Part shown: positions 1 to 64,000 of the stretch, piece after piece
Layout of the letters: every line of letters begins with the position of its first letter
How positions within the stretch are numbered: position 1 is the first letter of the stretch
Program-made: the position numbers and the translations under genes
Notes under the pieces: model-generated
Database searches by the model: none
What the model was told of the DNA's origin: nothing
The model's input: only the letters and a program-made list of their open reading frames with translations
NCBI GenBank assembly: GCA_964408415.1
Contig: CAYOZH010000001.1
Span: 47,256-111,255 of the forward strand
DNA: 64,000 bases
Source of the DNA: an uncultured Gammaproteobacteria bacterium
GTDB taxonomy: Bacteria > Patescibacteriota > Microgenomatia > UBA1406 > GWC2-37-13
Direction: 5' to 3'

Positions 1-56
1 AATTCTTAATTTTTAACTTTTGATTTTGTCCGCCAGTTGGCGGATTTAATTTCTTA
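1..56. repeat. palindrome family A, copy 1 (core TCCGCCAGTTGGCGGA at 29-44) with T-heptad flanks
   Basis: AATTCTTAATTTTTAACTTTTGATTTTG-core-TTTAATTTCTTATTA, directly 3' of the rpsK stop. Confidence 0.85.
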
Positions 57-434
57 TTACACTCTTCTTAATTTTGGTGGTCTAACACCATTATGAGGTA
101 TAGGCGTAACATCTATAATCCTATTCACCTCAAGATTAGAACTTTTAACTGCTCTTAATGCCGCCTCTCTTCCCGGGCCAATTCCTTTAATAAAAATATC
201 AACTACAGAAAGATTATGATTTTCTGTAGCTCTTTTTATTGCTGACTCAGTAGTTACTGTTGCTGCATGTGGAGTAGATTTTCTTGTTCCTGAAAAACCA
301 TGCATTCCACATGAATCAACTAATAACACATGACCATTATCATCAGTTATTGTCACAATTGTATTATTAAAAGTTGCTGTTATATAAATTCTTCCTTTTT
401 CAACAATTTTTTTAGTTTGTTTTTTTACCGCCAT
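57..434 (-). CDS. rpsK: 30S ribosomal protein S11
   Basis: 125-aa ORF with the S11 C-terminal signature TPIPHNGVRPPKLRRV. It sits next to S13 as in the alpha operon. Confidence 0.95.
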   Translation of the reverse strand: MAVKKQTKKIVEKGRIYITATFNNTIVTITDDNGHVLLVDSCGMHGFSGTRKSTPHAATVTTESAIKRATENHNLSVVDIFIKGIGPGREAALRAVKSSNLEVNRIIDVTPIPHNGVRPPKLRRV

Positions 435-439
435 AATAA

Positions 440-874
440 TTATTTAGATGATGAACTTGTAGTTTTTGTTGCTTGAGTCTTATTAGCTTCTAATTTTGCC
501 CAAGCTTCTTTTCTCAAAGCTCCAACTGTCTTTCTCTTACCTCTTTTTGTTCTTGCATTAGACTTTGTTCTTTGACCTCTTACTGGCAATCCTCTTATAT
601 GACGAATACCTCGATAACAACCAATTTCTCTTAATCTTTTAATATTATCATTTATTTCTTCCCTTAAATCACCTTCAACTTTAAAATTTTTTTCAATTAT
701 TTCATTAAGTTTTTTTAATTCTTCTTCTTTTAAATCTTTAACCTTTTTTTTCTTATCAATATTTGCTTGTTTTAATATTTGATAAACATTTTTCCAACCA
801 ATACCATAAATTAAAGTTAAAGCATAATCAATATTTTTTTCATCCGGTAATGTAACACCAAATAATCTTGCCAT
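440..874 (-). CDS. rpsM: 30S ribosomal protein S13
   Basis: 144-aa ORF starting MARLFGV, with the GLPVRGQRTKSNARTKRG motif and a Lys/Ser-rich C-terminal tail. Confidence 0.95.
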   Translation of the reverse strand: MARLFGVTLPDEKNIDYALTLIYGIGWKNVYQILKQANIDKKKKVKDLKEEELKKLNEIIEKNFKVEGDLREEINDNIKRLREIGCYRGIRHIRGLPVRGQRTKSNARTKRGKRKTVGALRKEAWAKLEANKTQATKTTSSSSK

Positions 875-877
875 ATT

Positions 878-991
878 TTAAGCTTGTTTTTGTTTATGTT
901 TTGGGTTTGAACAAATAATATATAATCTACCCTTTCTTTTAACCATTTTACATTTTGGACAAATCTTTTTAATTGATGAAACAATTTTCAT
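878..991 (-). CDS. rpmJ: 50S ribosomal protein L36
   Basis: Not in the ORF track (<60 aa). Hand translation gives [37 protein letters not shown] with a CxxC...C...H motif. Its start overlaps the infA stop as ATGA. Confidence 0.9.
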
Positions 992-1203
992 ACTCTAAAA
1001 ATTATTCTTCCCCGATTAAGATCATAAGGTGTGATTTCAACTTTCACCTTATCACCGGGTAAAATTTTTATAAAGTTTTTTCTCATCTTACCTGACAAAT
1101 AACATAAAATCACTTTATCACTATTTAAAAGTTTTACTTTAAACAAAGTGTTTGGGAGATTTTCAATAACTTCTCCCTCAACCACAATCACATTATCTTT
1201 CAT
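988..1203 (-). CDS. infA: translation initiation factor IF-1
   Basis: 71-aa S1-like OB-fold ORF ([18 protein letters not shown]...) in the canonical position between map and rpmJ. Confidence 0.95.
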
Positions 1204-1226
1204 AAAACATATATTTTAACATATAT

Positions 1227-1979
1227 TTACGTTAAAACCAAGACCTGTTTTTCAGTTACGGCAATTGTATGTTCAAAACAAGCTGTTAAACTTCTATCAC
1301 GGCTAATTATTGACCAATCATTATCTTTCTCATAGGCAATTTCTTCTGTTCCCATCGAATAAATCACTTCAATAGCAATTGTTAATCCAGGTCTTATAAT
1401 CAAAGTCTTTTCTGTTGGTCTTTCTCGAAAATTAAAAACATAAGGCTCCATATGAAGCTCTTTTCCAATACCATGACCGGTTAAATCTTTTAAAATAAAA
1501 TAACCAGCTTTAGTTATTTCATCTTCAATTATCTCTGATACTTTTCCTAATCTTTGACCAACTCTTACTTGACTAATAGCTTTTTTTAAAGTTCTTTTTC
1601 CAACTTCTAAAAAATTTATAATTTCTTTGTTATTCGTTTTACCAACAACAAAAGTCGTTGCATAATCAGTATGATATCCTTTAAAATACATACCAATATC
1701 TACTGTTAAAATATCTCCATTTTTTAAAACTCTATCTGAAGGAGGCGTATGAACCACTTGTTCATTTATTGGTAAACAAGTTGTCCAATAATAATTTTTT
1801 ACTTTTTTAAAAGATGGTTCGCCCCCTTTTTCTCTTATTAATCTTTCTGCTTCTTGATCAATATATTTCGTTGTTACACCAACTTTTATTTTTGGTAAAA
1901 GCTCTTTAACTACTTCTCTTAATTTTGCACCACCTTCAGCCATTATTTTTATTTCTTCATCAGTTTTATAATCTATCAT
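1227..1979 (-). CDS. map: type I methionine aminopeptidase
   Basis: 250 aa with metal-ligand context (DIGMYFKGYHTD, HGIGKELHMEP, IAIEVIY). Canonical position after adk. Confidence 0.95.
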   Translation of the reverse strand: MIDYKTDEEIKIMAEGGAKLREVVKELLPKIKVGVTTKYIDQEAERLIREKGGEPSFKKVKNYYWTTCLPINEQVVHTPPSDRVLKNGDILTVDIGMYFKGYHTDYATTFVVGKTNNKEIINFLEVGKRTLKKAISQVRVGQRLGKVSEIIEDEITKAGYFILKDLTGHGIGKELHMEPYVFNFRERPTEKTLIIRPGLTIAIEVIYSMGTEEIAYEKDNDWSIISRDRSLTACFEHTIAVTEKQVLVLT

Positions 1980-3106
1980 TCTGTGTAATAAATAATTCTA
2001 TAAACTTCTTCTAATTTGTCATGAAAATCTTCAAGAGCAAAATTATTTTTCACTAAAAAATCAGCATAAGCAATTGTTGGCGCCATATTAATACCAATTA
2101 ACTCATCAAGATCTCTTTCTTCACCATAAAGTTTATTTCTCTCTTTTCTTTTAAGCAATCTTTTCCAACGTAATTCTTTATCAGCATAAATTGCCAATAA
2201 ATATATTTTTACATCAGATAAAGCTTTTTTTAAATAAAGATATTCTTCCCAAGATCTTAAACCATCAATAACTAATATCATATTCTTTTTTAAAATCTCT
2301 TTTATTTTTTTTTCATTCATAATCGCTAAAGCTGCCATACCATATTTTTCTCTTAACTGCGTTCTTACTTTTTTATGAACTTCTTCAATATGAGGTAATT
2401 TATTTTTTTCAATATATTCATTAATAACTTTTCCAAATGAAATCACAGGTAAACCTCTTGATTCAAAAAAGTTTGCTGCATCAGTTTTACCAGCTCCTGG
2501 CAAACCAACAATAGCAATAATTTTTTTATTTTTTATTTTCCAAGACTGAACTTTATTTTTTATTAATTGTTTACCTAAACTTTTTAAAATTTGTTGATTA
2601 ACTTCTTCAATTGTTTGTGTTCCATCAATTTCTACTAATTTTTTTTGTTTTCGATAATAATCTAAAACTGGAACCGTAAATTTTTTGAATTGCTCAATTC
2701 GTTTTTTTATTGCTGGGATTGTTTCATCATCTCTATCTTGACTATTTCTATATACTAATCGATAAATTGCTTCTTTTTCTGGTATATCTAAATAAATAAC
2801 TTTATCAACATTATTAATAAATTTTTCAGCTTGATTTAAAGTTCTAGGAAATCCATCTAAAATATAACCTTTTTTGTATTCTGGTCTTTTTAAATATGAA
2901 TTAACAATCTCAATTGTTTTATCATCAGGAATTAATAAACCACTGTTCATTATTACTTTAATGTATTTTCCTAGTTTAGTTTTTTCTTTTGCTAACTGTC
3001 TAAAAATATGACCCGTTGATAAATAAGGTATTCCTAACTGTTTAGACAATAAATTTCCTTGAGTTGATTTTCCTGAACCCTGAATACCAATTAGAACTAA
3101 TTTCAT
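1976..3106 (-). CDS. adk: adenylate kinase (short-lid) fused to a second P-loop nucleotide kinase domain (UPF0200/dephospho-CoA-kinase-like)
   Basis: The N-terminal ~180 aa is Adk (GIQGSGKSTQ, LSTGHIFR, LDGFPRT). A second Walker A (IVGLPGAGKT) follows, then VIDGLRSWEE and RWKRLLKR, typical of small archaeal-type kinases. Single 376-aa ORF. Confidence 0.85.
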   Translation of the reverse strand: MKLVLIGIQGSGKSTQGNLLSKQLGIPYLSTGHIFRQLAKEKTKLGKYIKVIMNSGLLIPDDKTIEIVNSYLKRPEYKKGYILDGFPRTLNQAEKFINNVDKVIYLDIPEKEAIYRLVYRNSQDRDDETIPAIKKRIEQFKKFTVPVLDYYRKQKKLVEIDGTQTIEEVNQQILKSLGKQLIKNKVQSWKIKNKKIIAIVGLPGAGKTDAANFFESRGLPVISFGKVINEYIEKNKLPHIEEVHKKVRTQLREKYGMAALAIMNEKKIKEILKKNMILVIDGLRSWEEYLYLKKALSDVKIYLLAIYADKELRWKRLLKRKERNKLYGEERDLDELIGINMAPTIAYADFLVKNNFALEDFHDKLEEVYRIIYYTE

Positions 3107-3113
3107 ATTAAAA

Positions 3114-3287
3114 TTAATCTAATTTTTTTGTCTCTTTGTGCAATTGATGTTTTTTGCACTTTCGACAAAATTTTTTTAATTTTATAGGTGTGGTGACTGT
3201 GATTTTGTTTTTCGAAATTACATAATTAACAGACTTACACACCTCACAAACTAAACCAATTAAAATCCTTGAACCTTTTTTTGCCAT
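3114..3287 (-). CDS. rpmG: 50S ribosomal protein L33 (Cys4 zinc form)
   Basis: Not in the ORF track. Hand translation gives MAKKGSRILIGLVCEVCKSVNYVISKNKITVTTPIKLKKFCRKCKKHQLHKETKKLD, which fits the L33 pattern CxxC...KNK...L.LKK(F/Y)C..C..H..HKE.K. Confidence 0.85.
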   Translation of the reverse strand: MAKKGSRILIGLVCEVCKSVNYVISKNKITVTTPIKLKKFCRKCKKHQLHKETKKLD

Positions 3288-3292
3288 AGTAT

Positions 3293-4579
3293 TTATTTTA
3301 TAAACTTATCATAACTTTTCATAACTAATTGACCTTCAACCATCTTAAATGTTTCAAGAATTACAGAAACTACGATCAAAATCCCTGTTCCACCAATTAT
3401 TAAATTATTAACTCCAGTAATTTTTGACATAATTACCGGCAAAATAGCAATTATACCTAAAAAAATCGCACCAACGCTAGTGATTTTATAAAGTACTTTT
3501 TCCAAAAATTCTTTAGTGGCTCGACCAGGTCTTATTCCTGGTATAAAACCACCATTTTTTTGAATCTCATCACTAATTTTTTGAGGATTAAAAATTACTA
3601 CCGTATAAAAATAAGTAAAACCGACCACTAACAAAAAATAAATAAAATTATAAAAAAATCCTGAAGGAGAAAATACATAAACTAAAAATTTTCCAATTGA
3701 TATCAGCGCTTGATTTTTAAGATTGATAAAAAAATTACCAATCAGTTGAGGAAACAAAACAAAAGAAACGGCAAAAATAATTGGTATTACTCCAGCTTGA
3801 TTTAATTTTAATGGTAAGTAATTAGTGGCACCTTGATACATCTTATTACCTTTAATCCTTTTTGCATAAAAAACCGGTATTTTTCTTACTGCTTCATTAA
3901 TAAAAACAACGCCAGTAATCACTACGATAGAAAGAACAATAAACATTAAAATATTAAAAATCATCTCTTGATTAACTATTGCTAATGTTCTTGAGAAATT
4001 AACTGGTAGTCTACCAACAATTCCTGCTAATATCAAAAGCGAGATACCATTACCTAATCCATATTCTGAAATAAGCTCTCCAAACCAAACTAAAATAAAA
4101 GTACCAGCAACCATTGTTAATACAAATGACAAAAATTCAATAAAATTTAAATTACCAATAATATTTTGATTTCTTAAAAAAACATAGATTCCAATTGCTT
4201 GAATAAAAGTTAAAGGTAATGTTAATAATCTTGTGTATTGATTAATTTTAAACCGACCATATTCTCCTTCTTTTGAAAGCGCCTCAAGTGAAGGAAACAT
4301 CACTGTCATTAACTGCAAAACAATTGAAGCATTAATATAAGGATTTAATCCTAATGCCATTACTGAAAAATTAACTAAAGTTCCTCCGGAAAAAATATCT
4401 AAAAGCGATAAAAATTGATTACTGGCAAATAATACTCTTAATTTTTCAAGATTAATTGTTGGCACAGGCAAAAATGCAAATAATCTAAAAGCCAAAAAAA
4501 TAAATAAAGTAAAATAAATCTTTCTTTTTAAGTCTGGATCACGAAAAATAGACTTAACTTTTTCGAGAATTTTTTTCAT
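3293..4579 (-). CDS. secY: preprotein translocase subunit SecY
   Basis: 428-aa polytopic membrane ORF in the canonical position after L15. Has SecY motifs ([27 protein letters not shown]). Confidence 0.95.
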
Positions 4580-4826
4580 AGAATAATTTTTTCTTTAATT
4601 TTTTACTAATTTTTGGCTTATTTCTTCCTTTACCTCGAAGAAGAGGAAATCTTTTTACTAATCTTCCTTGACCACCTTCAAAATGAAGAGGAATATCTTC
4701 TCTAGCTTTTTGATGACGAGTAATTCCTCTACCTGATTTGGCTCCTTTTCCAGAACCCAATCCTCTTCCTAATCTTTTTTTTCTTTTATCAACTAATTTT
4801 GGTAATTGACTTAAAAAATTAATCAT
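4554..4826 (-). CDS. rplO: 50S ribosomal protein L15, N-terminal domain only (truncated form)
   Basis: 90 aa with [18 protein letters not shown]...FEGGQGRL, matching the L15 N-terminal half. It ends in a Lys-rich tail and overlaps the secY start, leaving no room for the usual C-terminal domain. Confidence 0.8.
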
Positions 4827-4828
4827 AA

Positions 4829-5308
4829 TTATTTATCTGATTTTTTAGCGTATACTTTATTTCTTTTTGCTAAAACTTCTAAAGCTTTCATTACTGCATA
4901 AGTATTAGCAATCTGATTTCTTGATTTAATTATTTTTCCAGAAGCATTTTCAACACCAGCTAAATCTAATAAAACTCTTGCAACACTGCCAACTTTCAAA
5001 CCTGTACCTTCTGGAGCTGGTTTAAGTAAAATTTTTGCTGCTTTAAACTTTACTTGAACTTCATGAGGTAATGTTTTATTAACAATTGGTACTTCAATCA
5101 TGTGTTTTTTTGCATAATTAATCGCTTTTTGAATTGCTGGTGGCACTTCAAGCGATCGACCGATTCCAATACCAACCTTACCTTTTTTATCACCAACTGC
5201 AACCAAAGCTGAAAAAGTGATATAATTTCCACCAGGAATTTTTTTAGAAACTCTTCTTACTAAAAGCACCCTTTCTTCAAATTTTTTTTCTTGATTTTTT
5301 TCTTCCAT
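4829..5308 (-). CDS. rpsE: 30S ribosomal protein S5
   Basis: 159 aa with S5 dsRBD and C-terminal domain motifs ([25 protein letters not shown]). Its stop lies 2 nt from the L15 start, so no L30 gene is present. Confidence 0.95.
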
Positions 5309-5354
5309 TATTGAAAAAATTAAAATTTTTAATTATTAATTATTAATTTTTAAT
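5309..5354. repeat. T/A heptad-type low-complexity spacer (S5/L18)
   Basis: TTGAAAAAATTAAAATTTTTAATTATTAATTATTAATTTTTAATTT. It belongs to the same repeat style as the family A flanks. Confidence 0.6.
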
Positions 5355-5699
5355 TTAAACTTTTATACCTCCTTCTCTTAATCCTTCTGCTACTGCTTTT
5401 ACTCTACCTTTATAAACATAAACATTTCTATCAAAAACTGCTTTTTTTATATTTTTTTCAAGTAATTTTTTTGCTAATTCTAAACCAACTTGTTTAGCTT
5501 GATCAACTTTTTTTGTTTTTTTTTTCTTTTGACTTGATGAGGCAACTATTGTTACTCTTTTTTCATCATCAATCGCTTGAGCATAAATATATCTATTTGA
5601 TCTAAAAACACTAATTCTTGGACGATCAGCACTTCCTTTTATTTTTGAACCAATTCTTCTTTTTTTTCTTAATTTTTTATCTAAATTAACTTTTCCCAT
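5355..5699 (-). CDS. rplR: 50S ribosomal protein L18
   Basis: 114 aa with RPRISVFRSNRYIYAQAIDD and C-terminal YKGRVKAVAEGLREGGI. Confidence 0.95.
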   Translation of the reverse strand: MGKVNLDKKLRKKRRIGSKIKGSADRPRISVFRSNRYIYAQAIDDEKRVTIVASSSQKKKKTKKVDQAKQVGLELAKKLLEKNIKKAVFDRNVYVYKGRVKAVAEGLREGGIKV

Positions 5700-5711
5700 A
5701 ATTATAAATTT

Positions 5712-6263
5712 TTAAGCTGCTCCGGCTCCTTTAGCTTTTTTACCGGGCTTAATTCTTAATTTTTCACCAACATACTGAATCCCTTTACCTTTATAAACAT
5801 CTGGTTTTTTAAGAATCTTTATCTGATAAGCTACTTCTCCTACTTTTTGTTTATCACAACCACTAACAATAATTGTCGTATTATCTTTTACTTCAAATTT
5901 AATTCCAGAAACTTTTTTAAAAACAACTGGATGAGAATAACCAAGTTTTAAAACTAAATTTTCATTTTCAATTTTTGCACCATAACCGGTACCAACAATT
6001 TTTAATTGTTTTTCCCAAAGCTTACAAACACCTTTCACTGCATTTGCAATTAATTGTCTGTATAAACCATGCAAAGACTTTGCTTTTTTGTCTTCTTTTA
6101 TTCTTTTTAAAATTAATAAATCATCTTTTTTTTCAATTGTTAAAACCTCAGGTAATTGATAAGATAATTCACCTAAAGGACCTTTAATATTAATTTTGTT
6201 TTCATTAATATCAATACTGACTTCTTTAGATATTTGAACTGGTTTATTTCCTATTTTTGACAT
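5712..6263 (-). CDS. rplF: 50S ribosomal protein L6
   Basis: Two-domain L6 (MSKIGNKPV..., C-terminal GKGIQYVGE). The start is moved from the track's TTG to the ATG at 6263, 2 nt after the S8 stop. Confidence 0.93.
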   Translation of the reverse strand: MSKIGNKPVQISKEVSIDINENKINIKGPLGELSYQLPEVLTIEKKDDLLILKRIKEDKKAKSLHGLYRQLIANAVKGVCKLWEKQLKIVGTGYGAKIENENLVLKLGYSHPVVFKKVSGIKFEVKDNTTIIVSGCDKQKVGEVAYQIKILKKPDVYKGKGIQYVGEKLRIKPGKKAKGAGAA

Positions 6264-6265
6264 AA

Positions 6266-6658
6266 TTACCAAATATTAAATAATAACTCTCCACCAACTT
6301 TTTTTAATCTTGCTTCTTTGTTTGTCATTATTCCTTTTGGTGTTGAAAGAATTGAATAACCATAGCCACTTAAAACAGGTTTTAACTCTTTATAAGAAAC
6401 ATAATAACGTCTTCCTGGTTTAGAATATATCTTCACATCAGTTAATACTGGATTATTTTCAATATAAAGTAAATCAATTAGCAAAACTTTTTTAACACTA
6501 TCTACTTCTTCAATTTTATAATCTTTAATAAATTTTAATTGTTTTAATTTCTTTAAAACTTCCTCTTTAAATTTACTATAACTAGCAGAAACATTATCTT
6601 TTCCTGCTAAATAACCATTTTTTATTCTAATAATTAAGTCAACAACTGAGTTTTCCAT
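6266..6658 (-). CDS. rpsH: 30S ribosomal protein S8
   Basis: MENSVVDLIIRIKNGY...STPKGIMTNKEARLKKVGGELLFNIW. The track's upstream extension would overlap S19, so the ATG at 6658 is preferred. Confidence 0.9.
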   Translation of the reverse strand: MENSVVDLIIRIKNGYLAGKDNVSASYSKFKEEVLKKLKQLKFIKDYKIEEVDSVKKVLLIDLLYIENNPVLTDVKIYSKPGRRYYVSYKELKPVLSGYGYSILSTPKGIMTNKEARLKKVGGELLFNIW

Positions 6659-6662
6659 AATT

Positions 6663-6947
6663 TTATGTTGCCTCAACAACTTTTTTTGTAACTTTTCCAT
6701 GACTTCTAAAGGTTCGAGTTGGCGCAAATTCTCCTAAACGATGACCAACCATTGCCTCAGAAATCAAAACTTCTATAAATTTTCTACCATTGTAAATAGC
6801 AATTTTATGACCAACAAAATCTGGTGCAATTTGCGAATCTCTTGCCCAAGTTTTAATTGGACTTCGATCGCCTGTTTGTTTTTGTTTAAGGACTTTTTTT
6901 AATAATCTCTCATCAACATATGGTCCTTTTTTCAATGATCTACTCAT
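6663..6947 (-). CDS. rpsS: 30S ribosomal protein S19 (non-canonical position)
   Basis: 94 aa with [12 protein letters not shown]...[17 protein letters not shown], the S19 signature. It lies between rpsN and rpsH rather than between rplB and rplV. Confidence 0.9.
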
Positions 6948-6953
6948 AATTAT

Positions 6954-7139
6954 TTACCAAGAAATTTTTTTAACTCCTGGGATTTCTCCTTGTAATGCTT
7001 TTTGTCTAAAACAAATTCGACACATACCAAATCTTCTCATATAACTTCTTGCTCGACCACAAATCGGACAACGATTTCGATGACGAACTTTATATTTTTG
7101 TTTTTTTGTAAATTTTACCTCATCAGATTTTTTTGCCAT
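6954..7139 (-). CDS. rpsN: 30S ribosomal protein S14, type Z (zinc form)
   Basis: 61 aa with [22 protein letters not shown] Cys4 and C-terminal KKISW. Confidence 0.95.
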
Positions 7140-7145
7140 ATTATT

Positions 7146-7694
7146 TTATTTAACTTTATCCTTTTTAAAAGGAATTCCTAATAATTCAAAAAGTTTTTTT
7201 CCTTTATAAAAATCTCTTGCATTAGTAACAACTGTCACCTGCAATCCTCTAATTTTATCAATTTTATCAAAATCTATTTCAGGAAAAAGTGTTTGTTCAG
7301 TGATTCCTAGATTAAGATTTCCATGTTGATCAATGCTTGTTTCTGAAATCCCTCGAAAATCTTTAAATCTAGGAATAATAATTTTAATTATTTTTTCCAA
7401 AAAATAATACATTTTTTTACCTCGTAATGTCACTTTTACTCCTATTGGTTGACCTTTTCTTAATTTAAAAGCAGAAACTGATACTCTTGCTTTGGTAATT
7501 ACTGGTTTTTGACCAGTAATAAGAGCTAGTTGTTCGCTAATTTTATCAAGAACTCCTTTATTCGATGTTGCCTCACCAGCACCAACATTAACAACAATTT
7601 TTGTCACTTTAGGCACAGCCATAATATTACTAATTTTCAGTTCTTCCATTAATTTTTTTCTAAGCTCATTGTTATAATAATCTTTTATTGTCAT
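7146..7694 (-). CDS. rplE: 50S ribosomal protein L5
   Basis: 182 aa in the canonical position, with L5 motifs (GQKPVITKARVSVSAFKLRKGQPIG). Confidence 0.95.
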   Translation of the reverse strand: MTIKDYYNNELRKKLMEELKISNIMAVPKVTKIVVNVGAGEATSNKGVLDKISEQLALITGQKPVITKARVSVSAFKLRKGQPIGVKVTLRGKKMYYFLEKIIKIIIPRFKDFRGISETSIDQHGNLNLGITEQTLFPEIDFDKIDKIRGLQVTVVTNARDFYKGKKLFELLGIPFKKDKVK

Positions 7695-7706
7695 ATTATT
7701 TTAAAA

Positions 7707-8012
7707 TTAAATTTTACTTTGACATTTTTTACAAATTCTGTTTTTCTTATTTTTTTCAATTTTATAACCAACTCTTGTAATTTTTCCACATTTTGGACAA
7801 ATTAGCATAACTTTTGACACATCTAATGGTCTTGGTACTTGAACAATACCACCTTGATTATTTTCAGGATTTTTTTTAAGATGTCTTTTATAAAGATTCA
7901 CCCCCAAAATTAACACTTTATTAGCTTTTCGATAAACTTTTTCAACTACCCCTTCTTTTCCTTTATCTTTTCCGGCAATTACTTTTACTTTATCACCCTT
8001 TTTAATTTTCAT
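7707..8012 (-). CDS. rplX: 50S ribosomal protein L24 (with CxxC...CxxC)
   Basis: 101 aa with a KOW motif (KKGDKVKVIAGKDKGKEG). The C-terminal part carries CPKCGKITRVGY...ICKKCQ. Confidence 0.93.
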   Translation of the reverse strand: MKIKKGDKVKVIAGKDKGKEGVVEKVYRKANKVLILGVNLYKRHLKKNPENNQGGIVQVPRPLDVSKVMLICPKCGKITRVGYKIEKNKKNRICKKCQSKI

Positions 8013-8061
8013 TTTTAATATTATAAATTTTAAATTTTTAACTTTTATTTTTAATTTATTT
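8013..8061. repeat. T-heptad spacer (L14/L24)
   Basis: ATTTTTAATATTATAAATTTTAAATTTTTAACTTTTATTTTTAATTTATTT. Confidence 0.6.
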
Positions 8062-8436
8062 TTAATAAATTTCTTCTGCTAAACTAGCAATTTTATTAAA
8101 TCCATTATCTTTAACTTCTTTAGCAATTGGGCCAAAAATTCTTGTTCCTTTTGGATCTTTAACATCTTTTCCTGCTAAAATTACACAAGCATTATCATCA
8201 AATCTAATATAACTACCATCTTTTCGTCTTTTTTCTTTTCTAGTTCTGACAATCACTGCTCGATGAACTTCACCTTTTTTAACTGCTGAATAAGGAATTG
8301 CTTCTTTAACAACAATATTTATTACTTCTCCTAAATAAGCATATCTTCGATTACCTTTTTTTGCCATACCAATCATTGACACTTTTTTCGCTCCAGTATT
8401 ATCAGCAACATTTAATATTGATCTTAATTGCAACAT
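8062..8436 (-). CDS. rplN: 50S ribosomal protein L14
   Basis: 124 aa starting MLQLRSILNVADNTGAKK, with RFDDNACVIL. Confidence 0.95.
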   Translation of the reverse strand: MLQLRSILNVADNTGAKKVSMIGMAKKGNRRYAYLGEVINIVVKEAIPYSAVKKGEVHRAVIVRTRKEKRRKDGSYIRFDDNACVILAGKDVKDPKGTRIFGPIAKEVKDNGFNKIASLAEEIY

Positions 8437-8441
8437 AGTTT

Positions 8442-8675
8442 TTATGACAATTTTCTAACAACTTGAAAATGTTTTTCTTTTGATATTGGTCTTGTTTCAA
8501 CAATCTCAACTTTATCACCAACTTTTATATCTTTTTCTTCATTATGAGCCTTTAATTTTTTATGTCTGATAATCACTTTTTTATACTTTGGATGAACAAT
8601 TTTTCTCTCAATTTTTACAACCACAGTTTTCATCATTTTTGTTGAAACAACTTCACCAATAAATGTTTTTTTCAT
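8442..8675 (-). CDS. rpsQ: 30S ribosomal protein S17
   Basis: 77 aa with GEVVSTKMMKTVVVKIER...HPKYKK. Confidence 0.93.
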   Translation of the reverse strand: MKKTFIGEVVSTKMMKTVVVKIERKIVHPKYKKVIIRHKKLKAHNEEKDIKVGDKVEIVETRPISKEKHFQVVRKLS

Positions 8676-8676
8676 A

Positions 8677-8889
8677 TTATTTCTTTAAACTTTCTAACAA
8701 TTTTTTTTCTGACAAAACTGTTAATAAAACTGCTAATTGTTTTCTTTTTTTAATTAATAAATTAGTATCTTTTGGTGGATTTACCTTAAAAGATACTTTT
8801 AATTTAGCAATTTCTTGCGATAATAACTCTTTTTCTTTTTCAAGTTCTTTAATTGTTTTTTGTTTGTATTCTTTAACAATTTTTTTCAT
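8677..8889 (-). CDS. rpmC: 50S ribosomal protein L29
   Basis: 70-aa helical ORF between L16 and S17, overlapping the rplP stop. Confidence 0.85.
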   Translation of the reverse strand: MKKIVKEYKQKTIKELEKEKELLSQEIAKLKVSFKVNPPKDTNLLIKKRKQLAVLLTVLSEKKLLESLKK

Positions 8890-9296
8890 ATAGTTTTTTT
8901 AATAACTTTTGTTTTAACAGAAAGTTTAGAAGCAACCACTCTTAATACTTCTAAACTTTCTTTTTCTCCCAAACCATCAATTTCAAACAAAACTCTTCCA
9001 GGAACAACTGAAGCAACAAAATAAGCAACATCTCCTTTACCTGCACCCATTGTCACTTCTGGTGGTTTTTTAGTAAATGGTTTATCAGGAAAAATCCTTA
9101 TCCAAAACTTACCTACTTTTTTTGTTGCTCGAGCAAAAACTACTCTAGCTGCTTCAATCTCTTTATCTTTTATCCAACCAGCCTCAAGCGCTTTTAATCC
9201 ATATGAACCAAAATTAAGCTCATCGCCTTTTGTAGCAATTTTTCTCCAGATTCCTCGAAACTGTTTTCTGTGTTTTTGTCTTTTTGGTGCTAACAT
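8886..9296 (-). CDS. rplP: 50S ribosomal protein L16
   Basis: Starts MLAPKRQKHRKQFRG. The ATG at 9296 is preferred over the track's upstream start. Confidence 0.93.
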   Translation of the reverse strand: MLAPKRQKHRKQFRGIWRKIATKGDELNFGSYGLKALEAGWIKDKEIEAARVVFARATKKVGKFWIRIFPDKPFTKKPPEVTMGAGKGDVAYFVASVVPGRVLFEIDGLGEKESLEVLRVVASKLSVKTKVIKKTI

Positions 9297-9368
9297 ATTA
9301 TTAAAAATCAAAATTCAAAAGTCAAAAGTCAAAATTCAAATTTACCAGTTGGCGAACAAAAGTTAAAA
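9297..9368. repeat. palindrome family A, degenerate copy (core TTACCAGTTGGCGAA at 9342-9356) plus heptad array
   Basis: It fills the whole S3/L16 spacer with AAAATCA AAATTCA AAAGTCA AAAGTCA AAATTCA then the core. The reverse complement aligns with copy 1. Confidence 0.7.
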
Positions 9369-10007
9369 TTATCTACATATCCAAACTTTAACTCCAACAT
9401 AACCTGATTTGGTTAATGCTGGAAAATGAGCAAAATCAATATCTTCTCTTATAGTTGATGTTGGAATTGTACCTTGAAAATACTTTTCTCTTCGCGAAAT
9501 CTCTGCTCCAGCAATTCTTCCACCTAATTGAACTTTAACTCCTTTTGCTCCAGCTTCCATTACTTTATTCATCGCATTGTGAACAACTGATCGATGAGGA
9601 AAATTCCTCACTAATTTTTCAGCAATTGATTGAGCGACATAATAAGCATTTAAATATGGTTTTTTTACTTGTTCAATCTTAATATCAACTTTTAATTCTT
9701 TATTTTTATCATTTTTTTTCAAATATGGACTAATATATTTTTTTATCTCCTCCAATCCTTTACCTCCACGACCAATAATCATTCCTGGTTTAACAGAATA
9801 AATTATCAAAGTAATTTTATTAATTGCTCTTTCTATATCAATCTGTGTCACTGATGCATAAGCTAATTTTTTCATTAACAAATCTCTTATCATCACATCA
9901 GATATTAAACTTTCTCGATATAGTTTTTTATTTGAAAAAAACCATCGAGAATTCCAGTTATATATTATTCCCAATCTTAATCCTTTTGGATTAACTTTTT
10001 GTCCCAT
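9369..10007 (-). CDS. rpsC: 30S ribosomal protein S3
   Basis: 212 aa starting MGQKVNPKGLRLGI, with a KH domain (GMIIGRGGKG). Confidence 0.95.
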   Translation of the reverse strand: MGQKVNPKGLRLGIIYNWNSRWFFSNKKLYRESLISDVMIRDLLMKKLAYASVTQIDIERAINKITLIIYSVKPGMIIGRGGKGLEEIKKYISPYLKKNDKNKELKVDIKIEQVKKPYLNAYYVAQSIAEKLVRNFPHRSVVHNAMNKVMEAGAKGVKVQLGGRIAGAEISRREKYFQGTIPTSTIREDIDFAHFPALTKSGYVGVKVWICR

Positions 10008-10009
10008 TG

Positions 10010-10453
10010 TTATTTTTTTGTTTTTTTAACTTGTTTTTTTACAACTTTTAAATTTTTAACCTCATTTTTTTTATCAATATTTTTTTCTTCAACTTTAGTT
10101 TCAACTTTCTTAACCGGCATCTGTTGACCTTCTAAAACTATTTTAATATGACTTCTTTTTTTTAATATTGGTTTAGCTGTGCCTCTTGATCCAGCTCGAT
10201 ATCTTTTTAATCTTAATCCTTCCTCAATTGTTAAAACTTTAAATTTTAACAAATTTTCATCAATTTTTAAAGTTTGTTTAGCATTGTTAATTGCTGATTT
10301 TATTGCCTGATATAAGATTTTAGTCGCTTTTTGTTGACCATAAAATAATTTCTCCAATGCTTCAACAGGAGTTAATTTTTTTATATCTTTTAAATAAAAT
10401 CTCAATTTTTTTGGTGAAATAATAACGTTTTTTATATATGTTTTTGATTGCAT
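10010..10453 (-). CDS. rplV: 50S ribosomal protein L22 (Lys-rich C-terminal extension)
   Basis: 147 aa with an L22 core (ISPKKLRFYLKDI..., RAGSRGTAKPILKRSHI). It directly abuts the rplB stop with no rpsS between them. Confidence 0.9.
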   Translation of the reverse strand: MQSKTYIKNVIISPKKLRFYLKDIKKLTPVEALEKLFYGQQKATKILYQAIKSAINNAKQTLKIDENLLKFKVLTIEEGLRLKRYRAGSRGTAKPILKKRSHIKIVLEGQQMPVKKVETKVEEKNIDKKNEVKNLKVVKKQVKKTKK

Positions 10454-10455
10454 AG

Positions 10456-11235
10456 TTATTTTCTTCTTTTAACAATTAAATAATCTGTTCGATGATGTTT
10501 TTTTCTTGTTTTTTTACCTCGAGCCGGTTTTCCCCAAGGTGTTTTTGGGTGCATACCTTCACCACTTCTACCCTCTCCTCCACCGTGGGGGTGACTGCGA
10601 GGATTTTGAGCTGTACCCCTAACTGTTGGTCTAATTCCCATTAAGATTTTTCTTCCTGCCTTACCAATCTTTTCATCTTTTTTTTCAATATTACCTACTT
10701 GACCAATGGTTGCTCGACAATCATTTAAAAATCTTCTTACTTCTCCTGATGGTAATTTTATTTGAGTATATTTTTCCTCATGAGCAACCACTACTCCAGC
10801 AGCACCGGCGCTTCTTAAAAATTGACCGCCTTTTCCAGGATAAAGTTCAACGTTATGAACCATAACTCCAACAGGTATATTTTTAAGAAGCATACTGTTA
10901 CCAATTTTTACATCGGTCAAATCAGAGGAAATTATCTTATCACCAACTTTTAAACCATTTGGTTGTAAAATATATCTTAATTCTCCATCACTATACTTAA
11001 CTAAAGCTATAAAACAATTTCTATTAGGATCTTTTTCTATTCTTATTACTTCAGCCTCAATATCTTTTTTATCTCTTTTAAAATCAATAATTCGATAATA
11101 TCTTTTTTGTCTTCCACCTTGATGACGAACAGAAATTTGACCACTGTTGTCTCTGCCTGAATGTTTTTTTAAAATTTTTATTAATTTTTTTACTGGTTGA
11201 GCTTTTTTGTCTACTTGTGATTCATTGTTTTTCAT
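10456..11235 (-). CDS. rplB: 50S ribosomal protein L2
   Basis: GTAQNPRSHPHGGGEGRS signature. The start is taken at the ATG at 11235, after the rplW stop. Confidence 0.93.
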   Translation of the reverse strand: MKNNESQVDKKAQPVKKLIKILKKHSGRDNSGQISVRHQGGRQKRYYRIIDFKRDKKDIEAEVIRIEKDPNRNCFIALVKYSDGELRYILQPNGLKVGDKIISSDLTDVKIGNSMLLKNIPVGVMVHNVELYPGKGGQFLRSAGAAGVVVAHEEKYTQIKLPSGEVRRFLNDCRATIGQVGNIEKKDEKIGKAGRKILMGIRPTVRGTAQNPRSHPHGGGEGRSGEGMHPKTPWGKPARGKKTRKKHHRTDYLIVKRRK

Positions 11236-11239
11236 ATTT

Positions 11240-11527
11240 TTATGCTTGTGGGAATATATCAATCTTTCCCTCTTTTAACTTAATAAAAGCAATTTTTTTA
11301 TTAGCTATTTTTTTAGACATCATTCTTCTTCCTGTTCTTTTTATTTTTCCTTTTCTTATATGAGTTTTAATCTCTAATACTTTAACATTGAAAATTTTTT
11401 CTACCGCATTTTTTATCTGTGATTTATTAGCTTTTACATTAACTTCAAAACTATAAAAATTTTCTTTGGTTAAATTAGTTGTCTTTTCTGTCAAAATTGG
11501 TCTTAAAATAATATCTTTAATATTCAT
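11240..11527 (-). CDS. rplW: 50S ribosomal protein L23
   Basis: 95 aa with ILRPILTEKT...FEVNVKANKSQIKNAVEKIFNVKV. Confidence 0.93.
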   Translation of the reverse strand: MNIKDIILRPILTEKTTNLTKENFYSFEVNVKANKSQIKNAVEKIFNVKVLEIKTHIRKGKIKRTGRRMMSKKIANKKIAFIKLKEGKIDIFPQA

Positions 11528-11533
11528 AATTTT

Positions 11534-12247
11534 TTAATTAACTTTAAAATGATTTTTAATTTCTAAAACAGAACTTTTAAACAAGACTAACTTTTGACAA
11601 TTTAAAACTTTATAGGCATTAATTGATTTGGCATCAATAAAATCTGTTTTTTCGATATTTCTTGAAGCCCGGATAAATTTTTCTTCCATTTTTGGCAATA
11701 TGAAGAGGGTTTTTTTATCATTAAGATCAAGTTTTTTAAGAAGTTGATACACTGTTTTTGTTTTTAAATCTTCATTTAGAATTTTATCATCAAAAACTAA
11801 AACATTTTTATTTTTAAATTGAAGTGATAAGGCAGATAATATTGCTTGCTTATTTTGTTTTTTGTTAATTTTTAAACTATAGTCTTTTGGTTTTGGACCA
11901 CCAACAATTCCACCACCAACAAAAATTGGCGCTTTGATACTTCCGTGTCTTGCTCTACCAGTGCCTTTTTGACGATAAATTTTTCTGGTTGAACCAGCAA
12001 CTTCACCTCTAGTTTTAGTTGAAGCTGTTCCTTGTCTTTGATTAAATAAATAAACTCTGACCGCTTGAGCTAAAAGTTTTTCATTTATTTTAAAACCAAA
12101 AATCTCTTTTGGCAAATCTAAATCTTCTTTTTTTTCGCCACTAAGATCATAAACAGGCAAAATAAATTCTGACTGTTTTTTTTCAACAGTTTTTTGCTCT
12201 GTTATTTTATTTTTTTCTTCAGTAATAGTTTTTTTAGTTCTTGGCAT
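11534..12247 (-). CDS. rplD: 50S ribosomal protein L4 (N-terminal extension)
   Basis: 237 aa with the L4 loop KTRGEVAGSTRKIYRQKGTGRARHGS. Confidence 0.93.
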   Translation of the reverse strand: MPRTKKTITEEKNKITEQKTVEKKQSEFILPVYDLSGEKKEDLDLPKEIFGFKINEKLLAQAVRVYLFNQRQGTASTKTRGEVAGSTRKIYRQKGTGRARHGSIKAPIFVGGGIVGGPKPKDYSLKINKKQNKQAILSALSLQFKNKNVLVFDDKILNEDLKTKTVYQLLKKLDLNDKKTLFILPKMEEKFIRASRNIEKTDFIDAKSINAYKVLNCQKLVLFKSSVLEIKNHFKVN

Positions 12248-12259
12248 ATGTAAAAAACT

Positions 12260-12931
12260 TTAACTAACAATCTCGACTAATCCATTTTTTGCTCCAGGAA
12301 TTAAACCTTTAACAACTAATTGATTATCCTTGACATCAACTAATTCCAAACCTTTAACTGTTACTCTTTCTCCACCCATTCTTCCTGCCATTCTTTTTCC
12401 TTTAAAAACTCTTCCTGGAGTAGTTGTCATACCAATTGATCCTGGTGCTCTTTCATTATGAGATCGACCATGAGTTCGAGGACCACCTTTAAAATGATGT
12501 CTTTTTACCACTCCAGCAAATCCTTTACCTTTAGAAATACCAGAAACTTGCAAAATATCTCCTTTTTTAAAAATAAGTTCTGGTTTGATTTGATCGCCAA
12601 TAAAAAATTTAGCCTCACCAACGCTAATTCCTAATTTATTGTTTTCTTCAATCACTTTGTAAACATCTTTGTATTTATCAAGTCTAATTTCCTTTAAAAA
12701 ACGAAGCGGGGTTTTTATCCCCGCCTTTTCTAATTGTCCTTTAATTGGTTTTTTAATGTTTTTAATTTGACCAAATCCAAGTTTAACACTAAAATAACCA
12801 TCTTTTTCAAGAGTTTTTATATCAACAAGATAACATGAATTAACATCAATAAAAGTCACTGGAATTCTTTCACCTTTATCATTAAAAATTTGAGATTGTT
12901 TTTGTTTTGATCCTAAAATAATTCCTGACAT
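12260..12931 (-). CDS. rplC: 50S ribosomal protein L3
   Basis: Starts MSGIILGSKQ, with GKGFAGVVKRHHFKGGPRTHG. The ATG at 12931 is preferred because the track extension runs through a hairpin and T-run. Confidence 0.92.
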   Translation of the reverse strand: MSGIILGSKQKQSQIFNDKGERIPVTFIDVNSCYLVDIKTLEKDGYFSVKLGFGQIKNIKKPIKGQLEKAGIKTPLRFLKEIRLDKYKDVYKVIEENNKLGISVGEAKFFIGDQIKPELIFKKGDILQVSGISKGKGFAGVVKRHHFKGGPRTHGRSHNERAPGSIGMTTTPGRVFKGKRMAGRMGGERVTVKGLELVDVKDNQLVVKGLIPGAKNGLVEIVS

Positions 12932-12936
12932 AAGAC

Positions 12937-12962
12937 AAAAAAAATAGCCCCAGATTGGGGCT
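12937..12962 (-). terminator. terminator/attenuator-like hairpin plus U-run immediately upstream of the rplC start
   Basis: The minus strand reads AGCCCC-AATCT-GGGGCT followed by ATTTTTTTTG. The rplC ATG is 15 nt after the stem. Confidence 0.5.
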
Positions 12963-13029
12963 AAAATTTCCAATCCGGAAAATAATTAAATCTTTGCTCC
13001 CGAACAAAGCTTAATTTTCATTGTTTTAA

Positions 13030-13058
13030 ATTATACAATATTTATTAATTTTCGTCAA
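13030..13058 (-). promoter_or_regulatory. internal promoter between rpsJ and rplC
   Basis: The minus strand reads TTGACG-17 nt-TATAAT, starting 13 nt after the rpsJ stop. Confidence 0.5.
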
Positions 13059-13070
13059 ACAAAGAAAATA

Positions 13071-13379
13071 TTACATTTTAACTTCTACTTCAACACCTGC
13101 TGGTAATTCTAAATGCATTAATGAATCAATAGTCTGATTAGTTGGATTAACAATATCAATTAATCTTTTATGGGTTTTTAAACCAAAATGATCTCTGGCA
13201 TTTTTATCAGTAAATGTTGATTTGTTAACAACAAAAACTTCATTTTTTGTTGGTAATGGAATTGGACCAACAATTGATGCGCCTGTTCTAATAGCAGTAT
13301 CTACTAATTTTTGACAGGTTTCATCAATTAACCGATGATCGTAAGATTTAAGTCTGATTCTTATTCTTCCTTTCGGCAT
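13071..13379 (-). CDS. rpsJ: 30S ribosomal protein S10
   Basis: 102 aa with RIRLKSYDHRLIDE...THKRLIDI. Confidence 0.95.
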   Translation of the reverse strand: MPKGRIRIRLKSYDHRLIDETCQKLVDTAIRTGASIVGPIPLPTKNEVFVVNKSTFTDKNARDHFGLKTHKRLIDIVNPTNQTIDSLMHLELPAGVEVEVKM

Positions 13380-13398
13380 ATTAAAGTGCGAAAATGTT

Positions 13399-13420
13399 GG
13401 GGCGCCTAAAACGGCGCCCC
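13399..13420. repeat. GC-rich hairpin GGGGCGCC-TAAAAC-GGCGCCCC in the tuf/rpsJ spacer
   Basis: Perfect 8-bp GC stem. Its loop and inner stem (GCC-GTTTTA-GGC in the transcript sense) match the hairpin at 36246-36263. Confidence 0.8.
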
Positions 13421-13440
13421 AAAAAAATTTTAATTAAAAA

Positions 13441-14625
13441 TTACTTAATAATTTTTGTTACTACTCCAGCGCCAACAGTGTGACCACCTTCTCGAATAGC
13501 AAATTTTAATCCTTCCTCCATAGCTACTGGATAAATAAGTTTTGCTGTTACTTTAACATTATCTCCAGGCATCACCATTTCAACTCCGGCTGGTAATGTC
13601 ATCTCACCGGTAATATCAGTGGTTTTAATATAAAATTGTGGTCTGTAACCATTAAAAAATGGAGTATGACGACCACCTTCTTCTTTTGTTAATACATAAA
13701 CTTCAGCCTCAAATTCAGTGTGAGGTGTAATTGAGCCTGGTTTAGCCACTACTTGACCTCGAATAACATCGGTCTTTTCAATACCTCGAAGCAAAAGACC
13801 AACATTATCACCAGCTCTTGCTTCATCTAAACTTTTTCTAAACATCTCAATTCCAGTAACAACAGTTTTTTTAGTTTCTTTTACTCCAACTATTTCAACT
13901 TCTTCATTAAGCTTAATTGTTCCTCTTTCAACTCTTCCAGTAACAACAGTTCCTCGACCAGAAATGGTAAAAACATCCTCAATTGGCATTAAGAATGGTT
14001 GGTCAACTGGTCTGACTGGTTCTGGAACATATTCATCAACTGCATTCATTAAATCTTCAATTGCTTTTACTGCTTCTGGATCATCTTGTAAGGCCTTTAA
14101 AGCGCTTCCACGAATCACCGGAACTTTGTCTCCAGGAAATTTATATTTAGTTAAAAGATCTCTTACTTCCATCTCAACTAAATCTAAGATCTCTTTATCT
14201 TGAACCATATCAACTTTATTTAAGAAAACAACAATTGCTGGTACATTAACTTGACGAGCTAAAAGAATATGTTCTCTTGTTTGAGGCATTGGTCCATCTG
14301 GAGCAGAAACAACTAAAATAGCTCCATCCATTTGAGCCGCGCCAGTAATCATATTTTTAATATAATCAGCATGACCTGGAGCATCAATGTGAGCATAATG
14401 ACGTTTATCAGTCTCATATTCGCTGTGATGAAGATTAATTGTCACTCCACGAGCTCTTTCTTCTGGAGCTTTGTCAATCTCTTCATATTTTAAGAATTTT
14501 GCTTTTCCTTTTTTTGATAATACATAATGGATCGCGGAAGTTAAAGTAGTTTTTCCGTGATCAACATGACCAATAGTACCGATATTAAGATGTGGTTTAG
14601 TTCTTTGAAATACACCTTCTGCCAT
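13441..14625 (-). CDS. tuf: elongation factor Tu
   Basis: G1-G4 motifs are present ([21 protein letters not shown]). The start is taken at [12 protein letters not shown] (ATG 14625); the track's upstream extension is hydrophobic junk. Confidence 0.95.
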
Positions 14626-14698
14626 AATATTTATAAAATAAATTAATAACAATAAAAAGAAAGCCTTATAAAGAAGGCTCACTTCTTTTAATGCATTA

Positions 14699-14727
14699 AT
14701 AATAAAACTTTATTATCAAAAAGTCAA
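14699..14727 (-). promoter_or_regulatory. candidate tuf promoter
   Basis: The minus strand reads TTGACT-17 nt-TATTAT in the divergent spacer with the helicase gene. Confidence 0.45.
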
Positions 14728-14744
14728 GGTCAATTTAATTATGA

Positions 14745-14750
14745 TACAAT
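14745..14750 (+). promoter_or_regulatory. -10 box (TACAAT) 6 nt upstream of the helicase-nuclease ATG (leaderless candidate)
   Basis: TACAAT-TATCTC-ATG with no SD. Confidence 0.4.
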
Positions 14751-14756
14751 TATCTC

Positions 14757-17666
14757 ATGCTAAATAGTGAACAAAAACAAGCAGTTGAATATAATGATTC
14801 TCCTCTTTTGATTATTGCTGGCGCTGGTACTGGAAAAACTACTGTTATTATTAAAAAAATTGAGTATCTAATAAAAAATAACCTAGTTAAACCTGATGAA
14901 ATTCTTGCTTTGACATTTACTGAAAAAGCCGCTTACGAGATGGAAGAAAGACTTGATAAAGAACTTCCTTATGGTTATTTTCAAATGACAATTGATACTT
15001 TTCATGGTTTTGCCGATCAAATTTTAAAAAGTGAGATTATTCATCTTGGTAGATCAAATAATTATAAACTTCTAACTGAAGCGGAAACGGTTCTTTTTTT
15101 TAAAAAAAATCTTTTTCTTTTTAATTTAGACTTTTATCAACCAGTTGGTAATCCCTATAAGTTTGTAGAAAATATTATTGATCATTTTTCAAGACTAAGA
15201 GATGAAAATATTAGTCCTGAAGAATATCTAAATTGGGTAAAAAATAATAATTTTGCTGATGAAGAAGAAAAAAAAAGATATCTTGAGTTAGCAAATGCTT
15301 ATAAAACTTTTCAAATTTTAAAAACAAAAGAAAATATTTTTGATTTTGCTGATTTAATTTATTATTTAATTCTTCTTTTTCAAAAACGACCATCGATTTT
15401 AAAATACTATCAAAATAAATATAAATTTGTTTTGGTCGATGAGTTTCAAGATACCAACATTGCTCAATATGAGTTAATTAAACTTCTTAAACCACCAAAA
15501 AATAATCCTAAATTAACTGTTGTTGGTGATGATTCACAAGCAATTTATAAATTTCGCGGTGCCTCTGTTTCCAATATTTTAACATTTATGAAAGATTACC
15601 CTTTAGCAAAACAAATCACTCTTTTAAAAAACTATCGATCAAATCAAGAAATTCTTGATAAAAGTTATCAATTAATTCAAGCTAATAATCCTGATACTCT
15701 TGAAACTCAACTGGGTATATCAAAAAAATTAATTGCTGTTAATAAAGATATTCCTGATGAACCAATTGACTTTTTTTTAGGAGAAAATATTGAAGATGAG
15801 GTTAACTTTGTAGTTGAAAAAATTCTCTATTTAAAAGAAAAATACAAATATCAATACAGTGATTTTGCAATTCTATGCCGCGCTAATAATCACGCTGATC
15901 CTTTTATAAGAACTTTAGTTTTTAAAGGTATTCCCTATCAATTTTTAGGTCCAAATATGCTTTTTAAACAACCAGAAGTAAAAGATCTTATTGCTTATTT
16001 AAAATTTCTTAATAATACTTCTGATAATATCTCTTTATATCGAGTTTTATCAATGAAAATATTTGATATTGATGGTTATGACTTAAAACTTTTAGTTGAT
16101 TTTTCAAAAAATTGTAATTTATCTTTATTTCAATCATTAGAAGTATATTTAAGTTATTTTATAGCTCAATATAAAAAAGAAGGATTTGAAAATTATTATA
16201 AATATTTACCTTTATTAAAAAAAGATTCACAAGAAAAATTAAGAAAATTCTTTGAAATGACAAAAAAACATTTTGAACTTTTGAAAAAAAATACTCCTGG
16301 TGAAATTCTTTATAATTTTTTGGAAACTACTGGTTATTTAAAAAAATTGTCTGATTTTCAAACTGATAAAGATGAAAAAATTGCTCTTAATATCTCAAAG
16401 TTTTTCCAAAGGTTAAAAGTTTTTGAAAATGAAAATAAGGAAAATAATATTGAAAATGTTGTTGAATTTTTAGATCTAAGTTTAGAAATGGGTGAATCGC
16501 CTTTAGCTGGAATAACTGATATTTCGACCTACAATGCAGTCAATATTTTAACAGTACATTCAGCTAAAGGCTTAGAATTTCCAGTTGTTTTTTTAATTAA
16601 TCTTACTCAAGGAAGATTTCCCAGTCGCAACCGCAAAGAAACTATTCCTATTCCAGATAGTCTTATAAAAGAAATTTTGCCAAAAGATGATCCTCATCTT
16701 GAGGAAGAAAGACGCCTTTTTTATGTAGGTATGACCAGGGCAAAAGATCATCTCTATCTAACAGCCTCAAAATTTTACGGTCAAGGAAAAAGACAGCAAA
16801 AACTCTCTTCATTTGTTTTAGAAACATTTGATAAAGAGTTTCTTGAAAAAAAAATTATTAAAACTACTGATGAAAAAAAACAACTATCCTTCTTTTATTT
16901 CAAAAAAGTTGATGAGCCAATTGAAAATCAAAAAACTATAAATAATTATTATTCTTACACTCAACTTGAGATTTACGAACGTTGTCCCCTACAGTATAAA
17001 TATTCATTTGTTTTAAATTTACCAACACCAAAAACTGCTTCCTTAAATTTTGGAGAAATTATTCACCAAACGCTTGAAAATTTTTATCAATTATTTAAAA
17101 CTAACAAAAGTGTCTCGGAAAAAGAAATGCTTGATATTTATAAAAAAAATTGGCAACCAATTGGTTTTTTATCAAAAAAACATGAAGAAAAATATTTTCA
17201 AATAGGAAAAAAAATTTTAATTAATTATTTAAAAAAGTATCATCATAAAGATTTAAATGTTTTAAGTTTAGAAATGTCTTTTAAAATAAAAATAATCGAT
17301 AATGTTTTTATTCGCGGAAAAATTGACCGAATTGACAAACTGCCTGATGGTCGTCTCGAGATAATTGACTATAAAACTGGTAAAAAACCTGATGAAAAAG
17401 AACTTAATAAAGACCCCCAATTATCAATCTATGCTCTAGCTTTAAAAAATATTTATAAAAAAACTCCTGATAAATTTTTGTTATCTTATTTTTATTTAGA
17501 ACATGATGAAAAAATAAGTTTTCAAAAAAACGAAGAAGATATAGAAAAAATAAGGAAAGACATTATTGAAAAAATAGAAAAAATTAAACTCAAAGACTTT
17601 ACTCCTAATCCAGGACTTCATTGTGACTTTTGTCCTTTCAAAATAATCTGTGAAGCTTGGCGTTAA
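14757..17666 (+). CDS. UvrD/PcrA-family helicase fused to a C-terminal PD-(D/E)XK (Cas4/AddB-type, Cys-cluster) nuclease
   Basis: 969 aa with Walker A GAGTGKTT, DEFQDT, and VHSAKGLEFPVVF...YVGMTRAK. The C-terminus has ERCPLQY ... IDRIDK...DYKTGK ... CDFCPFKIIC. Confidence 0.85.
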   Translation: MLNSEQKQAVEYNDSPLLIIAGAGTGKTTVIIKKIEYLIKNNLVKPDEILALTFTEKAAYEMEERLDKELPYGYFQMTIDTFHGFADQILKSEIIHLGRSNNYKLLTEAETVLFFKKNLFLFNLDFYQPVGNPYKFVENIIDHFSRLRDENISPEEYLNWVKNNNFADEEEKKRYLELANAYKTFQILKTKENIFDFADLIYYLILLFQKRPSILKYYQNKYKFVLVDEFQDTNIAQYELIKLLKPPKNNPKLTVVGDDSQAIYKFRGASVSNILTFMKDYPLAKQITLLKNYRSNQEILDKSYQLIQANNPDTLETQLGISKKLIAVNKDIPDEPIDFFLGENIEDEVNFVVEKILYLKEKYKYQYSDFAILCRANNHADPFIRTLVFKGIPYQFLGPNMLFKQPEVKDLIAYLKFLNNTSDNISLYRVLSMKIFDIDGYDLKLLVDFSKNCNLSLFQSLEVYLSYFIAQYKKEGFENYYKYLPLLKKDSQEKLRKFFEMTKKHFELLKKNTPGEILYNFLETTGYLKKLSDFQTDKDEKIALNISKFFQRLKVFENENKENNIENVVEFLDLSLEMGESPLAGITDISTYNAVNILTVHSAKGLEFPVVFLINLTQGRFPSRNRKETIPIPDSLIKEILPKDDPHLEEERRLFYVGMTRAKDHLYLTASKFYGQGKRQQKLSSFVLETFDKEFLEKKIIKTTDEKKQLSFFYFKKVDEPIENQKTINNYYSYTQLEIYERCPLQYKYSFVLNLPTPKTASLNFGEIIHQTLENFYQLFKTNKSVSEKEMLDIYKKNWQPIGFLSKKHEEKYFQIGKKILINYLKKYHHKDLNVLSLEMSFKIKIIDNVFIRGKIDRIDKLPDGRLEIIDYKTGKKPDEKELNKDPQLSIYALALKNIYKKTPDKFLLSYFYLEHDEKISFQKNEEDIEKIRKDIIEKIEKIKLKDFTPNPGLHCDFCPFKIICEAWR

Positions 17667-17687
17667 GTTAAAAAAATTAAAAAATTT

Positions 17688-17695
17688 TGTATAAT
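17688..17695 (+). promoter_or_regulatory. extended -10 box (TGTATAAT) 9 nt upstream of the GT2 ATG
   Basis: TGTATAAT-TTGAAAATA-ATG with no SD. Confidence 0.4.
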
Positions 17696-17704
17696 TTGAA
17701 AATA

Positions 17705-19183
17705 ATGACAGACAAATTTTTAAAATCAAAATTATTTTATAAAATTACTGACAGTTTAGTACCATTTTTTGCTTGGGTGTTAATCACTCTTCCTTTATGG
17801 CTATCGCCTTTTCATCCAGCTATTGTTTCTTATTTTATTATTTTTTTTGATCTATATTTTTTTTATAAATCAATTATTACTGCCTATCACGCTGTTTTAT
17901 CTTATAAAGAAATTTTATTTCACTCAAAAATTAATTATCAAAAAAAATTATTAAACTTAAAAGAGTCTTCAAAAATAAATCATTTTATTATTATTCCAAA
18001 TTATAAAGAACCTCTTTACAAACTAGAATCAACTATTAACTCATTTGTTAAAAACGATTATCCTTATAAAAAAATTTATTTAGTGCTTGCTTTTGAAAAA
18101 AGAGAATTAGAGGCAGAACAAAAATATCAATATTTATTTAACAAATATAAAAATTCATTTTCAAAAATCTTTGCCACTTATCATCCAGATCTACCAAATG
18201 AAGAACCAGGCAAAGCCAGTAATCAAACTTATGCCGCAAAAATTATAGATCAATACGTAGAAAAAAATAATCTAAAAAGAGAGGAAACATTGATCACAAT
18301 TTGCGATGCTGATAGTCACCTGCCAAAAAATTATTTTTCTTATTTAACCTTTACTTTTCTAAAAGATAAACAAAAACTTTTTCATTTTTATTGGGCGCCT
18401 GTTTTACTTTATAACAATTTTTGGCAATTGCCAATTTTTGTAAGAATCCAAGCAACCTTATCATCAATTTTAAGACTATCTTTTCTTTCACAAAAAGAAA
18501 ATCTCATTCAAATATCAACATATTCAACTAATCTTTGGCTACTGAAACAAATTAATTTTTGGGATGTTGATATTATTCCTGAAGATTGGCATATTTTTTT
18601 TCAAGCATTTTTTAAATTTGGAGAAAAAGTAAAAACTATTCCTTTATTTACAATTGTTAATGGTGATGCTGTTTATTCAGGAAATATTTTAAAAACTTTT
18701 ATTAACCGTTATGAACAAGAAAAACGTTGGGCGTGGGGAGTATCAGATGTTGGTTATGTTCTAAAAAAATTCTTTCATACGCCAAATATTAATTATTGGG
18801 CAAAAATAAAAAAAATTCTATTTTTAGCAGAAACACATTTGCTTTGGCCTGTATCTTTTTTTATTTTAACAATTAGTGCTTCTATTCCTCCATTAATTAA
18901 TCCAGTTTTTAAAAGAACAGTATTAGGTTTTTTATTACCAAAATTATCAGCATTAATCTTAACTTTATCATCTTCTATGATAATTTTATATTTTTATCTT
19001 GATATTAAAATTAGGTCAAAAATAAATGTAAAAACTAATCTTTATAATTTACCAATGCTTTTAGTTCAATGGTACTTCTTGCCAATCGTATCTTTCTTTT
19101 TTTCCTCACTTCCTGCTCTTGATGCTCACACAAAAATTCTTTTAGGAAAAAAAATAAAATATAAAGTTACTGAAAAAGTCTAA
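17705..19183 (+). CDS. membrane glycosyltransferase family 2 (processive type, QxxRW)
   Basis: N-terminal and C-terminal TM segments. Has IIIPNYKEP, CDADSH and QEKRWAWG motifs. The ATG at 17705 is preferred over the track's TTG at 17687, which lies inside a TGTATAAT box. Confidence 0.75.
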   Translation: MTDKFLKSKLFYKITDSLVPFFAWVLITLPLWLSPFHPAIVSYFIIFFDLYFFYKSIITAYHAVLSYKEILFHSKINYQKKLLNLKESSKINHFIIIPNYKEPLYKLESTINSFVKNDYPYKKIYLVLAFEKRELEAEQKYQYLFNKYKNSFSKIFATYHPDLPNEEPGKASNQTYAAKIIDQYVEKNNLKREETLITICDADSHLPKNYFSYLTFTFLKDKQKLFHFYWAPVLLYNNFWQLPIFVRIQATLSSILRLSFLSQKENLIQISTYSTNLWLLKQINFWDVDIIPEDWHIFFQAFFKFGEKVKTIPLFTIVNGDAVYSGNILKTFINRYEQEKRWAWGVSDVGYVLKKFFHTPNINYWAKIKKILFLAETHLLWPVSFFILTISASIPPLINPVFKRTVLGFLLPKLSALILTLSSSMIILYFYLDIKIRSKINVKTNLYNLPMLLVQWYFLPIVSFFFSSLPALDAHTKILLGKKIKYKVTEKV

Positions 19184-19204
19184 TTTTATATATAATTAAT
19201 AAAG

Positions 19205-20476
19205 ATGATTAACTGGTTATTTACAAAAACACCGCTTGTTTTTTTAATTCAAAGTTTTTGGCGAGATGAAGCTTTTTCCTATTTTTTAGCTAAAAAAAAT
19301 CTTTTTGAGATTATTTTTTTAAGTCTAAAAGATTTTTCTCCTCCATTATATTATTTAATTCTTCATTTTTGGATGAAAATTTTTGGATCTAGTGAAATTG
19401 CCTTAAGATTAATGTCTTTGATTTTCTTTTGGTTAACAACCTATGTTTTTTTTATATTTTTAACTGATATTTTAAAATTAAAAGTTTCAAAAGCTTTTTT
19501 TTATCTAATTTTTTTTATTATTAATCCACTTCAACTTTATTATGGATTTGAAGCAAGATCATATTCAATGTTTTCTTTTTTTAGCTTAACTTCTTTTTAT
19601 TTTTTATTTAAAAACAATAAAAAAATGTATCTCCTTTCAACTATTTTAGGTCTTTATACGCACTATTTTATGATCTTTGTTCTTGCTATCCAATATTTTG
19701 TTTTTAAATCAAAAAATCAAATTATTGCTTTTCTAAGTTTTCTTCCTTGGTTAATTTTTACTTTAATTAATAAAAATTTTTTTAATGAATCTTTTTGGAT
19801 TAAAAAAACACAATTAAAAGATATGATTAATTTTGTTGGAAATTTATATACAGGTTATGAATATGATTTTAAATTTTTTGATAAAAATATATTTAAATTG
19901 TCTTTATTTTTATTAATAATAATTTTTACTATCATTTTCTTTAAATTAAAAAATAAAAAAGAAAAATTATTTTTAAAAACATTAATTATTTGGTCTGTTA
20001 TTGCTCCATTTTTAATAACAATAATTTCTTTTATAAAACCAGTTTTTTTACCTCGATATTTAATCTTTGCTAATACTGGCTTATTAATTCTTTTAATCTA
20101 TATTCTTGAAAAATATCCAAAAATAATAAAATTTATAACAATTATAATTTTGTTAATAATAACTATTAAATATAATCAACTACAAATAAAAGAAAGAAAG
20201 AAAATCAATCTTAAAAAATCAATTTTAGAAATAAAATCATTAATGAAAAAAAATGACTATCTTTATGTTACGGATGAACTTGATTTTTTTACTGCTCAAT
20301 ATTATTTAGATGAAAATCGAGTTTATATCTGGGGAAAAACCTATGAAGAAATTCCAAATTATGTAGGAAAAGTTTTAATTGATAAAAATAAAGTAAAAAA
20401 TCTACTCCCATTTTATCCTCAAAAAGCTTTTATCTTAACTCCCTGGGGTGAATATTCAATACAGGCAATTTATTGA
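19205..20476 (+). CDS. GT-C fold glycosyltransferase (ArnT/PMT-like, GT39/GT83)
   Basis: 423-aa polytopic membrane ORF with a first-loop acidic motif (WRDEAFSYF) and a soluble C-terminal domain. Confidence 0.6.
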   Translation: MINWLFTKTPLVFLIQSFWRDEAFSYFLAKKNLFEIIFLSLKDFSPPLYYLILHFWMKIFGSSEIALRLMSLIFFWLTTYVFFIFLTDILKLKVSKAFFYLIFFIINPLQLYYGFEARSYSMFSFFSLTSFYFLFKNNKKMYLLSTILGLYTHYFMIFVLAIQYFVFKSKNQIIAFLSFLPWLIFTLINKNFFNESFWIKKTQLKDMINFVGNLYTGYEYDFKFFDKNIFKLSLFLLIIIFTIIFFKLKNKKEKLFLKTLIIWSVIAPFLITIISFIKPVFLPRYLIFANTGLLILLIYILEKYPKIIKFITIIILLIITIKYNQLQIKERKKINLKKSILEIKSLMKKNDYLYVTDELDFFTAQYYLDENRVYIWGKTYEEIPNYVGKVLIDKNKVKNLLPFYPQKAFILTPWGEYSIQAIY

Positions 20477-20503
20477 TAATTTTGATAAAATATTAATAAA
20501 TTT

Positions 20504-20574
20504 TGCCCGGTCGTCTAATGGTAGGACATCAGACTCTGGATCTGATTATCCTCGTTCGAGTCGAGGCTGGGCAA
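20504..20574 (+). tRNA. tRNA-Gln (anticodon CUG)
   Basis: Hand-folded cloverleaf: acceptor TGCCCGG/CTGGGCA, D stem GTCT/GGAC, anticodon stem TCAGA/TCTGA with loop CTCTGGA, T arm CCTCG-TTCGAGT-CGAGG. CCA is not encoded. Confidence 0.9.
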
Positions 20575-20584
20575 CAAATTTAAT

Positions 20585-20890
20585 ATGATCAATTATCTAA
20601 TAATCTCTAATTTGTTAATAATTTTAATATTTATTTTTAAATTACCAACTCTTCCTCCAGAATTACCATTATTTTATTCTCGACCAGTTGGTGAATGGCA
20701 ATTAGCTGATTCCTGGATGATATTTTTACTTCCATTTATTTTAAATTTAATGTTCTATATTAACAATCAAATATTAAATAAATATTTTATTAATGAAGAA
20801 ATTGCCAAAAAAATTTTTCATTATTTAAATTTATTCCTAATAATTTTTTTCACTTTAATTTTTATAAAAATTATTTTTTTAATTAGTTAA
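20585..20890 (+). CDS. hypothetical small membrane protein
   Basis: 101 aa with about three hydrophobic helices. It sits directly upstream of, and is likely co-transcribed with, the WecA-like gene. Confidence 0.5.
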   Translation: MINYLIISNLLIILIFIFKLPTLPPELPLFYSRPVGEWQLADSWMIFLLPFILNLMFYINNQILNKYFINEEIAKKIFHYLNLFLIIFFTLIFIKIIFLIS

Positions 20891-20892
20891 AT

Positions 20893-21942
20893 ATGTTGAT
20901 AATTTTTTTATTTAGTTTAATTTTTTCATTTTTTTTAACTATTCCAACTATTTTGTTGGCTAAAAAAATTAATCTAATTACTGATAAAAATAAAAGATTT
21001 CATCCTGCTCATACTCATCTTGGAAAAATTCCTCGAGGCGGTGGCATACCAATATTTTTAACATTATTAATAGCTAGTCTTTTATTTTTACCAATAAATA
21101 AAATCATCTTGGGAATATTAATATCAAGTTTTTTATTAGTTATCGTTGGGTTAATTGATGATTATTCTGATGTTTCTCCATATTTAAGATTTTTATTAAA
21201 TATATTAATTTCTTCAATTGTTGTTGCTTTTGGTTTAGGTATTCCATACATCTCAAATCCTTTTGGTGGAATTATAAAACTTGATCAATGGAAAGTTAGT
21301 TTTAACCTTTTTGGCCATCACCAAATATGGATTTTGGCTGATTTTTTATCAATAATCTGGCTTACGTGGCTAATGAATATGGTTAATTGGAGTAAGGGCG
21401 TTGACGGTCAACTTCCTGGTTTTGTTGGTGTGACAGCTTTTTTTCTTGGACTTTTATCTCAAAGATTTACTGCTCATGATATTAGCGTACAAACTGTTTC
21501 CAATCTTGCTTTTATCACTTCAGGCGCTTATTTTGGATTTTTAATATGGAATTTTTATCCGCAAAAAATTATGCCTGGTTATGGCGGTGGCGCTTTAGCT
21601 GGATTTTTGCTGGGAATTTTGTCAATTTTATCTTTTGGGAAAATTGGCACTGCTATTTTAATATTATCAGTACCAATGATTGATGCAATCTACACAATCT
21701 TAAGACGAATAAAAAATAAAAAATCTCCTTTTAAAGCTGATTGGGGACATTTTCATCATCGACTTTTGGAAATTGGCTGGGGCAGACGAAGAATTGCAGT
21801 TTTTTATTGGTTAGTATCATTTATTCTCGGCATTGCTTCTTTATTTTTAAAAGGACCCGAAAAACTCGTTGCTTTTTTAAGTTTTTTTGTAATTTTGATT
21901 GTTTTTATTTTAATAATTGAAAAAGTAAAGAAGATAAAATAA
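20893..21942 (+). CDS. polyprenyl-phosphate sugar-1-phosphate transferase (MraY/WecA/TagO family, GT4 fold)
   Basis: 349-aa polytopic ORF with GLIDDYSD, NMVNWSKGVDGQ and FHHRL motifs. Confidence 0.8.
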   Translation: MLIIFLFSLIFSFFLTIPTILLAKKINLITDKNKRFHPAHTHLGKIPRGGGIPIFLTLLIASLLFLPINKIILGILISSFLLVIVGLIDDYSDVSPYLRFLLNILISSIVVAFGLGIPYISNPFGGIIKLDQWKVSFNLFGHHQIWILADFLSIIWLTWLMNMVNWSKGVDGQLPGFVGVTAFFLGLLSQRFTAHDISVQTVSNLAFITSGAYFGFLIWNFYPQKIMPGYGGGALAGFLLGILSILSFGKIGTAILILSVPMIDAIYTILRRIKNKKSPFKADWGHFHHRLLEIGWGRRRIAVFYWLVSFILGIASLFLKGPEKLVAFLSFFVILIVFILIIEKVKKIK

Positions 21943-21964
21943 AAGTTTCATATAATTAAACTTT

Positions 21965-22375
21965 ATGACAGTTTTAAAAGTTCATACTGATGGCGGAGCA
22001 AAAGGTAATCCCGGACCGGCTTCAATTGGGGTGGTTTTTTATATAAATAACAAAAAAATCTTTCAACATCATAGCTCAATTGGTGTTGCCACTAATAATG
22101 ATGCAGAATACCAGGCATTAATTTTTGCTTTAAATGAGATAAAAAAACAAAAAGAAAAATTAGTTAATGAGTATAAAATTGAAAAAATTGATTTTTATTC
22201 TGATTCAAATCTTCTTGTTAATCAAGTTAATGGGCTTTTTAAAATAAAAAATGGAAAAATAAAAGAATATGTTTTTAAAATAAAAATTTTAGAACAAGAA
22301 ATCAATCTGCCAATTTATTATCATTACATTCCCCGTGAAAAAAACCAAGAAGCAGATAGATTAGTTAATTTTTAA
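21965..22375 (+). CDS. rnhA: ribonuclease HI
   Basis: 136 aa with a DEDD arrangement (HTDGGAKGNPGPA, NNDAEYQAL, YSDSNLL, NQEADRL). Confidence 0.8.
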   Translation: MTVLKVHTDGGAKGNPGPASIGVVFYINNKKIFQHHSSIGVATNNDAEYQALIFALNEIKKQKEKLVNEYKIEKIDFYSDSNLLVNQVNGLFKIKNGKIKEYVFKIKILEQEINLPIYYHYIPREKNQEADRLVNF

Positions 22376-22980
22376 TATAAGTTTTCAATCAGTTCTGGAA
22401 ACTTTTCAACTCGAAAATGGCCGTTTTTGTTTTTGAAAATAAAAAATTTTGCTTGAGGAAAGTTTTTTTGATACTGTTTCTGATGATATAATGAAACAAC
22501 TTGATCATCTTCTGAAAAATAAAAATAAATATTTTTAAACTGTTTTGAAAATAAAGATAATTTTTTTCTTAATTTAAATCCACCGAATAACTCTTCGTTA
22601 CTATTGCTATTATCAAAAGGTGGTGCTACTAAATGAATTGATGACAATTCTAAGTTAACTCTATTTTCCGAAAAATACTTCACTAAAAATATCCCTCCTA
22701 ATGAATAACCTAAAAAAATTGTTTTTCTTTTTTCTTTTTTCAAAAGATCCAAATATTTTTCAAAAATTATCTTCCATTCTTTATATCTTGAGTTTTCTTT
22801 TAACGGCATCTTAATTCTTATAATCTGAAAATAATCCTTTAATTGTTCATCTAAATAATCACCACTCCAATTTTTAAGTTCCTCTAAACTAATCTCTTTA
22901 TTTTTCAAATAATTCAAATAATCTTTTCTTTTTCTAAAAGTTGTTCCGCCGTGAATATAAACTAAAAATGGTTTTTGCAT
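22372..22980 (-). CDS. alpha/beta hydrolase (YdeN/RBBP9-like serine hydrolase)
   Basis: 202 aa with nucleophile elbow GYSLGG and a C-terminal NGHF. Confidence 0.6.
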   Translation of the reverse strand: MQKPFLVYIHGGTTFRKRKDYLNYLKNKEISLEELKNWSGDYLDEQLKDYFQIIRIKMPLKENSRYKEWKIIFEKYLDLLKKEKRKTIFLGYSLGGIFLVKYFSENRVNLELSSIHLVAPPFDNSNSNEELFGGFKLRKKLSLFSKQFKNIYFYFSEDDQVVSLYHQKQYQKNFPQAKFFIFKNKNGHFRVEKFPELIENLY

Positions 22981-23002
22981 TAAAACAATTATATACTATA
23001 AT

Positions 23003-23036
23003 AAGGACAGAACCTTTTAAAAAAGGTTCTGTCCTT
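23003..23036. repeat. palindrome family B copy (AAGGACAGAACCTTTT-AA-AAAAGGTTCTGTCCTT)
   Basis: Near-perfect 34-nt palindrome in the 76-nt divergent spacer between the hydrolase gene and miaB. Confidence 0.85.
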
Positions 23037-23056
23037 AAAATTTATAAACATTTATT

Positions 23057-24313
23057 ATGGCTATTTTAAGCTATTATATTAAAACATTCGGTTGTCAACA
23101 AAATAAAGCTGATTCTGAAAGAATTGCTGCTGCTTTTGAAGCAAAAGGAATGAAACCAGCAAAAGGATATCACGATGCTAATTATATTGTCATAAACACT
23201 TGTATGGTCAGACAATCAGCTGAAGATAGAGTATATGGATTAGTAAGAAATTTAGCAAAATTAAAAATCAATCCGCCAGCTGGCGGACAAAAATTAAAAA
23301 TCATTATTACAGGTTGTATGGTTGGTGTTGCTCATCGAGATAAAACAGGAAAATTACTTGCAAAACTAAAAGAAAGAATGCCTGAAGTTGATGAATTTTT
23401 ACCAATTGAAGAAGTTGGATTTGATAATGAACCAATTAGAACCAACAAAACTCACGCATGGATACCAATATCAAATGGTTGTAATAATTTTTGTACTTTT
23501 TGTGTTGTTCCTTTTACTCGAGGACGAGAAATTAGTCGACCATTTGAAGATATAATCGCTGAAGCAAAAAAATTAAAAGAACAAGGATATAAAGAAATTA
23601 CTCTTCTTGGACAAAATGTTAATTCATATGGCGCGGATTTAATTTTAGGTAAAGAAAATATTCAAGTAATGAGAGACCTTCCAAAAACATACTTTGAAAA
23701 TTCAAAATTCAAAATTCAAAATTCAAAATTACAATTAAAAACTAAAGAATTAAAATTCAATGAAAATTTAAAATTGAAAATTGAAAATTATAAACCAATA
23801 TATGTCAAACATTTAGGTCGATATCGAATACCAACTTTGTTTCCTTATTTACTTGAAGAAGTGGCAAAACTTGATTTTGAAAAAGTTGATTTTATTTCAT
23901 CAAATCCATGGGATTTTTCTGATGAACTAATTGAGGTAATTGCCAAATATCCAAATATTACCAGGACTATTCATTTACCTGTTCAATCTGGAGACGATAA
24001 TGTTTTAAAAAGAATGAATCGATGGTACAGTGCGAGCAATTATATCAGTCTAATATCAAAAATCAAAAATAAAATACCAAACGTTAAATTCACTACTGAT
24101 ATAATTGTCGGTTTTTGTGGAGAAACTGACGAAGAGTTTGAAAACACAGTTAAACTTTGCAAAAAAGTTGGTTTTGAAAGAGCTTATATCGCAATGTATT
24201 CTCCCCGACCAATGACCGCTGCAACAAAAGTGATGAAAGACGATGTACCTTATGAGGTAAAAAAGAAACGATGGACAATACTAGAAAATTTAATAAATAA
24301 AAAAGAAAATTAG
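23057..24313 (+). CDS. miaB: radical-SAM methylthiotransferase MiaB-like (no TRAM domain, two repeat-derived inserts)
   Basis: UPF0004 domain (IKTFGCQQN, INTCMVR, TGCM) and radical SAM motif CNNFCTFCVVP. Ends shortly after the radical-SAM/C-terminal core. Confidence 0.85.
   Translation: MAILSYYIKTFGCQQNKADSERIAAAFEAKGMKPAKGYHDANYIVINTCMVRQSAEDRVYGLVRNLAKLKINPPAGGQKLKIIITGCMVGVAHRDKTGKLLAKLKERMPEVDEFLPIEEVGFDNEPIRTNKTHAWIPISNGCNNFCTFCVVPFTRGREISRPFEDIIAEAKKLKEQGYKEITLLGQNVNSYGADLILGKENIQVMRDLPKTYFENSKFKIQNSKLQLKTKELKFNENLKLKIENYKPIYVKHLGRYRIPTLFPYLLEEVAKLDFEKVDFISSNPWDFSDELIEVIAKYPNITRTIHLPVQSGDDNVLKRMNRWYSASNYISLISKIKNKIPNVKFTTDIIVGFCGETDEEFENTVKLCKKVGFERAYIAMYSPRPMTAATKVMKDDVPYEVKKKRWTILENLINKKEN
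23272..23287. repeat. palindrome family A copy inside miaB (TCCGCCAGCTGGCGGA)
   Basis: Perfect 16-nt palindrome translated in frame as PPAGG. Flanks are AAATTAAAAATCAA / CAAAAATTAAAAATC. Confidence 0.85.
23694..23793 (+). repeat. 7-nt tandem repeat array (GAAAATT/CAAAATT ...) inside miaB
   Basis: TGAAAATTCAAAATTCAAAATTCAAAATTCAAAATTACAATT...AAAATTGAAAATTGAAAATTATAAA, read in frame as ENSKFKIQNSKLQLKTKELKFNENLKLKIENYK. Confidence 0.8.
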
Positions 24314-25017
24314 TAATATTTTTTTACTTTATCAAACCAATTACAAAAATTACAATCAGGAGATGATTCAGGAATTGGTCCTTGAAGGATTTTAACTGCT
24401 TTTTCAATTCTTTTTCTAATGTCTTTTACTTTTCTTTCAATTTTTACAATATGAACGATCATCGGAAAACCATTTGATAATTCTAATGTCATTTCAGGAA
24501 AAAAATAAATTAAATAACCAAAATTAGCTACTTTTAAATGATTTTCTTCAAGCAAAAATAAATACTCATCAATTTGATTTTGATAGGCAGATAAAGTCTC
24601 TTTTTCTCTTGGATCAGATGAAGCAGTTTTAAAATCAACTGGTATATGCTCGCCATTTTCATTAATAAAACATTCATCAAGTTTTCCATAAAAACCAAAA
24701 TCATCATTAAATTTATAGAAATATGCTTCTTTAAAAGGTTTTTTTAAACTTGCCTTAATTTTTCCTTGAATTAAAGGTGGTAGTTGATTTTTTTCTCTGT
24801 AGCTATCAAAGTATTTTTTCAAAATAACATCAAATCTATTGGCTAATTTTGATTGAATTCCTTCTGGTTGTTTTATTCCTTCTTTGTGAGACAACCAAAA
24901 ACAACGCGGGCATCGATTTAGTTCCTCAATAGCCGAATGAGAAAGCCATTTAACTTTTTTCTTTTCTGGTTTTTTTTCAAAATTATTACTTGAAAATAAA
25001 TATTGTTGTGAAGACAT
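24310..25017 (-). CDS. PD-(D/E)XK nuclease family protein (Cas4/RecB-like, CxxC...CxxC)
   Basis: 235 aa with N-terminal CPRC, GKLDE...PVDFKT (D...D/ExK) and C-terminal CNFC. Confidence 0.6.
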   Translation of the reverse strand: MSSQQYLFSSNNFEKKPEKKKVKWLSHSAIEELNRCPRCFWLSHKEGIKQPEGIQSKLANRFDVILKKYFDSYREKNQLPPLIQGKIKASLKKPFKEAYFYKFNDDFGFYGKLDECFINENGEHIPVDFKTASSDPREKETLSAYQNQIDEYLFLLEENHLKVANFGYLIYFFPEMTLELSNGFPMIVHIVKIERKVKDIRKRIEKAVKILQGPIPESSPDCNFCNWFDKVKKYY

Positions 25018-25050
25018 AAAAAAATTATAGCAAAAAAAGTCTTAATTGGT

Positions 25051-25056
25051 TATAAT
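25051..25056 (+). promoter_or_regulatory. -10 box (TATAAT) 7 nt upstream of the rfbB ATG
   Basis: TATAAT-AATTGCT-ATG with no SD. Confidence 0.4.
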
Positions 25057-25063
25057 AATTGCT

Positions 25064-26080
25064 ATGAATATTTTAGTTACTGGTGGAGCAGGTTTTATTG
25101 GTTCAAACTTTATTTTATATTGGTTAAAAAAATATCCTGAAGACAAAATTGTTAATTTAGATAAACTTACCTACGCTGGTAATCTAGAAAATCTAAAATC
25201 AGTAGAAAACAATAAAAACTATCAATTTGTAAAAGGAGATATTATTGATTTTAAGCTTGTTGACAAAATAATTAAAGATTATCAGATTGAAACAATTGTT
25301 CATTTTGCCGCTGAAAGTCATGTTGATAGATCAATTCTTGATCCTGCTCCATTTATAAAAACTAATGTTGAAGGAACCTATGTTTTACTTGAAGCGGCTT
25401 TAAAAAATAAACTAAAAAGATTTCATCATATCTCAACTGATGAAGTTTTTGGCGCTCTACCTCTTGGAACAAAAGAAAAATTCAATGAAAAAACTCCTTA
25501 TAATCCACGAAGCCCTTACTCTGCTTCAAAAGCTGCTTCTGATCATCTAGTTCGCGCTTACTACATCACTTATGGATTACCAATTACTTTATCTAACTGC
25601 TCAAATAATTATGGTCCTTATCATTTTCCAGAGAAACTTATTCCATTAGCGATTACTAACATTATTGAAGGAAAAAAAGTACCAGTTTATGGCGATGGTC
25701 TTTATGTTCGTGATTGGCTTTATGTTGAAGATCATTGCCGAGCGATTGATTTGATTTTACATAAAGGAAAAATTGGTGAAACTTATTTTATTGGTGGCTT
25801 AACTGAAGATGTTTCAAATTTTGAAATCATAAAAAAAATTTTAAAAATTATGGGTAAAGATGAAAGCTATATTGAGTTTGTTAAAGATAGACCAGGTCAT
25901 GATCGCCGCTATGCCATTGATTGGACAAAAATAAACAAAGAATTAGGTTGGAAACCTGAAGTTGATCTTGATACCGGGCTTAAACTAACTATTGATTGGT
26001 ATTTGAAAAATAAAGACTGGTGGAAAAAAATCAAAACCGGAGAATATCTTAATTATTACAAAAAACAGTATCAAAAATAA
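25064..26080 (+). CDS. rfbB: dTDP-glucose 4,6-dehydratase
   Basis: MNILVTGGAGFIGSNF, STDEVFG, YSASKAASD and RPGHDRRYAID. The ATG at 25064 is preferred over the track's TTG. Confidence 0.9.
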   Translation: MNILVTGGAGFIGSNFILYWLKKYPEDKIVNLDKLTYAGNLENLKSVENNKNYQFVKGDIIDFKLVDKIIKDYQIETIVHFAAESHVDRSILDPAPFIKTNVEGTYVLLEAALKNKLKRFHHISTDEVFGALPLGTKEKFNEKTPYNPRSPYSASKAASDHLVRAYYITYGLPITLSNCSNNYGPYHFPEKLIPLAITNIIEGKKVPVYGDGLYVRDWLYVEDHCRAIDLILHKGKIGETYFIGGLTEDVSNFEIIKKILKIMGKDESYIEFVKDRPGHDRRYAIDWTKINKELGWKPEVDLDTGLKLTIDWYLKNKDWWKKIKTGEYLNYYKKQYQK

Positions 26081-26096
26081 TTATTTTTATATTTTT

Positions 26097-26936
26097 ATGT
26101 TAAAAATCGCAATTACTGGTGGAGATGGGTTGGTTGGTTCAAGAATTATTGAGCTTCTTAATAATGACTTCGAATTTATTGCTCTTCCAAGTTCTCAAAT
26201 GGATATTACTAATAAAGACCAAGTTTTTTCAGTTTTAAGAGATCTAAAATTTGATGTTTTTCTACATTTAGCTGCTTACACTAATGTTGCTAAATCCAAT
26301 GAAGAAAAAAATTTAGCCTACAAAATCAATGTTGAAGGAACAAAAAATATCTTTGATGTTGTTTCATCGCAAAAGAAAAAATTTATCTATATTTCAACAG
26401 ATTTTGTTTTTGATGGAAAAAATCCACCATATTTTGAAGACTCTTCTCCCTCTCCAGTTGGAGTTTATGGTCAAACAAAATATCAAGGAGAAGAAATTAT
26501 AAAAAATCAAGTAATGATTGTTAGAATCTCCTATCCTTATCGCGCTTCATTTGAAAAAAAACGTGATTTTTTTAGGACTTTTAAAACTTTTCTTGAAGAA
26601 AAAAAACCTTTAAAAATGATTACTAATTCTTTAATGACGCCAACTTTTATTGATGATATTGCTTATGGTTTAAAATATTTAATTAATAATTTCTCTAATG
26701 ATATCTTTCACTTAGTTGGATCAAAATCTTTATCACCATATGAAGCTGCTTTAACTATTGCTCGTTTATTTAAATTAGATGAAAGATTAATTTCCACCAC
26801 TACCTACGAAGAATATATTAAACTCAAACCAGGATTGCCTCAATATTCTGATATTAGATCAAAAAAAAATAATTTTTATCAAATGAACGATTTTGAAACC
26901 GGATTAAAAATCATCAAAAAACAATTGCAAATTTAA
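26097..26936 (+). CDS. rfbD: dTDP-4-dehydrorhamnose reductase
   Basis: 279 aa with ITGGDGLVGSR, ISTDFVFDG and YGQTKYQGE (RmlD pattern). Confidence 0.8.
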   Translation: MLKIAITGGDGLVGSRIIELLNNDFEFIALPSSQMDITNKDQVFSVLRDLKFDVFLHLAAYTNVAKSNEEKNLAYKINVEGTKNIFDVVSSQKKKFIYISTDFVFDGKNPPYFEDSSPSPVGVYGQTKYQGEEIIKNQVMIVRISYPYRASFEKKRDFFRTFKTFLEEKKPLKMITNSLMTPTFIDDIAYGLKYLINNFSNDIFHLVGSKSLSPYEAALTIARLFKLDERLISTTTYEEYIKLKPGLPQYSDIRSKKNNFYQMNDFETGLKIIKKQLQI

Positions 26937-26961
26937 AATTATAAATTTAAAATAAACTTTT

Positions 26962-28248
26962 ATGACAATTACAATTATTGGTCATGGATATGTTGGTTTA
27001 GTCACTGCTTGTGTTTTTGCTGATTTTGGTAATACTGTTTATGTTATAGGCCACACTAAAGAAAAAATTGAAAGATTAAAAAAAGGCGACCCAATTATTT
27101 ATGAGCCAGGATTAAAAGAAATCTTAGAAAGAAATATCAAAGCAAAAAGAATATTTTTTAGTTTAGATTATGACTCAATTAAATTGTCTGAAATAGTTTT
27201 TATTACTGTTGGTACTCCGCCTAAAGAAAATGGTGAAGCTGATCTAACAGCTGTTTTTGAAGTTGCCAGAAACATTGCTAAAAATTTAGGAAATCACTTT
27301 ACTGTTGTTTCTTGTAAAAGCACTGTCCCTGTTGGGACTAATAAAAAAGTAGAAACAATCTTAAAAAAACACTCTCCAAAAAACTCTCAATTTGCCGTTG
27401 CTTCATGCCCTGAGTTTTTAAGAGAAGGAAGCGCTATTGCTGACACTATCTATGCTGATAGAGTTGTTATTGGCTCTGAATCAAAAAAAGCAATTGATAT
27501 GCTTCTAAAGCTTCATGAACCAATTGAAGGAAAAAAAGTTGTTACTGATTTAGCCTCAGCTGAATTAATAAAATATACCTCAAACGCGATGTTGGCAACA
27601 AAAATCTCTTTTGCCAATCTTATTTCTTTTTATTGTGAAAAAACTGGCGCTGATGTTGAAGCAGTTTTAGATGCAGTAGGTCTTGATAAAAGAATTGGTC
27701 GAGTTTTTATGCATCCAGGAGTTGGTTATGGCGGATCTTGTTTTCCAAAAGATGTTATGGCAATGATTGATATTGGAAAAAAACTCAATATTGATCCTCT
27801 TCTTCTTGAAGCAGTAGAAAAAATTAATCTTCAAGCAAAAGAAAATTTTTTACAAAAAGTTTTAAAATTCAATCAAGGTAAAAAAATTGCTCTTTGGGGA
27901 CTAGCTTTTAAACCAAATACTGATGATATTAGATTTGCACCTTCAATTTTTTTAATAGAAAATCTCTTAAAACAAGGTTTTGAAATCACTGCCTATGATC
28001 CAGAGGCGAAAAAAAATATTGAAAAAATCTTTGGTAATAAGATCAAATATGCTAAAGATCCTTACGAAGCTGTCAAAAATGCTGATCAACTTTTGGTTAT
28101 TACTGAATGGAATGAGTTTAAACAAATTGATCTTCAAAAAGTAAAAAAATTATTAAAAACACCAGTGATTTTTGATGGTAGAAATATTTATGATCCTCGT
28201 CTTATGAAAAAATTAGGTTTTAAGTATTATTCTGTTGGAAGAATATGA
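26962..28248 (+). CDS. ugd: UDP-glucose 6-dehydrogenase
   Basis: 428 aa with IGHGYVGL, the catalytic GGSCFPKD and LAFKPNTDD. Confidence 0.9.
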   Translation: MTITIIGHGYVGLVTACVFADFGNTVYVIGHTKEKIERLKKGDPIIYEPGLKEILERNIKAKRIFFSLDYDSIKLSEIVFITVGTPPKENGEADLTAVFEVARNIAKNLGNHFTVVSCKSTVPVGTNKKVETILKKHSPKNSQFAVASCPEFLREGSAIADTIYADRVVIGSESKKAIDMLLKLHEPIEGKKVVTDLASAELIKYTSNAMLATKISFANLISFYCEKTGADVEAVLDAVGLDKRIGRVFMHPGVGYGGSCFPKDVMAMIDIGKKLNIDPLLLEAVEKINLQAKENFLQKVLKFNQGKKIALWGLAFKPNTDDIRFAPSIFLIENLLKQGFEITAYDPEAKKNIEKIFGNKIKYAKDPYEAVKNADQLLVITEWNEFKQIDLQKVKKLLKTPVIFDGRNIYDPRLMKKLGFKYYSVGRI

Positions 28249-29216
28249 ATGTTTTAATTACCGGTGGTGCAGGTTTTATTGGTTCTCATTTAACAAAACT
28301 TCATCTTAAAAAAGGTGATTATGTGATTGTAATTGATAATTTATCAACAGGCTCAATAGAAAATATTAAAGAATTATTAAATAATAAAAATTTTAAATTT
28401 ATACATAATGATATATTAACTTTTGATTTTAATTCGCCAGCTGGCGAATTAACTTTTAATTTGAATTTAGTCTATCACCTCGCCTCTCCTGCTTCTCCAA
28501 ATCATCATAGTTTAATTAGTTATCATCATCTTGCAAAAGAAACTATGCTTGTTAATACTTTAGGCACTTTAAAACTTTTAGAATTAGCAAAAAAACACAA
28601 AGCAAAATTTTTATTCGCTTCAACCTCAGAAATCTACGGTAATCCTCTTGTTCATCCTCAAAAAGAAACTTATTTTGGTAATGTTAATCCTATTGGACCA
28701 CGAGCAATTTATGATGAAGCAAAAAGATTTGGAGAAACCTTAACTTCTTATTTTTGGAATAAAGAAAAAGTTGATGCAAGAATTGTCCGAATTTTTAATA
28801 CTTACGGACCAAATATGAGAGTTGATGATAAAAGAATGATTATTAATTTTATCTGTCAAGCTTTAAAAAATGAACCAATAACAATTTATGGTGATGGCAA
28901 GCAAACAAGATCATTATGTTTTATCGATGATTTAATTGATGGTTTATTTAAATTGATGATAAATAAAAATACTAAAGGTGAGGTTGTTAATCTTGGTAAT
29001 CCAGAAGAACATACAATATTAGAATATGCTCAAATAATAAAAAAATTAACTAACTCAAAAAGCGAAATTATTTTTAAAGAACCTCTGCCTACTGACGATC
29101 CAGAAAAGAGATGTCCTGATATTTCAAAAGCAAAAAAACTTCTTTCTTGGCAACCAAAAGTTTCTTTAATTGAAGGCTTAAAAAAAACTATTAATTATTT
29201 TAAAAATATCTTATGA
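28245..29216 (+). CDS. UDP-glucuronate decarboxylase-like SDR (UXS type) with in-frame palindrome insert
   Basis: VLITGGAGFIGSH, HLASPASP, STSEIYG, YDEAKR and RIFNTYGP. ATGA overlap with ugd. Confidence 0.8.
   Translation: MNVLITGGAGFIGSHLTKLHLKKGDYVIVIDNLSTGSIENIKELLNNKNFKFIHNDILTFDFNSPAGELTFNLNLVYHLASPASPNHHSLISYHHLAKETMLVNTLGTLKLLELAKKHKAKFLFASTSEIYGNPLVHPQKETYFGNVNPIGPRAIYDEAKRFGETLTSYFWNKEKVDARIVRIFNTYGPNMRVDDKRMIINFICQALKNEPITIYGDGKQTRSLCFIDDLIDGLFKLMINKNTKGEVVNLGNPEEHTILEYAQIIKKLTNSKSEIIFKEPLPTDDPEKRCPDISKAKKLLSWQPKVSLIEGLKKTINYFKNIL
28415..28468. repeat. palindrome family A copy inside the UXS-like gene (AATTCGCCAGCTGGCGAATT at 28431-28450)
   Basis: TTAACTTTTGATTTT-palindrome-AACTTTTAATTTGAATTT, with direct TTAACTTTT(G/A)ATTT repeats on both sides. 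Read in frame as LTFDFNSPAGELTFNLN. Confidence 0.85.
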
Positions 29217-30316
29217 AAAAAGCGCTAATTATTTTACCAACTCATAATGAGGCAGGAAATATAAAAACTCTTATTGAAAAAATTTTTTATCAACAAGAAA
29301 AATTAGATAAATGGAGTTTGGAAATACTTGTCAATGATAGTCAATCAACTGATGAAACTGCCAAAATTGTTAAACAATTACAAAAAAAATATCAAAAACT
29401 TTATCTTATTGAAACAAAAAAACAAGGTTTAGGAAAAGCTTATTATGAAGGATTTTTATTTGCTAAAGAAAATATTAAACCATATGTTGTTTTTGAAATG
29501 GATGCTGATTTATCTCATAATCCAGAAAATATTCCTCAAATGTTAAAAGAGATTGAAAGTGGTGCTGACTTAGTGATTGGCGCTCGTTATATTAAAGGCG
29601 GATCAATTCCTAAAAACTGGGGATTGCATAGAAAAATATTTTCTTTTTTTGGCAATTTAATAATAAGAATAGGATTTATGAATTTAAAAATTCATGACTG
29701 GACCTCAGGTTATCGAGTAATAAAACTTTGGATTTTGAATAACTCTCTTGAACATATTAAAAACTATTCTGGATATGTCTTTCAAATTGCCTTACTTGAT
29801 TTTGCTATTAAATCAAAAGCTAATATTAAAGAAATACCAATAAATTTTGTTGATAGAAAATATGGTCGGTCAAAAATATTTTTTTTACAATATATTTTTT
29901 CAATCTTTCTTTATATATTAAAATTTTCATCATTTGTAAAATTTGTTATTGTTGGTGTAATTGGTTTTATTGTTGATTTTGGACTAATGTATTTGTTTAT
30001 TAATAAAATAAAAATTCCCTCTTCAAAAACTTGGCTTGCTCAAACAATCGCTGCTGAAGCAGCAATAATTAATAATTTTTTACTTAATAATTTTTGGAGT
30101 TTTCAACATAAAAAATTAGAAAATAATTTATTTTTTGGATTTTTAAAATTTAATTTTGTTTCTCTTGGTTCAATTTTAATTCAAACATTTGGATTACAAA
30201 TTGCTGTTAATATTTTTGGTCAACAATACTGGGCAATCTCAAAAATCTTCATTATTATTTTAATAATAATTCCTTATTCTTATATTTTGTATAATAAATT
30301 TATCTGGAAGAAATAA
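29213..30316 (+). CDS. polyprenyl-phosphate glycosyltransferase (GT2, Dpm1/ArnC-like) fused to a GtrA-like membrane domain
   Basis: N-terminal GT2 (ILPTHNEAGNI, MDADLSH, RYIKGG). The C-terminal ~130 aa has 4 TM helices with the GtrA pattern (VGVIGFIVDF...NNFLLNNFWSF). Confidence 0.75.
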   Translation: MKKALIILPTHNEAGNIKTLIEKIFYQQEKLDKWSLEILVNDSQSTDETAKIVKQLQKKYQKLYLIETKKQGLGKAYYEGFLFAKENIKPYVVFEMDADLSHNPENIPQMLKEIESGADLVIGARYIKGGSIPKNWGLHRKIFSFFGNLIIRIGFMNLKIHDWTSGYRVIKLWILNNSLEHIKNYSGYVFQIALLDFAIKSKANIKEIPINFVDRKYGRSKIFFLQYIFSIFLYILKFSSFVKFVIVGVIGFIVDFGLMYLFINKIKIPSSKTWLAQTIAAEAAIINNFLLNNFWSFQHKKLENNLFFGFLKFNFVSLGSILIQTFGLQIAVNIFGQQYWAISKIFIIILIIIPYSYILYNKFIWKK

Positions 30317-30325
30317 TTAAAAACT

Positions 30326-31207
30326 TTACTCTTTACTCGCATATTCTTTCGATATCCAACCCTCAGTAAACTCTCCTGATACCAAAGCATCACGATTATT
30401 ATTAAATTTTATTTTATACCAACCATTTTTTTCATCAAGAAGTTCAAATTTTTCACCTGTTTTTACTTTTGCTTCCTCAGTAGCTTCAAGCGAAGCATCA
30501 GCTCTTACTCTTAACCATCCTTGAGGATTGTTATTAACAATGATATAAGTAGTTTTTTTATTATCAGGATTGGCGCTTTGAGTCGCTTGTTTTTCTAAAT
30601 CTGAAAGTTGTTTTTGACTTTGATCTAAACCAAGTTTAAAAAAGGCATTGACTCTGTATCCTGGATCAACATTAATTCTTTGAGTTCTTTTAAAAAATCC
30701 TGGCATAAACACTGATATCTCATGATCACCTCTTAAAACATCTTGAAGCAAAAGCGGCGCTACTCCTTTTTCATCATTGTCTAAAGTAACAATTGCTCCT
30801 TGAGGATCAGTCTCAACATAAATCTCTCCATATTCTGAATTTTTTGGTGGTGGTGAAATTTTTTGAGTGGTTAAAATTTCACCAGAGGTTAAAATATCAG
30901 AACTACCTAATTCAAAATTAATAAAAGTTTTTGCGTTTTTATAAACATTGATTTTTCCATTCCATGAGGCAGTTTCTGTTGCTCCACCTTCAGGAATAAG
31001 TTTTAATAAATATTCACCAACTTTATATTTTTCCTCAAAAGGAGTTTTTCCAACAACTAAATTATTAACAAAAACGCTGGTTGTTGGTGATGAGTTAATT
31101 TTCAAAACACCAGTCTCGTTAGTCTTATTAAGAATAAAAAATCTTAAAACTACAAAAACAATAAATCCAAAAACTAAAGCCAATAATAATATTAACTTAT
31201 TTTTCAT
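30326..31207 (-). CDS. PEGA-domain / SH3b-domain surface protein
   Basis: Signal anchor, two PEGA-like repeats (VGKTPFE...; IYVETDPQGAIVTLDNDEKGVAPL) and a C-terminal SH3b-like GWLRVRADAS...GWYKIKF. Confidence 0.6.
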   Translation of the reverse strand: MKNKLILLLALVFGFIVFVVLRFFILNKTNETGVLKINSSPTTSVFVNNLVVGKTPFEEKYKVGEYLLKLIPEGGATETASWNGKINVYKNAKTFINFELGSSDILTSGEILTTQKISPPPKNSEYGEIYVETDPQGAIVTLDNDEKGVAPLLLQDVLRGDHEISVFMPGFFKRTQRINVDPGYRVNAFFKLGLDQSQKQLSDLEKQATQSANPDNKKTTYIIVNNNPQGWLRVRADASLEATEEAKVKTGEKFELLDEKNGWYKIKFNNNRDALVSGEFTEGWISKEYASKE

Positions 31208-31311
31208 ATCAATTTTATTTTATTCTTTTTAAAAAAATATTTCAAGCAAATAGCCTGCACGGCAAGTAACTTGCACGACAAGATAAAAATATTTTTGATA
31301 TCATATAAACT

Positions 31312-33006
31312 ATGATAAAAGATATTATTTTACAAGAAATAAAAAAAATTCTAAAAAATAATCTTCCTCAAGAAAATTTCATTGATCTTCAACCACCAAC
31401 TAATTTTAATTTTGGCGATTATTCAACCTCAATTGCTTTAAAGTTAACGAAAGTTTTTAAAAAAAATCCTTTAGAAATTGCTGAAAATATCAAAAACAAT
31501 TTTCCAAAATTAAAAGAAATTGAAAAAATTGATGTTGTCAATCCTGGATTTATTAATTTTTGGCTTTCAAAAAAATACCTTTTTAAAAATCTTGAAAAAA
31601 TTGCAAAAAATAATTTTAAATTTTCACAATTTTATTTTGGCAACAACAAAAAAATTATGGTTGAATTTGCTCATCCTAATACTCATAAACTTTTTCATAT
31701 TGGTCATCTTCGCAATATCTCAACTGGTGAAACAATGGTAAGAATTTTTGAAGCTTTAGGAAATAAAGTAATAAGAGCAAATTATCAAGGCGATGTTGGT
31801 CTTCATATTGCTAAATGTCTATACGGAATAAAAACTTCAAAAATAAAAATTGAAAAATTAAAAACATTGGAGGAAAAAATTGATTTTATTGGAAAAATGT
31901 ATACTTTAGGAACTAAAGCTTATGAGGAAAATGAAAATGCCAAACAAGAAATCATAAAAATTAACCAACAAATATATAATCAAGATAAAGAAATTTTGTC
32001 TTTATGGCAACAAACTCGTCAATGGAGTTTGGATTATTTTGAAAAAATTTATAAACGAGTTGACAGTCATTTTGATCGTTATTATTTTGAAAGTGAAATG
32101 GCTAAAAGAGCGATAGAAATCTGTTTTGAAGCCTTAAAAAAAGGAATTTTAGAAAAAAGTCAAGGAGCGATTGTCTTTAACGGTAAAAAATATGGCTTAG
32201 ATACTCGAGTTTTTATTAATTCATTAGGATATCCAACATATGAAGGAAAAGAACTAGCTCTAGCAGAAAAAGAATTTAGTGAGTTTGGAGAAATTGATAA
32301 AAATATTCATTGTGTTACTCCAGAGCAAACTAGTTTTTTTAAAGTTACCTTTAAAGTCCAAGAAATACTTAATCCAAAAATTACTGGAAAACAATATCAT
32401 CTTGCTTACGAATGGGTAAATTTAAAAACTGGAAAAATGTCATCAAGAGAAGGAAATATTATTGAAGCTAATTGGTTAATTGATCAAATAAAAGAAAAAA
32501 TTATTAAAGAATTTAAATGTGATGAAAAAATCGCTGAGATTTTAGCCGTGTCTTCAGCTAAATATTCTTTTTTAAAAAATAGTCCAAAAACAGCAATTAA
32601 TTTTGATATTGATGAATCAATTAGCATTAATGGTAATTCTGCTCCGTATTTAATATATACCTATGTTCGTTGTCGATCAATTTTAAATAAAAAAAACACT
32701 TCGCTAGATCTTTCAATTACTAAAGATGACTCTATAATTTTAGAAATTGATGAGTTAAATATTTTACGAAAACTTTATCAATTTAAAGAGGTGGTTTTGA
32801 AAGCTGGTCAAGAATTTTCTCCAAATCATATTGCTACCTACCTTTATGATTTAACTTCTCAATACAATCTTTTTTATCAAAAATACCCGATTTTAAAAGC
32901 TAAGGAAAATATAAAAAATCTAAGATTATTAATTACCTTAACCACTGCCAATACTATAAAAAAAGGGTTAGAATTATTAGGAATAAAAACTGTTGAAAAA
33001 ATGTAA
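31312..33006 (+). CDS. argS: arginyl-tRNA synthetase
   Basis: 564 aa with the HIGH motif (FHIGHLRN), an anticodon-binding C-terminus and a terminal M. Confidence 0.9.
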   Translation: MIKDIILQEIKKILKNNLPQENFIDLQPPTNFNFGDYSTSIALKLTKVFKKNPLEIAENIKNNFPKLKEIEKIDVVNPGFINFWLSKKYLFKNLEKIAKNNFKFSQFYFGNNKKIMVEFAHPNTHKLFHIGHLRNISTGETMVRIFEALGNKVIRANYQGDVGLHIAKCLYGIKTSKIKIEKLKTLEEKIDFIGKMYTLGTKAYEENENAKQEIIKINQQIYNQDKEILSLWQQTRQWSLDYFEKIYKRVDSHFDRYYFESEMAKRAIEICFEALKKGILEKSQGAIVFNGKKYGLDTRVFINSLGYPTYEGKELALAEKEFSEFGEIDKNIHCVTPEQTSFFKVTFKVQEILNPKITGKQYHLAYEWVNLKTGKMSSREGNIIEANWLIDQIKEKIIKEFKCDEKIAEILAVSSAKYSFLKNSPKTAINFDIDESISINGNSAPYLIYTYVRCRSILNKKNTSLDLSITKDDSIILEIDELNILRKLYQFKEVVLKAGQEFSPNHIATYLYDLTSQYNLFYQKYPILKAKENIKNLRLLITLTTANTIKKGLELLGIKTVEKM

Positions 33007-33053
33007 ACAATTATTGATTATTAATTATTAATTTTTAATTATTAATTATTATT
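33007..33053. repeat. T/A heptad-type spacer (argS/radA)
   Basis: ACAATTATTGATTATTAATTATTAATTTTTAATTATTAATTATTATT. Confidence 0.6.
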
Positions 33054-34346
33054 ATGTCCTTTTTTGTTTGCAAAAATTGTGGTTTTGGTTCAGCCTCTTG
33101 GTACGGCAAATGTCCTGACTGTGGTCAATGGAATACTTTAGTGGAAAAACCAGAGTTTTCTCCAAATACTAAAAATAAAAATCAAAAAGAATCTTTAAAA
33201 AAAATCACCATCACTCCTTTAAAATCAATAAAAACTCAGTCAAAGCAACGAATAAAAACCTCGCTTTTTGAACTTGATCGAGTTTTAGGAGGAGGATTTT
33301 TACCTGGCGAAGTCATTCTTTTAACCGGCGAACCAGGAATTGGCAAATCAACGCTTATTCTTCAAGCTTTAAAAGATATAAACACTCTTTATATTTCTGG
33401 TGAAGAATCAGGTGAACAAGTTAAAAATAGAGCTGATAGATTAAATATAAATTTAGACAATTTTCTTTTTTCCAATGACACTCAAATTGAAGGAATTATT
33501 GAAACTGCTGTTGAAATTAAGGATAAAATTAAAGTTTTAGTCATTGATTCAATCCAAACTGTTTACTCAAAAGATGTTCAGGGAGCAGCTTCAGGAGTAA
33601 ATCAATTAAAAGAAACAACAAAAATGCTAGTTAATTTTGCTAAAAAAAATAATATTGTTGTGATCATTATTGGTCATATTACCAAAGAAGGAGAGATTGC
33701 TGGACCAAAAACACTAGAGCATTTTGTCGATGCGGTTTTAAACTTTGAAGGAGAAAAAATCTCCAATTACCGACTAATTAGATCATCAAAAAATCGATTT
33801 GGATCAACAGATGAAATTGGTATTTTTGAGATGACTCAACAAGGTTTAAAAGAAATAGATAATCCTTTAGTTTTTCTTGAATCTGAAGAAATTAATCAAC
33901 CAGGTAAAGCTATTGTTGGCGTCTCTGAAGGTAAAAGACCATTATTTTTTGAGATTCAAACTTTAACCGTCCCATCGATTTTACCAGTTCCAAGACGAGT
34001 AGTAAAAGGACTTGATTATAATAAAGTCTTATTACTTTTAGCAGTTGTCAGAAAAAATCTTAATTACTCTCTTGATAATTATGATATTTATGTTAATGTT
34101 ATTGGTGGTGTTTCCGTCAAAAGTACCAGCGCTGATTTAGGATTAATCGCTAGTTTGATCTCATCTTTTAAAAATAAACCTTTACCTAGCTCATCTCTTT
34201 TTATTGGTGAAGTTGGTCTTCTGGGAGAAATAAGAAAAGTATATTTTGAAGAAAAAGTAATTACTGAAGCAAAAAGATTAGGATTTAAAAAAATTTTTTT
34301 CAGTCAAAATATTAAAAATGTTAAAGATTTAATGAGTTTTATTTAG
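33054..34346 (+). CDS. radA: DNA repair protein RadA
   Basis: N-terminal Zn ribbon (CKNCG...CPDCGQWNT), Walker A GEPGIGKST, KNRFG and a Lon-like C-terminal domain. Confidence 0.92.
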   Translation: MSFFVCKNCGFGSASWYGKCPDCGQWNTLVEKPEFSPNTKNKNQKESLKKITITPLKSIKTQSKQRIKTSLFELDRVLGGGFLPGEVILLTGEPGIGKSTLILQALKDINTLYISGEESGEQVKNRADRLNINLDNFLFSNDTQIEGIIETAVEIKDKIKVLVIDSIQTVYSKDVQGAASGVNQLKETTKMLVNFAKKNNIVVIIIGHITKEGEIAGPKTLEHFVDAVLNFEGEKISNYRLIRSSKNRFGSTDEIGIFEMTQQGLKEIDNPLVFLESEEINQPGKAIVGVSEGKRPLFFEIQTLTVPSILPVPRRVVKGLDYNKVLLLLAVVRKNLNYSLDNYDIYVNVIGGVSVKSTSADLGLIASLISSFKNKPLPSSSLFIGEVGLLGEIRKVYFEEKVITEAKRLGFKKIFFSQNIKNVKDLMSFI

Positions 34347-34968
34347 GTGATTGTTTTATAAATTCTTTTTTTATCACTGCTTTTTTTCCATTAGCTCCAA
34401 TAAGTTCAATAGTTAAAACATTTTTTCCTTCTTGAAGAGGTAATTCATACTCAAAAACTCCCTCTTTATTTTGATAAATTTGTTGACCAGCAATAAAAAT
34501 TAAAGTTTCTGGATTAGTCTTACCAATTATCTTTATTTTTGATTCTCTTTTAAAAATAGTATTTATTGGAGATAAAATTTTTAATTTTGGAGGAGAAAAA
34601 AATAAATAAAACTGATAACCAAAATAAAGACTAAAAAATAAAATTAAAAAAAACAATACTCTTGTTAAAAAAATCTTTGTTTCTGGATTTAAATATTTTG
34701 ACGAAAGCTTTTTTTTAAACTTTACTTCTTCTTGTTTTTCATAGTCACGTCTAAAAAAAGCTAAAACTTTATTTTCATTTAAACCAAGAAAACGAGAATA
34801 ATTTTTTAAAACACCAATTATATAAATTTTTGAAGAAAAAATGTTCCAATTATTGTTTTCAATAGCTTCAATATATTTTTGTCTAATTTTTAGTTTTTTT
34901 TCAATATCAGAAAGTTTTAAATTTTTTTTAAGTCTTTGAGTTTGAAGAATTTCTCCAACTGTTATCAT
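34339..34968 (-). CDS. RodZ-like HTH membrane protein
   Basis: Xre-type HTH at the N-terminus, a single TM helix and a beta-rich C-terminal domain. Confidence 0.55.
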   Translation of the reverse strand: MITVGEILQTQRLKKNLKLSDIEKKLKIRQKYIEAIENNNWNIFSSKIYIIGVLKNYSRFLGLNENKVLAFFRRDYEKQEEVKFKKKLSSKYLNPETKIFLTRVLFFLILFFSLYFGYQFYLFFSPPKLKILSPINTIFKRESKIKIIGKTNPETLIFIAGQQIYQNKEGVFEYELPLQEGKNVLTIELIGANGKKAVIKKEFIKQSPK

Positions 34969-34975
34969 TTTTTAA

Positions 34976-35536
34976 TTATACTCTACCTGTATACTCTGAT
35001 GTCTCTGGATTAATACTAATAATATCACCCACTTTAACAAATAAAGGTACCATCACTACTGCTCCTGTTTCAACTTTAGCTGGTTTTTTTGCTCCAGAAA
35101 CAGTATCACCTTTCACAGCATCTTCAGTCTCAATCACTTTTAATTTGACACTCAAAGGTGGTCTAACAGTTAATGGTTTATCATTGTAAATATAAACATA
35201 CATTTTTTCTCCTTCTTTAAAAAACTTTGCTATCTCACCAACAACATTAACAGGTAAAGAATATTGTTCATATGTTCTCTCATCCATAAAATATAAATTT
35301 TCATTGTCTTTATAAAGATACTGCATCTCAATTGATAAAACATCAAGGACCTCAACTTGTTCAGCTGATTTATAAACATACTCAACATTTTTTCCTGAAA
35401 TAACATTTTTTATTCTTGTTTTCATTAGGGCTGATCCTTTTCCTGGTGAATAAAAATCAGCTTTTTGTACTTGCCAGATCTCTCCTTGATGAAAAACAAA
35501 ATCACCTTTTTTTAAATTTCCCGCATTAACTCTCAT
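34976..35536 (-). CDS. efp: elongation factor P
   Basis: Starts MRVNAGNLKKGDFV, with SPGKGSALMKTRIKNV (modifiable Lys loop). The start is moved to the ATG at 35536; the track extension runs through a structured spacer. Confidence 0.9.
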   Translation of the reverse strand: MRVNAGNLKKGDFVFHQGEIWQVQKADFYSPGKGSALMKTRIKNVISGKNVEYVYKSAEQVEVLDVLSIEMQYLYKDNENLYFMDERTYEQYSLPVNVVGEIAKFFKEGEKMYVYIYNDKPLTVRPPLSVKLKVIETEDAVKGDTVSGAKKPAKVETGAVVMVPLFVKVGDIISINPETSEYTGRV

Positions 35537-35562
35537 AAAATTAAAATTAAATTGTAAAAATA

Positions 35563-35656
35563 AGAACTCAAAATTTTTTAAGTGATCACTTGCGTCTAAG
35601 AATACGTGCAAGAAAAATAGTTTCTTGCATTGAGAACGCAAAAAATTTTGAGTTCT
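35563..35656 (-). other. 94-nt structured element with perfect 17-bp terminal inverted repeats (epmA/efp spacer)
   Basis: AGAACTCAAAATTTTTT (35563-35579) pairs with AAAAAATTTTGAGTTCT (35640-35656). Inside are the palindrome AAGTGATCACTT and the hairpin TGCAAGAAA-AATAG-TTTCTTGCA. Confidence 0.75.
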
Positions 35657-35665
35657 AAATAAAAT

Positions 35666-36703
35666 TTAAACTATATTTATTAATTTTAACTCATCAATTC
35701 TTGAAACTCCAGCAAAAATAAGCGCTAATCGATCAAAACCAATCGCAATTCCACTACAAGGTTTAAGACCATATTTTAACGCCTCAATAAACCCTTTGTC
35801 AATGGGATGAATGATTTTATCAGATTTTCTTCTAATTTTATCTTCATTAAAAAATCTTTGTTCTTGCTCTTGCCAATCAGTTAACTCTGTATAACAATCA
35901 CCTAACTCTACACCATTAATATAAAATTCAAATCTTTGAGCAGTTTTTCCATCTTGATTTAATTTTGCTAAAGCAGCAAACTCTTTAGGATAGTCATAAA
36001 TTAAAGTTGGATAGCCATTAACTCCCAATTTAGGCTCAATTTCTTGAACATAAATCTGCGACCAAATATCCTCATAACTAAAACCATCAACTCGACAACC
36101 TTTTTCTTTTGCTTTTTTAATAAATAATTGATGATCAAAAAGTTCTTTTTCACTAATACCAGCATACCTCTCAAAAGCCTCAACTACACTAATTTTCTCC
36201 CATTTATTAAATCTAATTTTAGATTTTAAATTTTCATTTTGCTTGCCCGCCGTTTTAGGCGGGAGTTTTGTCCGCCAGTTGGCGGATTGAATTTTCTTAT
36301 TAACATATTCCATCATCTCTAATACCTCATCAGCCAACTGTAAATAATCAACTCCCATTTTGTAAATCTCCAACATATTAAACTCAAAAGAATGAAGTTT
36401 TGCTGGCGGGTCACTATTTCTAAATGATTTGCCTAAATAATAACAATCACCAACACCATAAGCTAAAAGCCTTTTTAAAAATAATTCTGGCGATGGAGTT
36501 AGATATAATTTTTCTTTTTTATCAAAATATCTAAACTCTGTTTCAAAAACTTCAAGATAACTTTCTGGAATTAAAGCTGGAGATAAAACTGGCAAATCAA
36601 TTTTTAAATATCCTTTTTTTTCTAAAAACTCCTCAACTGCTTTTTGAACTGCAAAATAAACTTTGTAATTTTCTAAATTCTCTATATTAGTCTGTATTTG
36701 CAT
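35666..36703 (-). CDS. epmA: EF-P lysine ligase EpmA (GenX/PoxA, class II LysRS paralog) with in-frame palindrome insert
   Basis: Class II motifs are present (FRNSDP...HSFEFNMLE; GIAIGFDRL). It is immediately upstream of efp. Confidence 0.8.
   Translation of the reverse strand: MQIQTNIENLENYKVYFAVQKAVEEFLEKKGYLKIDLPVLSPALIPESYLEVFETEFRYFDKKEKLYLTPSPELFLKRLLAYGVGDCYYLGKSFRNSDPPAKLHSFEFNMLEIYKMGVDYLQLADEVLEMMEYVNKKIQSANWRTKLPPKTAGKQNENLKSKIRFNKWEKISVVEAFERYAGISEKELFDHQLFIKKAKEKGCRVDGFSYEDIWSQIYVQEIEPKLGVNGYPTLIYDYPKEFAALAKLNQDGKTAQRFEFYINGVELGDCYTELTDWQEQEQRFFNEDKIRRKSDKIIHPIDKGFIEALKYGLKPCSGIAIGFDRLALIFAGVSRIDELKLINIV
36246..36286. repeat. two adjacent GC-rich hairpins inside epmA (CCCGCC-GTTTTA-GGCGGG at 36246-36263; TCCGCCAGTTGGCGGA at 36271-36286)
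   Basis: Both have perfect stems. Read on the minus strand in frame as SANWRTKLPPKTAG. Confidence 0.85.
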
Positions 36704-36765
36704 TTTTTTATTTTCTCAAATTCATCGCTTCTTGACAAGTAGTAGTAGTAGTAAAATCTAAAAAA

Positions 36766-37479
36766 ATGAAAGAAGTTCCTGTTGTTATACTTGCCGGAGG
36801 TTTTGGTAAAAGATTAGGAAATTTAACCCAAGAAAATCAAAAGTGTGTTTTAAATATTAATGGTTTTCCTATTTTAATACACATTATAAATAATTTATTA
36901 ACTGCTTTTGGTTCTTTAGATTTAAAACTTGCAGTAGGCTATAAACAGGAACAGGTTAAAAAAATAATTAACTATTATTTTGGAAATAATTCAAAAACAA
37001 AATTAACTTACATTCCTCATAATCCTGGTACTGAAGGATGGGGTATTTATTATCAATTAAAAGAATCGCTTACTGGGTTTTTTTTAGGAATGCCTGGAGA
37101 TATAATAACTCACCATGAAAATTATTTAGAATTAGCTAATTTGGCAGAACAATTAAGAATACCTACCTTAAGTTTGTCACCAAATATAAAAGAAGCTGAA
37201 ACACACGGAATAGGTGTTGTTAATTCTTATTATGTTACTAAATTATTTTGGCCACCAATTAATCCTGTACCTGAAAGTTTTAATAGAGATATGACAATTT
37301 TTGCAAGTTTTCCAGATGATTTTAAAAGATTATTAGAAGATTTTCCAAATCCAGGTAAATCAATAGGGTTTAGTTTTATGGATTCTGTAAATTCTAAAAG
37401 AGATATTGGTGGTTATATTTGGTCAGGTAAATGGATTCATATAGCTAGTACTGAAGATTTGAAAAAAATGCCTCCCTGA
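36766..37479 (+). CDS. sugar-phosphate nucleotidyltransferase family protein
   Basis: N-terminal VVILAGGFGKRLG signature of the NTP_transferase fold. Confidence 0.6.
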   Translation: MKEVPVVILAGGFGKRLGNLTQENQKCVLNINGFPILIHIINNLLTAFGSLDLKLAVGYKQEQVKKIINYYFGNNSKTKLTYIPHNPGTEGWGIYYQLKESLTGFFLGMPGDIITHHENYLELANLAEQLRIPTLSLSPNIKEAETHGIGVVNSYYVTKLFWPPINPVPESFNRDMTIFASFPDDFKRLLEDFPNPGKSIGFSFMDSVNSKRDIGGYIWSGKWIHIASTEDLKKMPP

Positions 37480-37891
37480 TTTTTTTTATTATTTTATTTC
37501 TATCTTCATTAGATAAATAATTTTTTTTTCTTATATCCTCTGGTATTATCCAAATTGGTTTATTATTAAGTTTCTCATTTTTATATCTCGGAATAATATG
37601 CCAATGCAAATGTGAATATTTATTTCCTAATAACTCATAATTAATTTTTTTTGGTTTAAATATTTTATATATAATTTCAGCTATATAAGCCATTTCTAAT
37701 AAAAAATTTTTCTTATAAGTATAAGAAAGTTGATGAAGCTCTTGTTTATGTATTTTAGATATAAAAATTACGTAACCTTTAAAATACTGATAATCTTCTA
37801 AAACTAAGTATCCTGTATTAAATTCTTTAATAAAATTTTTATTTAATCCTTTTTTAATTTTAGAGATTATTTCACAAATTTTACATCTCAT
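37445..37891 (-). CDS. HIT-family hydrolase
   Basis: Histidine triad HLHWHIIPR. Confidence 0.7.
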   Translation of the reverse strand: MRCKICEIISKIKKGLNKNFIKEFNTGYLVLEDYQYFKGYVIFISKIHKQELHQLSYTYKKNFLLEMAYIAEIIYKIFKPKKINYELLGNKYSHLHWHIIPRYKNEKLNNKPIWIIPEDIRKKNYLSNEDRNKIIKKIREAFFSNLQY

Positions 37892-37907
37892 AATGATAAT
37901 AAAAAAA

Positions 37908-38768
37908 TTAATTTTGTTGAATTTCTTTCTCTAACTCCTCCAATAATTTCTTTGCTTTTCCAGAGATTCGGGAAGGAACAGTGATTTTAAAAACAACATA
38001 TTGATCGCCTTTTTGATATGATTGAGGATGTGGTACTCCTTGACCACGAAGACGCACTGTTGTTCCTGATTGAGTACCTGGTCTTACCTTTAACTTCACC
38101 ATACCATTAATTGTGGGTACTTCAACTGTTCCGCCTAAAACTGCTATTGGATAAGAAATTTCTTTTTCAAAATAAATATCTTGTCCTTGTCTTTTAAAAT
38201 AAGGATGCGGCTTAACATGTAAATCTAAATCAAAATCTGAAAACCTCATCCTCATTCCTTCATCAACACCAGCAGGAATTTTAATTGTTTTTTTCTCACC
38301 CTTAACAATAATATCTTTTTGTGTCCCATTAACTGCTTCCTCAAAGGTTAAAGTAATTTCATAAACATCTCTTCTTTTTGCTCGTCTAGATCTAGAAAAA
38401 GGATTACCAAAGCCAAAAAATTGTTCAAATATCTCAAAAGGATCAGAAAATCCTCCAAAATCAAAATCAGAAAAATCACCACCAAAATTTGTATAAACTC
38501 TAAATGGTCCTTGTTGATAATATTGACCACCACCTGAAGCCGATCCCGCTCCTCCTCTAAAAGCAGCTTCACCATATTGATCATATATCTGACGCTTTTG
38601 TGGATCTGATAAGACTTCAAATGCTTGATTTATTTGTTTGAACTTTTCTGTTGCTTCAGGAGATTTGTTTCTATCTGGATGCCATTTTAAAGCTTGGCGA
38701 CGATAAGCCGCTTTAATTTCTTCATCTGTAGCATTTTTTGACACCCCCAAGATTTCATAATAGTCCAT
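37908..38768 (-). CDS. dnaJ: J-domain co-chaperone, CbpA-like (no Cys-rich zinc finger)
   Basis: J domain (DYYEILGV...HPDRN), a G/F region, then C-terminal beta domains with no CxxCxGxG repeats. 286 aa. Confidence 0.88.
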
Positions 38769-38781
38769 ATTATTAATATTA

Positions 38782-38818
38782 AAGGACAGAACCTTTTTGA
38801 AAAAAAGGTTCTGTCCTT
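38782..38818. repeat. palindrome family B copy between dnaK and dnaJ
   Basis: AAGGACAGAACCTTTTTGAAAAAAAGGTTCTGTCCTT, with the same arms as 23003-23036. Confidence 0.85.
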
Positions 38819-38858
38819 AAAATTTTTGATCTTTGATTTTTGATTTTTAATTTTTAAT
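38819..38858. repeat. T-heptad array adjoining the family B palindrome
   Basis: TTTTTGA TCTTTGA TTTTTGA TTTTTAA TTTTTAA TTTAATT, with a strict 7-nt period. Confidence 0.7.
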
Positions 38859-40754
38859 TTAATTTACCACCTCTCCCTCCTCAACATCTTCTTTTTTATT
38901 GTCTTTGTCTTCCTCAGATTTATTATTTTCAGATTTGACATTTGAGTTTTGAGTTTTAAGATTTTCTTGATATATTGCTTGACCAATTTTTGTCAACTCA
39001 TCAGATAATTCTTTTGTTTTTGTCTCAATCTCCTCTTTAGTCCCTTTTTCTAAAGTTTCTTTTAGTTCTTTTATTTTCTTTTCAACATTTTCTTTTACAT
39101 CTTTTGGCGCTTTATCTCCAGCATCTTTTAAAGATTTTTCCGCTACATAAATCATATTGTCTGCTTTATTTCTCGCCTCAATTTTTTCTTTTTCTAATCG
39201 ATCTCTTTCGGCATTTTTCTCTGCTTCTTCTTTCATTCTCTCAATCTCTTCTTTACTCAAACCAGTTGAACCAGTAATTTTTATGCTTTGTGATTTACCA
39301 GTTGCCTTATCTTTTGCTGTCACTGACAATATTCCTGAAGCATCGATATCAAATGTCACTTCAATTTGAGGTACACCTCTTGGCGCTGGAGGAATACCAT
39401 CTAAAATAAATCGACCTAAAGATTTGTTATCTCTTGCCATTGGTCTTTCTCCTTGCAAAATATGAATCTCAACCTGAGTTTGATTATCAGCAGCAGTTGA
39501 AAATACTTCAGTTTTTGCTGTTGGAATAGTGGTATTTCTTGGAATAAGTGGTGTCATCACTCCACCCAAAGTCTCAACACCCAAAGTCAAAGGAGTAACA
39601 TCAAGCAAAACCACATCTTTTGTCTCACCAGTTAAAACACCAGCTTGCACTGCTGCGCCAACTGCTACTACTTCATCTGGATTAACAGATCGATTTGGTT
39701 CTTTTCCAAAGAATTTTTTCACTTTTTCAACAACAAGTGGCATTCTTGTCATACCACCAACTAAAACAACTTCATCAACTTTACTAACATCAACTTTTGC
39801 ATCTTTTAAACATTTTTTTACTGGCTCAAATGACTTATCAACCAAATGTTCAACTAAAGATTCTAATTTTGCTCTTGTTAATTTCATCACAAAATGTAAT
39901 GGTTGTCCATCTTTAACAGTAATGAATGGTAAATTAACCTCAGTTTCAAGTGATGAGGACAACTCAATTTTTGCTTTTTCTGCTGCATCTCTTAATCGTT
40001 GCAATGCTTGTGGATCTTTTTTCAAATCAATTCCATACTCTTTTTTAAACTCATCAGCAAAATAATTTAAAATCACTTGATCAAAATCATCACCTCCTAA
40101 ATGAGTATCACCATTAGTTGCTTTAACTTGAAAAACACCTTCACCAAGCTCTAACACTGTAATATCAAAAGTACCACCGCCAAGATCATAAACAGCAATT
40201 GTATGAGCGTGTTTTTTATCCAATCCATAAGCTAAAGAAGCAGCTGTTGGCTCGTTAATAATCCTTACCACCTCAAGTCCCGCAATCTCACCAGCTTGTT
40301 TTGTTGCTTGTCTTTGAGCATCATCAAAATAAGCAGGGACAGTAATTACTGCTTTTTCCACTTTTTCTCCTAAATATGCCTCAGCATCAGCTTTAATTTT
40401 TTGCAAAATCATTGCTGAAATTTCTTGCGGAGTATAGGTTTTTCCCTCAACCTCAACTACTGCCATACCATCTCTTCCCTCTTTTATTTTATAAGGTAAC
40501 CATTTCATATCATATTGAACAGACTCATCATTAAAACGTCGTCCCATTAATCTTTTAATAGAAAAAATAGTGTTTTTTGGATTAATAACAATCTGTCTTT
40601 TTGCCACATCACCAACTACCCGCTTTACCGGATCAACTACTGATGGAATCACATTTCTTCCCTCAGCTGAATAAATAACTTTTGGTTTACCACCTTCCAT
40701 AACTGCCACACAAGAATTAGTTGTACCAAGATCAATACCAATGATTTTTGCCAT
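38859..40754 (-). CDS. dnaK: chaperone DnaK (Hsp70)
   Basis: 631 aa with [18 protein letters not shown] and [11 protein letters not shown]. Confidence 0.97.
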
Positions 40755-40779
40755 AGTTTTAAAAATATAAACTTATAAC

Positions 40780-41265
40780 TTATTTTTTTGTTACTCTAAC
40801 TTGAGCAACACGCAAAATAATATTGTTTAACTTATAACCTTTTCTTAACACCTCGATAACAATGTTGTCTTTTTCACCTTTAACAATATCAATTGCCTCA
40901 GCTAATTCTGGATCAAAAGCTTTATTTAAAACATCAATCTCTTCCAATCCTTCTTCTTTTAAAACTTGTAATAATTGATCTTTAGCTATTTTTAATCCTT
41001 GATCTTTAATAAAAACTTCAGCTTTATCCAAGGTGTCAAGAAAAGGTAAAAGTTTTAAAATTAAGTTTTTATTAGCATTTTTAATAAGCTGTTGTTTTTC
41101 ATCAATAATTCTTTTTTCCAAATTTTGATAATCAGCCAAAGCTCTTAAATATTTATTTTTTATATCTTCAATTTGTTTTTTTAATTCTTCTATTTGATTT
41201 TTCAAATCAATAATCTCTCTTTCAAATTCTTCTTTCTTTTTATCGTTTTGTTTTTTCTTATCCAT
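40780..41265 (-). CDS. grpE: nucleotide exchange factor GrpE
   Basis: 161 aa with a coiled-coil N-terminus, RALADYQN and a C-terminal beta domain. Lies between hrcA and dnaK. Confidence 0.9.
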   Translation of the reverse strand: MDKKKQNDKKKEEFEREIIDLKNQIEELKKQIEDIKNKYLRALADYQNLEKRIIDEKQQLIKNANKNLILKLLPFLDTLDKAEVFIKDQGLKIAKDQLLQVLKEEGLEEIDVLNKAFDPELAEAIDIVKGEKDNIVIEVLRKGYKLNNIILRVAQVRVTKK

Positions 41266-41279
41266 ATTAAAAAATTAAT

Positions 41280-42020
41280 TTATAATCCTTGTTCTTGAAT
41301 AATTTGTTCAAGTAATTTGGAAAAATATCTAATTTGAGGGATAATTAAATCATAATACATTCTTTTTGATCCAATTACACCAACAATTCCTTTAAGATTT
41401 TTTCCTTCAAACTCTCCCCAGACACTACCACAAACATCAAGACTTGGATCATGAAAATCATCTTCTCCAAGCATACAACGAACTTCCTCATCAATCCTCT
41501 CAAACTCATCTATAATTCTTTCCCAAAAATTTACTTCATCAAGTCGACTAAAAAGATTTCTAGAAATATCAAAGTCTAAAAACTCTGGTTGATTTAAAAG
41601 ATTAGCCAAACCAGCATAATAAACATCACCATAGTTTGTCGCAATTAAAGACAAAAGTCCAGTTCTTTGAGATAAAACTTTTGCTGATTGATAAAGTAAT
41701 CGATGAGTCTCATTTCTTTCATCCCAGATACTATTTTTATAAGCCACCTCATCAGTAGTAGATAATTCTTTTTGTTTCATTAAATTTTTTATATAAAATC
41801 TAAAACCTTTGGCAGATGGAATTCGACCTGAAGAAAAATGAGTTTTTTTCAAATAACCTTTTTTTGCTAACTCAACCATCTCGTTGCGAATTGTTGCTGG
41901 AGAAACTCCAAGCTTATACTTTTTTTCCAATATTTCGCTACCAACTGGTTCACCAGTCTCAGTATATTCTTTAATAATTACTTTTAAAATATCTATTTGC
42001 CTTTGAGTTAGGTCTTCCAT
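41280..42020 (-). CDS. hrcA: heat-inducible repressor HrcA (short form)
   Basis: The N-terminal wHTH (LTQRQIDILKVIIKEY..GEPVGSE...SPATIRNEM) matches HrcA. 246 aa, shorter than the usual ~340. Confidence 0.8.
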   Translation of the reverse strand: MEDLTQRQIDILKVIIKEYTETGEPVGSEILEKKYKLGVSPATIRNEMVELAKKGYLKKTHFSSGRIPSAKGFRFYIKNLMKQKELSTTDEVAYKNSIWDERNETHRLLYQSAKVLSQRTGLLSLIATNYGDVYYAGLANLLNQPEFLDFDISRNLFSRLDEVNFWERIIDEFERIDEEVRCMLGEDDFHDPSLDVCGSVWGEFEGKNLKGIVGVIGSKRMYYDLIIPQIRYFSKLLEQIIQEQGL

Positions 42021-42050
42021 AGTTGAATTTAAAAAATAATAACAACTATA

Positions 42051-42077
42051 TTAGCAAATATACAATAACTCTGCTAA
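42051..42077. promoter_or_regulatory. CIRCE-like inverted repeat (HrcA operator candidate)
   Basis: TTAGCAAAT-ATACAATAA-CTCTGCTAA has the same 27-nt geometry as the CIRCE consensus TTAGCACTC-N9-GAGTGCTAA. The outer TTAGCA/TGCTAA arms are perfect. Confidence 0.6.
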
Positions 42078-42085
42078 TCTGTCAA
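42057..42085 (-). promoter_or_regulatory. sigma-70-type promoter of the hrcA-grpE-dnaK-dnaJ operon
   Basis: The minus strand reads TTGACA-17 nt-TATATT, overlapping the CIRCE-like element. Confidence 0.6.
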
Positions 42086-42098
42086 GAGGATTTTTTGC

Positions 42099-42104
42099 TA
42101 TAAT
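42099..42104 (+). promoter_or_regulatory. -10 box (TATAAT) 6 nt upstream of the NUDIX ATG
   Basis: TATAAT-TTAGTT-ATG with no SD. Confidence 0.4.
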
Positions 42105-42110
42105 TTAGTT

Positions 42111-42518
42111 ATGTTGCAAAAATTTTATATTATTTTAGCAGTTGGCGCTTTTATAATTGATAAAAATAAACTTTTGATTGTTAAAAAATCACCTCTAGAA
42201 AAAGTTGATGCTGGTTTATGGACAATTCCTGGTGGAAAAATTGAAAAAAATGAACCAATAATTGAAGGTTTAAAAAGAGAGATAAAAGAAGAGGTCAACC
42301 TTGAAATCAACTTTTATCAATGGATTGGTGAGGATGTTTTTGAAAGTAATGGTTTTTATTTTCATGCCCAACACTTTTTGTGTAAACCGAAAAAAGCTGC
42401 CAATCAAAAAATAAAATTAGATAAAAGTTTAACAGATTATTATTGGTTAAAAAAAGAAGAAATTGAAAACTTTCAATTACCAAAAAATATTAAAAAAAGA
42501 ATTTTACAGATTTTATGA
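42111..42518 (+). CDS. NUDIX hydrolase
   Basis: Nudix box GGKIEKNEPIIEGLKREIKEEVNL. Confidence 0.85.
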   Translation: MLQKFYIILAVGAFIIDKNKLLIVKKSPLEKVDAGLWTIPGGKIEKNEPIIEGLKREIKEEVNLEINFYQWIGEDVFESNGFYFHAQHFLCKPKKAANQKIKLDKSLTDYYWLKKEEIENFQLPKNIKKRILQIL

Positions 42519-43345
42519 AACTCGGCGCTCATCAATCAATTGCAGGCGGCTATATAGAGGCATTAAAAAGAATAAAAAACATTGGTGGTAATACTTTGCA
42601 AATCTTTTCTTCATCTCCGCGTGGTTGGGGTTTTAATAAAATTGATGATAAACAAATTGCTGATTTTGTTAATTTAAAAAATCAACTAAAAATTGATCCG
42701 GTTTATTTTCATGCCTCATATTTAATAAATCTTGCTGATGAAAGAAAAATCGGTCAACTTTCTAAATTATCTTTAATTAATGAACTAAATCTTGCTTCAA
42801 AAATGAAAATAAAAGGATCTATTGTCCATTTAGGATCATATAAAAATCAAATATCAAATATAAAATATCAAATATTAATAAACAACATCAAAGAAATCTT
42901 GTCTAAAACTCCAAAAGATACTTATTTTATTATTGAAAATGCTGGAACAAGAAAAATTGGTCAAACATTAGAGGAAATCTCTCAAATTGTTAAAGATTTA
43001 GATAATCCAAGAGTTAGATTATGTTTTGACACTTGTCATTTATTTTCCAATGGCTATAAATTTGAAAATAATAAAGAATTAGATGATTTTTTAACTAAAC
43101 TTGATTCTTTAAATTTAATTAATATTTTAGAAGTCTGGCATTTAAATGATAGCCGCGATGATTTTAATTCTGGAAAAGACAGGCACGAAAATATTGGTCA
43201 AGGAAAAATTGGTATTGAAGAATTTAAAACTCTTCTTAATCATCCAAAAACCAAAAATTATCCTTTTATTATTGAAACTCCAGGCTTTAACAATCAAGGC
43301 CCAGATAAAGAAAATTTAGATATTTTAAAATCATTAATTGTATAA
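42515..43345 (+). CDS. nfo: endonuclease IV
   Basis: 276-aa TIM-barrel AP endonuclease pattern (LGAHQSIAGG, HASYLINL, HLNDS). Confidence 0.88.
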   Translation: MKLGAHQSIAGGYIEALKRIKNIGGNTLQIFSSSPRGWGFNKIDDKQIADFVNLKNQLKIDPVYFHASYLINLADERKIGQLSKLSLINELNLASKMKIKGSIVHLGSYKNQISNIKYQILINNIKEILSKTPKDTYFIIENAGTRKIGQTLEEISQIVKDLDNPRVRLCFDTCHLFSNGYKFENNKELDDFLTKLDSLNLINILEVWHLNDSRDDFNSGKDRHENIGQGKIGIEEFKTLLNHPKTKNYPFIIETPGFNNQGPDKENLDILKSLIV

Positions 43346-43346
43346 T
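43339..43346 (+). promoter_or_regulatory. extended -10 box (TGTATAAT) 6 nt upstream of the cca ATG
   Basis: TGTATAAT-TATCTC-ATG, the same TATCTCATG junction as at 14751-14759. It overlaps the nfo stop. Confidence 0.4.
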
Positions 43347-43352
43347 TATCTC

Positions 43353-44690
43353 ATGTTTAATCTACCTCAAGAAATAAAAAATATTTTTGAAGTTTTTAAA
43401 AAAAATGGTTTTGAAATTTATTTGGTAGGTGGTGCAGTCAGAGATTTTTTACTTGGAAAAACACCAACTAATTTTGACTTTACTACTAATGCTCTACCTC
43501 CTCAAATTCAAAAACTTTTTTCCAAATCATTTTACAACAACAATTATGGCACTGTTTCAATTCCTTTAAAATCAAATACTATTGTTGAAATTACTCCTTT
43601 TAGAAAAGAATCAGACTATCAAGACTATCGTCATCCAGAAAAAATCGATTGGGCAAAAACATTAGAAGAAGATCTTTCTCGGCGAGATTTTACTATTAAT
43701 GCCATTGCTTTTGATGGAAAAAAAATTATTGATCATTTTCAAGGACAAGATGATTTAAAAAATAAAATTATTAAAACTGTTGGTGATCCTGATAAAAGAT
43801 TTTCTGAAGATGCTTTAAGATTAATAAGAGCAATTAGATTTGCTTCACAACTAGGATTTTTAATTGAAGAAAAAACTCGCCGATCAATTGAAAAAAATAG
43901 TCAACTAATTACCAAAATTTCCTGGGAAAGAATCAGAGATGAATTTTTAAAAATTTTAAAAAGCGATCATCCCTCTGAAGGAGTTTTATTTTTAAGAAAT
44001 ACAAAACTTTTAAAATATATTTTACCAGAACTTGATATTTGCTTTACCATCCCACAAAAAAGCCCAAAGCGCCATCATATCTACGATGTTGGTACTCATT
44101 TAGTAATGTCATTAAAATATTGTCCATCAAAAGATGAAATCACTCGTTTTGCCACTTTAATTCATGATATAGGAAAAGCCAAAACTTTTAAAAAAGACGA
44201 AAAAACCGGCTTAATCACTTTTTATAATCACGAAGTTATTGGTAAAAAATTAGCAGAAAAAATCGCTGATAGATTTAAACTTTCCAATAAACAAAAAGAA
44301 AAATTAGTACGTTTAGTTCAATATCATCAATTTACTGTTTCAGAAATCCAAACCGATAAAGCAATTAGAAGGTTTATCAGACAAGTTAGTAAAGAATATC
44401 TTCAAGATATTTTAGATCTTCGTGTTGGTGATAGAGTTGGTTCAGGAGCTAAACCAACCTCTTGGCGATTTGAACTTTTTAAAAAAAGATTAATTGAAGT
44501 TCAAAAACAACCATTTAAAATCACTGATCTTAAAATTAATGGTAATGAAATAATGAAAATTTTAAATATTAAGCCTGGTCCAAAAGTTGGTGAGGTTTTA
44601 AAAAAATTGTTTGATGATGTTGTTAATAAAAAAATAGAAAATAAAAAAGAAGTTTTAATTGAAGAAGTTAAACGCTTAAATAATATTTAA
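43353..44690 (+). CDS. cca: CCA-adding tRNA nucleotidyltransferase with HD domain
   Basis: LVGGAVRDFLLG, RRDFTINA and the HD motif (LIHDIGK). The ATG at 43353 is preferred over the track's TTG at 43338. Confidence 0.85.
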   Translation: MFNLPQEIKNIFEVFKKNGFEIYLVGGAVRDFLLGKTPTNFDFTTNALPPQIQKLFSKSFYNNNYGTVSIPLKSNTIVEITPFRKESDYQDYRHPEKIDWAKTLEEDLSRRDFTINAIAFDGKKIIDHFQGQDDLKNKIIKTVGDPDKRFSEDALRLIRAIRFASQLGFLIEEKTRRSIEKNSQLITKISWERIRDEFLKILKSDHPSEGVLFLRNTKLLKYILPELDICFTIPQKSPKRHHIYDVGTHLVMSLKYCPSKDEITRFATLIHDIGKAKTFKKDEKTGLITFYNHEVIGKKLAEKIADRFKLSNKQKEKLVRLVQYHQFTVSEIQTDKAIRRFIRQVSKEYLQDILDLRVGDRVGSGAKPTSWRFELFKKRLIEVQKQPFKITDLKINGNEIMKILNIKPGPKVGEVLKKLFDDVVNKKIENKKEVLIEEVKRLNNI

Positions 44691-44719
44691 AAAATGTAGA
44701 GACGCAATTAACCACATCT

Positions 44720-45349
44720 CTATAGACTATAAAAATCCAAAATATTCTTTTCATCTTTGACTGTTGTTTCCTCTCCATGCCCAGGATAAATTATTATGTC
44801 ACTTGGTAATTTTAAAATTTGTTCTATTGATTTTTTTAAATCAATTTTATTTGAATATGAAAAATCATATCGACCAATAGAGTCTTTAAACAAAGTATCA
44901 CCAGTAAAAATAACTTTTTCTTTTTCAAAATAAAAACAAACTCCTCCTGGAGTATGACCAGGAGAAAATAAAATGTGAAAAGTAAAACGTGAAACGTGGA
45001 ACTTTTTTATATTTTTGTTAAAATACTTAATATTTTGAGGTTTAAAAATAACTGGATTATAACCCAGAAAATATTTTGCCGTCTCCTCTAATCTATCCAA
45101 AAGAAACTCATCTTTTTTATTGATGTATAAAGGCACATTAAAAGATTTTTGAATCTCGCCAACTGCCATTAGATGATCAAAATGTCCATGAGTCGCTAAC
45201 ATTGCTAATAAATTTAATCTTCTTCTTTGTAACTCCTCAATAATAAATGAAGCCTCATCAGCTGGATCAATTATCAAACAATTTTCATCTTTTATTAAAA
45301 AATAACAATTTGCCTGAAGTTGACCTAAGGAATATTTCAAAATTTTCAT
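44720..45349 (-). CDS. MBL-fold metallo-hydrolase
   Basis: THGHFDH, PGHTPGG, GDTLF and PGHG motifs. Confidence 0.85.
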   Translation of the reverse strand: MKILKYSLGQLQANCYFLIKDENCLIIDPADEASFIIEELQRRRLNLLAMLATHGHFDHLMAVGEIQKSFNVPLYINKKDEFLLDRLEETAKYFLGYNPVIFKPQNIKYFNKNIKKFHVSRFTFHILFSPGHTPGGVCFYFEKEKVIFTGDTLFKDSIGRYDFSYSNKIDLKKSIEQILKLPSDIIIYPGHGEETTVKDEKNILDFYSL

Positions 45350-46212
45350 TTATTTTTTCTTTTTTCCAACCAAACTAATATTGGTGTGGCAACAAAAGGT
45401 GAAGAATAAGTTCCAATAATTGTACCAATTAAAAGCGATAAGGCAAAAAATCTAATTGTTGAGCCACCTAAAATTACCAGTGCCAAAAGCATAAAAATAA
45501 TCGTCATTGAGTTATTTAATGATCTTACCATTGTTTCAGTCAACGCTTTATTAGCAAAATACTCAATATCATTTTTTCCTTCATTTTGAAAATACTCTCT
45601 AATTTTATCAAAAATAACAATTGTATCATGAACAGAAAAAGACATTGTTGTTAAAACAGCGGTAACAAACATCGTATCAAACTCTGCGCCAAAAAAATGA
45701 GAAATTAAAGAATAACTTCCAAACAAAACAAAAATATCATGGATCATCGCTAAAATTCCAGCCAAAGCATAGTTTAATCCTTTAAAAGCAAAACTCATAT
45801 AAATCAAAATTCCAACTATAGCTAAAATTGAAGCAATAACTGTCTTTTTTATTGTTTCACTACTTAAAGAAGGACCAACTGTTTCTGATTTTAAAACAGT
45901 TAAATTAGTTTTTAGATTTTTTTCTAAATTTTTTTTAAGACTATCTAAATTTTTATTATCAGTTGAGTTTAATTTTATTGAAATTATTTGCCCATTTACA
46001 TCAACAAAATTAAAGTTAATCTTTTCTTTTTCTAAAATTTTCAATACATCTTTTTTTGTCAATTGTTTACTTGCTTTAAAATCAATATTTGTCCCACCAA
46101 CAAAATCAACTGAATAATAATATCCCCATTTTATTATTGAAAATAAACCAATACCTATAACAATAAAAGAAATTAAAAAATACAAAAATCGATATTTTAA
46201 AAAGTTAACCAT
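45346..46212 (-). CDS. secF: protein translocase subunit SecF
   Basis: A six-TM SecF pattern following secD. The ATG at 46212 is preferred so it does not overlap the secD 3' end. Confidence 0.88.
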   Translation of the reverse strand: MVNFLKYRFLYFLISFIVIGIGLFSIIKWGYYYSVDFVGGTNIDFKASKQLTKKDVLKILEKEKINFNFVDVNGQIISIKLNSTDNKNLDSLKKNLEKNLKTNLTVLKSETVGPSLSSETIKKTVIASILAIVGILIYMSFAFKGLNYALAGILAMIHDIFVLFGSYSLISHFFGAEFDTMFVTAVLTTMSFSVHDTIVIFDKIREYFQNEGKNDIEYFANKALTETMVRSLNNSMTIIFMLLALVILGGSTIRFFALSLLIGTIIGTYSSPFVATPILVWLEKRKNK

Positions 46213-46219
46213 ATTTAAA

Positions 46220-47521
46220 TTATTTTTTTGATTTATAAAATAACTCAATTAACTTCTTAGTAATCACCACTCCTGTAAATAAACTGGTAGCAACACCAAT
46301 CGCCAATGTCAAAGCAAAGCCTCGCACCATTCCAAACTGTGGTAAAAACTCCCAATTAGCTGGATTAAACAAAATAAAAGCAACGGTCAATGTCGTAATA
46401 TTAGCATCTTTAATCGCATCAATCGCTCTTCCAAAGCCAAGCTTAATCGCAATTTCCAAATCTTTCCCTTTTCTTAATTCTTCTTTAATTCTTTCAAAAA
46501 TTAAAATATTTGAATCAACAGCCATACCAATTGATAGTATAAATCCTGCCACTCCAGGCAAAGTTAAAGTCACTGGTATTAATTTAAAAATCGCTAAACT
46601 AATCGTTCCGTAGATAATCAATGCTAATGAGGCAATTATTCCTAATTTTCCATAATATAAAATCATAAAAACTAAAACCGCTATTAACCCAACTATTCCT
46701 GCATAAACGCTTTTTTTAACCTCGATTTCACCAAGTGACGGACCAATATCTTTCTGTTCAATTAATTTTACATTAACAGGCAAAGCGCCAGAATTTATAG
46801 ATATTGCTAATTTTTTAGCATCGTCAACATTAAAATTACCCGTAATCACTGCATTACCATCAGCAATCTCTTGTTGGACAATCGGAGCAGTAATTATCTG
46901 ATTGTCAATAACAATTGCTAAAGGTTTTTTAATATTTCTTTTGGTAATTTCGGCAAAAAGTTTTGCTCCTTTCTCATTAAACAATAATGCTACCTCAGGC
47001 TTTCCATCTTGTTGATTAAAAACAACTGAGGCTTTTTTAATATCTTTACCCGTAAGCTCAGTTGGAATAAATGTTGCTGTTGGAGTCGCATCTTTTTCAT
47101 TAATTATTTTTTCTTCCATAAAAACAAGTTGAGCAGTTTTTCCAATTAATTTAATTGCTTCATTAACATCTTTTATTCCCGGTAAATCAACAACAATTCG
47201 ATAGTTTTGCCCTGTTTTTAATGTTTGCACTGTTGGCTCGCTAATACCAAAAAAATTCACTCGCTTCTCAATAATATCTCGAGCAGACTCAATTGCATCG
47301 TTTAAATCTTCTTTCTTAATACTATTAGTATCAACATCAAAAACTAAATGACTACCACCTTTTAAATCAAGACCAAGACTAGTTTTTATTTCTTTTTTAA
47401 AACCAAAAATATTTATTGATTTAGGAATATTGTATTTATCTTTAATTGACTCAGGAAGATCTATCCATAAAATAAAAAAAAAGATAATAATAAAAATAAA
47501 TATTTTAAAAGTACTTTTCAT
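46220..47521 (-). CDS. secD: protein translocase subunit SecD
   Basis: 433 aa with a periplasmic-type P1 domain plus a C-terminal 5-TM bundle (GMAVDSNILIFERIKEE). Confidence 0.9.
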   Translation of the reverse strand: MKSTFKIFIFIIIFFFILWIDLPESIKDKYNIPKSINIFGFKKEIKTSLGLDLKGGSHLVFDVDTNSIKKEDLNDAIESARDIIEKRVNFFGISEPTVQTLKTGQNYRIVVDLPGIKDVNEAIKLIGKTAQLVFMEEKIINEKDATPTATFIPTELTGKDIKKASVVFNQQDGKPEVALLFNEKGAKLFAEITKRNIKKPLAIVIDNQIITAPIVQQEIADGNAVITGNFNVDDAKKLAISINSGALPVNVKLIEQKDIGPSLGEIEVKKSVYAGIVGLIAVLVFMILYYGKLGIIASLALIIYGTISLAIFKLIPVTLTLPGVAGFILSIGMAVDSNILIFERIKEELRKGKDLEIAIKLGFGRAIDAIKDANITTLTVAFILFNPANWEFLPQFGMVRGFALTLAIGVATSLFTGVVITKKLIELFYKSKK

Positions 47522-47522
47522 A

Positions 47523-48098
47523 TTATTTCATTAATTCATCCTCGCTACCATAAAGCATAATTTTTGGTTGTTTTAAAAATCTCCAAATAAATGGATCATT
47601 GTTTTTTTTACGATATTTTAATTCTTCTTCTGTCATCACTGTATAATTTATTGGTCGACCATATTGCTTTTCCGCTTCAGCAATAAGCCCTTCAACCTCA
47701 GCGACAACAATCACGCCAACAAAAAGTAAATAAATCTCATCTTCTTTTATTTCAATATTTTTAGGATATTTTGTTGATAAGGCAATATATTTAATTTTTC
47801 CAATTCTTGATAAATTTTGATAAATTAATGTTGATAAATAATTAGTTTTTGCAAATATTCTTAAAAATTCTTCATAAAAAATATAGTTTTTATTTAAAGT
47901 GTAATAAACTTTATTTAATCTTTTTTCTCGCAAAAGTAATTTTTCTTCAGTTAAAATATCAAGTTCGCGTTTTACTGCATTGACCTCTTCTCCTACTTCT
48001 CGAACTACTTTTCTTACATAATAATTTTCATTTGGATGATGATAAAAAAGCTCCAAAATCTTTCTTCTTGCTTTTGATGGGATAATATGATCTAACAT
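47523..48098 (-). CDS. winged-helix DNA-binding protein (putative regulator)
   Basis: N-terminal ArsR-like wHTH (ARRKILELF...YVRKVVREVGEEVNAVKRELDILTEEKLL). The C-terminal domain is of unknown function. Confidence 0.45.
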   Translation of the reverse strand: MLDHIIPSKARRKILELFYHHPNENYYVRKVVREVGEEVNAVKRELDILTEEKLLLREKRLNKVYYTLNKNYIFYEEFLRIFAKTNYLSTLIYQNLSRIGKIKYIALSTKYPKNIEIKEDEIYLLFVGVIVVAEVEGLIAEAEKQYGRPINYTVMTEEELKYRKKNNDPFIWRFLKQPKIMLYGSEDELMK

Positions 48099-48099
48099 T

Positions 48100-49269
48100 T
48101 TAATAATTTACTTTATTACCAATTGGTAATATCTCAACCCAAATTGGTCCACGAACTAAACTAATTTCATTACCAGCTTCATCATAAAATTTTATCTGAT
48201 TTTCTTCATTTGTTTTTTTCCAAGTTCCCTTAATCACTTTACCATCTTGAAAAAATAATCCTTCACCACTACCAACTATCTTATAAATCAAATGACCACC
48301 TTCATATCCATCATTAGCTGGTGATTCTTTAGCAAAAACAATCATCACATTTTTTGCTGAAATTTGTTTACCAGTATTTTTATCAATATGAGGCTTGCCA
48401 CCATTAACTCGCAAATACTGATTATTATTTTTATCATAATTCCAAACAACACTAAAATCTGAAGCTAAATTATCCCAAAAACCAAAATCGATTTTTGCAA
48501 TATTACCTCTTTGATCTATTTTTGCATCATCTTTAAATGACCATTTTTGAAAATTTTTATCCCAAGAAACACCATCTTCATCAACATTAGTTAATTTTCT
48601 TTTATCTTTTGCATACTGCCAAAGTTTTGTTGTTGATGAATAAACTGTATGTTCTGTAGCTCTATTTGGCAATCTCTCATAATCTCGCCAAAAATATGGA
48701 AATGGTACTGAAAATTGATTTAAATCATTATAACCAGCCCAACCAAGATCTCTTATCTCACCTAAAGCATCAGCTGGACCAGGAGTATTAGCTCCACCAA
48801 CATGAGCATATAAAGGATAATTGCCAAAACCTTGTAAAAGTTTTATAAAATAGATTCTTGTTGATCTTATTGGACCAATATAAGAGGCGTCTTGACAATA
48901 AAAAACTGATAAAAATCTTGTGATTCCTCCCTCAGCCACTGCCTCAAAAACCACATCAGCTGAAGATAATCCTGATTGTGGTCTAGCCTCAACATGATTT
49001 TCAATCATTACCCCTAATGGCCTTATTGTTTCCCATTTTTGCTTTTGAGATTTTGAATAAAAAGCGCCGTTTATTGGACATTCTTCAGTTTTTGGTTCAT
49101 TATTTAAATTTTCCTCTGAATTACTACCATTTTTAGGAGGTTGATAATTTGAAAGCGGAGAAAAAATATTACCACCCTCAGTTTTTGAGGAAAAAACTGA
49201 GTAAGAACCAATTAAAGAAAAAATAAAAACTAAAATAATGACAATCCAAGCAGTTTTTTTTGGTATCAT
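48100..49269 (-). CDS. DUF3048-family secreted/lipoprotein-like protein
   Basis: Signal anchor, then RPLGVMIENHVEARPQSGLSSADVVFEAVAEGGITRFLSVF, the pattern I associate with DUF3048 (YerB-like). Confidence 0.65.
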   Translation of the reverse strand: MIPKKTAWIVIILVFIFSLIGSYSVFSSKTEGGNIFSPLSNYQPPKNGSNSEENLNNEPKTEECPINGAFYSKSQKQKWETIRPLGVMIENHVEARPQSGLSSADVVFEAVAEGGITRFLSVFYCQDASYIGPIRSTRIYFIKLLQGFGNYPLYAHVGGANTPGPADALGEIRDLGWAGYNDLNQFSVPFPYFWRDYERLPNRATEHTVYSSTTKLWQYAKDKRKLTNVDEDGVSWDKNFQKWSFKDDAKIDQRGNIAKIDFGFWDNLASDFSVVWNYDKNNNQYLRVNGGKPHIDKNTGKQISAKNVMIVFAKESPANDGYEGGHLIYKIVGSGEGLFFQDGKVIKGTWKKTNEENQIKFYDEAGNEISLVRGPIWVEILPIGNKVNY

Positions 49270-49293
49270 AAAAAATATTTAAAATTTTAACAA

Positions 49294-49737
49294 TTAACTA
49301 CTTTTTTCAATTGCTTGTTTTTCTTCGTCTGACAATTCATACTCTTCACCTTTCCCTTGACTAACTTTTTTTGTATAAACTCTTAATCCTTCTTTTGTAT
49401 AAATAAAATTTAAAATCAAACCACTATTTTCTTTATTAAGCAAAGCAATAACAAAACTTTGTTTTCCTCCAGTTTTATCAAATGGATTGTATCTAATTAA
49501 ACCAATTTTTTGAAAATAATATCTTGATAAATTGATTTGATTTTGTAACTCTTGTTTTATAAAACCAATGTCTTTTTCTATTTTAACATCTTTTTCTAGT
49601 AACAAGTCTAAAATCTCATCTAATTTTTCTTTTTTTGTTTTTGATATTAAGTTTTGATAATGATTTTTTAGCTTAACAAAAAAATAGCTCAAAACAAAAA
49701 GCCAGATAAAAAAAATAATATTGACTAAATTTACCAT
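49294..49737 (-). CDS. DUF4446-like membrane-anchored protein
   Basis: N-terminal TM, a coiled segment and YNPFDKTGGKQSFVIALLN, a motif recalled from DUF4446. Confidence 0.55.
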   Translation of the reverse strand: MVNLVNIIFFIWLFVLSYFFVKLKNHYQNLISKTKKEKLDEILDLLLEKDVKIEKDIGFIKQELQNQINLSRYYFQKIGLIRYNPFDKTGGKQSFVIALLNKENSGLILNFIYTKEGLRVYTKKVSQGKGEEYELSDEEKQAIEKSS

Positions 49738-49799
49738 TATTTACATTCTATAAAATTTGCATTCTTTGTGTCAATGTGTTTATAATGTTAACATAACTT

Positions 49800-50069
49800 A
49801 TGCCTAAAAAAACTAGAAAAGAAAAAATTATCGCCCAATATCGAAAAAAAATAAAACTTCTTAATCAACAAACCAATCACTCTTTAACTGAAAAAAAATT
49901 ATTAGAAAAACAACATAATGTAAAAAAAATAGAAGAAAATAACAATCTAAATAAAAATAACTCCTCTGATAATAAATATTTTTTTAATGATCTAAAAAAA
50001 AGTTTAATAATAACCTTTTTGATAATTGCTCTTGAAATCAGCTTGTATTTTGCTAATCTTATTAAATAA
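49800..50069 (+). CDS. hypothetical protein (basic N-terminus, C-terminal TM)
   Basis: 89-aa ORF preceded by a TTGCAT-18-TATAAT promoter-like sequence. No recognisable family. Confidence 0.45.
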   Translation: MPKKTRKEKIIAQYRKKIKLLNQQTNHSLTEKKLLEKQHNVKKIEENNNLNKNNSSDNKYFFNDLKKSLIITFLIIALEISLYFANLIK

Positions 50070-50109
50070 AATCCGACTTTACGGATAAAGAAAGGAGGTG
50101 ATAAAAAAT

Positions 50110-50253
50110 ATGGCTACAATGTATTGCGTAAAATGTCGAGCTAAAAAAGAAGTCGCCAATCCAGAAAAAGTCACTATGAAAAATGGTAAACCAGCAATGA
50201 AAGCAAAATGTCCAGATTGCGGAACAGGAATGTATAAAATTGGAGCGGCATAA
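50110..50253 (+). CDS. small zinc-ribbon protein (CxxC...CxxC, DUF5679-like)
   Basis: Not in the ORF track. Hand translation gives MATMYCVKCRAKKEVANPEKVTMKNGKPAMKAKCPDCGTGMYKIGAA. It is preceded by a strong SD (AGGAGG at 50093-50098) and followed by a palindromic terminator. Confidence 0.65.
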   Translation: MATMYCVKCRAKKEVANPEKVTMKNGKPAMKAKCPDCGTGMYKIGAA

Positions 50254-50282
50254 TATTTTGTTTAAACAAGATATCAAAAAAC

Positions 50283-50313
50283 AAGGACAGAACTTATTTT
50301 AAGTTCTGTCCTT
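50283..50313. terminator. palindrome family B copy acting as a probable bidirectional intrinsic terminator
   Basis: AAGGACAGAACTTATTTTAAGTTCTGTCCTT lies between convergent genes. There is a T-run after the stem on both strands (plus: ATTATTTT; minus: GTTTTTTG). Confidence 0.6.
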
Positions 50314-50319
50314 ATTATT

Positions 50320-50862
50320 TTAATCTTTTAAAAGTTTAAAAGTAGCAATTTTTTTATAAATTGGTTTTTTATCTGTTAAAATACTTTCAAATAAAAATAT
50401 CTCTTCAACTGGAAAAGAAATATTAATTCTTGTTCTTGATAATTTTCTTTGTAAAGCAAAATACTGTTGTTTTGAAGACTTACTACTTCTTGCTAAAGTT
50501 AAATGAGGAATAAATTTTTTTTGTGAAATTGAGTTTTGATCAAAATTATTTTTGACTATCATTGCTAATTGCTCAATCTTTTTTTCTCTTTGAAAAGTTA
50601 GATATGTTACCAATTTGTTATGAACAAAAACATCTAAATTTAAAGAATAAAGATAAAAAGCGGATTGATCCCACAACAAATCATTAATTTTTTTAATAAT
50701 CTTTTTAGTGTCTTGTCTTTCGCCAAAAAAGTAGATGGTAATATGAAAATTTTCTGGAGTTACCCAGTTAAATTGAGGATATTGTTTTTTTAATTCTGTA
50801 ATTTGCCTTTCTAATTTTATTTTTTCTTTTTCCGGCAAATCAATTGCTAAAAATAATCTCAT
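50320..50862 (-). CDS. thpR: RNA 2',3'-cyclic phosphodiesterase (LigT/ThpR, 2H family)
   Basis: Two HxT motifs (HITIYF and HLTLAR). Confidence 0.8.
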   Translation of the reverse strand: MRLFLAIDLPEKEKIKLERQITELKKQYPQFNWVTPENFHITIYFFGERQDTKKIIKKINDLLWDQSAFYLYSLNLDVFVHNKLVTYLTFQREKKIEQLAMIVKNNFDQNSISQKKFIPHLTLARSSKSSKQQYFALQRKLSRTRINISFPVEEIFLFESILTDKKPIYKKIATFKLLKD

Positions 50863-51338
50863 AATTTAAACATTTTGGCAATTTTTTTGGTTGAAAATTT
50901 TTTTAACAATGGCGACACAACCTTAACCTCACCACCAATTTCTCTAGCTTGTTTTTTTTTATTTTTTAATTGTTTATCTCCTTGAGTTACAGCAATTATT
51001 TTTGGTTTTATTAATTTTACTAATTCAAAATAGTTTTTATCTGACTTAAATAATGGTATTTTAATTATTAAATCAACAAAACTTAAACTAGCTAAAATCT
51101 CTGCCCTTTGTTGTTGATTGTGAATTGGTTGTTGTCTTTTGTATTTTTTAATGTACTGGTCTGACTCTAAAATCACTATTAAAAAATCTCCTTGTTTTTT
51201 TGCTTTTTCTAAAAACTTTAAATGACCATAATGAAAAATATCAAAACAACCGCCAACTAAAACAATGTTTTTATTTTTCAAAAAATCTAAATATTTTTTA
51301 ATTTCTTGATAAGAAATGATTTTTAATATGTTTTTCAC
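50859..51338 (-). CDS. cytidylyltransferase-family nucleotidyltransferase (HxGH; RfaE-II/TagD/RibL-like)
   Basis: GGCFDIFHYGHLKFL signature. 159 aa. Confidence 0.7.
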   Translation of the reverse strand: MKNILKIISYQEIKKYLDFLKNKNIVLVGGCFDIFHYGHLKFLEKAKKQGDFLIVILESDQYIKKYKRQQPIHNQQQRAEILASLSFVDLIIKIPLFKSDKNYFELVKLIKPKIIAVTQGDKQLKNKKKQAREIGGEVKVVSPLLKKFSTKKIAKMFKL

Positions 51339-51358
51339 AGTATAATTATACTATTAAT

Positions 51359-53605
51359 ATGAAATTAAAAACCGAAATCTTAAATATTTATCAAAAAGCT
51401 TTAATCATCTCGCAAAAACATTATTCTTTTATTGATATTTTAAAATCTCATTTTAAAAAATATTCTGTTGAACCATTTTTTTCCTCTGTGGAACCAAAAT
51501 CCTTTAAGATTTTTGATTATGTTTTTGTTATTGATAACTATCTTTCAAAAATAAAATTAGAAAAATACTCAAATAAAAAATATGTTTTTATCTTTATTAA
51601 CAAAAAAATTCCTGAAAATTTATTTAATAATGAAAATATTAAGATAATTAAACTCAATCATCATGCTGTTAATGAAAATGAAATTGACAGGATTCTTTGG
51701 TTTATATTTTCCCAATCAAAAGAAAAATTTTTAAAAATAGATAATATAAAACCAAAAGAAAAAATCAAAGAAAATTTTTTTCCAAAAATAATTTTTTTTA
51801 ATAAAAAAAACTTACTAAATATCCTAGTTTTGTTAATATTAATAATTCATCTGATTTTCTTACCTTTTTTATTAATTTCTTATTTTTTTAATTATTTATC
51901 AATCAAAGAATTTAAAAAAGAAAATATAAATAAAACAACAGAATATTTATCACAAGGAAAAAAGTTTTTTAATTTATCAAAAAATTTTTATCAAATCGTT
52001 GATCAAAATTATAAATTATTTGGAATATCTACCTTACCACAAAATTTGATTGATATTAATCAAGCAACAATAAAAATTATTGAAGAAAGTACGAATAGTT
52101 TAAATAACTTAAAAAAAATTCAACAACTTGTTTTTATAAAAAACAAATCAATTGAAGAAAAAAATGATCTTAAATTAAGATTAAAAAATCTCGATAATTC
52201 AATAGGTGTTATTAACGAAAACATTGAAATTGTTTATCAAAAATTAGATTTTCCTTTTGAGCCGATTAAGAAAATTAAAAAAAATCTTTTTGAAATTAAA
52301 GATCTTCTTTCAAAGTCAATATCAATTTATAAATATTTTCAAAAAATTATTAGTCAAGAAAAAACTTCAAAATATTTGCTTTTATTTGCTAATAACATGG
52401 AATTAAGACCTGGCGGTGGTTTTTTAGGATCATTTGCAATATTGGACATTGGTAATTACGAAGTTAGTCAATTAAAAATCTATGACGTTTATGATGCCGA
52501 TGGTCAATTAACTGCACATATCGATCCCCCAAAACCTCTTGAAAAATACCTTAATATTCCTCATTGGTTTTTACGAGATTCAAACTTTTCTCCTGATTTT
52601 ATAGAAAATTATCAAAAAGCCCTTTTTTTTCTTGAAAAAGAAATGAATTTTACTGATTTTGATGGTGGAATTTTATTAACAACAACAACAATTGAAAATA
52701 TTTTATCTGCTTTTAATAATATTTATCTTCCTGATTATAAAGAATATATTAACTCAAAAAATTTTTATCTTAAAACTCAACTTTATGTCGAAAAAAATTT
52801 TTTTCCAGGATCAACTCAAAAACAAACATTTTTATCAAAATTAGTCAATCAAATTATCATTAACTTAGATCAAGCATCTTTTTTGAATTTAATTCAAGCA
52901 ATAAAAACATCTTTTGATGAAAAACAATTAGTTGTTTATTTTAATGATGACAATATACAAAGGCTTTTTGATTCTTTATTTTGGTCTGGTCGATTAATTG
53001 AACCAAAATGTCTTATTAATCAAGAAAATTGTATTGTTGATTATATCTTTCCTTATGATGCTAATGTTGGTGCTAATAAAGCAAATTTTTTTGTTAATAA
53101 ATTTTATTATTTAAAAACTAATATTGATTCTTCATCAAGTCTATATCATTTATTAACTATTAAATATGAAAATAATTCTCCTTCAGAAATTTTTCCTACT
53201 GGTTATTTTCGAAACTATTTTCAAATCCTTTTACCAAGAAATGTTTTAATAAAATCAATTACTAAAGACGGTGTTTTAGTTGAAAACTATGATGAAAAAA
53301 ATGATATTTTTAAATTAATTGGTTTTTATTTTGAAATTCCTCCAAAAAAAACAACCGAAATAAAAATAAATTATCAATTAAAACAACCAATTTTTAATGG
53401 AAATCAAATCTATCAAATGATTTTTCAAAAACAAATTGGCGCTAAAAATAACGATTTAATTTTAGATTTTGAATTTAATAAAAATATCAGCTTAATCAAT
53501 CAAAACTTTTCCCCTCTTGTCAAAAACAATCAGATTATTTATAATAGTACTTTAACAACAGATAAAATTTTTTTAATAGAAATTAAAAATAATCAAAATC
53601 TATGA
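51359..53605 (+). CDS. DUF4012-like large secreted/membrane-anchored protein
   Basis: 748 aa with an internal TM helix and NNMELRPGGGFLGSFAILD, a motif recalled from DUF4012. Confidence 0.55.
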   Translation: MKLKTEILNIYQKALIISQKHYSFIDILKSHFKKYSVEPFFSSVEPKSFKIFDYVFVIDNYLSKIKLEKYSNKKYVFIFINKKIPENLFNNENIKIIKLNHHAVNENEIDRILWFIFSQSKEKFLKIDNIKPKEKIKENFFPKIIFFNKKNLLNILVLLILIIHLIFLPFLLISYFFNYLSIKEFKKENINKTTEYLSQGKKFFNLSKNFYQIVDQNYKLFGISTLPQNLIDINQATIKIIEESTNSLNNLKKIQQLVFIKNKSIEEKNDLKLRLKNLDNSIGVINENIEIVYQKLDFPFEPIKKIKKNLFEIKDLLSKSISIYKYFQKIISQEKTSKYLLLFANNMELRPGGGFLGSFAILDIGNYEVSQLKIYDVYDADGQLTAHIDPPKPLEKYLNIPHWFLRDSNFSPDFIENYQKALFFLEKEMNFTDFDGGILLTTTTIENILSAFNNIYLPDYKEYINSKNFYLKTQLYVEKNFFPGSTQKQTFLSKLVNQIIINLDQASFLNLIQAIKTSFDEKQLVVYFNDDNIQRLFDSLFWSGRLIEPKCLINQENCIVDYIFPYDANVGANKANFFVNKFYYLKTNIDSSSSLYHLLTIKYENNSPSEIFPTGYFRNYFQILLPRNVLIKSITKDGVLVENYDEKNDIFKLIGFYFEIPPKKTTEIKINYQLKQPIFNGNQIYQMIFQKQIGAKNNDLILDFEFNKNISLINQNFSPLVKNNQIIYNSTLTTDKIFLIEIKNNQNL

Positions 53606-54300
53606 AAAACAAATCTCAAGAAAAAATCACTCTCTCAGCTGAAATTAGAAATTTAGTTGGTAAAAAAGCTAAAAAACTAAGAAAACAAGGTCTTATTTTA
53701 TCTAATATCTTTGGTCAAGACTTTAAATCTCAAGCAATTAGTGTTAACTATAAAGATTTTTTAAAAGTTTATAAAATTGCCAAAGAAACCGGTATTATTT
53801 ATCTTCAATTAGAGAAAAAAGAAATTCCAGTTCTTATAAAAAATATTCAAAAACATCCGGTAACTAATGAGATTATTCATGTCGATTTTAGAAAAATTGA
53901 TTTGAAGAAAAAAATTGAAACTGAAGTGCCAATAAAAACAATTGGCGAATCTGAGGCAGTAACTCAAAAAGGTGGAGTTTTGTTAATCCAATCTGATCAT
54001 CTTTTAATTGAAGCTCTGCCTGAAGATATTCCTCAAGAAATTGAGATTGATATTAGTATCATAAAAGACATTGGTCAAGAAATTAAAGTTGCAGATCTTC
54101 CAAAATCAGATAAATATGAAATAAAAACACCGTTGGAAAAAGTATTAGTTTCTGTCATTGCTCATAAAGAAGAAAGCGTCGCTCCAGAGACAACTACAGT
54201 TGCTCCGGAATTAATTGAAAAAGAAAAACCTGAAGAAAAAAAAGAAGAACAAAAATCAGAATCAAGCAATCAAACTGCTGATTCCTCACAAAAACAATAA
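53602..54300 (+). CDS. rplY: 50S ribosomal protein L25/Ctc
   Basis: N-terminal L25 fold (LSAEIRNLVGKKAKKLRKQGLILSNIFG), the Ctc C-terminal domain and an acidic tail. Confidence 0.85.
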   Translation: MKNKSQEKITLSAEIRNLVGKKAKKLRKQGLILSNIFGQDFKSQAISVNYKDFLKVYKIAKETGIIYLQLEKKEIPVLIKNIQKHPVTNEIIHVDFRKIDLKKKIETEVPIKTIGESEAVTQKGGVLLIQSDHLLIEALPEDIPQEIEIDISIIKDIGQEIKVADLPKSDKYEIKTPLEKVLVSVIAHKEESVAPETTTVAPELIEKEKPEEKKEEQKSESSNQTADSSQKQ

Positions 54301-54320
54301 AAATTTGATAAAATCAACAT

Positions 54321-55334
54321 ATGACAATAATTAAATCAGAATTTACTTTGGCATTAAATCAAGTTGCCTCAGAAAGAGGTATCTCTCCTGATGATGTTAT
54401 TGCTTCAATTGAAGCAGCAGTAATTGCTGCTTATAAAAAAGAGTATCCAGAAGAAGCAAAAAACACTAATATTATTGCTAAAGTCAATAAAGAAACTGGT
54501 GAAACTGTAATTTTAAAAGATGGTAAAAATATTACTCCTCCTGGATTTGGAAGAATTGCCGCTCAAACTGCTAAACAAGTAATTTTACAAAAAATAAGAG
54601 AGGTTGAGAAAAAAACTATTGCTTCAAACTACAAATCTCAAATTGGAAAAATAATTAAAGGAAGAATTATTCGTTATGACGGACATAACGTCTATCTTGA
54701 TATTGGAAAAGCTGAAGCTCTTTTACCAAAAGAAGAACAAATTAAAAATGAACGCTATCAAATTAATAACAGTTTAATTGTTTATTTAAAATCAATTGAA
54801 AACGACAAATTTGGTAATCCTCGAATTATTGTCTCTCGATCACACCCAAATTTAATTTTAGAGCTTTTTAAACGTGAAGTTCCTGAAGTAGCTAATGAAA
54901 ATGTTATCATAAAAAAAGTTGTCAGAGAACCAGGAGAAAGAGCAAAAATTGCTGTCTTTTCCTCGATTGGTGGTATTGATCCAGTTGGTGCTTGTGTTGG
55001 TCAAAAAGGTGTTAGAGTGCAAACAGTTACTGATGAACTTGGAGGAAATGAAAAAATCGATGTGATTCAATGGAGTCAAGATAAAAAACAATTTTTAATT
55101 GCCGCATTATCACCTGCTAAAATCCAATCAATAGAGCTTGATCAAAAAAATACAAAAGCCAAAGTATTTGTTGATGAAATTCAAGCACCTTTAGCAATTG
55201 GAAAAAATGGAGTTAATGTCAATCTTGCTTCTGAATTAACAGGTTTAAATATTGATATTATTCAAGTGAAATCAACTGAAAATTCTCAATCAAAACAAGA
55301 AATTTCAGAACAATCTCAACAAAATAACAAATAA
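54321..55334 (+). CDS. nusA: transcription termination/antitermination factor NusA
   Basis: N-terminal domain, S1 (GKIIKGRIIRYDGHNVYLDIG) and two KH domains (IDPVGACVGQKGVRV; AIGKNGVNV). Confidence 0.92.
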   Translation: MTIIKSEFTLALNQVASERGISPDDVIASIEAAVIAAYKKEYPEEAKNTNIIAKVNKETGETVILKDGKNITPPGFGRIAAQTAKQVILQKIREVEKKTIASNYKSQIGKIIKGRIIRYDGHNVYLDIGKAEALLPKEEQIKNERYQINNSLIVYLKSIENDKFGNPRIIVSRSHPNLILELFKREVPEVANENVIIKKVVREPGERAKIAVFSSIGGIDPVGACVGQKGVRVQTVTDELGGNEKIDVIQWSQDKKQFLIAALSPAKIQSIELDQKNTKAKVFVDEIQAPLAIGKNGVNVNLASELTGLNIDIIQVKSTENSQSKQEISEQSQQNNK

Positions 55335-55364
55335 TTTATTATAATTGAAATATTTATTAATTTT

Positions 55365-55418
55365 TCCGCCAGCTGGCAGATTTGATTTTTAATTTTTAAT
55401 TTTTAACTTTTGATTTTT
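55365..55418. repeat. palindrome family A copy (TCCGCCAGCTGGCAGA) plus T-heptad array upstream of infB
   Basis: Core at 55365-55380, followed by TTTGATTTTTAATTTTTAATTTTTAACTTTTGATTTTT up to the infB ATG. Confidence 0.8.
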
Positions 55419-56870
55419 ATGCGTCCCCCTGTTGTTACTATTTTAGGTCATGTTGATCACGGAAAAACCACTCTTTTAGATTATATTAGAAAATCAAATA
55501 TTACTGATAAAGAGTACGGAGGAATTACTCAAAAAATCGGCGCTTATGAGATCGCTACTTCTTTTAAAGATTATAAAACCAACAAAATTACCTTTATTGA
55601 TACTCCAGGTCATGAAGCTTTTTCAAAACTTCGCTCACGTGGAGCAAATGTAGCTGATATCGCTATTTTATTAATAGATGGCAAAGACTCAGTAATGCCT
55701 CAAACAATTGAATCAATCTCCCATATTAAAAATGCAAAAATTCCTTTTATTGTTGCTATAAATAAAATCGATCTTCCTGAAGTTGATATTGAAAAAGTAA
55801 AAAATGATCTTTTAAAATATGAAGTTTTAGTTGAAGGAAAAGGTGGTCAAATCCCAGTTTGTCCTATCTCAGCAAAAACTGGCCAAGGAGTAAAAGAACT
55901 TTTAGAAACAATTCTTTTTATCGCTTCTGATTTAAATATTCAATATGATATTAACTCTCCGGTTGAAGCTTATATTATCGAAACAAAAAAAGATCGCCGA
56001 GGTATTGTTGTTTCCTCAATTATCAAAAACGGTAAAATCAAAGTTGGTGATATTTTATATAATAATGAAAAGAAAATCAAAGTTCGCTCTCTTATAAATG
56101 ATCAAGGAAAAAGCATTAATGAGGTTGTTCCATCAATGCCTTTTGAAATTTTAGGTTTTGATTTTTTACCTGAAGTTGGTACAATGATAACTAGCGAAAT
56201 CAAAACTCAAGGTCAAAAAGAAGATACAAATAAAATTAATCAACAAAAATCTAACTTTAATCTTGAAGCAATTCTTGAAACTCCAAAACAAGAAAAAAAA
56301 TTATCAATAATTATCAAAACCGACTCTCAAGGAAGTCTTGAAGCAATTGAAGAGTCAATAAAAAATATTCCTAATATTGAAATTGCCTTAAAAGCAGTTG
56401 GTGAAATCAGTAAATCAGATATTTTTTTAGCAAAAACAACCAAGTCAATAATTTTAGGCTTTAATACCAAGCCAAACCTTGAAGCAGAAAATTTAGCCAA
56501 ACAAGAAAAAATCATTATTAAAACCTACAACATCATTTATGAATTATTAGATGAAATAAGCGAAGTTGCCTCACTTTTAAAAGAAAAAGAAGAAAAAGAA
56601 AAAAATCTTAAAGGAGAAGCAAAAATTTTAGCCACTTTTATCATTGAAAAAGAAACTGTTTATGGTGTAAAAGTAACAAAAGGAAAAATCAATCTTGCTG
56701 ATCCAATTGAAATATATCGAGATAATAAACTTATAGGAAAAACTAAACTGGTATCTTTAAAAATTCGAGCGAAATCTGTTAACGAAGTAAAAAAAGACCA
56801 AGAAGCAGGGATGATGTTTTATCCTCTACTTGACATTAAGGTAGGTGATGTGGTAAAATCTATCCTATAA
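55419..56870 (+). CDS. infB: translation initiation factor IF-2, minimal form starting at the G domain
   Basis: Starts [21 protein letters not shown], with DTPGHEAF and NKID. 483 aa with no N-terminal region. The ATG at 55419 is preferred over the track's TTG. Confidence 0.9.
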   Translation: MRPPVVTILGHVDHGKTTLLDYIRKSNITDKEYGGITQKIGAYEIATSFKDYKTNKITFIDTPGHEAFSKLRSRGANVADIAILLIDGKDSVMPQTIESISHIKNAKIPFIVAINKIDLPEVDIEKVKNDLLKYEVLVEGKGGQIPVCPISAKTGQGVKELLETILFIASDLNIQYDINSPVEAYIIETKKDRRGIVVSSIIKNGKIKVGDILYNNEKKIKVRSLINDQGKSINEVVPSMPFEILGFDFLPEVGTMITSEIKTQGQKEDTNKINQQKSNFNLEAILETPKQEKKLSIIIKTDSQGSLEAIEESIKNIPNIEIALKAVGEISKSDIFLAKTTKSIILGFNTKPNLEAENLAKQEKIIIKTYNIIYELLDEISEVASLLKEKEEKEKNLKGEAKILATFIIEKETVYGVKVTKGKINLADPIEIYRDNKLIGKTKLVSLKIRAKSVNEVKKDQEAGMMFYPLLDIKVGDVVKSIL

Positions 56871-56871
56871 T

Positions 56872-57819
56872 ATGAACAATCACACCAACACCTTAAATAG
56901 AATTATTGAAATTCTAAATAAAGGTAATTCCGGAGTCATTCTTATCCCTCAAAATCCAACTGTTGATTCTGTTGCGGCGGCTACTTCTTTATATCTTGGC
57001 TTAAACAAAGCAGGAAAAAATGTTTCTTTAGCATCATCTAATAAAGTTGATTTTGATCTTGTTGCTGCTGATAAATTTAAAAATATTATTGCCGCTGAAG
57101 GTGACTCATTAATGATCTCTTTTCCTTATACTGATGGCTCGATTGATAAAGTGGATTATAATATCAAAGGAGAAAATTTTAATTTAATCATCACTCCTCG
57201 ACCAGGTTATCCAAAACTTAATCCAAATCAAGTTAAGTTTTCTTACACTGGTGGATCAATTGATTTTTTTATTATTATTGATGCGCCAACTTTAAATAGT
57301 TTGGGTGAAATTTACACTGATAATCAAAGTCTTTTTGCCGGAAAAGATATTATTAATATTGACAGACATCTAACCAATGCTTATTTTGGTACTGTTAATT
57401 TTGTTGAAAAAACTATTTCTTCTATATCAGAATTGATTCTTAGAATACTTCAAACTCTAAAAATTGAGATTGATAAAGATATGGCAACTAATCTTTATGC
57501 CGGTATTGCCACCTCAACCAACAATTTTACCTCTTATTCAACCAATGCTAATACTTTTGAAAATATTGCTACCTTACTTAGACTAGGAGCAATAAAAAAA
57601 ATAGTTAAAAAACCAGAGGTCAATAAAACTTTTCCTGGATTTGTTCCTCCAGCTACCAAACCTATAAGACCAAGCTTTTCTTCAACTCCTGAAACTCAAC
57701 CCATTACTCCAATTGAACAAATTGAAAAAGAAAAAACACCAACTGATCAAAATTTTGAAGAAAAAAAACCTCAAGATATTTTAAAACCAAAAATCTTTAA
57801 CAATGGCAATCTTATTTAA
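56872..57819 (+). CDS. DHH-family-like protein with degenerate catalytic motifs
   Basis: NrnA-like layout, but motif I reads QNPTVDS and DHH reads DRH. The DHHA1 GGGH region is replaced by a Pro-rich tail. Confidence 0.55.
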   Translation: MNNHTNTLNRIIEILNKGNSGVILIPQNPTVDSVAAATSLYLGLNKAGKNVSLASSNKVDFDLVAADKFKNIIAAEGDSLMISFPYTDGSIDKVDYNIKGENFNLIITPRPGYPKLNPNQVKFSYTGGSIDFFIIIDAPTLNSLGEIYTDNQSLFAGKDIINIDRHLTNAYFGTVNFVEKTISSISELILRILQTLKIEIDKDMATNLYAGIATSTNNFTSYSTNANTFENIATLLRLGAIKKIVKKPEVNKTFPGFVPPATKPIRPSFSSTPETQPITPIEQIEKEKTPTDQNFEEKKPQDILKPKIFNNGNLI

Positions 57820-58861
57820 GGAGTGGTTGTTGAGTTGATGATGACTCCTCTAATTTTATCTTATCAATTGTTCGCAGTAATTGATTGGTCCTGGTTGAAT
57901 TAACTAAATTATATTGTTTTGTTAAAGACTCAATTCTCTCGCCAATTTTTAAAAATTCTTCATTATATTTTGAAAACTCTATCTCAAAATTTTTAATATA
58001 AGTGATAATTTTTTGAACATTTTTTTGATAACGAAAATTATCATAAGCTTGACGAACCAATCTTAAAATTGCGGTAAAACTAAATGGTCCAGCTAAAATC
58101 ACTTTTTGTTTTATCGCCTCAACCCAAAGATCGTTCATCTTTTCATAAATATAAGAAAAAATCATCTCATTGGGAATAAAAAGCACAACAAAATCAACAG
58201 TATTATCATCTGGATTAATATATTCGCGTGTTGATACTTGTTTTATCTTTTCTCTTACATCTTTTTCAAACTCTTTTTCTAATTCTTTTTTTGTTGCTTG
58301 ATCTTCAGTCTCAGCCATTTTTTGTAAATTTTGATATGGAAATTTAACATCAACATTAATTTTTGTTTTATTAGGAAGATAAATAACAAAATCTGGTCGA
58401 GTACCTGATGATTTTTGCTCCTTATTAAAATCATAATCAACACCTCTAACAAATCCGCTCATCTTTAAAAGATTTTCCGCTACTTGCTCGCCAAATTGAC
58501 CTCTCATTTGATTATTTGACAAAACTCTTTTGAAACTCTCTGTTGTCGCCCGTAATTGTTCGGTAATCGATAATTGATTATCAATTGCTTCTTTTAATCT
58601 TGAAAAAGAGCTGATTCTGTCTTTATCACTTTTTTCTAATTTTTCCTCTGTTTCTTTGACTAATTGTTTTATCTCCTTAAAAATATTTTCAATTGCTTGC
58701 TTTTTATTGTCCAAATCAGTTTTTATCTCTTGTTTTTCTGAGCCTAATTTTTCTTTAGCAATATTTAAAAACTGTTCTAAAAATTTTGGCAAGAAAAAAG
58801 TAATGATAAAATAAGCAACAACAATTCCAACCCCAAGACCAATTAAAATCGAAGATAACAT
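57812..58861 (-). CDS. rmuC: DNA recombination protein RmuC
   Basis: N-terminal TM, a long coiled coil and the RmuC nuclease-like C-terminus (RPDFVIYLPN...VDVKFP). Confidence 0.85.
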   Translation of the reverse strand: MLSSILIGLGVGIVVAYFIITFFLPKFLEQFLNIAKEKLGSEKQEIKTDLDNKKQAIENIFKEIKQLVKETEEKLEKSDKDRISSFSRLKEAIDNQLSITEQLRATTESFKRVLSNNQMRGQFGEQVAENLLKMSGFVRGVDYDFNKEQKSSGTRPDFVIYLPNKTKINVDVKFPYQNLQKMAETEDQATKKELEKEFEKDVREKIKQVSTREYINPDDNTVDFVVLFIPNEMIFSYIYEKMNDLWVEAIKQKVILAGPFSFTAILRLVRQAYDNFRYQKNVQKIITYIKNFEIEFSKYNEEFLKIGERIESLTKQYNLVNSTRTNQLLRTIDKIKLEESSSTQQPLLK

Positions 58862-58897
58862 ACAATCTTTATTATAACATTTTGTTAAAATTAAAAA

Positions 58898-60748
58898 ATG
58901 AAAATTAAAGTTAATAAAAAAATAACTATTGAAGACAAAATTAATAATGAAAAAATTATCAATATTCTTTTAGAAAATCGAAAAATCAAAGACTTTAAAA
59001 ATTTTTTAAATCCTCTTCATCCTTTAAATATTTCCTTATTTGATTTTGATGAAAAATATAAAAATAACTTTTCAAAAGTTATAGAGATTTTAAAAACAAT
59101 TAAAAAAAATCAGCAAAAAATTGTTGTTTATACTGATTATGATGCTGATGGTATCACTGGAGGGGCAATTATGTGGGAAACTTTATATCTACTTGGTTTT
59201 GATGTTATGCCATATGTACCAGATCGAATTAAAGAAGGTTATGGATTTTCGATTAAAGGAATCAACAATGTCATCGAAAAATTTAATCCCGCTCTTATCA
59301 TAAGCGTTGATCATGGAATTACAAAAATTGAAGAAGTTAATTACGCCAAAAGTAAAAATATCAAAATAATTATTACTGATCATCATTTAAAAGCAGAAGA
59401 TACACCAAAAGCTGAGGCAATTTTTCATATTCCCGGACTTTCAGGAAGTGGTGTTGCTTATTTTTTTGCTAAAGAAGTTTTTAATCATTTCTATAAATAT
59501 ATACAAAGTAGAAGAAACTCTAAGGTTGATAAGCAAATCGGAAAAACTTCGGAGATTAAAAAACTAAATAAAAACTTTCAAATCGACTATCTGGCTCTAG
59601 CTTCAATTGGTACAATTGCTGATCTGGTTCCTTTAGTTGGACCATCTCGCTCAATTGTTAAATATGGTCTTGAAATATTTTCTCAAGTTAAAAGATTTGG
59701 TATTCGTCATCTTTTAAAAGAAGCTGGAATTGAAAATAAAAAAATTACCCCTCATGAGGTAGGTTTTATAATTGCTCCTCGCATTAATGCTGTTGGAAGA
59801 CTACAAACTGGCCTTGATGCTTTGCGACTTTTATGTACAAATAATCAGCAAAAGGCCGAAAAACTGGCTTTTTATATTGGAAAAATCAATCGCGAAAGAC
59901 AAGATTTAGTTGAAAAATCTGTTAATGAGGCTAAATTAATTCTTTTTAAAAAAGCGAAGAAGACAAATTTTTTTACGATCACTGACATCGAAGAGAAAAT
60001 TTTAGAAAAAGAGTTTTTTGCATTGACAACTAATAAAAATTTGTCTTCAAGCAATCTTCAAATTCCCAAAATAATCATTTTTATTTCAGATTGTTGGCAT
60101 GAAGGAATTATTGGTTTAATTGCCTCAAAAATTGCCGATGAATTTTATCGACCAACAATTGTTTTGACAAAATCAGATAGCCATTATAAAGCCTCAGCTC
60201 GGTCAATAAAAGATTTTCATATTACTAATTTTTTGCGCAGTTTAAAAGATTATCTTATTGAAGTCGGCGGTCATGAGCAAGCTGCTGGTTTTTCAATTGA
60301 AGAAAAAAATCTTGAAAATTTTGTTAAAGAAGCTTTAAATAAAGCCGATACTGAAATAAAAAATGAAATTTTAGAAAAAACTTATTTTGCTGATTTGCAA
60401 ATTCCAGTTTCTTTTATCAATCTTGATTTAATTAAAAAAATTGAATCTTTATCACCATTTGGTATTGGCAATCCTCAACCAATCTTTTATACTGAGGCGA
60501 TTTTATCTGATGCAAAAATCTTTGGTAAAAAAAACGAACACTTAAAAATCTTTATTGAAGATGAAAACAATGTTACACGTTCTAAGTTCCACCTTACACA
60601 ATTAGAATTACTCGCTTTCAACCAATCATCTCTTTTCCACCATCTCTCCCGCCACCAACCAATTAAAGTTCTTTATACCTTAGAAATCGATCGCTGGAGA
60701 GAAAAAGAAAAAGTAAGGGGGAGAGTGATAAAAATTGTTAATTCTTAA
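58898..60748 (+). CDS. recJ: single-stranded-DNA-specific exonuclease RecJ
   Basis: DHH motifs (YTDYDADGITG, SVDHG, ITDHH) and DHHA1 (GGHEQAAG). Confidence 0.9.
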   Translation: MKIKVNKKITIEDKINNEKIINILLENRKIKDFKNFLNPLHPLNISLFDFDEKYKNNFSKVIEILKTIKKNQQKIVVYTDYDADGITGGAIMWETLYLLGFDVMPYVPDRIKEGYGFSIKGINNVIEKFNPALIISVDHGITKIEEVNYAKSKNIKIIITDHHLKAEDTPKAEAIFHIPGLSGSGVAYFFAKEVFNHFYKYIQSRRNSKVDKQIGKTSEIKKLNKNFQIDYLALASIGTIADLVPLVGPSRSIVKYGLEIFSQVKRFGIRHLLKEAGIENKKITPHEVGFIIAPRINAVGRLQTGLDALRLLCTNNQQKAEKLAFYIGKINRERQDLVEKSVNEAKLILFKKAKKTNFFTITDIEEKILEKEFFALTTNKNLSSSNLQIPKIIIFISDCWHEGIIGLIASKIADEFYRPTIVLTKSDSHYKASARSIKDFHITNFLRSLKDYLIEVGGHEQAAGFSIEEKNLENFVKEALNKADTEIKNEILEKTYFADLQIPVSFINLDLIKKIESLSPFGIGNPQPIFYTEAILSDAKIFGKKNEHLKIFIEDENNVTRSKFHLTQLELLAFNQSSLFHHLSRHQPIKVLYTLEIDRWREKEKVRGRVIKIVNS

Positions 60749-60772
60749 TTTATAATACTTTATTGATAAAAA

Positions 60773-61126
60773 TTAATAATCACTTACACCTCTTGATAAT
60801 AATCTTTTAAAATTAGTGTAAAAAACAGAAAAAGGAGTTTTTCTTATATTTGAATCAAAAGAAATTAATTCATAAGGCAAACCTGTTCCTTCAAGAATAC
60901 AAAATGCAACAGAATGATGTCCATCAAAAACAATTACATCTCCTGTTTCTGAATCTTGCATTAAAATCGCTCTTCTATTGCCTGAATCTATAGCTCTTAA
61001 AATACTTTCTTGATTTACAGCACCAATTTGACTTGAAAAAAGCTTTCTTCTTTTAAAATAACTTTTGGGGTAAAAAACACCTTCTTGTGGTAATAGTTCT
61101 ACTTGTTGTTTACTATGTTCTTTCAT
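60773..61126 (-). CDS. hypothetical protein, possible ParB/sulfiredoxin-like fold
   Basis: 117 aa. ILRAIDSGNRRAILMQDSETGDVIVFDGHHSVAF resembles the ParB N-terminal DGHHR region. Weak assignment. Confidence 0.35.
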   Translation of the reverse strand: MKEHSKQQVELLPQEGVFYPKSYFKRRKLFSSQIGAVNQESILRAIDSGNRRAILMQDSETGDVIVFDGHHSVAFCILEGTGLPYELISFDSNIRKTPFSVFYTNFKRLLSRGVSDY

Positions 61127-61166
61127 AATTTATTTTCATAAAAAAACCTCCTTTTTTCAAGAGGGT

Positions 61167-61211
61167 GATTTTTAATTAATTTTTAATTTTTGACTTTTAA
61201 TTTTAAATTTT
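61167..61211. repeat. T-heptad array in the 255-nt spacer upstream of aspS
   Basis: GATTTTTAATTAATTTTTAATTTTTGACTTTTAATTTTAAATTTT. Confidence 0.65.
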
Positions 61212-61343
61212 CTCTCCCCTCCATATTAACTCCTAATCCAACTAATAAGATGCATAAAATTAAGAAAGAATGGTTTGTAATATTTATTTTTCATATTATT
61301 ATTTATATTATTATAGGATAATATTTTACCAAAAAAATTCTTA

Positions 61344-61372
61344 TTGTCAAAGAGAAAAAAAAAGAATAAAAT
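61344..61372 (+). promoter_or_regulatory. candidate aspS promoter
   Basis: TTGTCA-17 nt-TAAAAT, with the -10 box ending 9 nt before the ATG. Confidence 0.45.
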
Positions 61373-61381
61373 ATCAGTTAT

Positions 61382-62749
61382 ATGAAAAAACTTTTTGTTG
61401 AGGAAACTGTTAATAAAATTGGTCAAGAAGTTGAGCTTTATGGCTGGGTTGATTCAAAAAGAGATCATAAAAAAATTATCTTTGTTGATCTTCGCGATAG
61501 AACAGGAACTGTTCAGGTAGTTGGCGGTGAAGAATTTAAAGATATATCTCAAGAAGATGTTGTCTATATCAAAGGCATTGTTAAAAAACGACCAGAAAAA
61601 CTAATTAATCCCAAGATAAAAACTGGCACAATTGAGATTGAAGCTAAAGAAGTTAAAATATTAAACAAAACAAAACCTCTTCCTCTTCCTGTTAACACTG
61701 ATGGTTATGAGATAGATGAAGAAGTCAGATTAAAATATCGCTATCTTGATCTTCGACGACCAAGAATGTATAAAAACTTAGCCTTAAGAAGTAAATTTAT
61801 TGATCTTATCCGCCAATATCTTTTTAAACAAGGATTTTTGGAAATCGAAACACCAATTTTATCAGAAACTACTCCTGAAGGCGCTCGTGATTTTATTGTT
61901 CCCTCTCGTCTTCAGCCAGGAAAATTTTATGCTCTTCCTCAATCACCTCAACAATACAAGCAACTTTTAATGGTCGCTGGCATTGAAAGATACTTTCAAA
62001 TTGCCCGCTGTTTTCGTGATGAGGATCCTCGAGCTGATCGAGCATATGGCGAGTTTACCCAACTTGATTTGGAAATGAGTTTTGTCACTCGCGAAGACGT
62101 AATGAAACTTATCGAAGAGATGATCATTGATGTTTATAAAAAACTTAATATTCCAATAAAACAAATTCCTTTTCCTGTTTTCACTTACAAGGAAGCTTTA
62201 GAAAAATTTGGCGCTGATAAATTTGATCTTAGAACAGAAGAAGAAAAAAAACAAAACATACAAGCTTTTGCTTGGGTTATTGATTTTCCTTTTTTTGAAA
62301 AAACACCTGAAGGTGGCTGGACATTCACTCATAATCCATTTTCTGCGCCAAAACCAGAGTTTATGGATGATCTTTTAAACAAAAGAAACATCGAGAATAT
62401 CTTAACAACTCAATATGATTTAGTTTGTAATGGCTATGAAGTTGGTGGTGGATCAATTAGAAATCATCGTCCTGAAGCTTTAAAAGCTGTTTTTGAAATT
62501 ATGGGGTTAACTGAGGAGGAAATTAATAAAAAATTTGGCCATATGATTGAAGCTTTAGGTTATGGCGCTCCTCCGCATGGTGGAATTGCTCCAGGAATTG
62601 ACAGACTCTTAACTTGTATCATTGGTGAAAAAAATTTAAGAGAAGTGATCGCTATGCCAATGACTTCAGGCGGAAAAACTGCTATTATGAACGCTCCTTC
62701 AGAAGTAGATGAAAACAAATTAAAAGAACTGGGAATAAAAATTCGATAA
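61382..62749 (+). CDS. aspS: aspartyl-tRNA synthetase, bacterial-type core lacking the GAD insertion domain
   Basis: QSPQQYKQLLM, FQIARCFRDEDPRADR, HNPFSAP and GAPPHGGIAPGIDRL. 455 aa. Confidence 0.9.
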   Translation: MKKLFVEETVNKIGQEVELYGWVDSKRDHKKIIFVDLRDRTGTVQVVGGEEFKDISQEDVVYIKGIVKKRPEKLINPKIKTGTIEIEAKEVKILNKTKPLPLPVNTDGYEIDEEVRLKYRYLDLRRPRMYKNLALRSKFIDLIRQYLFKQGFLEIETPILSETTPEGARDFIVPSRLQPGKFYALPQSPQQYKQLLMVAGIERYFQIARCFRDEDPRADRAYGEFTQLDLEMSFVTREDVMKLIEEMIIDVYKKLNIPIKQIPFPVFTYKEALEKFGADKFDLRTEEEKKQNIQAFAWVIDFPFFEKTPEGGWTFTHNPFSAPKPEFMDDLLNKRNIENILTTQYDLVCNGYEVGGGSIRNHRPEALKAVFEIMGLTEEEINKKFGHMIEALGYGAPPHGGIAPGIDRLLTCIIGEKNLREVIAMPMTSGGKTAIMNAPSEVDENKLKELGIKIR

Positions 62750-62866
62750 AAATTTTCAATTATCAATTTACATTTTTCAATAAATTTTCATTTAAACAAT
62801 TTTCAGTTTAAAAACTTAAATATTGAAAATTCAATGAAAATTAAAAATTGAAAAATGAAAATTAAG
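62750..62866. repeat. ~115-nt imperfect AT-rich inverted repeat (5x TTTTCA ... 5x TGAAAA)
   Basis: Nested complementary blocks, for example CATTTTTCAAT (62771-62781) with ATTGAAAAATG (about 62847-62857). It fills the aspS/carboxypeptidase spacer. Confidence 0.65.
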
Positions 62867-62870
62867 AAAG

Positions 62871-63779
62871 ATGCGTTTTAAATTTTATCTATTTGTTATT
62901 TTCTACACTCTTCTTTTCCTTTTTTATCCAGGAAATAACTTTTACTTTAATATTTTTGCTTATCATCGAGATATTTTTAATAAAAAAGAAGTCGTTGTTA
63001 AAAATCAAAAAAAACTTGTTCCCTATATAAAAAATCCTTTTTTTCAGCCTGAGATTACTGCTCAAGGAGTTTATGTAGTTGATTATGACTCTTTCACTCC
63101 TGTTTTTCAAAAAAATCCTCATGAAAAATTTTTACCAGCTTCAACAGTAAAGATAATCACTGCTTTAACTGCTTTAGATGTTTATAAACCGGACGATATT
63201 ATCACAGTAAAAAAAACTATCTCTGATGGTCAATTAATGGGATTAATTGAAGGAGAAAAAATTACTGTTGAAAATCTTCTTTATGGTATGCTTATTCACT
63301 CGGGTAATGACGCTGCTTTTGTTTTAGCTGACAATTATGGTTATAAAAAATTTATTGATTTGATAAATAAAAAAGCAAAAGATTTTAAAATGAAAAACAG
63401 TTTTTTTAGCGATCCAACTGGTTTAACTGAGACCAATCAATATACTTCTCCATTTGATCTTGCTTTAGCTTCAAGAAAATTATTAGAAAATCATTATTTA
63501 TCAAAAATTGTCTCAATTAAAGAAATTACTATTTCGGACATTGATTTTAAATATTTTCATAAATTAACCAATGTCAATAAACTTTTAGGTCAAATCACTG
63601 GAATTGGTGGTTTGAAAACTGGCTATACCGAACTTGCCGGAGAAAATTTAGTCTCATTTTACAAAAAAAATGGTCATCAGTATTTAATTGTTATTTTAAA
63701 AAGCGAAGACAGATTTGGCGACACAGAAAAAATAATCAACTGGCTAAATGAAAATATCGACTATATAATCATTAATTAA
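62871..63779 (+). CDS. D-alanyl-D-alanine carboxypeptidase (PBP5/6-type, peptidase S11)
   Basis: Signal anchor, SxxK (ASTVK), SxN (SGND) and KTG (KTGYT). Confidence 0.85.
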   Translation: MRFKFYLFVIFYTLLFLFYPGNNFYFNIFAYHRDIFNKKEVVVKNQKKLVPYIKNPFFQPEITAQGVYVVDYDSFTPVFQKNPHEKFLPASTVKIITALTALDVYKPDDIITVKKTISDGQLMGLIEGEKITVENLLYGMLIHSGNDAAFVLADNYGYKKFIDLINKKAKDFKMKNSFFSDPTGLTETNQYTSPFDLALASRKLLENHYLSKIVSIKEITISDIDFKYFHKLTNVNKLLGQITGIGGLKTGYTELAGENLVSFYKKNGHQYLIVILKSEDRFGDTEKIINWLNENIDYIIIN

Positions 63780-64000
63780 TTTTCAATTAACCAAGCTGAA
63801 GTAATTGCTGGCAAATAAGCAACAAAATTATTATCACCTAAAAATACATAAACTGGTTGTAAAAAACTTTGATACTCATCTGAATCATAATAAGCAATAT
63901 ACATATCTTTAATGGTGATATTTTTTTTACCCATTGTTGCTGCTACTACCTTACCTTTTCCTTGTAAAAGTTCCTCCCAGGCTAAATCTGCTGATTTAAC
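63776..64000 (-). CDS. hypothetical protein, C-terminal fragment (gene continues beyond the window)
   Basis: The open frame runs from the window edge to the TAA at 63776-63778. Hand translation gives ...ELLQGKGKVVAATMGKKNITIKDMYIAYYDSDEYQSFLQPVYVFLGDNNFVAYLPAITSAWLIEN. Confidence 0.45.
   Translation of the reverse strand, partial: VKSADLAWEELLQGKGKVVAATMGKKNITIKDMYIAYYDSDEYQSFLQPVYVFLGDNNFVAYLPAITSAWLIEN

Follow-up and report, generated by a model that had tools for sequence, protein, structure and literature searches.

Rickettsia palindromic elements (RPEs), which are about 100–150 bp long and add about 30–50 residues to a protein, were reportedly described in frame within genes by Ogata et al. 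in 2000. The GC clusters of mitochondria are shorter, at about 30–60 nt. Rickettsia, some Proteobacteria and fungal mitochondria are known to harbour small palindromic repeats of this gene-invading kind. RPEs are found in frame in functional housekeeping genes as well as in spacers, without an associated transposase (PMC3733652). REPs are imperfect palindromes of 20–40 nt tagged by GTAG or CGTC, and the current view is that REPs and REPINs move in single-strand hairpin form through the action in trans of RAYT proteins, which are Y1 transposases of IS200/IS605 type (PMC3733652). MITEs are 70–300 bp long and carry terminal inverted repeats of 15–30 bp derived from an IS (PMC3733652). Among the mitochondrial elements, the GC clusters of yeast (Saccharomyces M-class) are GC palindromes in AT-rich DNA, with several co-existing families, fast mutation of the loop, and short terminal repeats (AG/TAG) that have been read as target duplications; an in-frame insertion in var1 is polymorphic between strains, and no transposase is known (PMC8811140). 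Of the mobile GC-rich palindromes known from AT-rich organelle genomes, the "byp" elements of Magnusiomyces capitatus mitochondria lie inside protein genes, and the PstI palindromes of Neurospora mitochondria lie next to tRNA genes (PMC8811140).

The DNA analysed here, a stretch of 64,000 nucleotides referred to below as the window, carries a repeat that can be set beside these systems. The 16-mer TCCGCCAGYTGGCGGA was found, at up to 3 mismatches, at five loci in the window (starting at 29, 23272, 28433, 36271 and 55365), a density of about one copy per 13 kb, against a chance expectation of 0.01 copies on average in 100 dinucleotide-preserving shuffles of the window. The core is built of a 6-bp stem, TCCGCC/GGCGGA, and a 4-nt loop, and contains no stop codon in any of the six frames. 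Because the window is composed of only 22–34% G+C and the 16-mers of 75% G+C, the cores are conspicuous in it. Three of them are exact, namely TCCGCCAGTTGGCGGA at 29–44, TCCGCCAGCTGGCGGA at 23272–23287 and TCCGCCAGTTGGCGGA again at 36271–36286. Inverted doublets of the core were not seen, either among the palindromes of the window or among the matches listed in a scan of a genome collection.

Copy 1 (29–44) is located in the spacer just 3' of rpsK (ORF 57–434, minus strand), and a core with one stem mismatch, TCCGCCAGCTGGCAGA, occupies 55365–55380 in the nusA–infB spacer. The other three are found in frame within protein-coding genes. The perfect core at 23272–23287 encodes NPPAGG, residues 72–77 of the miaB product (23057–24313, plus strand). 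In the UXS-like gene, which resembles UDP-glucuronate decarboxylase genes (28245–29216, plus strand), a symmetric two-mismatch variant, TTCGCCAGCTGGCGAA (28433–28448), encodes NSPAGE (residues 63–68); it is still a perfect palindrome and is enclosed in a 24-nt perfect palindrome spanning 28429–28452. In epmA (35666–36703, minus strand), which adjoins efp, the core at 36271–36286 encodes SANWRT (residues 140–145), and only 7 nt from it lies a second, different GC hairpin, CCCGCCGTTTTAGGCGGG (36246–36263), which encodes part of LPPKTAGK. All three reading frames stay open, in agreement with the initial annotation, which had described three copies inside housekeeping ORFs without a break of frame. 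The same annotation had counted at least six copies in the window; this holds for the five loci, which far exceed the chance expectation, but not for the sixth. That putative decayed copy, TTACCAGTTGGCGAA at 9342–9356, lies in the spacer between ORFs 8886–9311 and 9369–10007 (identified as S3 and L16 by the initial annotation only). Because it is 5 edits off the consensus and was not retrieved at ≤4 edits, where shuffled sequence gave 0–3 hits, it was left unproven: a copy at 9342 is possible but cannot be demonstrated, and the solid copies number five.

Comparison with orthologues supports the view that the copies are insertions and not ancestral coding sequence, an alternative against which the initial annotation had asked that the intragenic segments be checked. 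The core is missing from MiaB, EpmA and UXS orthologues of 75–92% protein identity, and gaps are also apparent against homologues of solved structure, where the UXS insert occupies an 8-residue gap relative to human UXS1 and the epmA region is about 28 residues longer than E. coli EpmA. The miaB copy is located in a variable Lys-rich segment; MiaB orthologues of 80–86% identity read KLKxKNxKLKII where the window reads KLKI-NPPAGG-QKLKII, and the core is absent from them. In epmA, the core belongs to an insertion of net 27 nt (9 residues) when the gene is compared with that of the locus L260 (85% protein identity). L260 itself has an empty site and keeps intact the ancestral tract AAAATTC AAAATTC AAAAATC AAAAATC, whose 7-nt units run on without a break at the position of the window's two GC hairpins. 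Three further loci (L261–L263, 96–97% identical) read TCCGTCAGCTGGCGGA at the same site.

The nearest genome is the Patescibacteria MAG KatS3mg092 (BPJE01000001.1), two loci of which (L050 and L122) share 94–96% DNA identity with the window. The rpsK and miaB copies are common to both genomes, and the UXS copy is missing from KatS3mg092: in L122 (94–95% DNA identity) the miaB copy is present and the UXS copy absent. The UXS copy is also absent, at the DNA level, from L264, and the protein P0243 has a short loop as well. As both L264 and P0243 are short at this site, the UXS copy was gained in the lineage of the window, within <5% divergence. In L260, a third outgroup, the UXS site is filled by an AT-rich segment of equal length and lacks a GC palindrome. 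No presence/absence cases beyond that of UXS were found among near-identical locus pairs of the metagenome loci.

Shared T-rich flanks had been described in the initial annotation alongside the core. Their similarity is real, in that the flanks of the copies are more alike than random sequence from the window, but it proved to be a property of the target. The flanks consist of tandem 7-nt units (TTTTGAY/TTTTAAY), which are frequent in the spacers and low-complexity coding loops of this genome, and each copy in the window touches a period-7 tract of this kind. A T-rich tract at 1–27 abuts copy 1 as target context outside the element; AAAAGTC, repeated 5.4 times, abuts the putative copy at 9342 (9303–9340); a tract at 36215–36234 adjoins the two epmA hairpins; and TTTAATT, repeated 5.6 times, abuts the nusA–infB copy (55381–55419). 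The empty sites of L123, L260, L122 and L264 already carry 7-nt tracts, and the flanks of the five copies, with similarities of 0.64 and 0.74, are no more alike than random pieces of period-7 tract (0.76 ± 0.05). For these two reasons the flanks were assigned to the target and rejected as part of the element, and since they are target sequence, the element is essentially the 16-mer.

The cores sit in these tracts in a fixed register. When the core and 3 nt were removed, the phase of the tract was restored in 15 of 22 tract-flanked copies, and in 18 of 29 at a looser cut (among the matches listed), where 1 in 7 would be expected by chance. This register was seen in many genomes with unrelated units, such as CAAAAAT, TGAATTT, TGGAAAT, TCAAAGT and CAAAACT. 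An equivalent description is that the 16-mer takes the place of 4 nt of one unit, which lengthens the tract by 12 nt. The miaB and UXS comparisons both show this net +12 nt, and the epmA comparison is readable as +12 nt, plus the 18-nt second hairpin, minus 3 nt, to give the net +27. In some comparisons, the hairpin lies in a segment of unchanged length (miaB of L221 and UXS of L260).

An exact 3-nt flanking repeat was found, among the matches listed, in 13 of 32 tract-flanked copies (2.2 expected) and in 3 of 99 copies outside tracts (2.3 expected). Because the excess is restricted to tract-flanked copies, a general 3-bp target duplication was not upheld. Direct repeats of at least 9 nt flank 17% of cores, compared with 0.2% of control positions (among the matches listed). 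Strict 7-nt periodicity of the flanks was rejected as a rule for all genomes, as it fits only about a quarter of the copies elsewhere, with about three quarters lying outside tracts (among the matches listed). The junction can be read either as a one-step, in-register replacement or as the duplication of 3 bp, after which a 7-nt unit was lost. In coding sequence, an insertion of 19 nt would need a second event, the loss of a 7-nt unit, to keep the frame, whereas replacement of 4 nt would be a single event.

The 16-mer is not confined to the window. A scan of a genome collection, in which A/T was required at two positions on each side of the core, returned at least 120 loci with 132 cores. Among the 80 loci listed, about 33 belong to Patescibacteria (of many classes) and about 29 to Bacteroidota, with taxonomy taken from record titles; as the scan was run without a control palindrome, these phylum counts are not a measure of enrichment. 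Several of the 8-kb loci are multi-copy among the matches listed, with three copies each in L005, L058 and L096 and two each in L013, L014, L031 and L051. Elsewhere, 34 of the 132 copies fall within ORFs of at least 200 aa (among the matches listed), and all three frames are used in long ORFs, where the core is translated as NPPAGG, SASWRT or IRQLAD. In an unbiased 441-kb sample around miaB, taken from 80 metagenomic relatives, 3 exact copies were found in three genomes, together with many variants that retain the stem TCCGCC/GGCGGA and carry the loops AGCT, AGTT, AACT, AATT, CGCT, TGCT, AACC, GGTT, AGCC or GGCC. In an unbiased set of related hairpins with 22 fully paired family cores, base pairing did not extend beyond 6 bp in 15 of them.

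In three Bacteroidota, the 16-mer was found within the RNase P RNA gene. The P3 hairpin and the P12 hairpin of the L012 RNA are each formed by the 16-mer; in the L096 RNA, P12 is lengthened by it and a second insertion contains it as well. These helix copies have no tracts. The copies were exposed by a search of Rfam, in which no family matching the element itself was found. The spread of the 16-mer over several phyla, including the RNase P RNA genes of Bacteroidota, had been missed by the initial annotation. In addition, 55 viral contigs contain the 16-mer, nearly all of them in GC-rich coding sequence without tracts. Viruses were therefore rejected as carriers of the element, the 16-mer there being part of the GC-rich coding background. 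Literature searches returned no paper on the 16-mer string or on such repeats in Patescibacteria, and searches with the 12-mer CGCCAGCTGGCG returned cloning, plasmid and assay papers only, which probably reflects vector sequence.

In other lineages, the same protein loops are hit by different families of GC palindrome. At miaB site 1 of L124 there is a 24-nt palindrome, CCCCGCCGTTCGCGAACGGCGGGG, and the UXS loop of L265 holds a CCCCGCC..GGCGGGG hairpin. Hairpins of the form CCCGCC..GGCGGG, related to CCCGCCGTTTTAGGCGGG, were found in L124, L228, L233, L248 and L265. A further palindrome, CCTGCCTGCCGGCAGGCAGG, is an exact +21-nt insertion in L187 relative to L203 and is multi-copy in L200 and L207.

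Differences between close relatives cluster in and around the cores and are C-to-T or G-to-A changes. The orthologue of copy 1 in the sister genome (L050, 96% nucleotide identity) has the loop AACT where the window has AGTT, and further examples of decay are AATT in L124 and TCCGTC in L261–L263. Such changes could result from deamination in the exposed loop or at methylated AGCT. Because copies decay fast in an AT-biased genome, perfect copies imply recent addition.

Several explanations for this recurrence were weighed. Chance, or descent of ancestral coding sequence, can be given almost no credence and is already refuted for the window: the 16-mer does arise by chance in the coding sequence of GC-rich genomes and viral contigs, as RQLAD/E, but hardly any copy is expected in the window, and the segments are absent from close and distant orthologues. 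That biased uptake or selection has enriched the core, as a DNA uptake signal or as a palindromic site to which a chromosomal protein binds, is very improbable. Such a role would suit a perfect palindrome centred on CAGCTG that is found in genes and spacers in AT-rich surroundings. Known uptake signals (USS of Haemophilus and DUS of Neisseria) occur about once per kb, are species-specific and arise by point substitution, whereas the 16-mer is present here about once per 13 kb, arises as an insertion and is found in several phyla; its central bases vary freely while the stem is kept. The CAGCTG site itself is not unusual, with 13 in the window, and restriction avoidance of CAGCTG was accordingly not seen. 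A selected functional module, be it an intrinsic terminator, an insulator against antisense transcription, an mRNA stabiliser or a stem-loop bound by a protein or RNase, deserves somewhat more weight but is still improbable. The core gives a stable RNA hairpin (−10.8 to −12.5 kcal/mol) followed by a U-rich tract on one strand, caps helices of RNase P RNA as a structural element and, in L226, L228 and L242, which share an orthologous site that is apparently non-coding, keeps its stem while the loop varies. On the mRNA strand, however, the three intact copies (29, 23272 and 36271), which lie inside transcription units, are followed by A-rich sequence, and the first 10 nt beyond the hairpin contain only 1–2 U. 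It is the weakened copies that have a terminator-like orientation; at 55365, the stem mismatch of TCCGCCAGCTGGCAGA lowers the sense-strand RNA hairpin to −4.8 kcal/mol. An intrinsic (Rho-independent) terminator was rejected, as the intact copies lack a sense-strand U-tract and three copies are intragenic. The host genes are unrelated housekeeping genes, presence differs between 95% identical genomes, and the same protein loops hold different palindromes in other lineages, which fits tolerance better than function.

The strongest rival, although we regard it as unlikely, is spread without a dedicated enzyme, through ectopic gene conversion or replication template switching between dispersed 7-nt tracts, where the tracts would give homology or microhomology and the hairpin would stall the polymerase. 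It would explain why every copy in the window touches a tract, and in-register conversion between tracts would yield the 4-nt replacement, net +12, in one in-frame step. Same-length replacements do exist (miaB of L221, UXS of L260), the window and L122 differ repeatedly by 7-nt indels, and flank repeats are not in excess outside tracts. The lack of a transposase points the same way. A survey of the genes of the 64-kb window bore out the earlier statement that it holds no transposase, and no recombinase was found in it either; a RAYT (Y1/HUH transposase) was found neither in the window nor recurring beside cores in the loci listed; and when ORFs within 1.5 kb of the 132 cores (at least 120 loci) were clustered, there was no recurrent gene family, only RNase P synteny. 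Against spread of this kind, the same register is seen in tracts of unrelated units, so that separate founding events of equal geometry would be needed. The cores outside tracts, about three quarters of those elsewhere among the matches listed, and the RNase P helix copies are not accounted for, and without an insertion step it is difficult to see how different phyla came to share an identical 16-mer.

The explanation we favour, with somewhat better than even confidence, is that the 16-mer is a selfish, non-autonomous, copy-and-paste hairpin repeat, copied into A/T-rich tracts of short period. New copies would be added to A/T-rich 7-nt tandem sequence, in spacers and in low-complexity protein loops. 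They would land in a fixed register, either as the core with 3 nt or as the core replacing 4 nt; the copies would arise by transposition-like insertion, in which the 3 nt may be a 3-bp target-site duplication. Copies would persist where the harm is small, as in spacers, protein surface loops and the tips of RNA helices, and in an AT-biased host they would decay quickly by C-to-T or G-to-A changes, often hitting the central AGCT. The conserved stem with its free loop, the sharp 16-nt boundary and the presence of the same 16-mer in several phyla lead us to infer that the hairpin is recognised by an enzyme acting in trans; no candidate for this enzyme was found.

A broader proposal is made more tentatively, and we hold it with rather less than even confidence. 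The repeat would represent a kind of very small mobile DNA not described before, a hairpin of 16 nt that depends for its movement on an enzyme supplied in trans. Present in Patescibacteria, Bacteroidota and a few other lineages, it would repeatedly remodel the surface loops of housekeeping proteins and the helix tips of RNase P RNA, as a bacterial counterpart of mitochondrial GC clusters. If mobile, the 16-nt hairpin would be among the shortest mobile units known to us. To our knowledge, the movement of the mitochondrial and Rickettsia elements is still unexplained, and the transposition of GC clusters has been an open question since the 1980s. Should the proposal be true, bacteria would harbour a comparable element whose unit is minimal and sharply bounded (6-bp stem and 4-nt loop), whose independent insertion sites in public genomes number in the hundreds and whose junctions follow a clear rule, and its presence in cultivable Bacteroidota (Niastella and Chryseosolibacter) would make mobility testable. 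It would also account for some of the numerous short insertions by which Patescibacteria proteins differ from lineage to lineage, and would serve as a warning to annotators and aligners that NPPAGG, SASWRT and IRQLAD in low-complexity loops are repeat-derived.

The initial annotation had placed the repeat in a non-autonomous REP/MITE/RPE-like family. A non-autonomous palindromic repeat that tolerates in-frame insertion is an apt description, because the copies are insertions relative to orthologues, their presence differs at 95% identity and the window holds no transposase; the canonical RPE, REP and MITE, as defined by size, tag and terminal repeats, are not matched. Bacterial MITEs (Correia/NEMIS, ERIC and Nezha) are likewise non-autonomous, with inverted ends and possibly a short target duplication, but the 16-mer is 16 nt in total, with two arms of 6–8 bp and nothing between them, and there is no IS in the window. 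With REPs it has in common that it is a small, GC-rich, multi-copy stem-loop, and REPs are occasionally intragenic. REPs are, however, mostly found downstream of genes and often as inverted doublets, whereas the 16-mer is a perfect palindrome without doublets, three of its five copies in the window are intragenic, and no GTAG/CGTC tag or other conserved flanking tetranucleotide was seen in the flank composition of 131 copies. The likeness to RPEs drawn by the initial annotation lies in the in-frame insertion into conserved, functional ORFs (miaB, the UXS-like gene and epmA), which was found here as well. The 16-mer is nonetheless not an RPE, being 16 nt long as opposed to about 100–150, adding 4–6 residues, ceasing to pair after 6 bp in most of the family cores and residing in another host lineage.

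The mitochondrial elements come closer in their surroundings. Like the byps and PstI palindromes, the 16-mer is a GC-rich palindrome in AT-rich genomes, and one copy, in L043, is found 10 nt beyond a tRNA gene. Byps disrupt the reading frame, and the ribosome skips them, whereas the host ORFs of the 16-mer stay open; because every one of them is open through the insert, no ribosomal bypass is needed. The GC clusters of yeast differ in being fungal and mitochondrial, and the 16-mer, with which they have no sequence similarity, is bacterial, only 16 nt long, set in a fixed register in 7-nt tracts and spread over several phyla; its host here is a bacterium whose closest relatives belong to the Patescibacteria/Microgenomates group, so that the analogy is one of behaviour only. 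The 16-mer lacks defining features of RPEs (size), REPs (the tag and the extragenic bias), MITEs (long terminal repeats and total length) and GC clusters (organelle and host). It behaves most like the GC clusters of yeast mitochondria, as a GC palindrome in an AT-rich genome that is polymorphic between close genomes and is carried in frame in protein genes.

Comparison of the window with the corresponding locus of the nearest sister genome was carried out over window positions 29-60 (L050, 5768-5800), where substitutions are clustered beside the hairpin. About 4 differences fall within 23 nt, 2 of them in the loop and 2 in the adjoining flank, despite an overall identity of 96% between the two sequences. 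Hairpins of the 16-mer family were also observed in tandem or close together in other genomes. Two abutting copies occupy a third MiaB loop (SAKGGSASGG) in L229 (3997-4026). A Vogelbacteria MAG has two at a distance of 75 nt within one Lys-rich ORF (L013, 7147 and 7222), and two are separated by 43 nt in a Bacteroidetes MAG (L031, 2633 and 2676).

MiaB loops are likewise among the sites of another perfect palindrome, the 20-nt CCTGCCTGCCGGCAGGCAGG, which several metagenome contigs of Microgenomates-like character carry in multiple copies. Copies were located at L200 135, 2518, and 3492; L207 1501 and 5682; L237 3597; L240 2035; L258 3579; and L003 about 125. Alignment of the miaB loci L187 and L203 showed this palindrome as an exact insertion of +21 nt in L187, whose copy carries one additional central base, and it is this extra base that restores the frame. 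A strong GC hairpin in the window, TTGGGGCGCC-TAAAAC-GGCGCCCCAA (13397-13422, in the spacer between the ORFs at 13071-13379 and 13441-14682), has no sequence relation to the 16-mer.

A second inverted repeat, of the form AAGGACAGAAC(C)...(G)GTTCTGTCCTT with arms of 12-17 bp, is dispersed in the window. Its copies lie in the spacer upstream of miaB, between divergent starts (23002-23037), in the dnaK/dnaJ spacer (38782-38818), and in a spacer of convergent genes (50283-50313), three settings that differ in gene geometry. A shorter version is found upstream of miaB in a related locus (L123), and the orthologous miaB spacer of the sister genome (L122) differs from that of the window by indels of 53 and 73 nt.

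Period-7 tandem tracts are frequent in the window, in spacers and also in genes. The AAAATTC tract inside miaB (14 units, 23697-23789) encodes ENSKFKIQNSKLQLKTKELKFNENLKLKIENY, and MiaB orthologues are hypervariable in length at the region encoded by this tract. Further tracts are present at 5324-5356, 7999-8066, 33009-33055, 38822-38860, 42838-42875, and 61176-61204, and 7-nt indels set the window apart from the 95% identical L122. The latter also contains a 1361-nt segment (184-1544) that is absent from the window (near 14740); placed between tuf and a UvrD-like helicase gene, it comprises one gene resembling CPDase/2'-5' RNA ligase and one without a family match. In the Logan short-read assemblies (L266-L268), the ribosomal protein operon is represented only by contigs of 1.0-1.4 kb, that of L266 starting inside the neighbouring ORF; repeats may be the cause of this fragmentation.

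Outside this lineage, the identical 16-mer was found, among the matches listed, in the RNase P RNA genes of at least three Bacteroidota (L012, 4274-4680; L067, 3546-3955; L096, 318-768). In the first of these RNAs, P3 and P12 are both formed by the 16-mer. The Rfam consensus for P12 of RNase P RNA is CCgCc..GgcGG, and the stem of the 16-mer thus resembles the native P12 stem.
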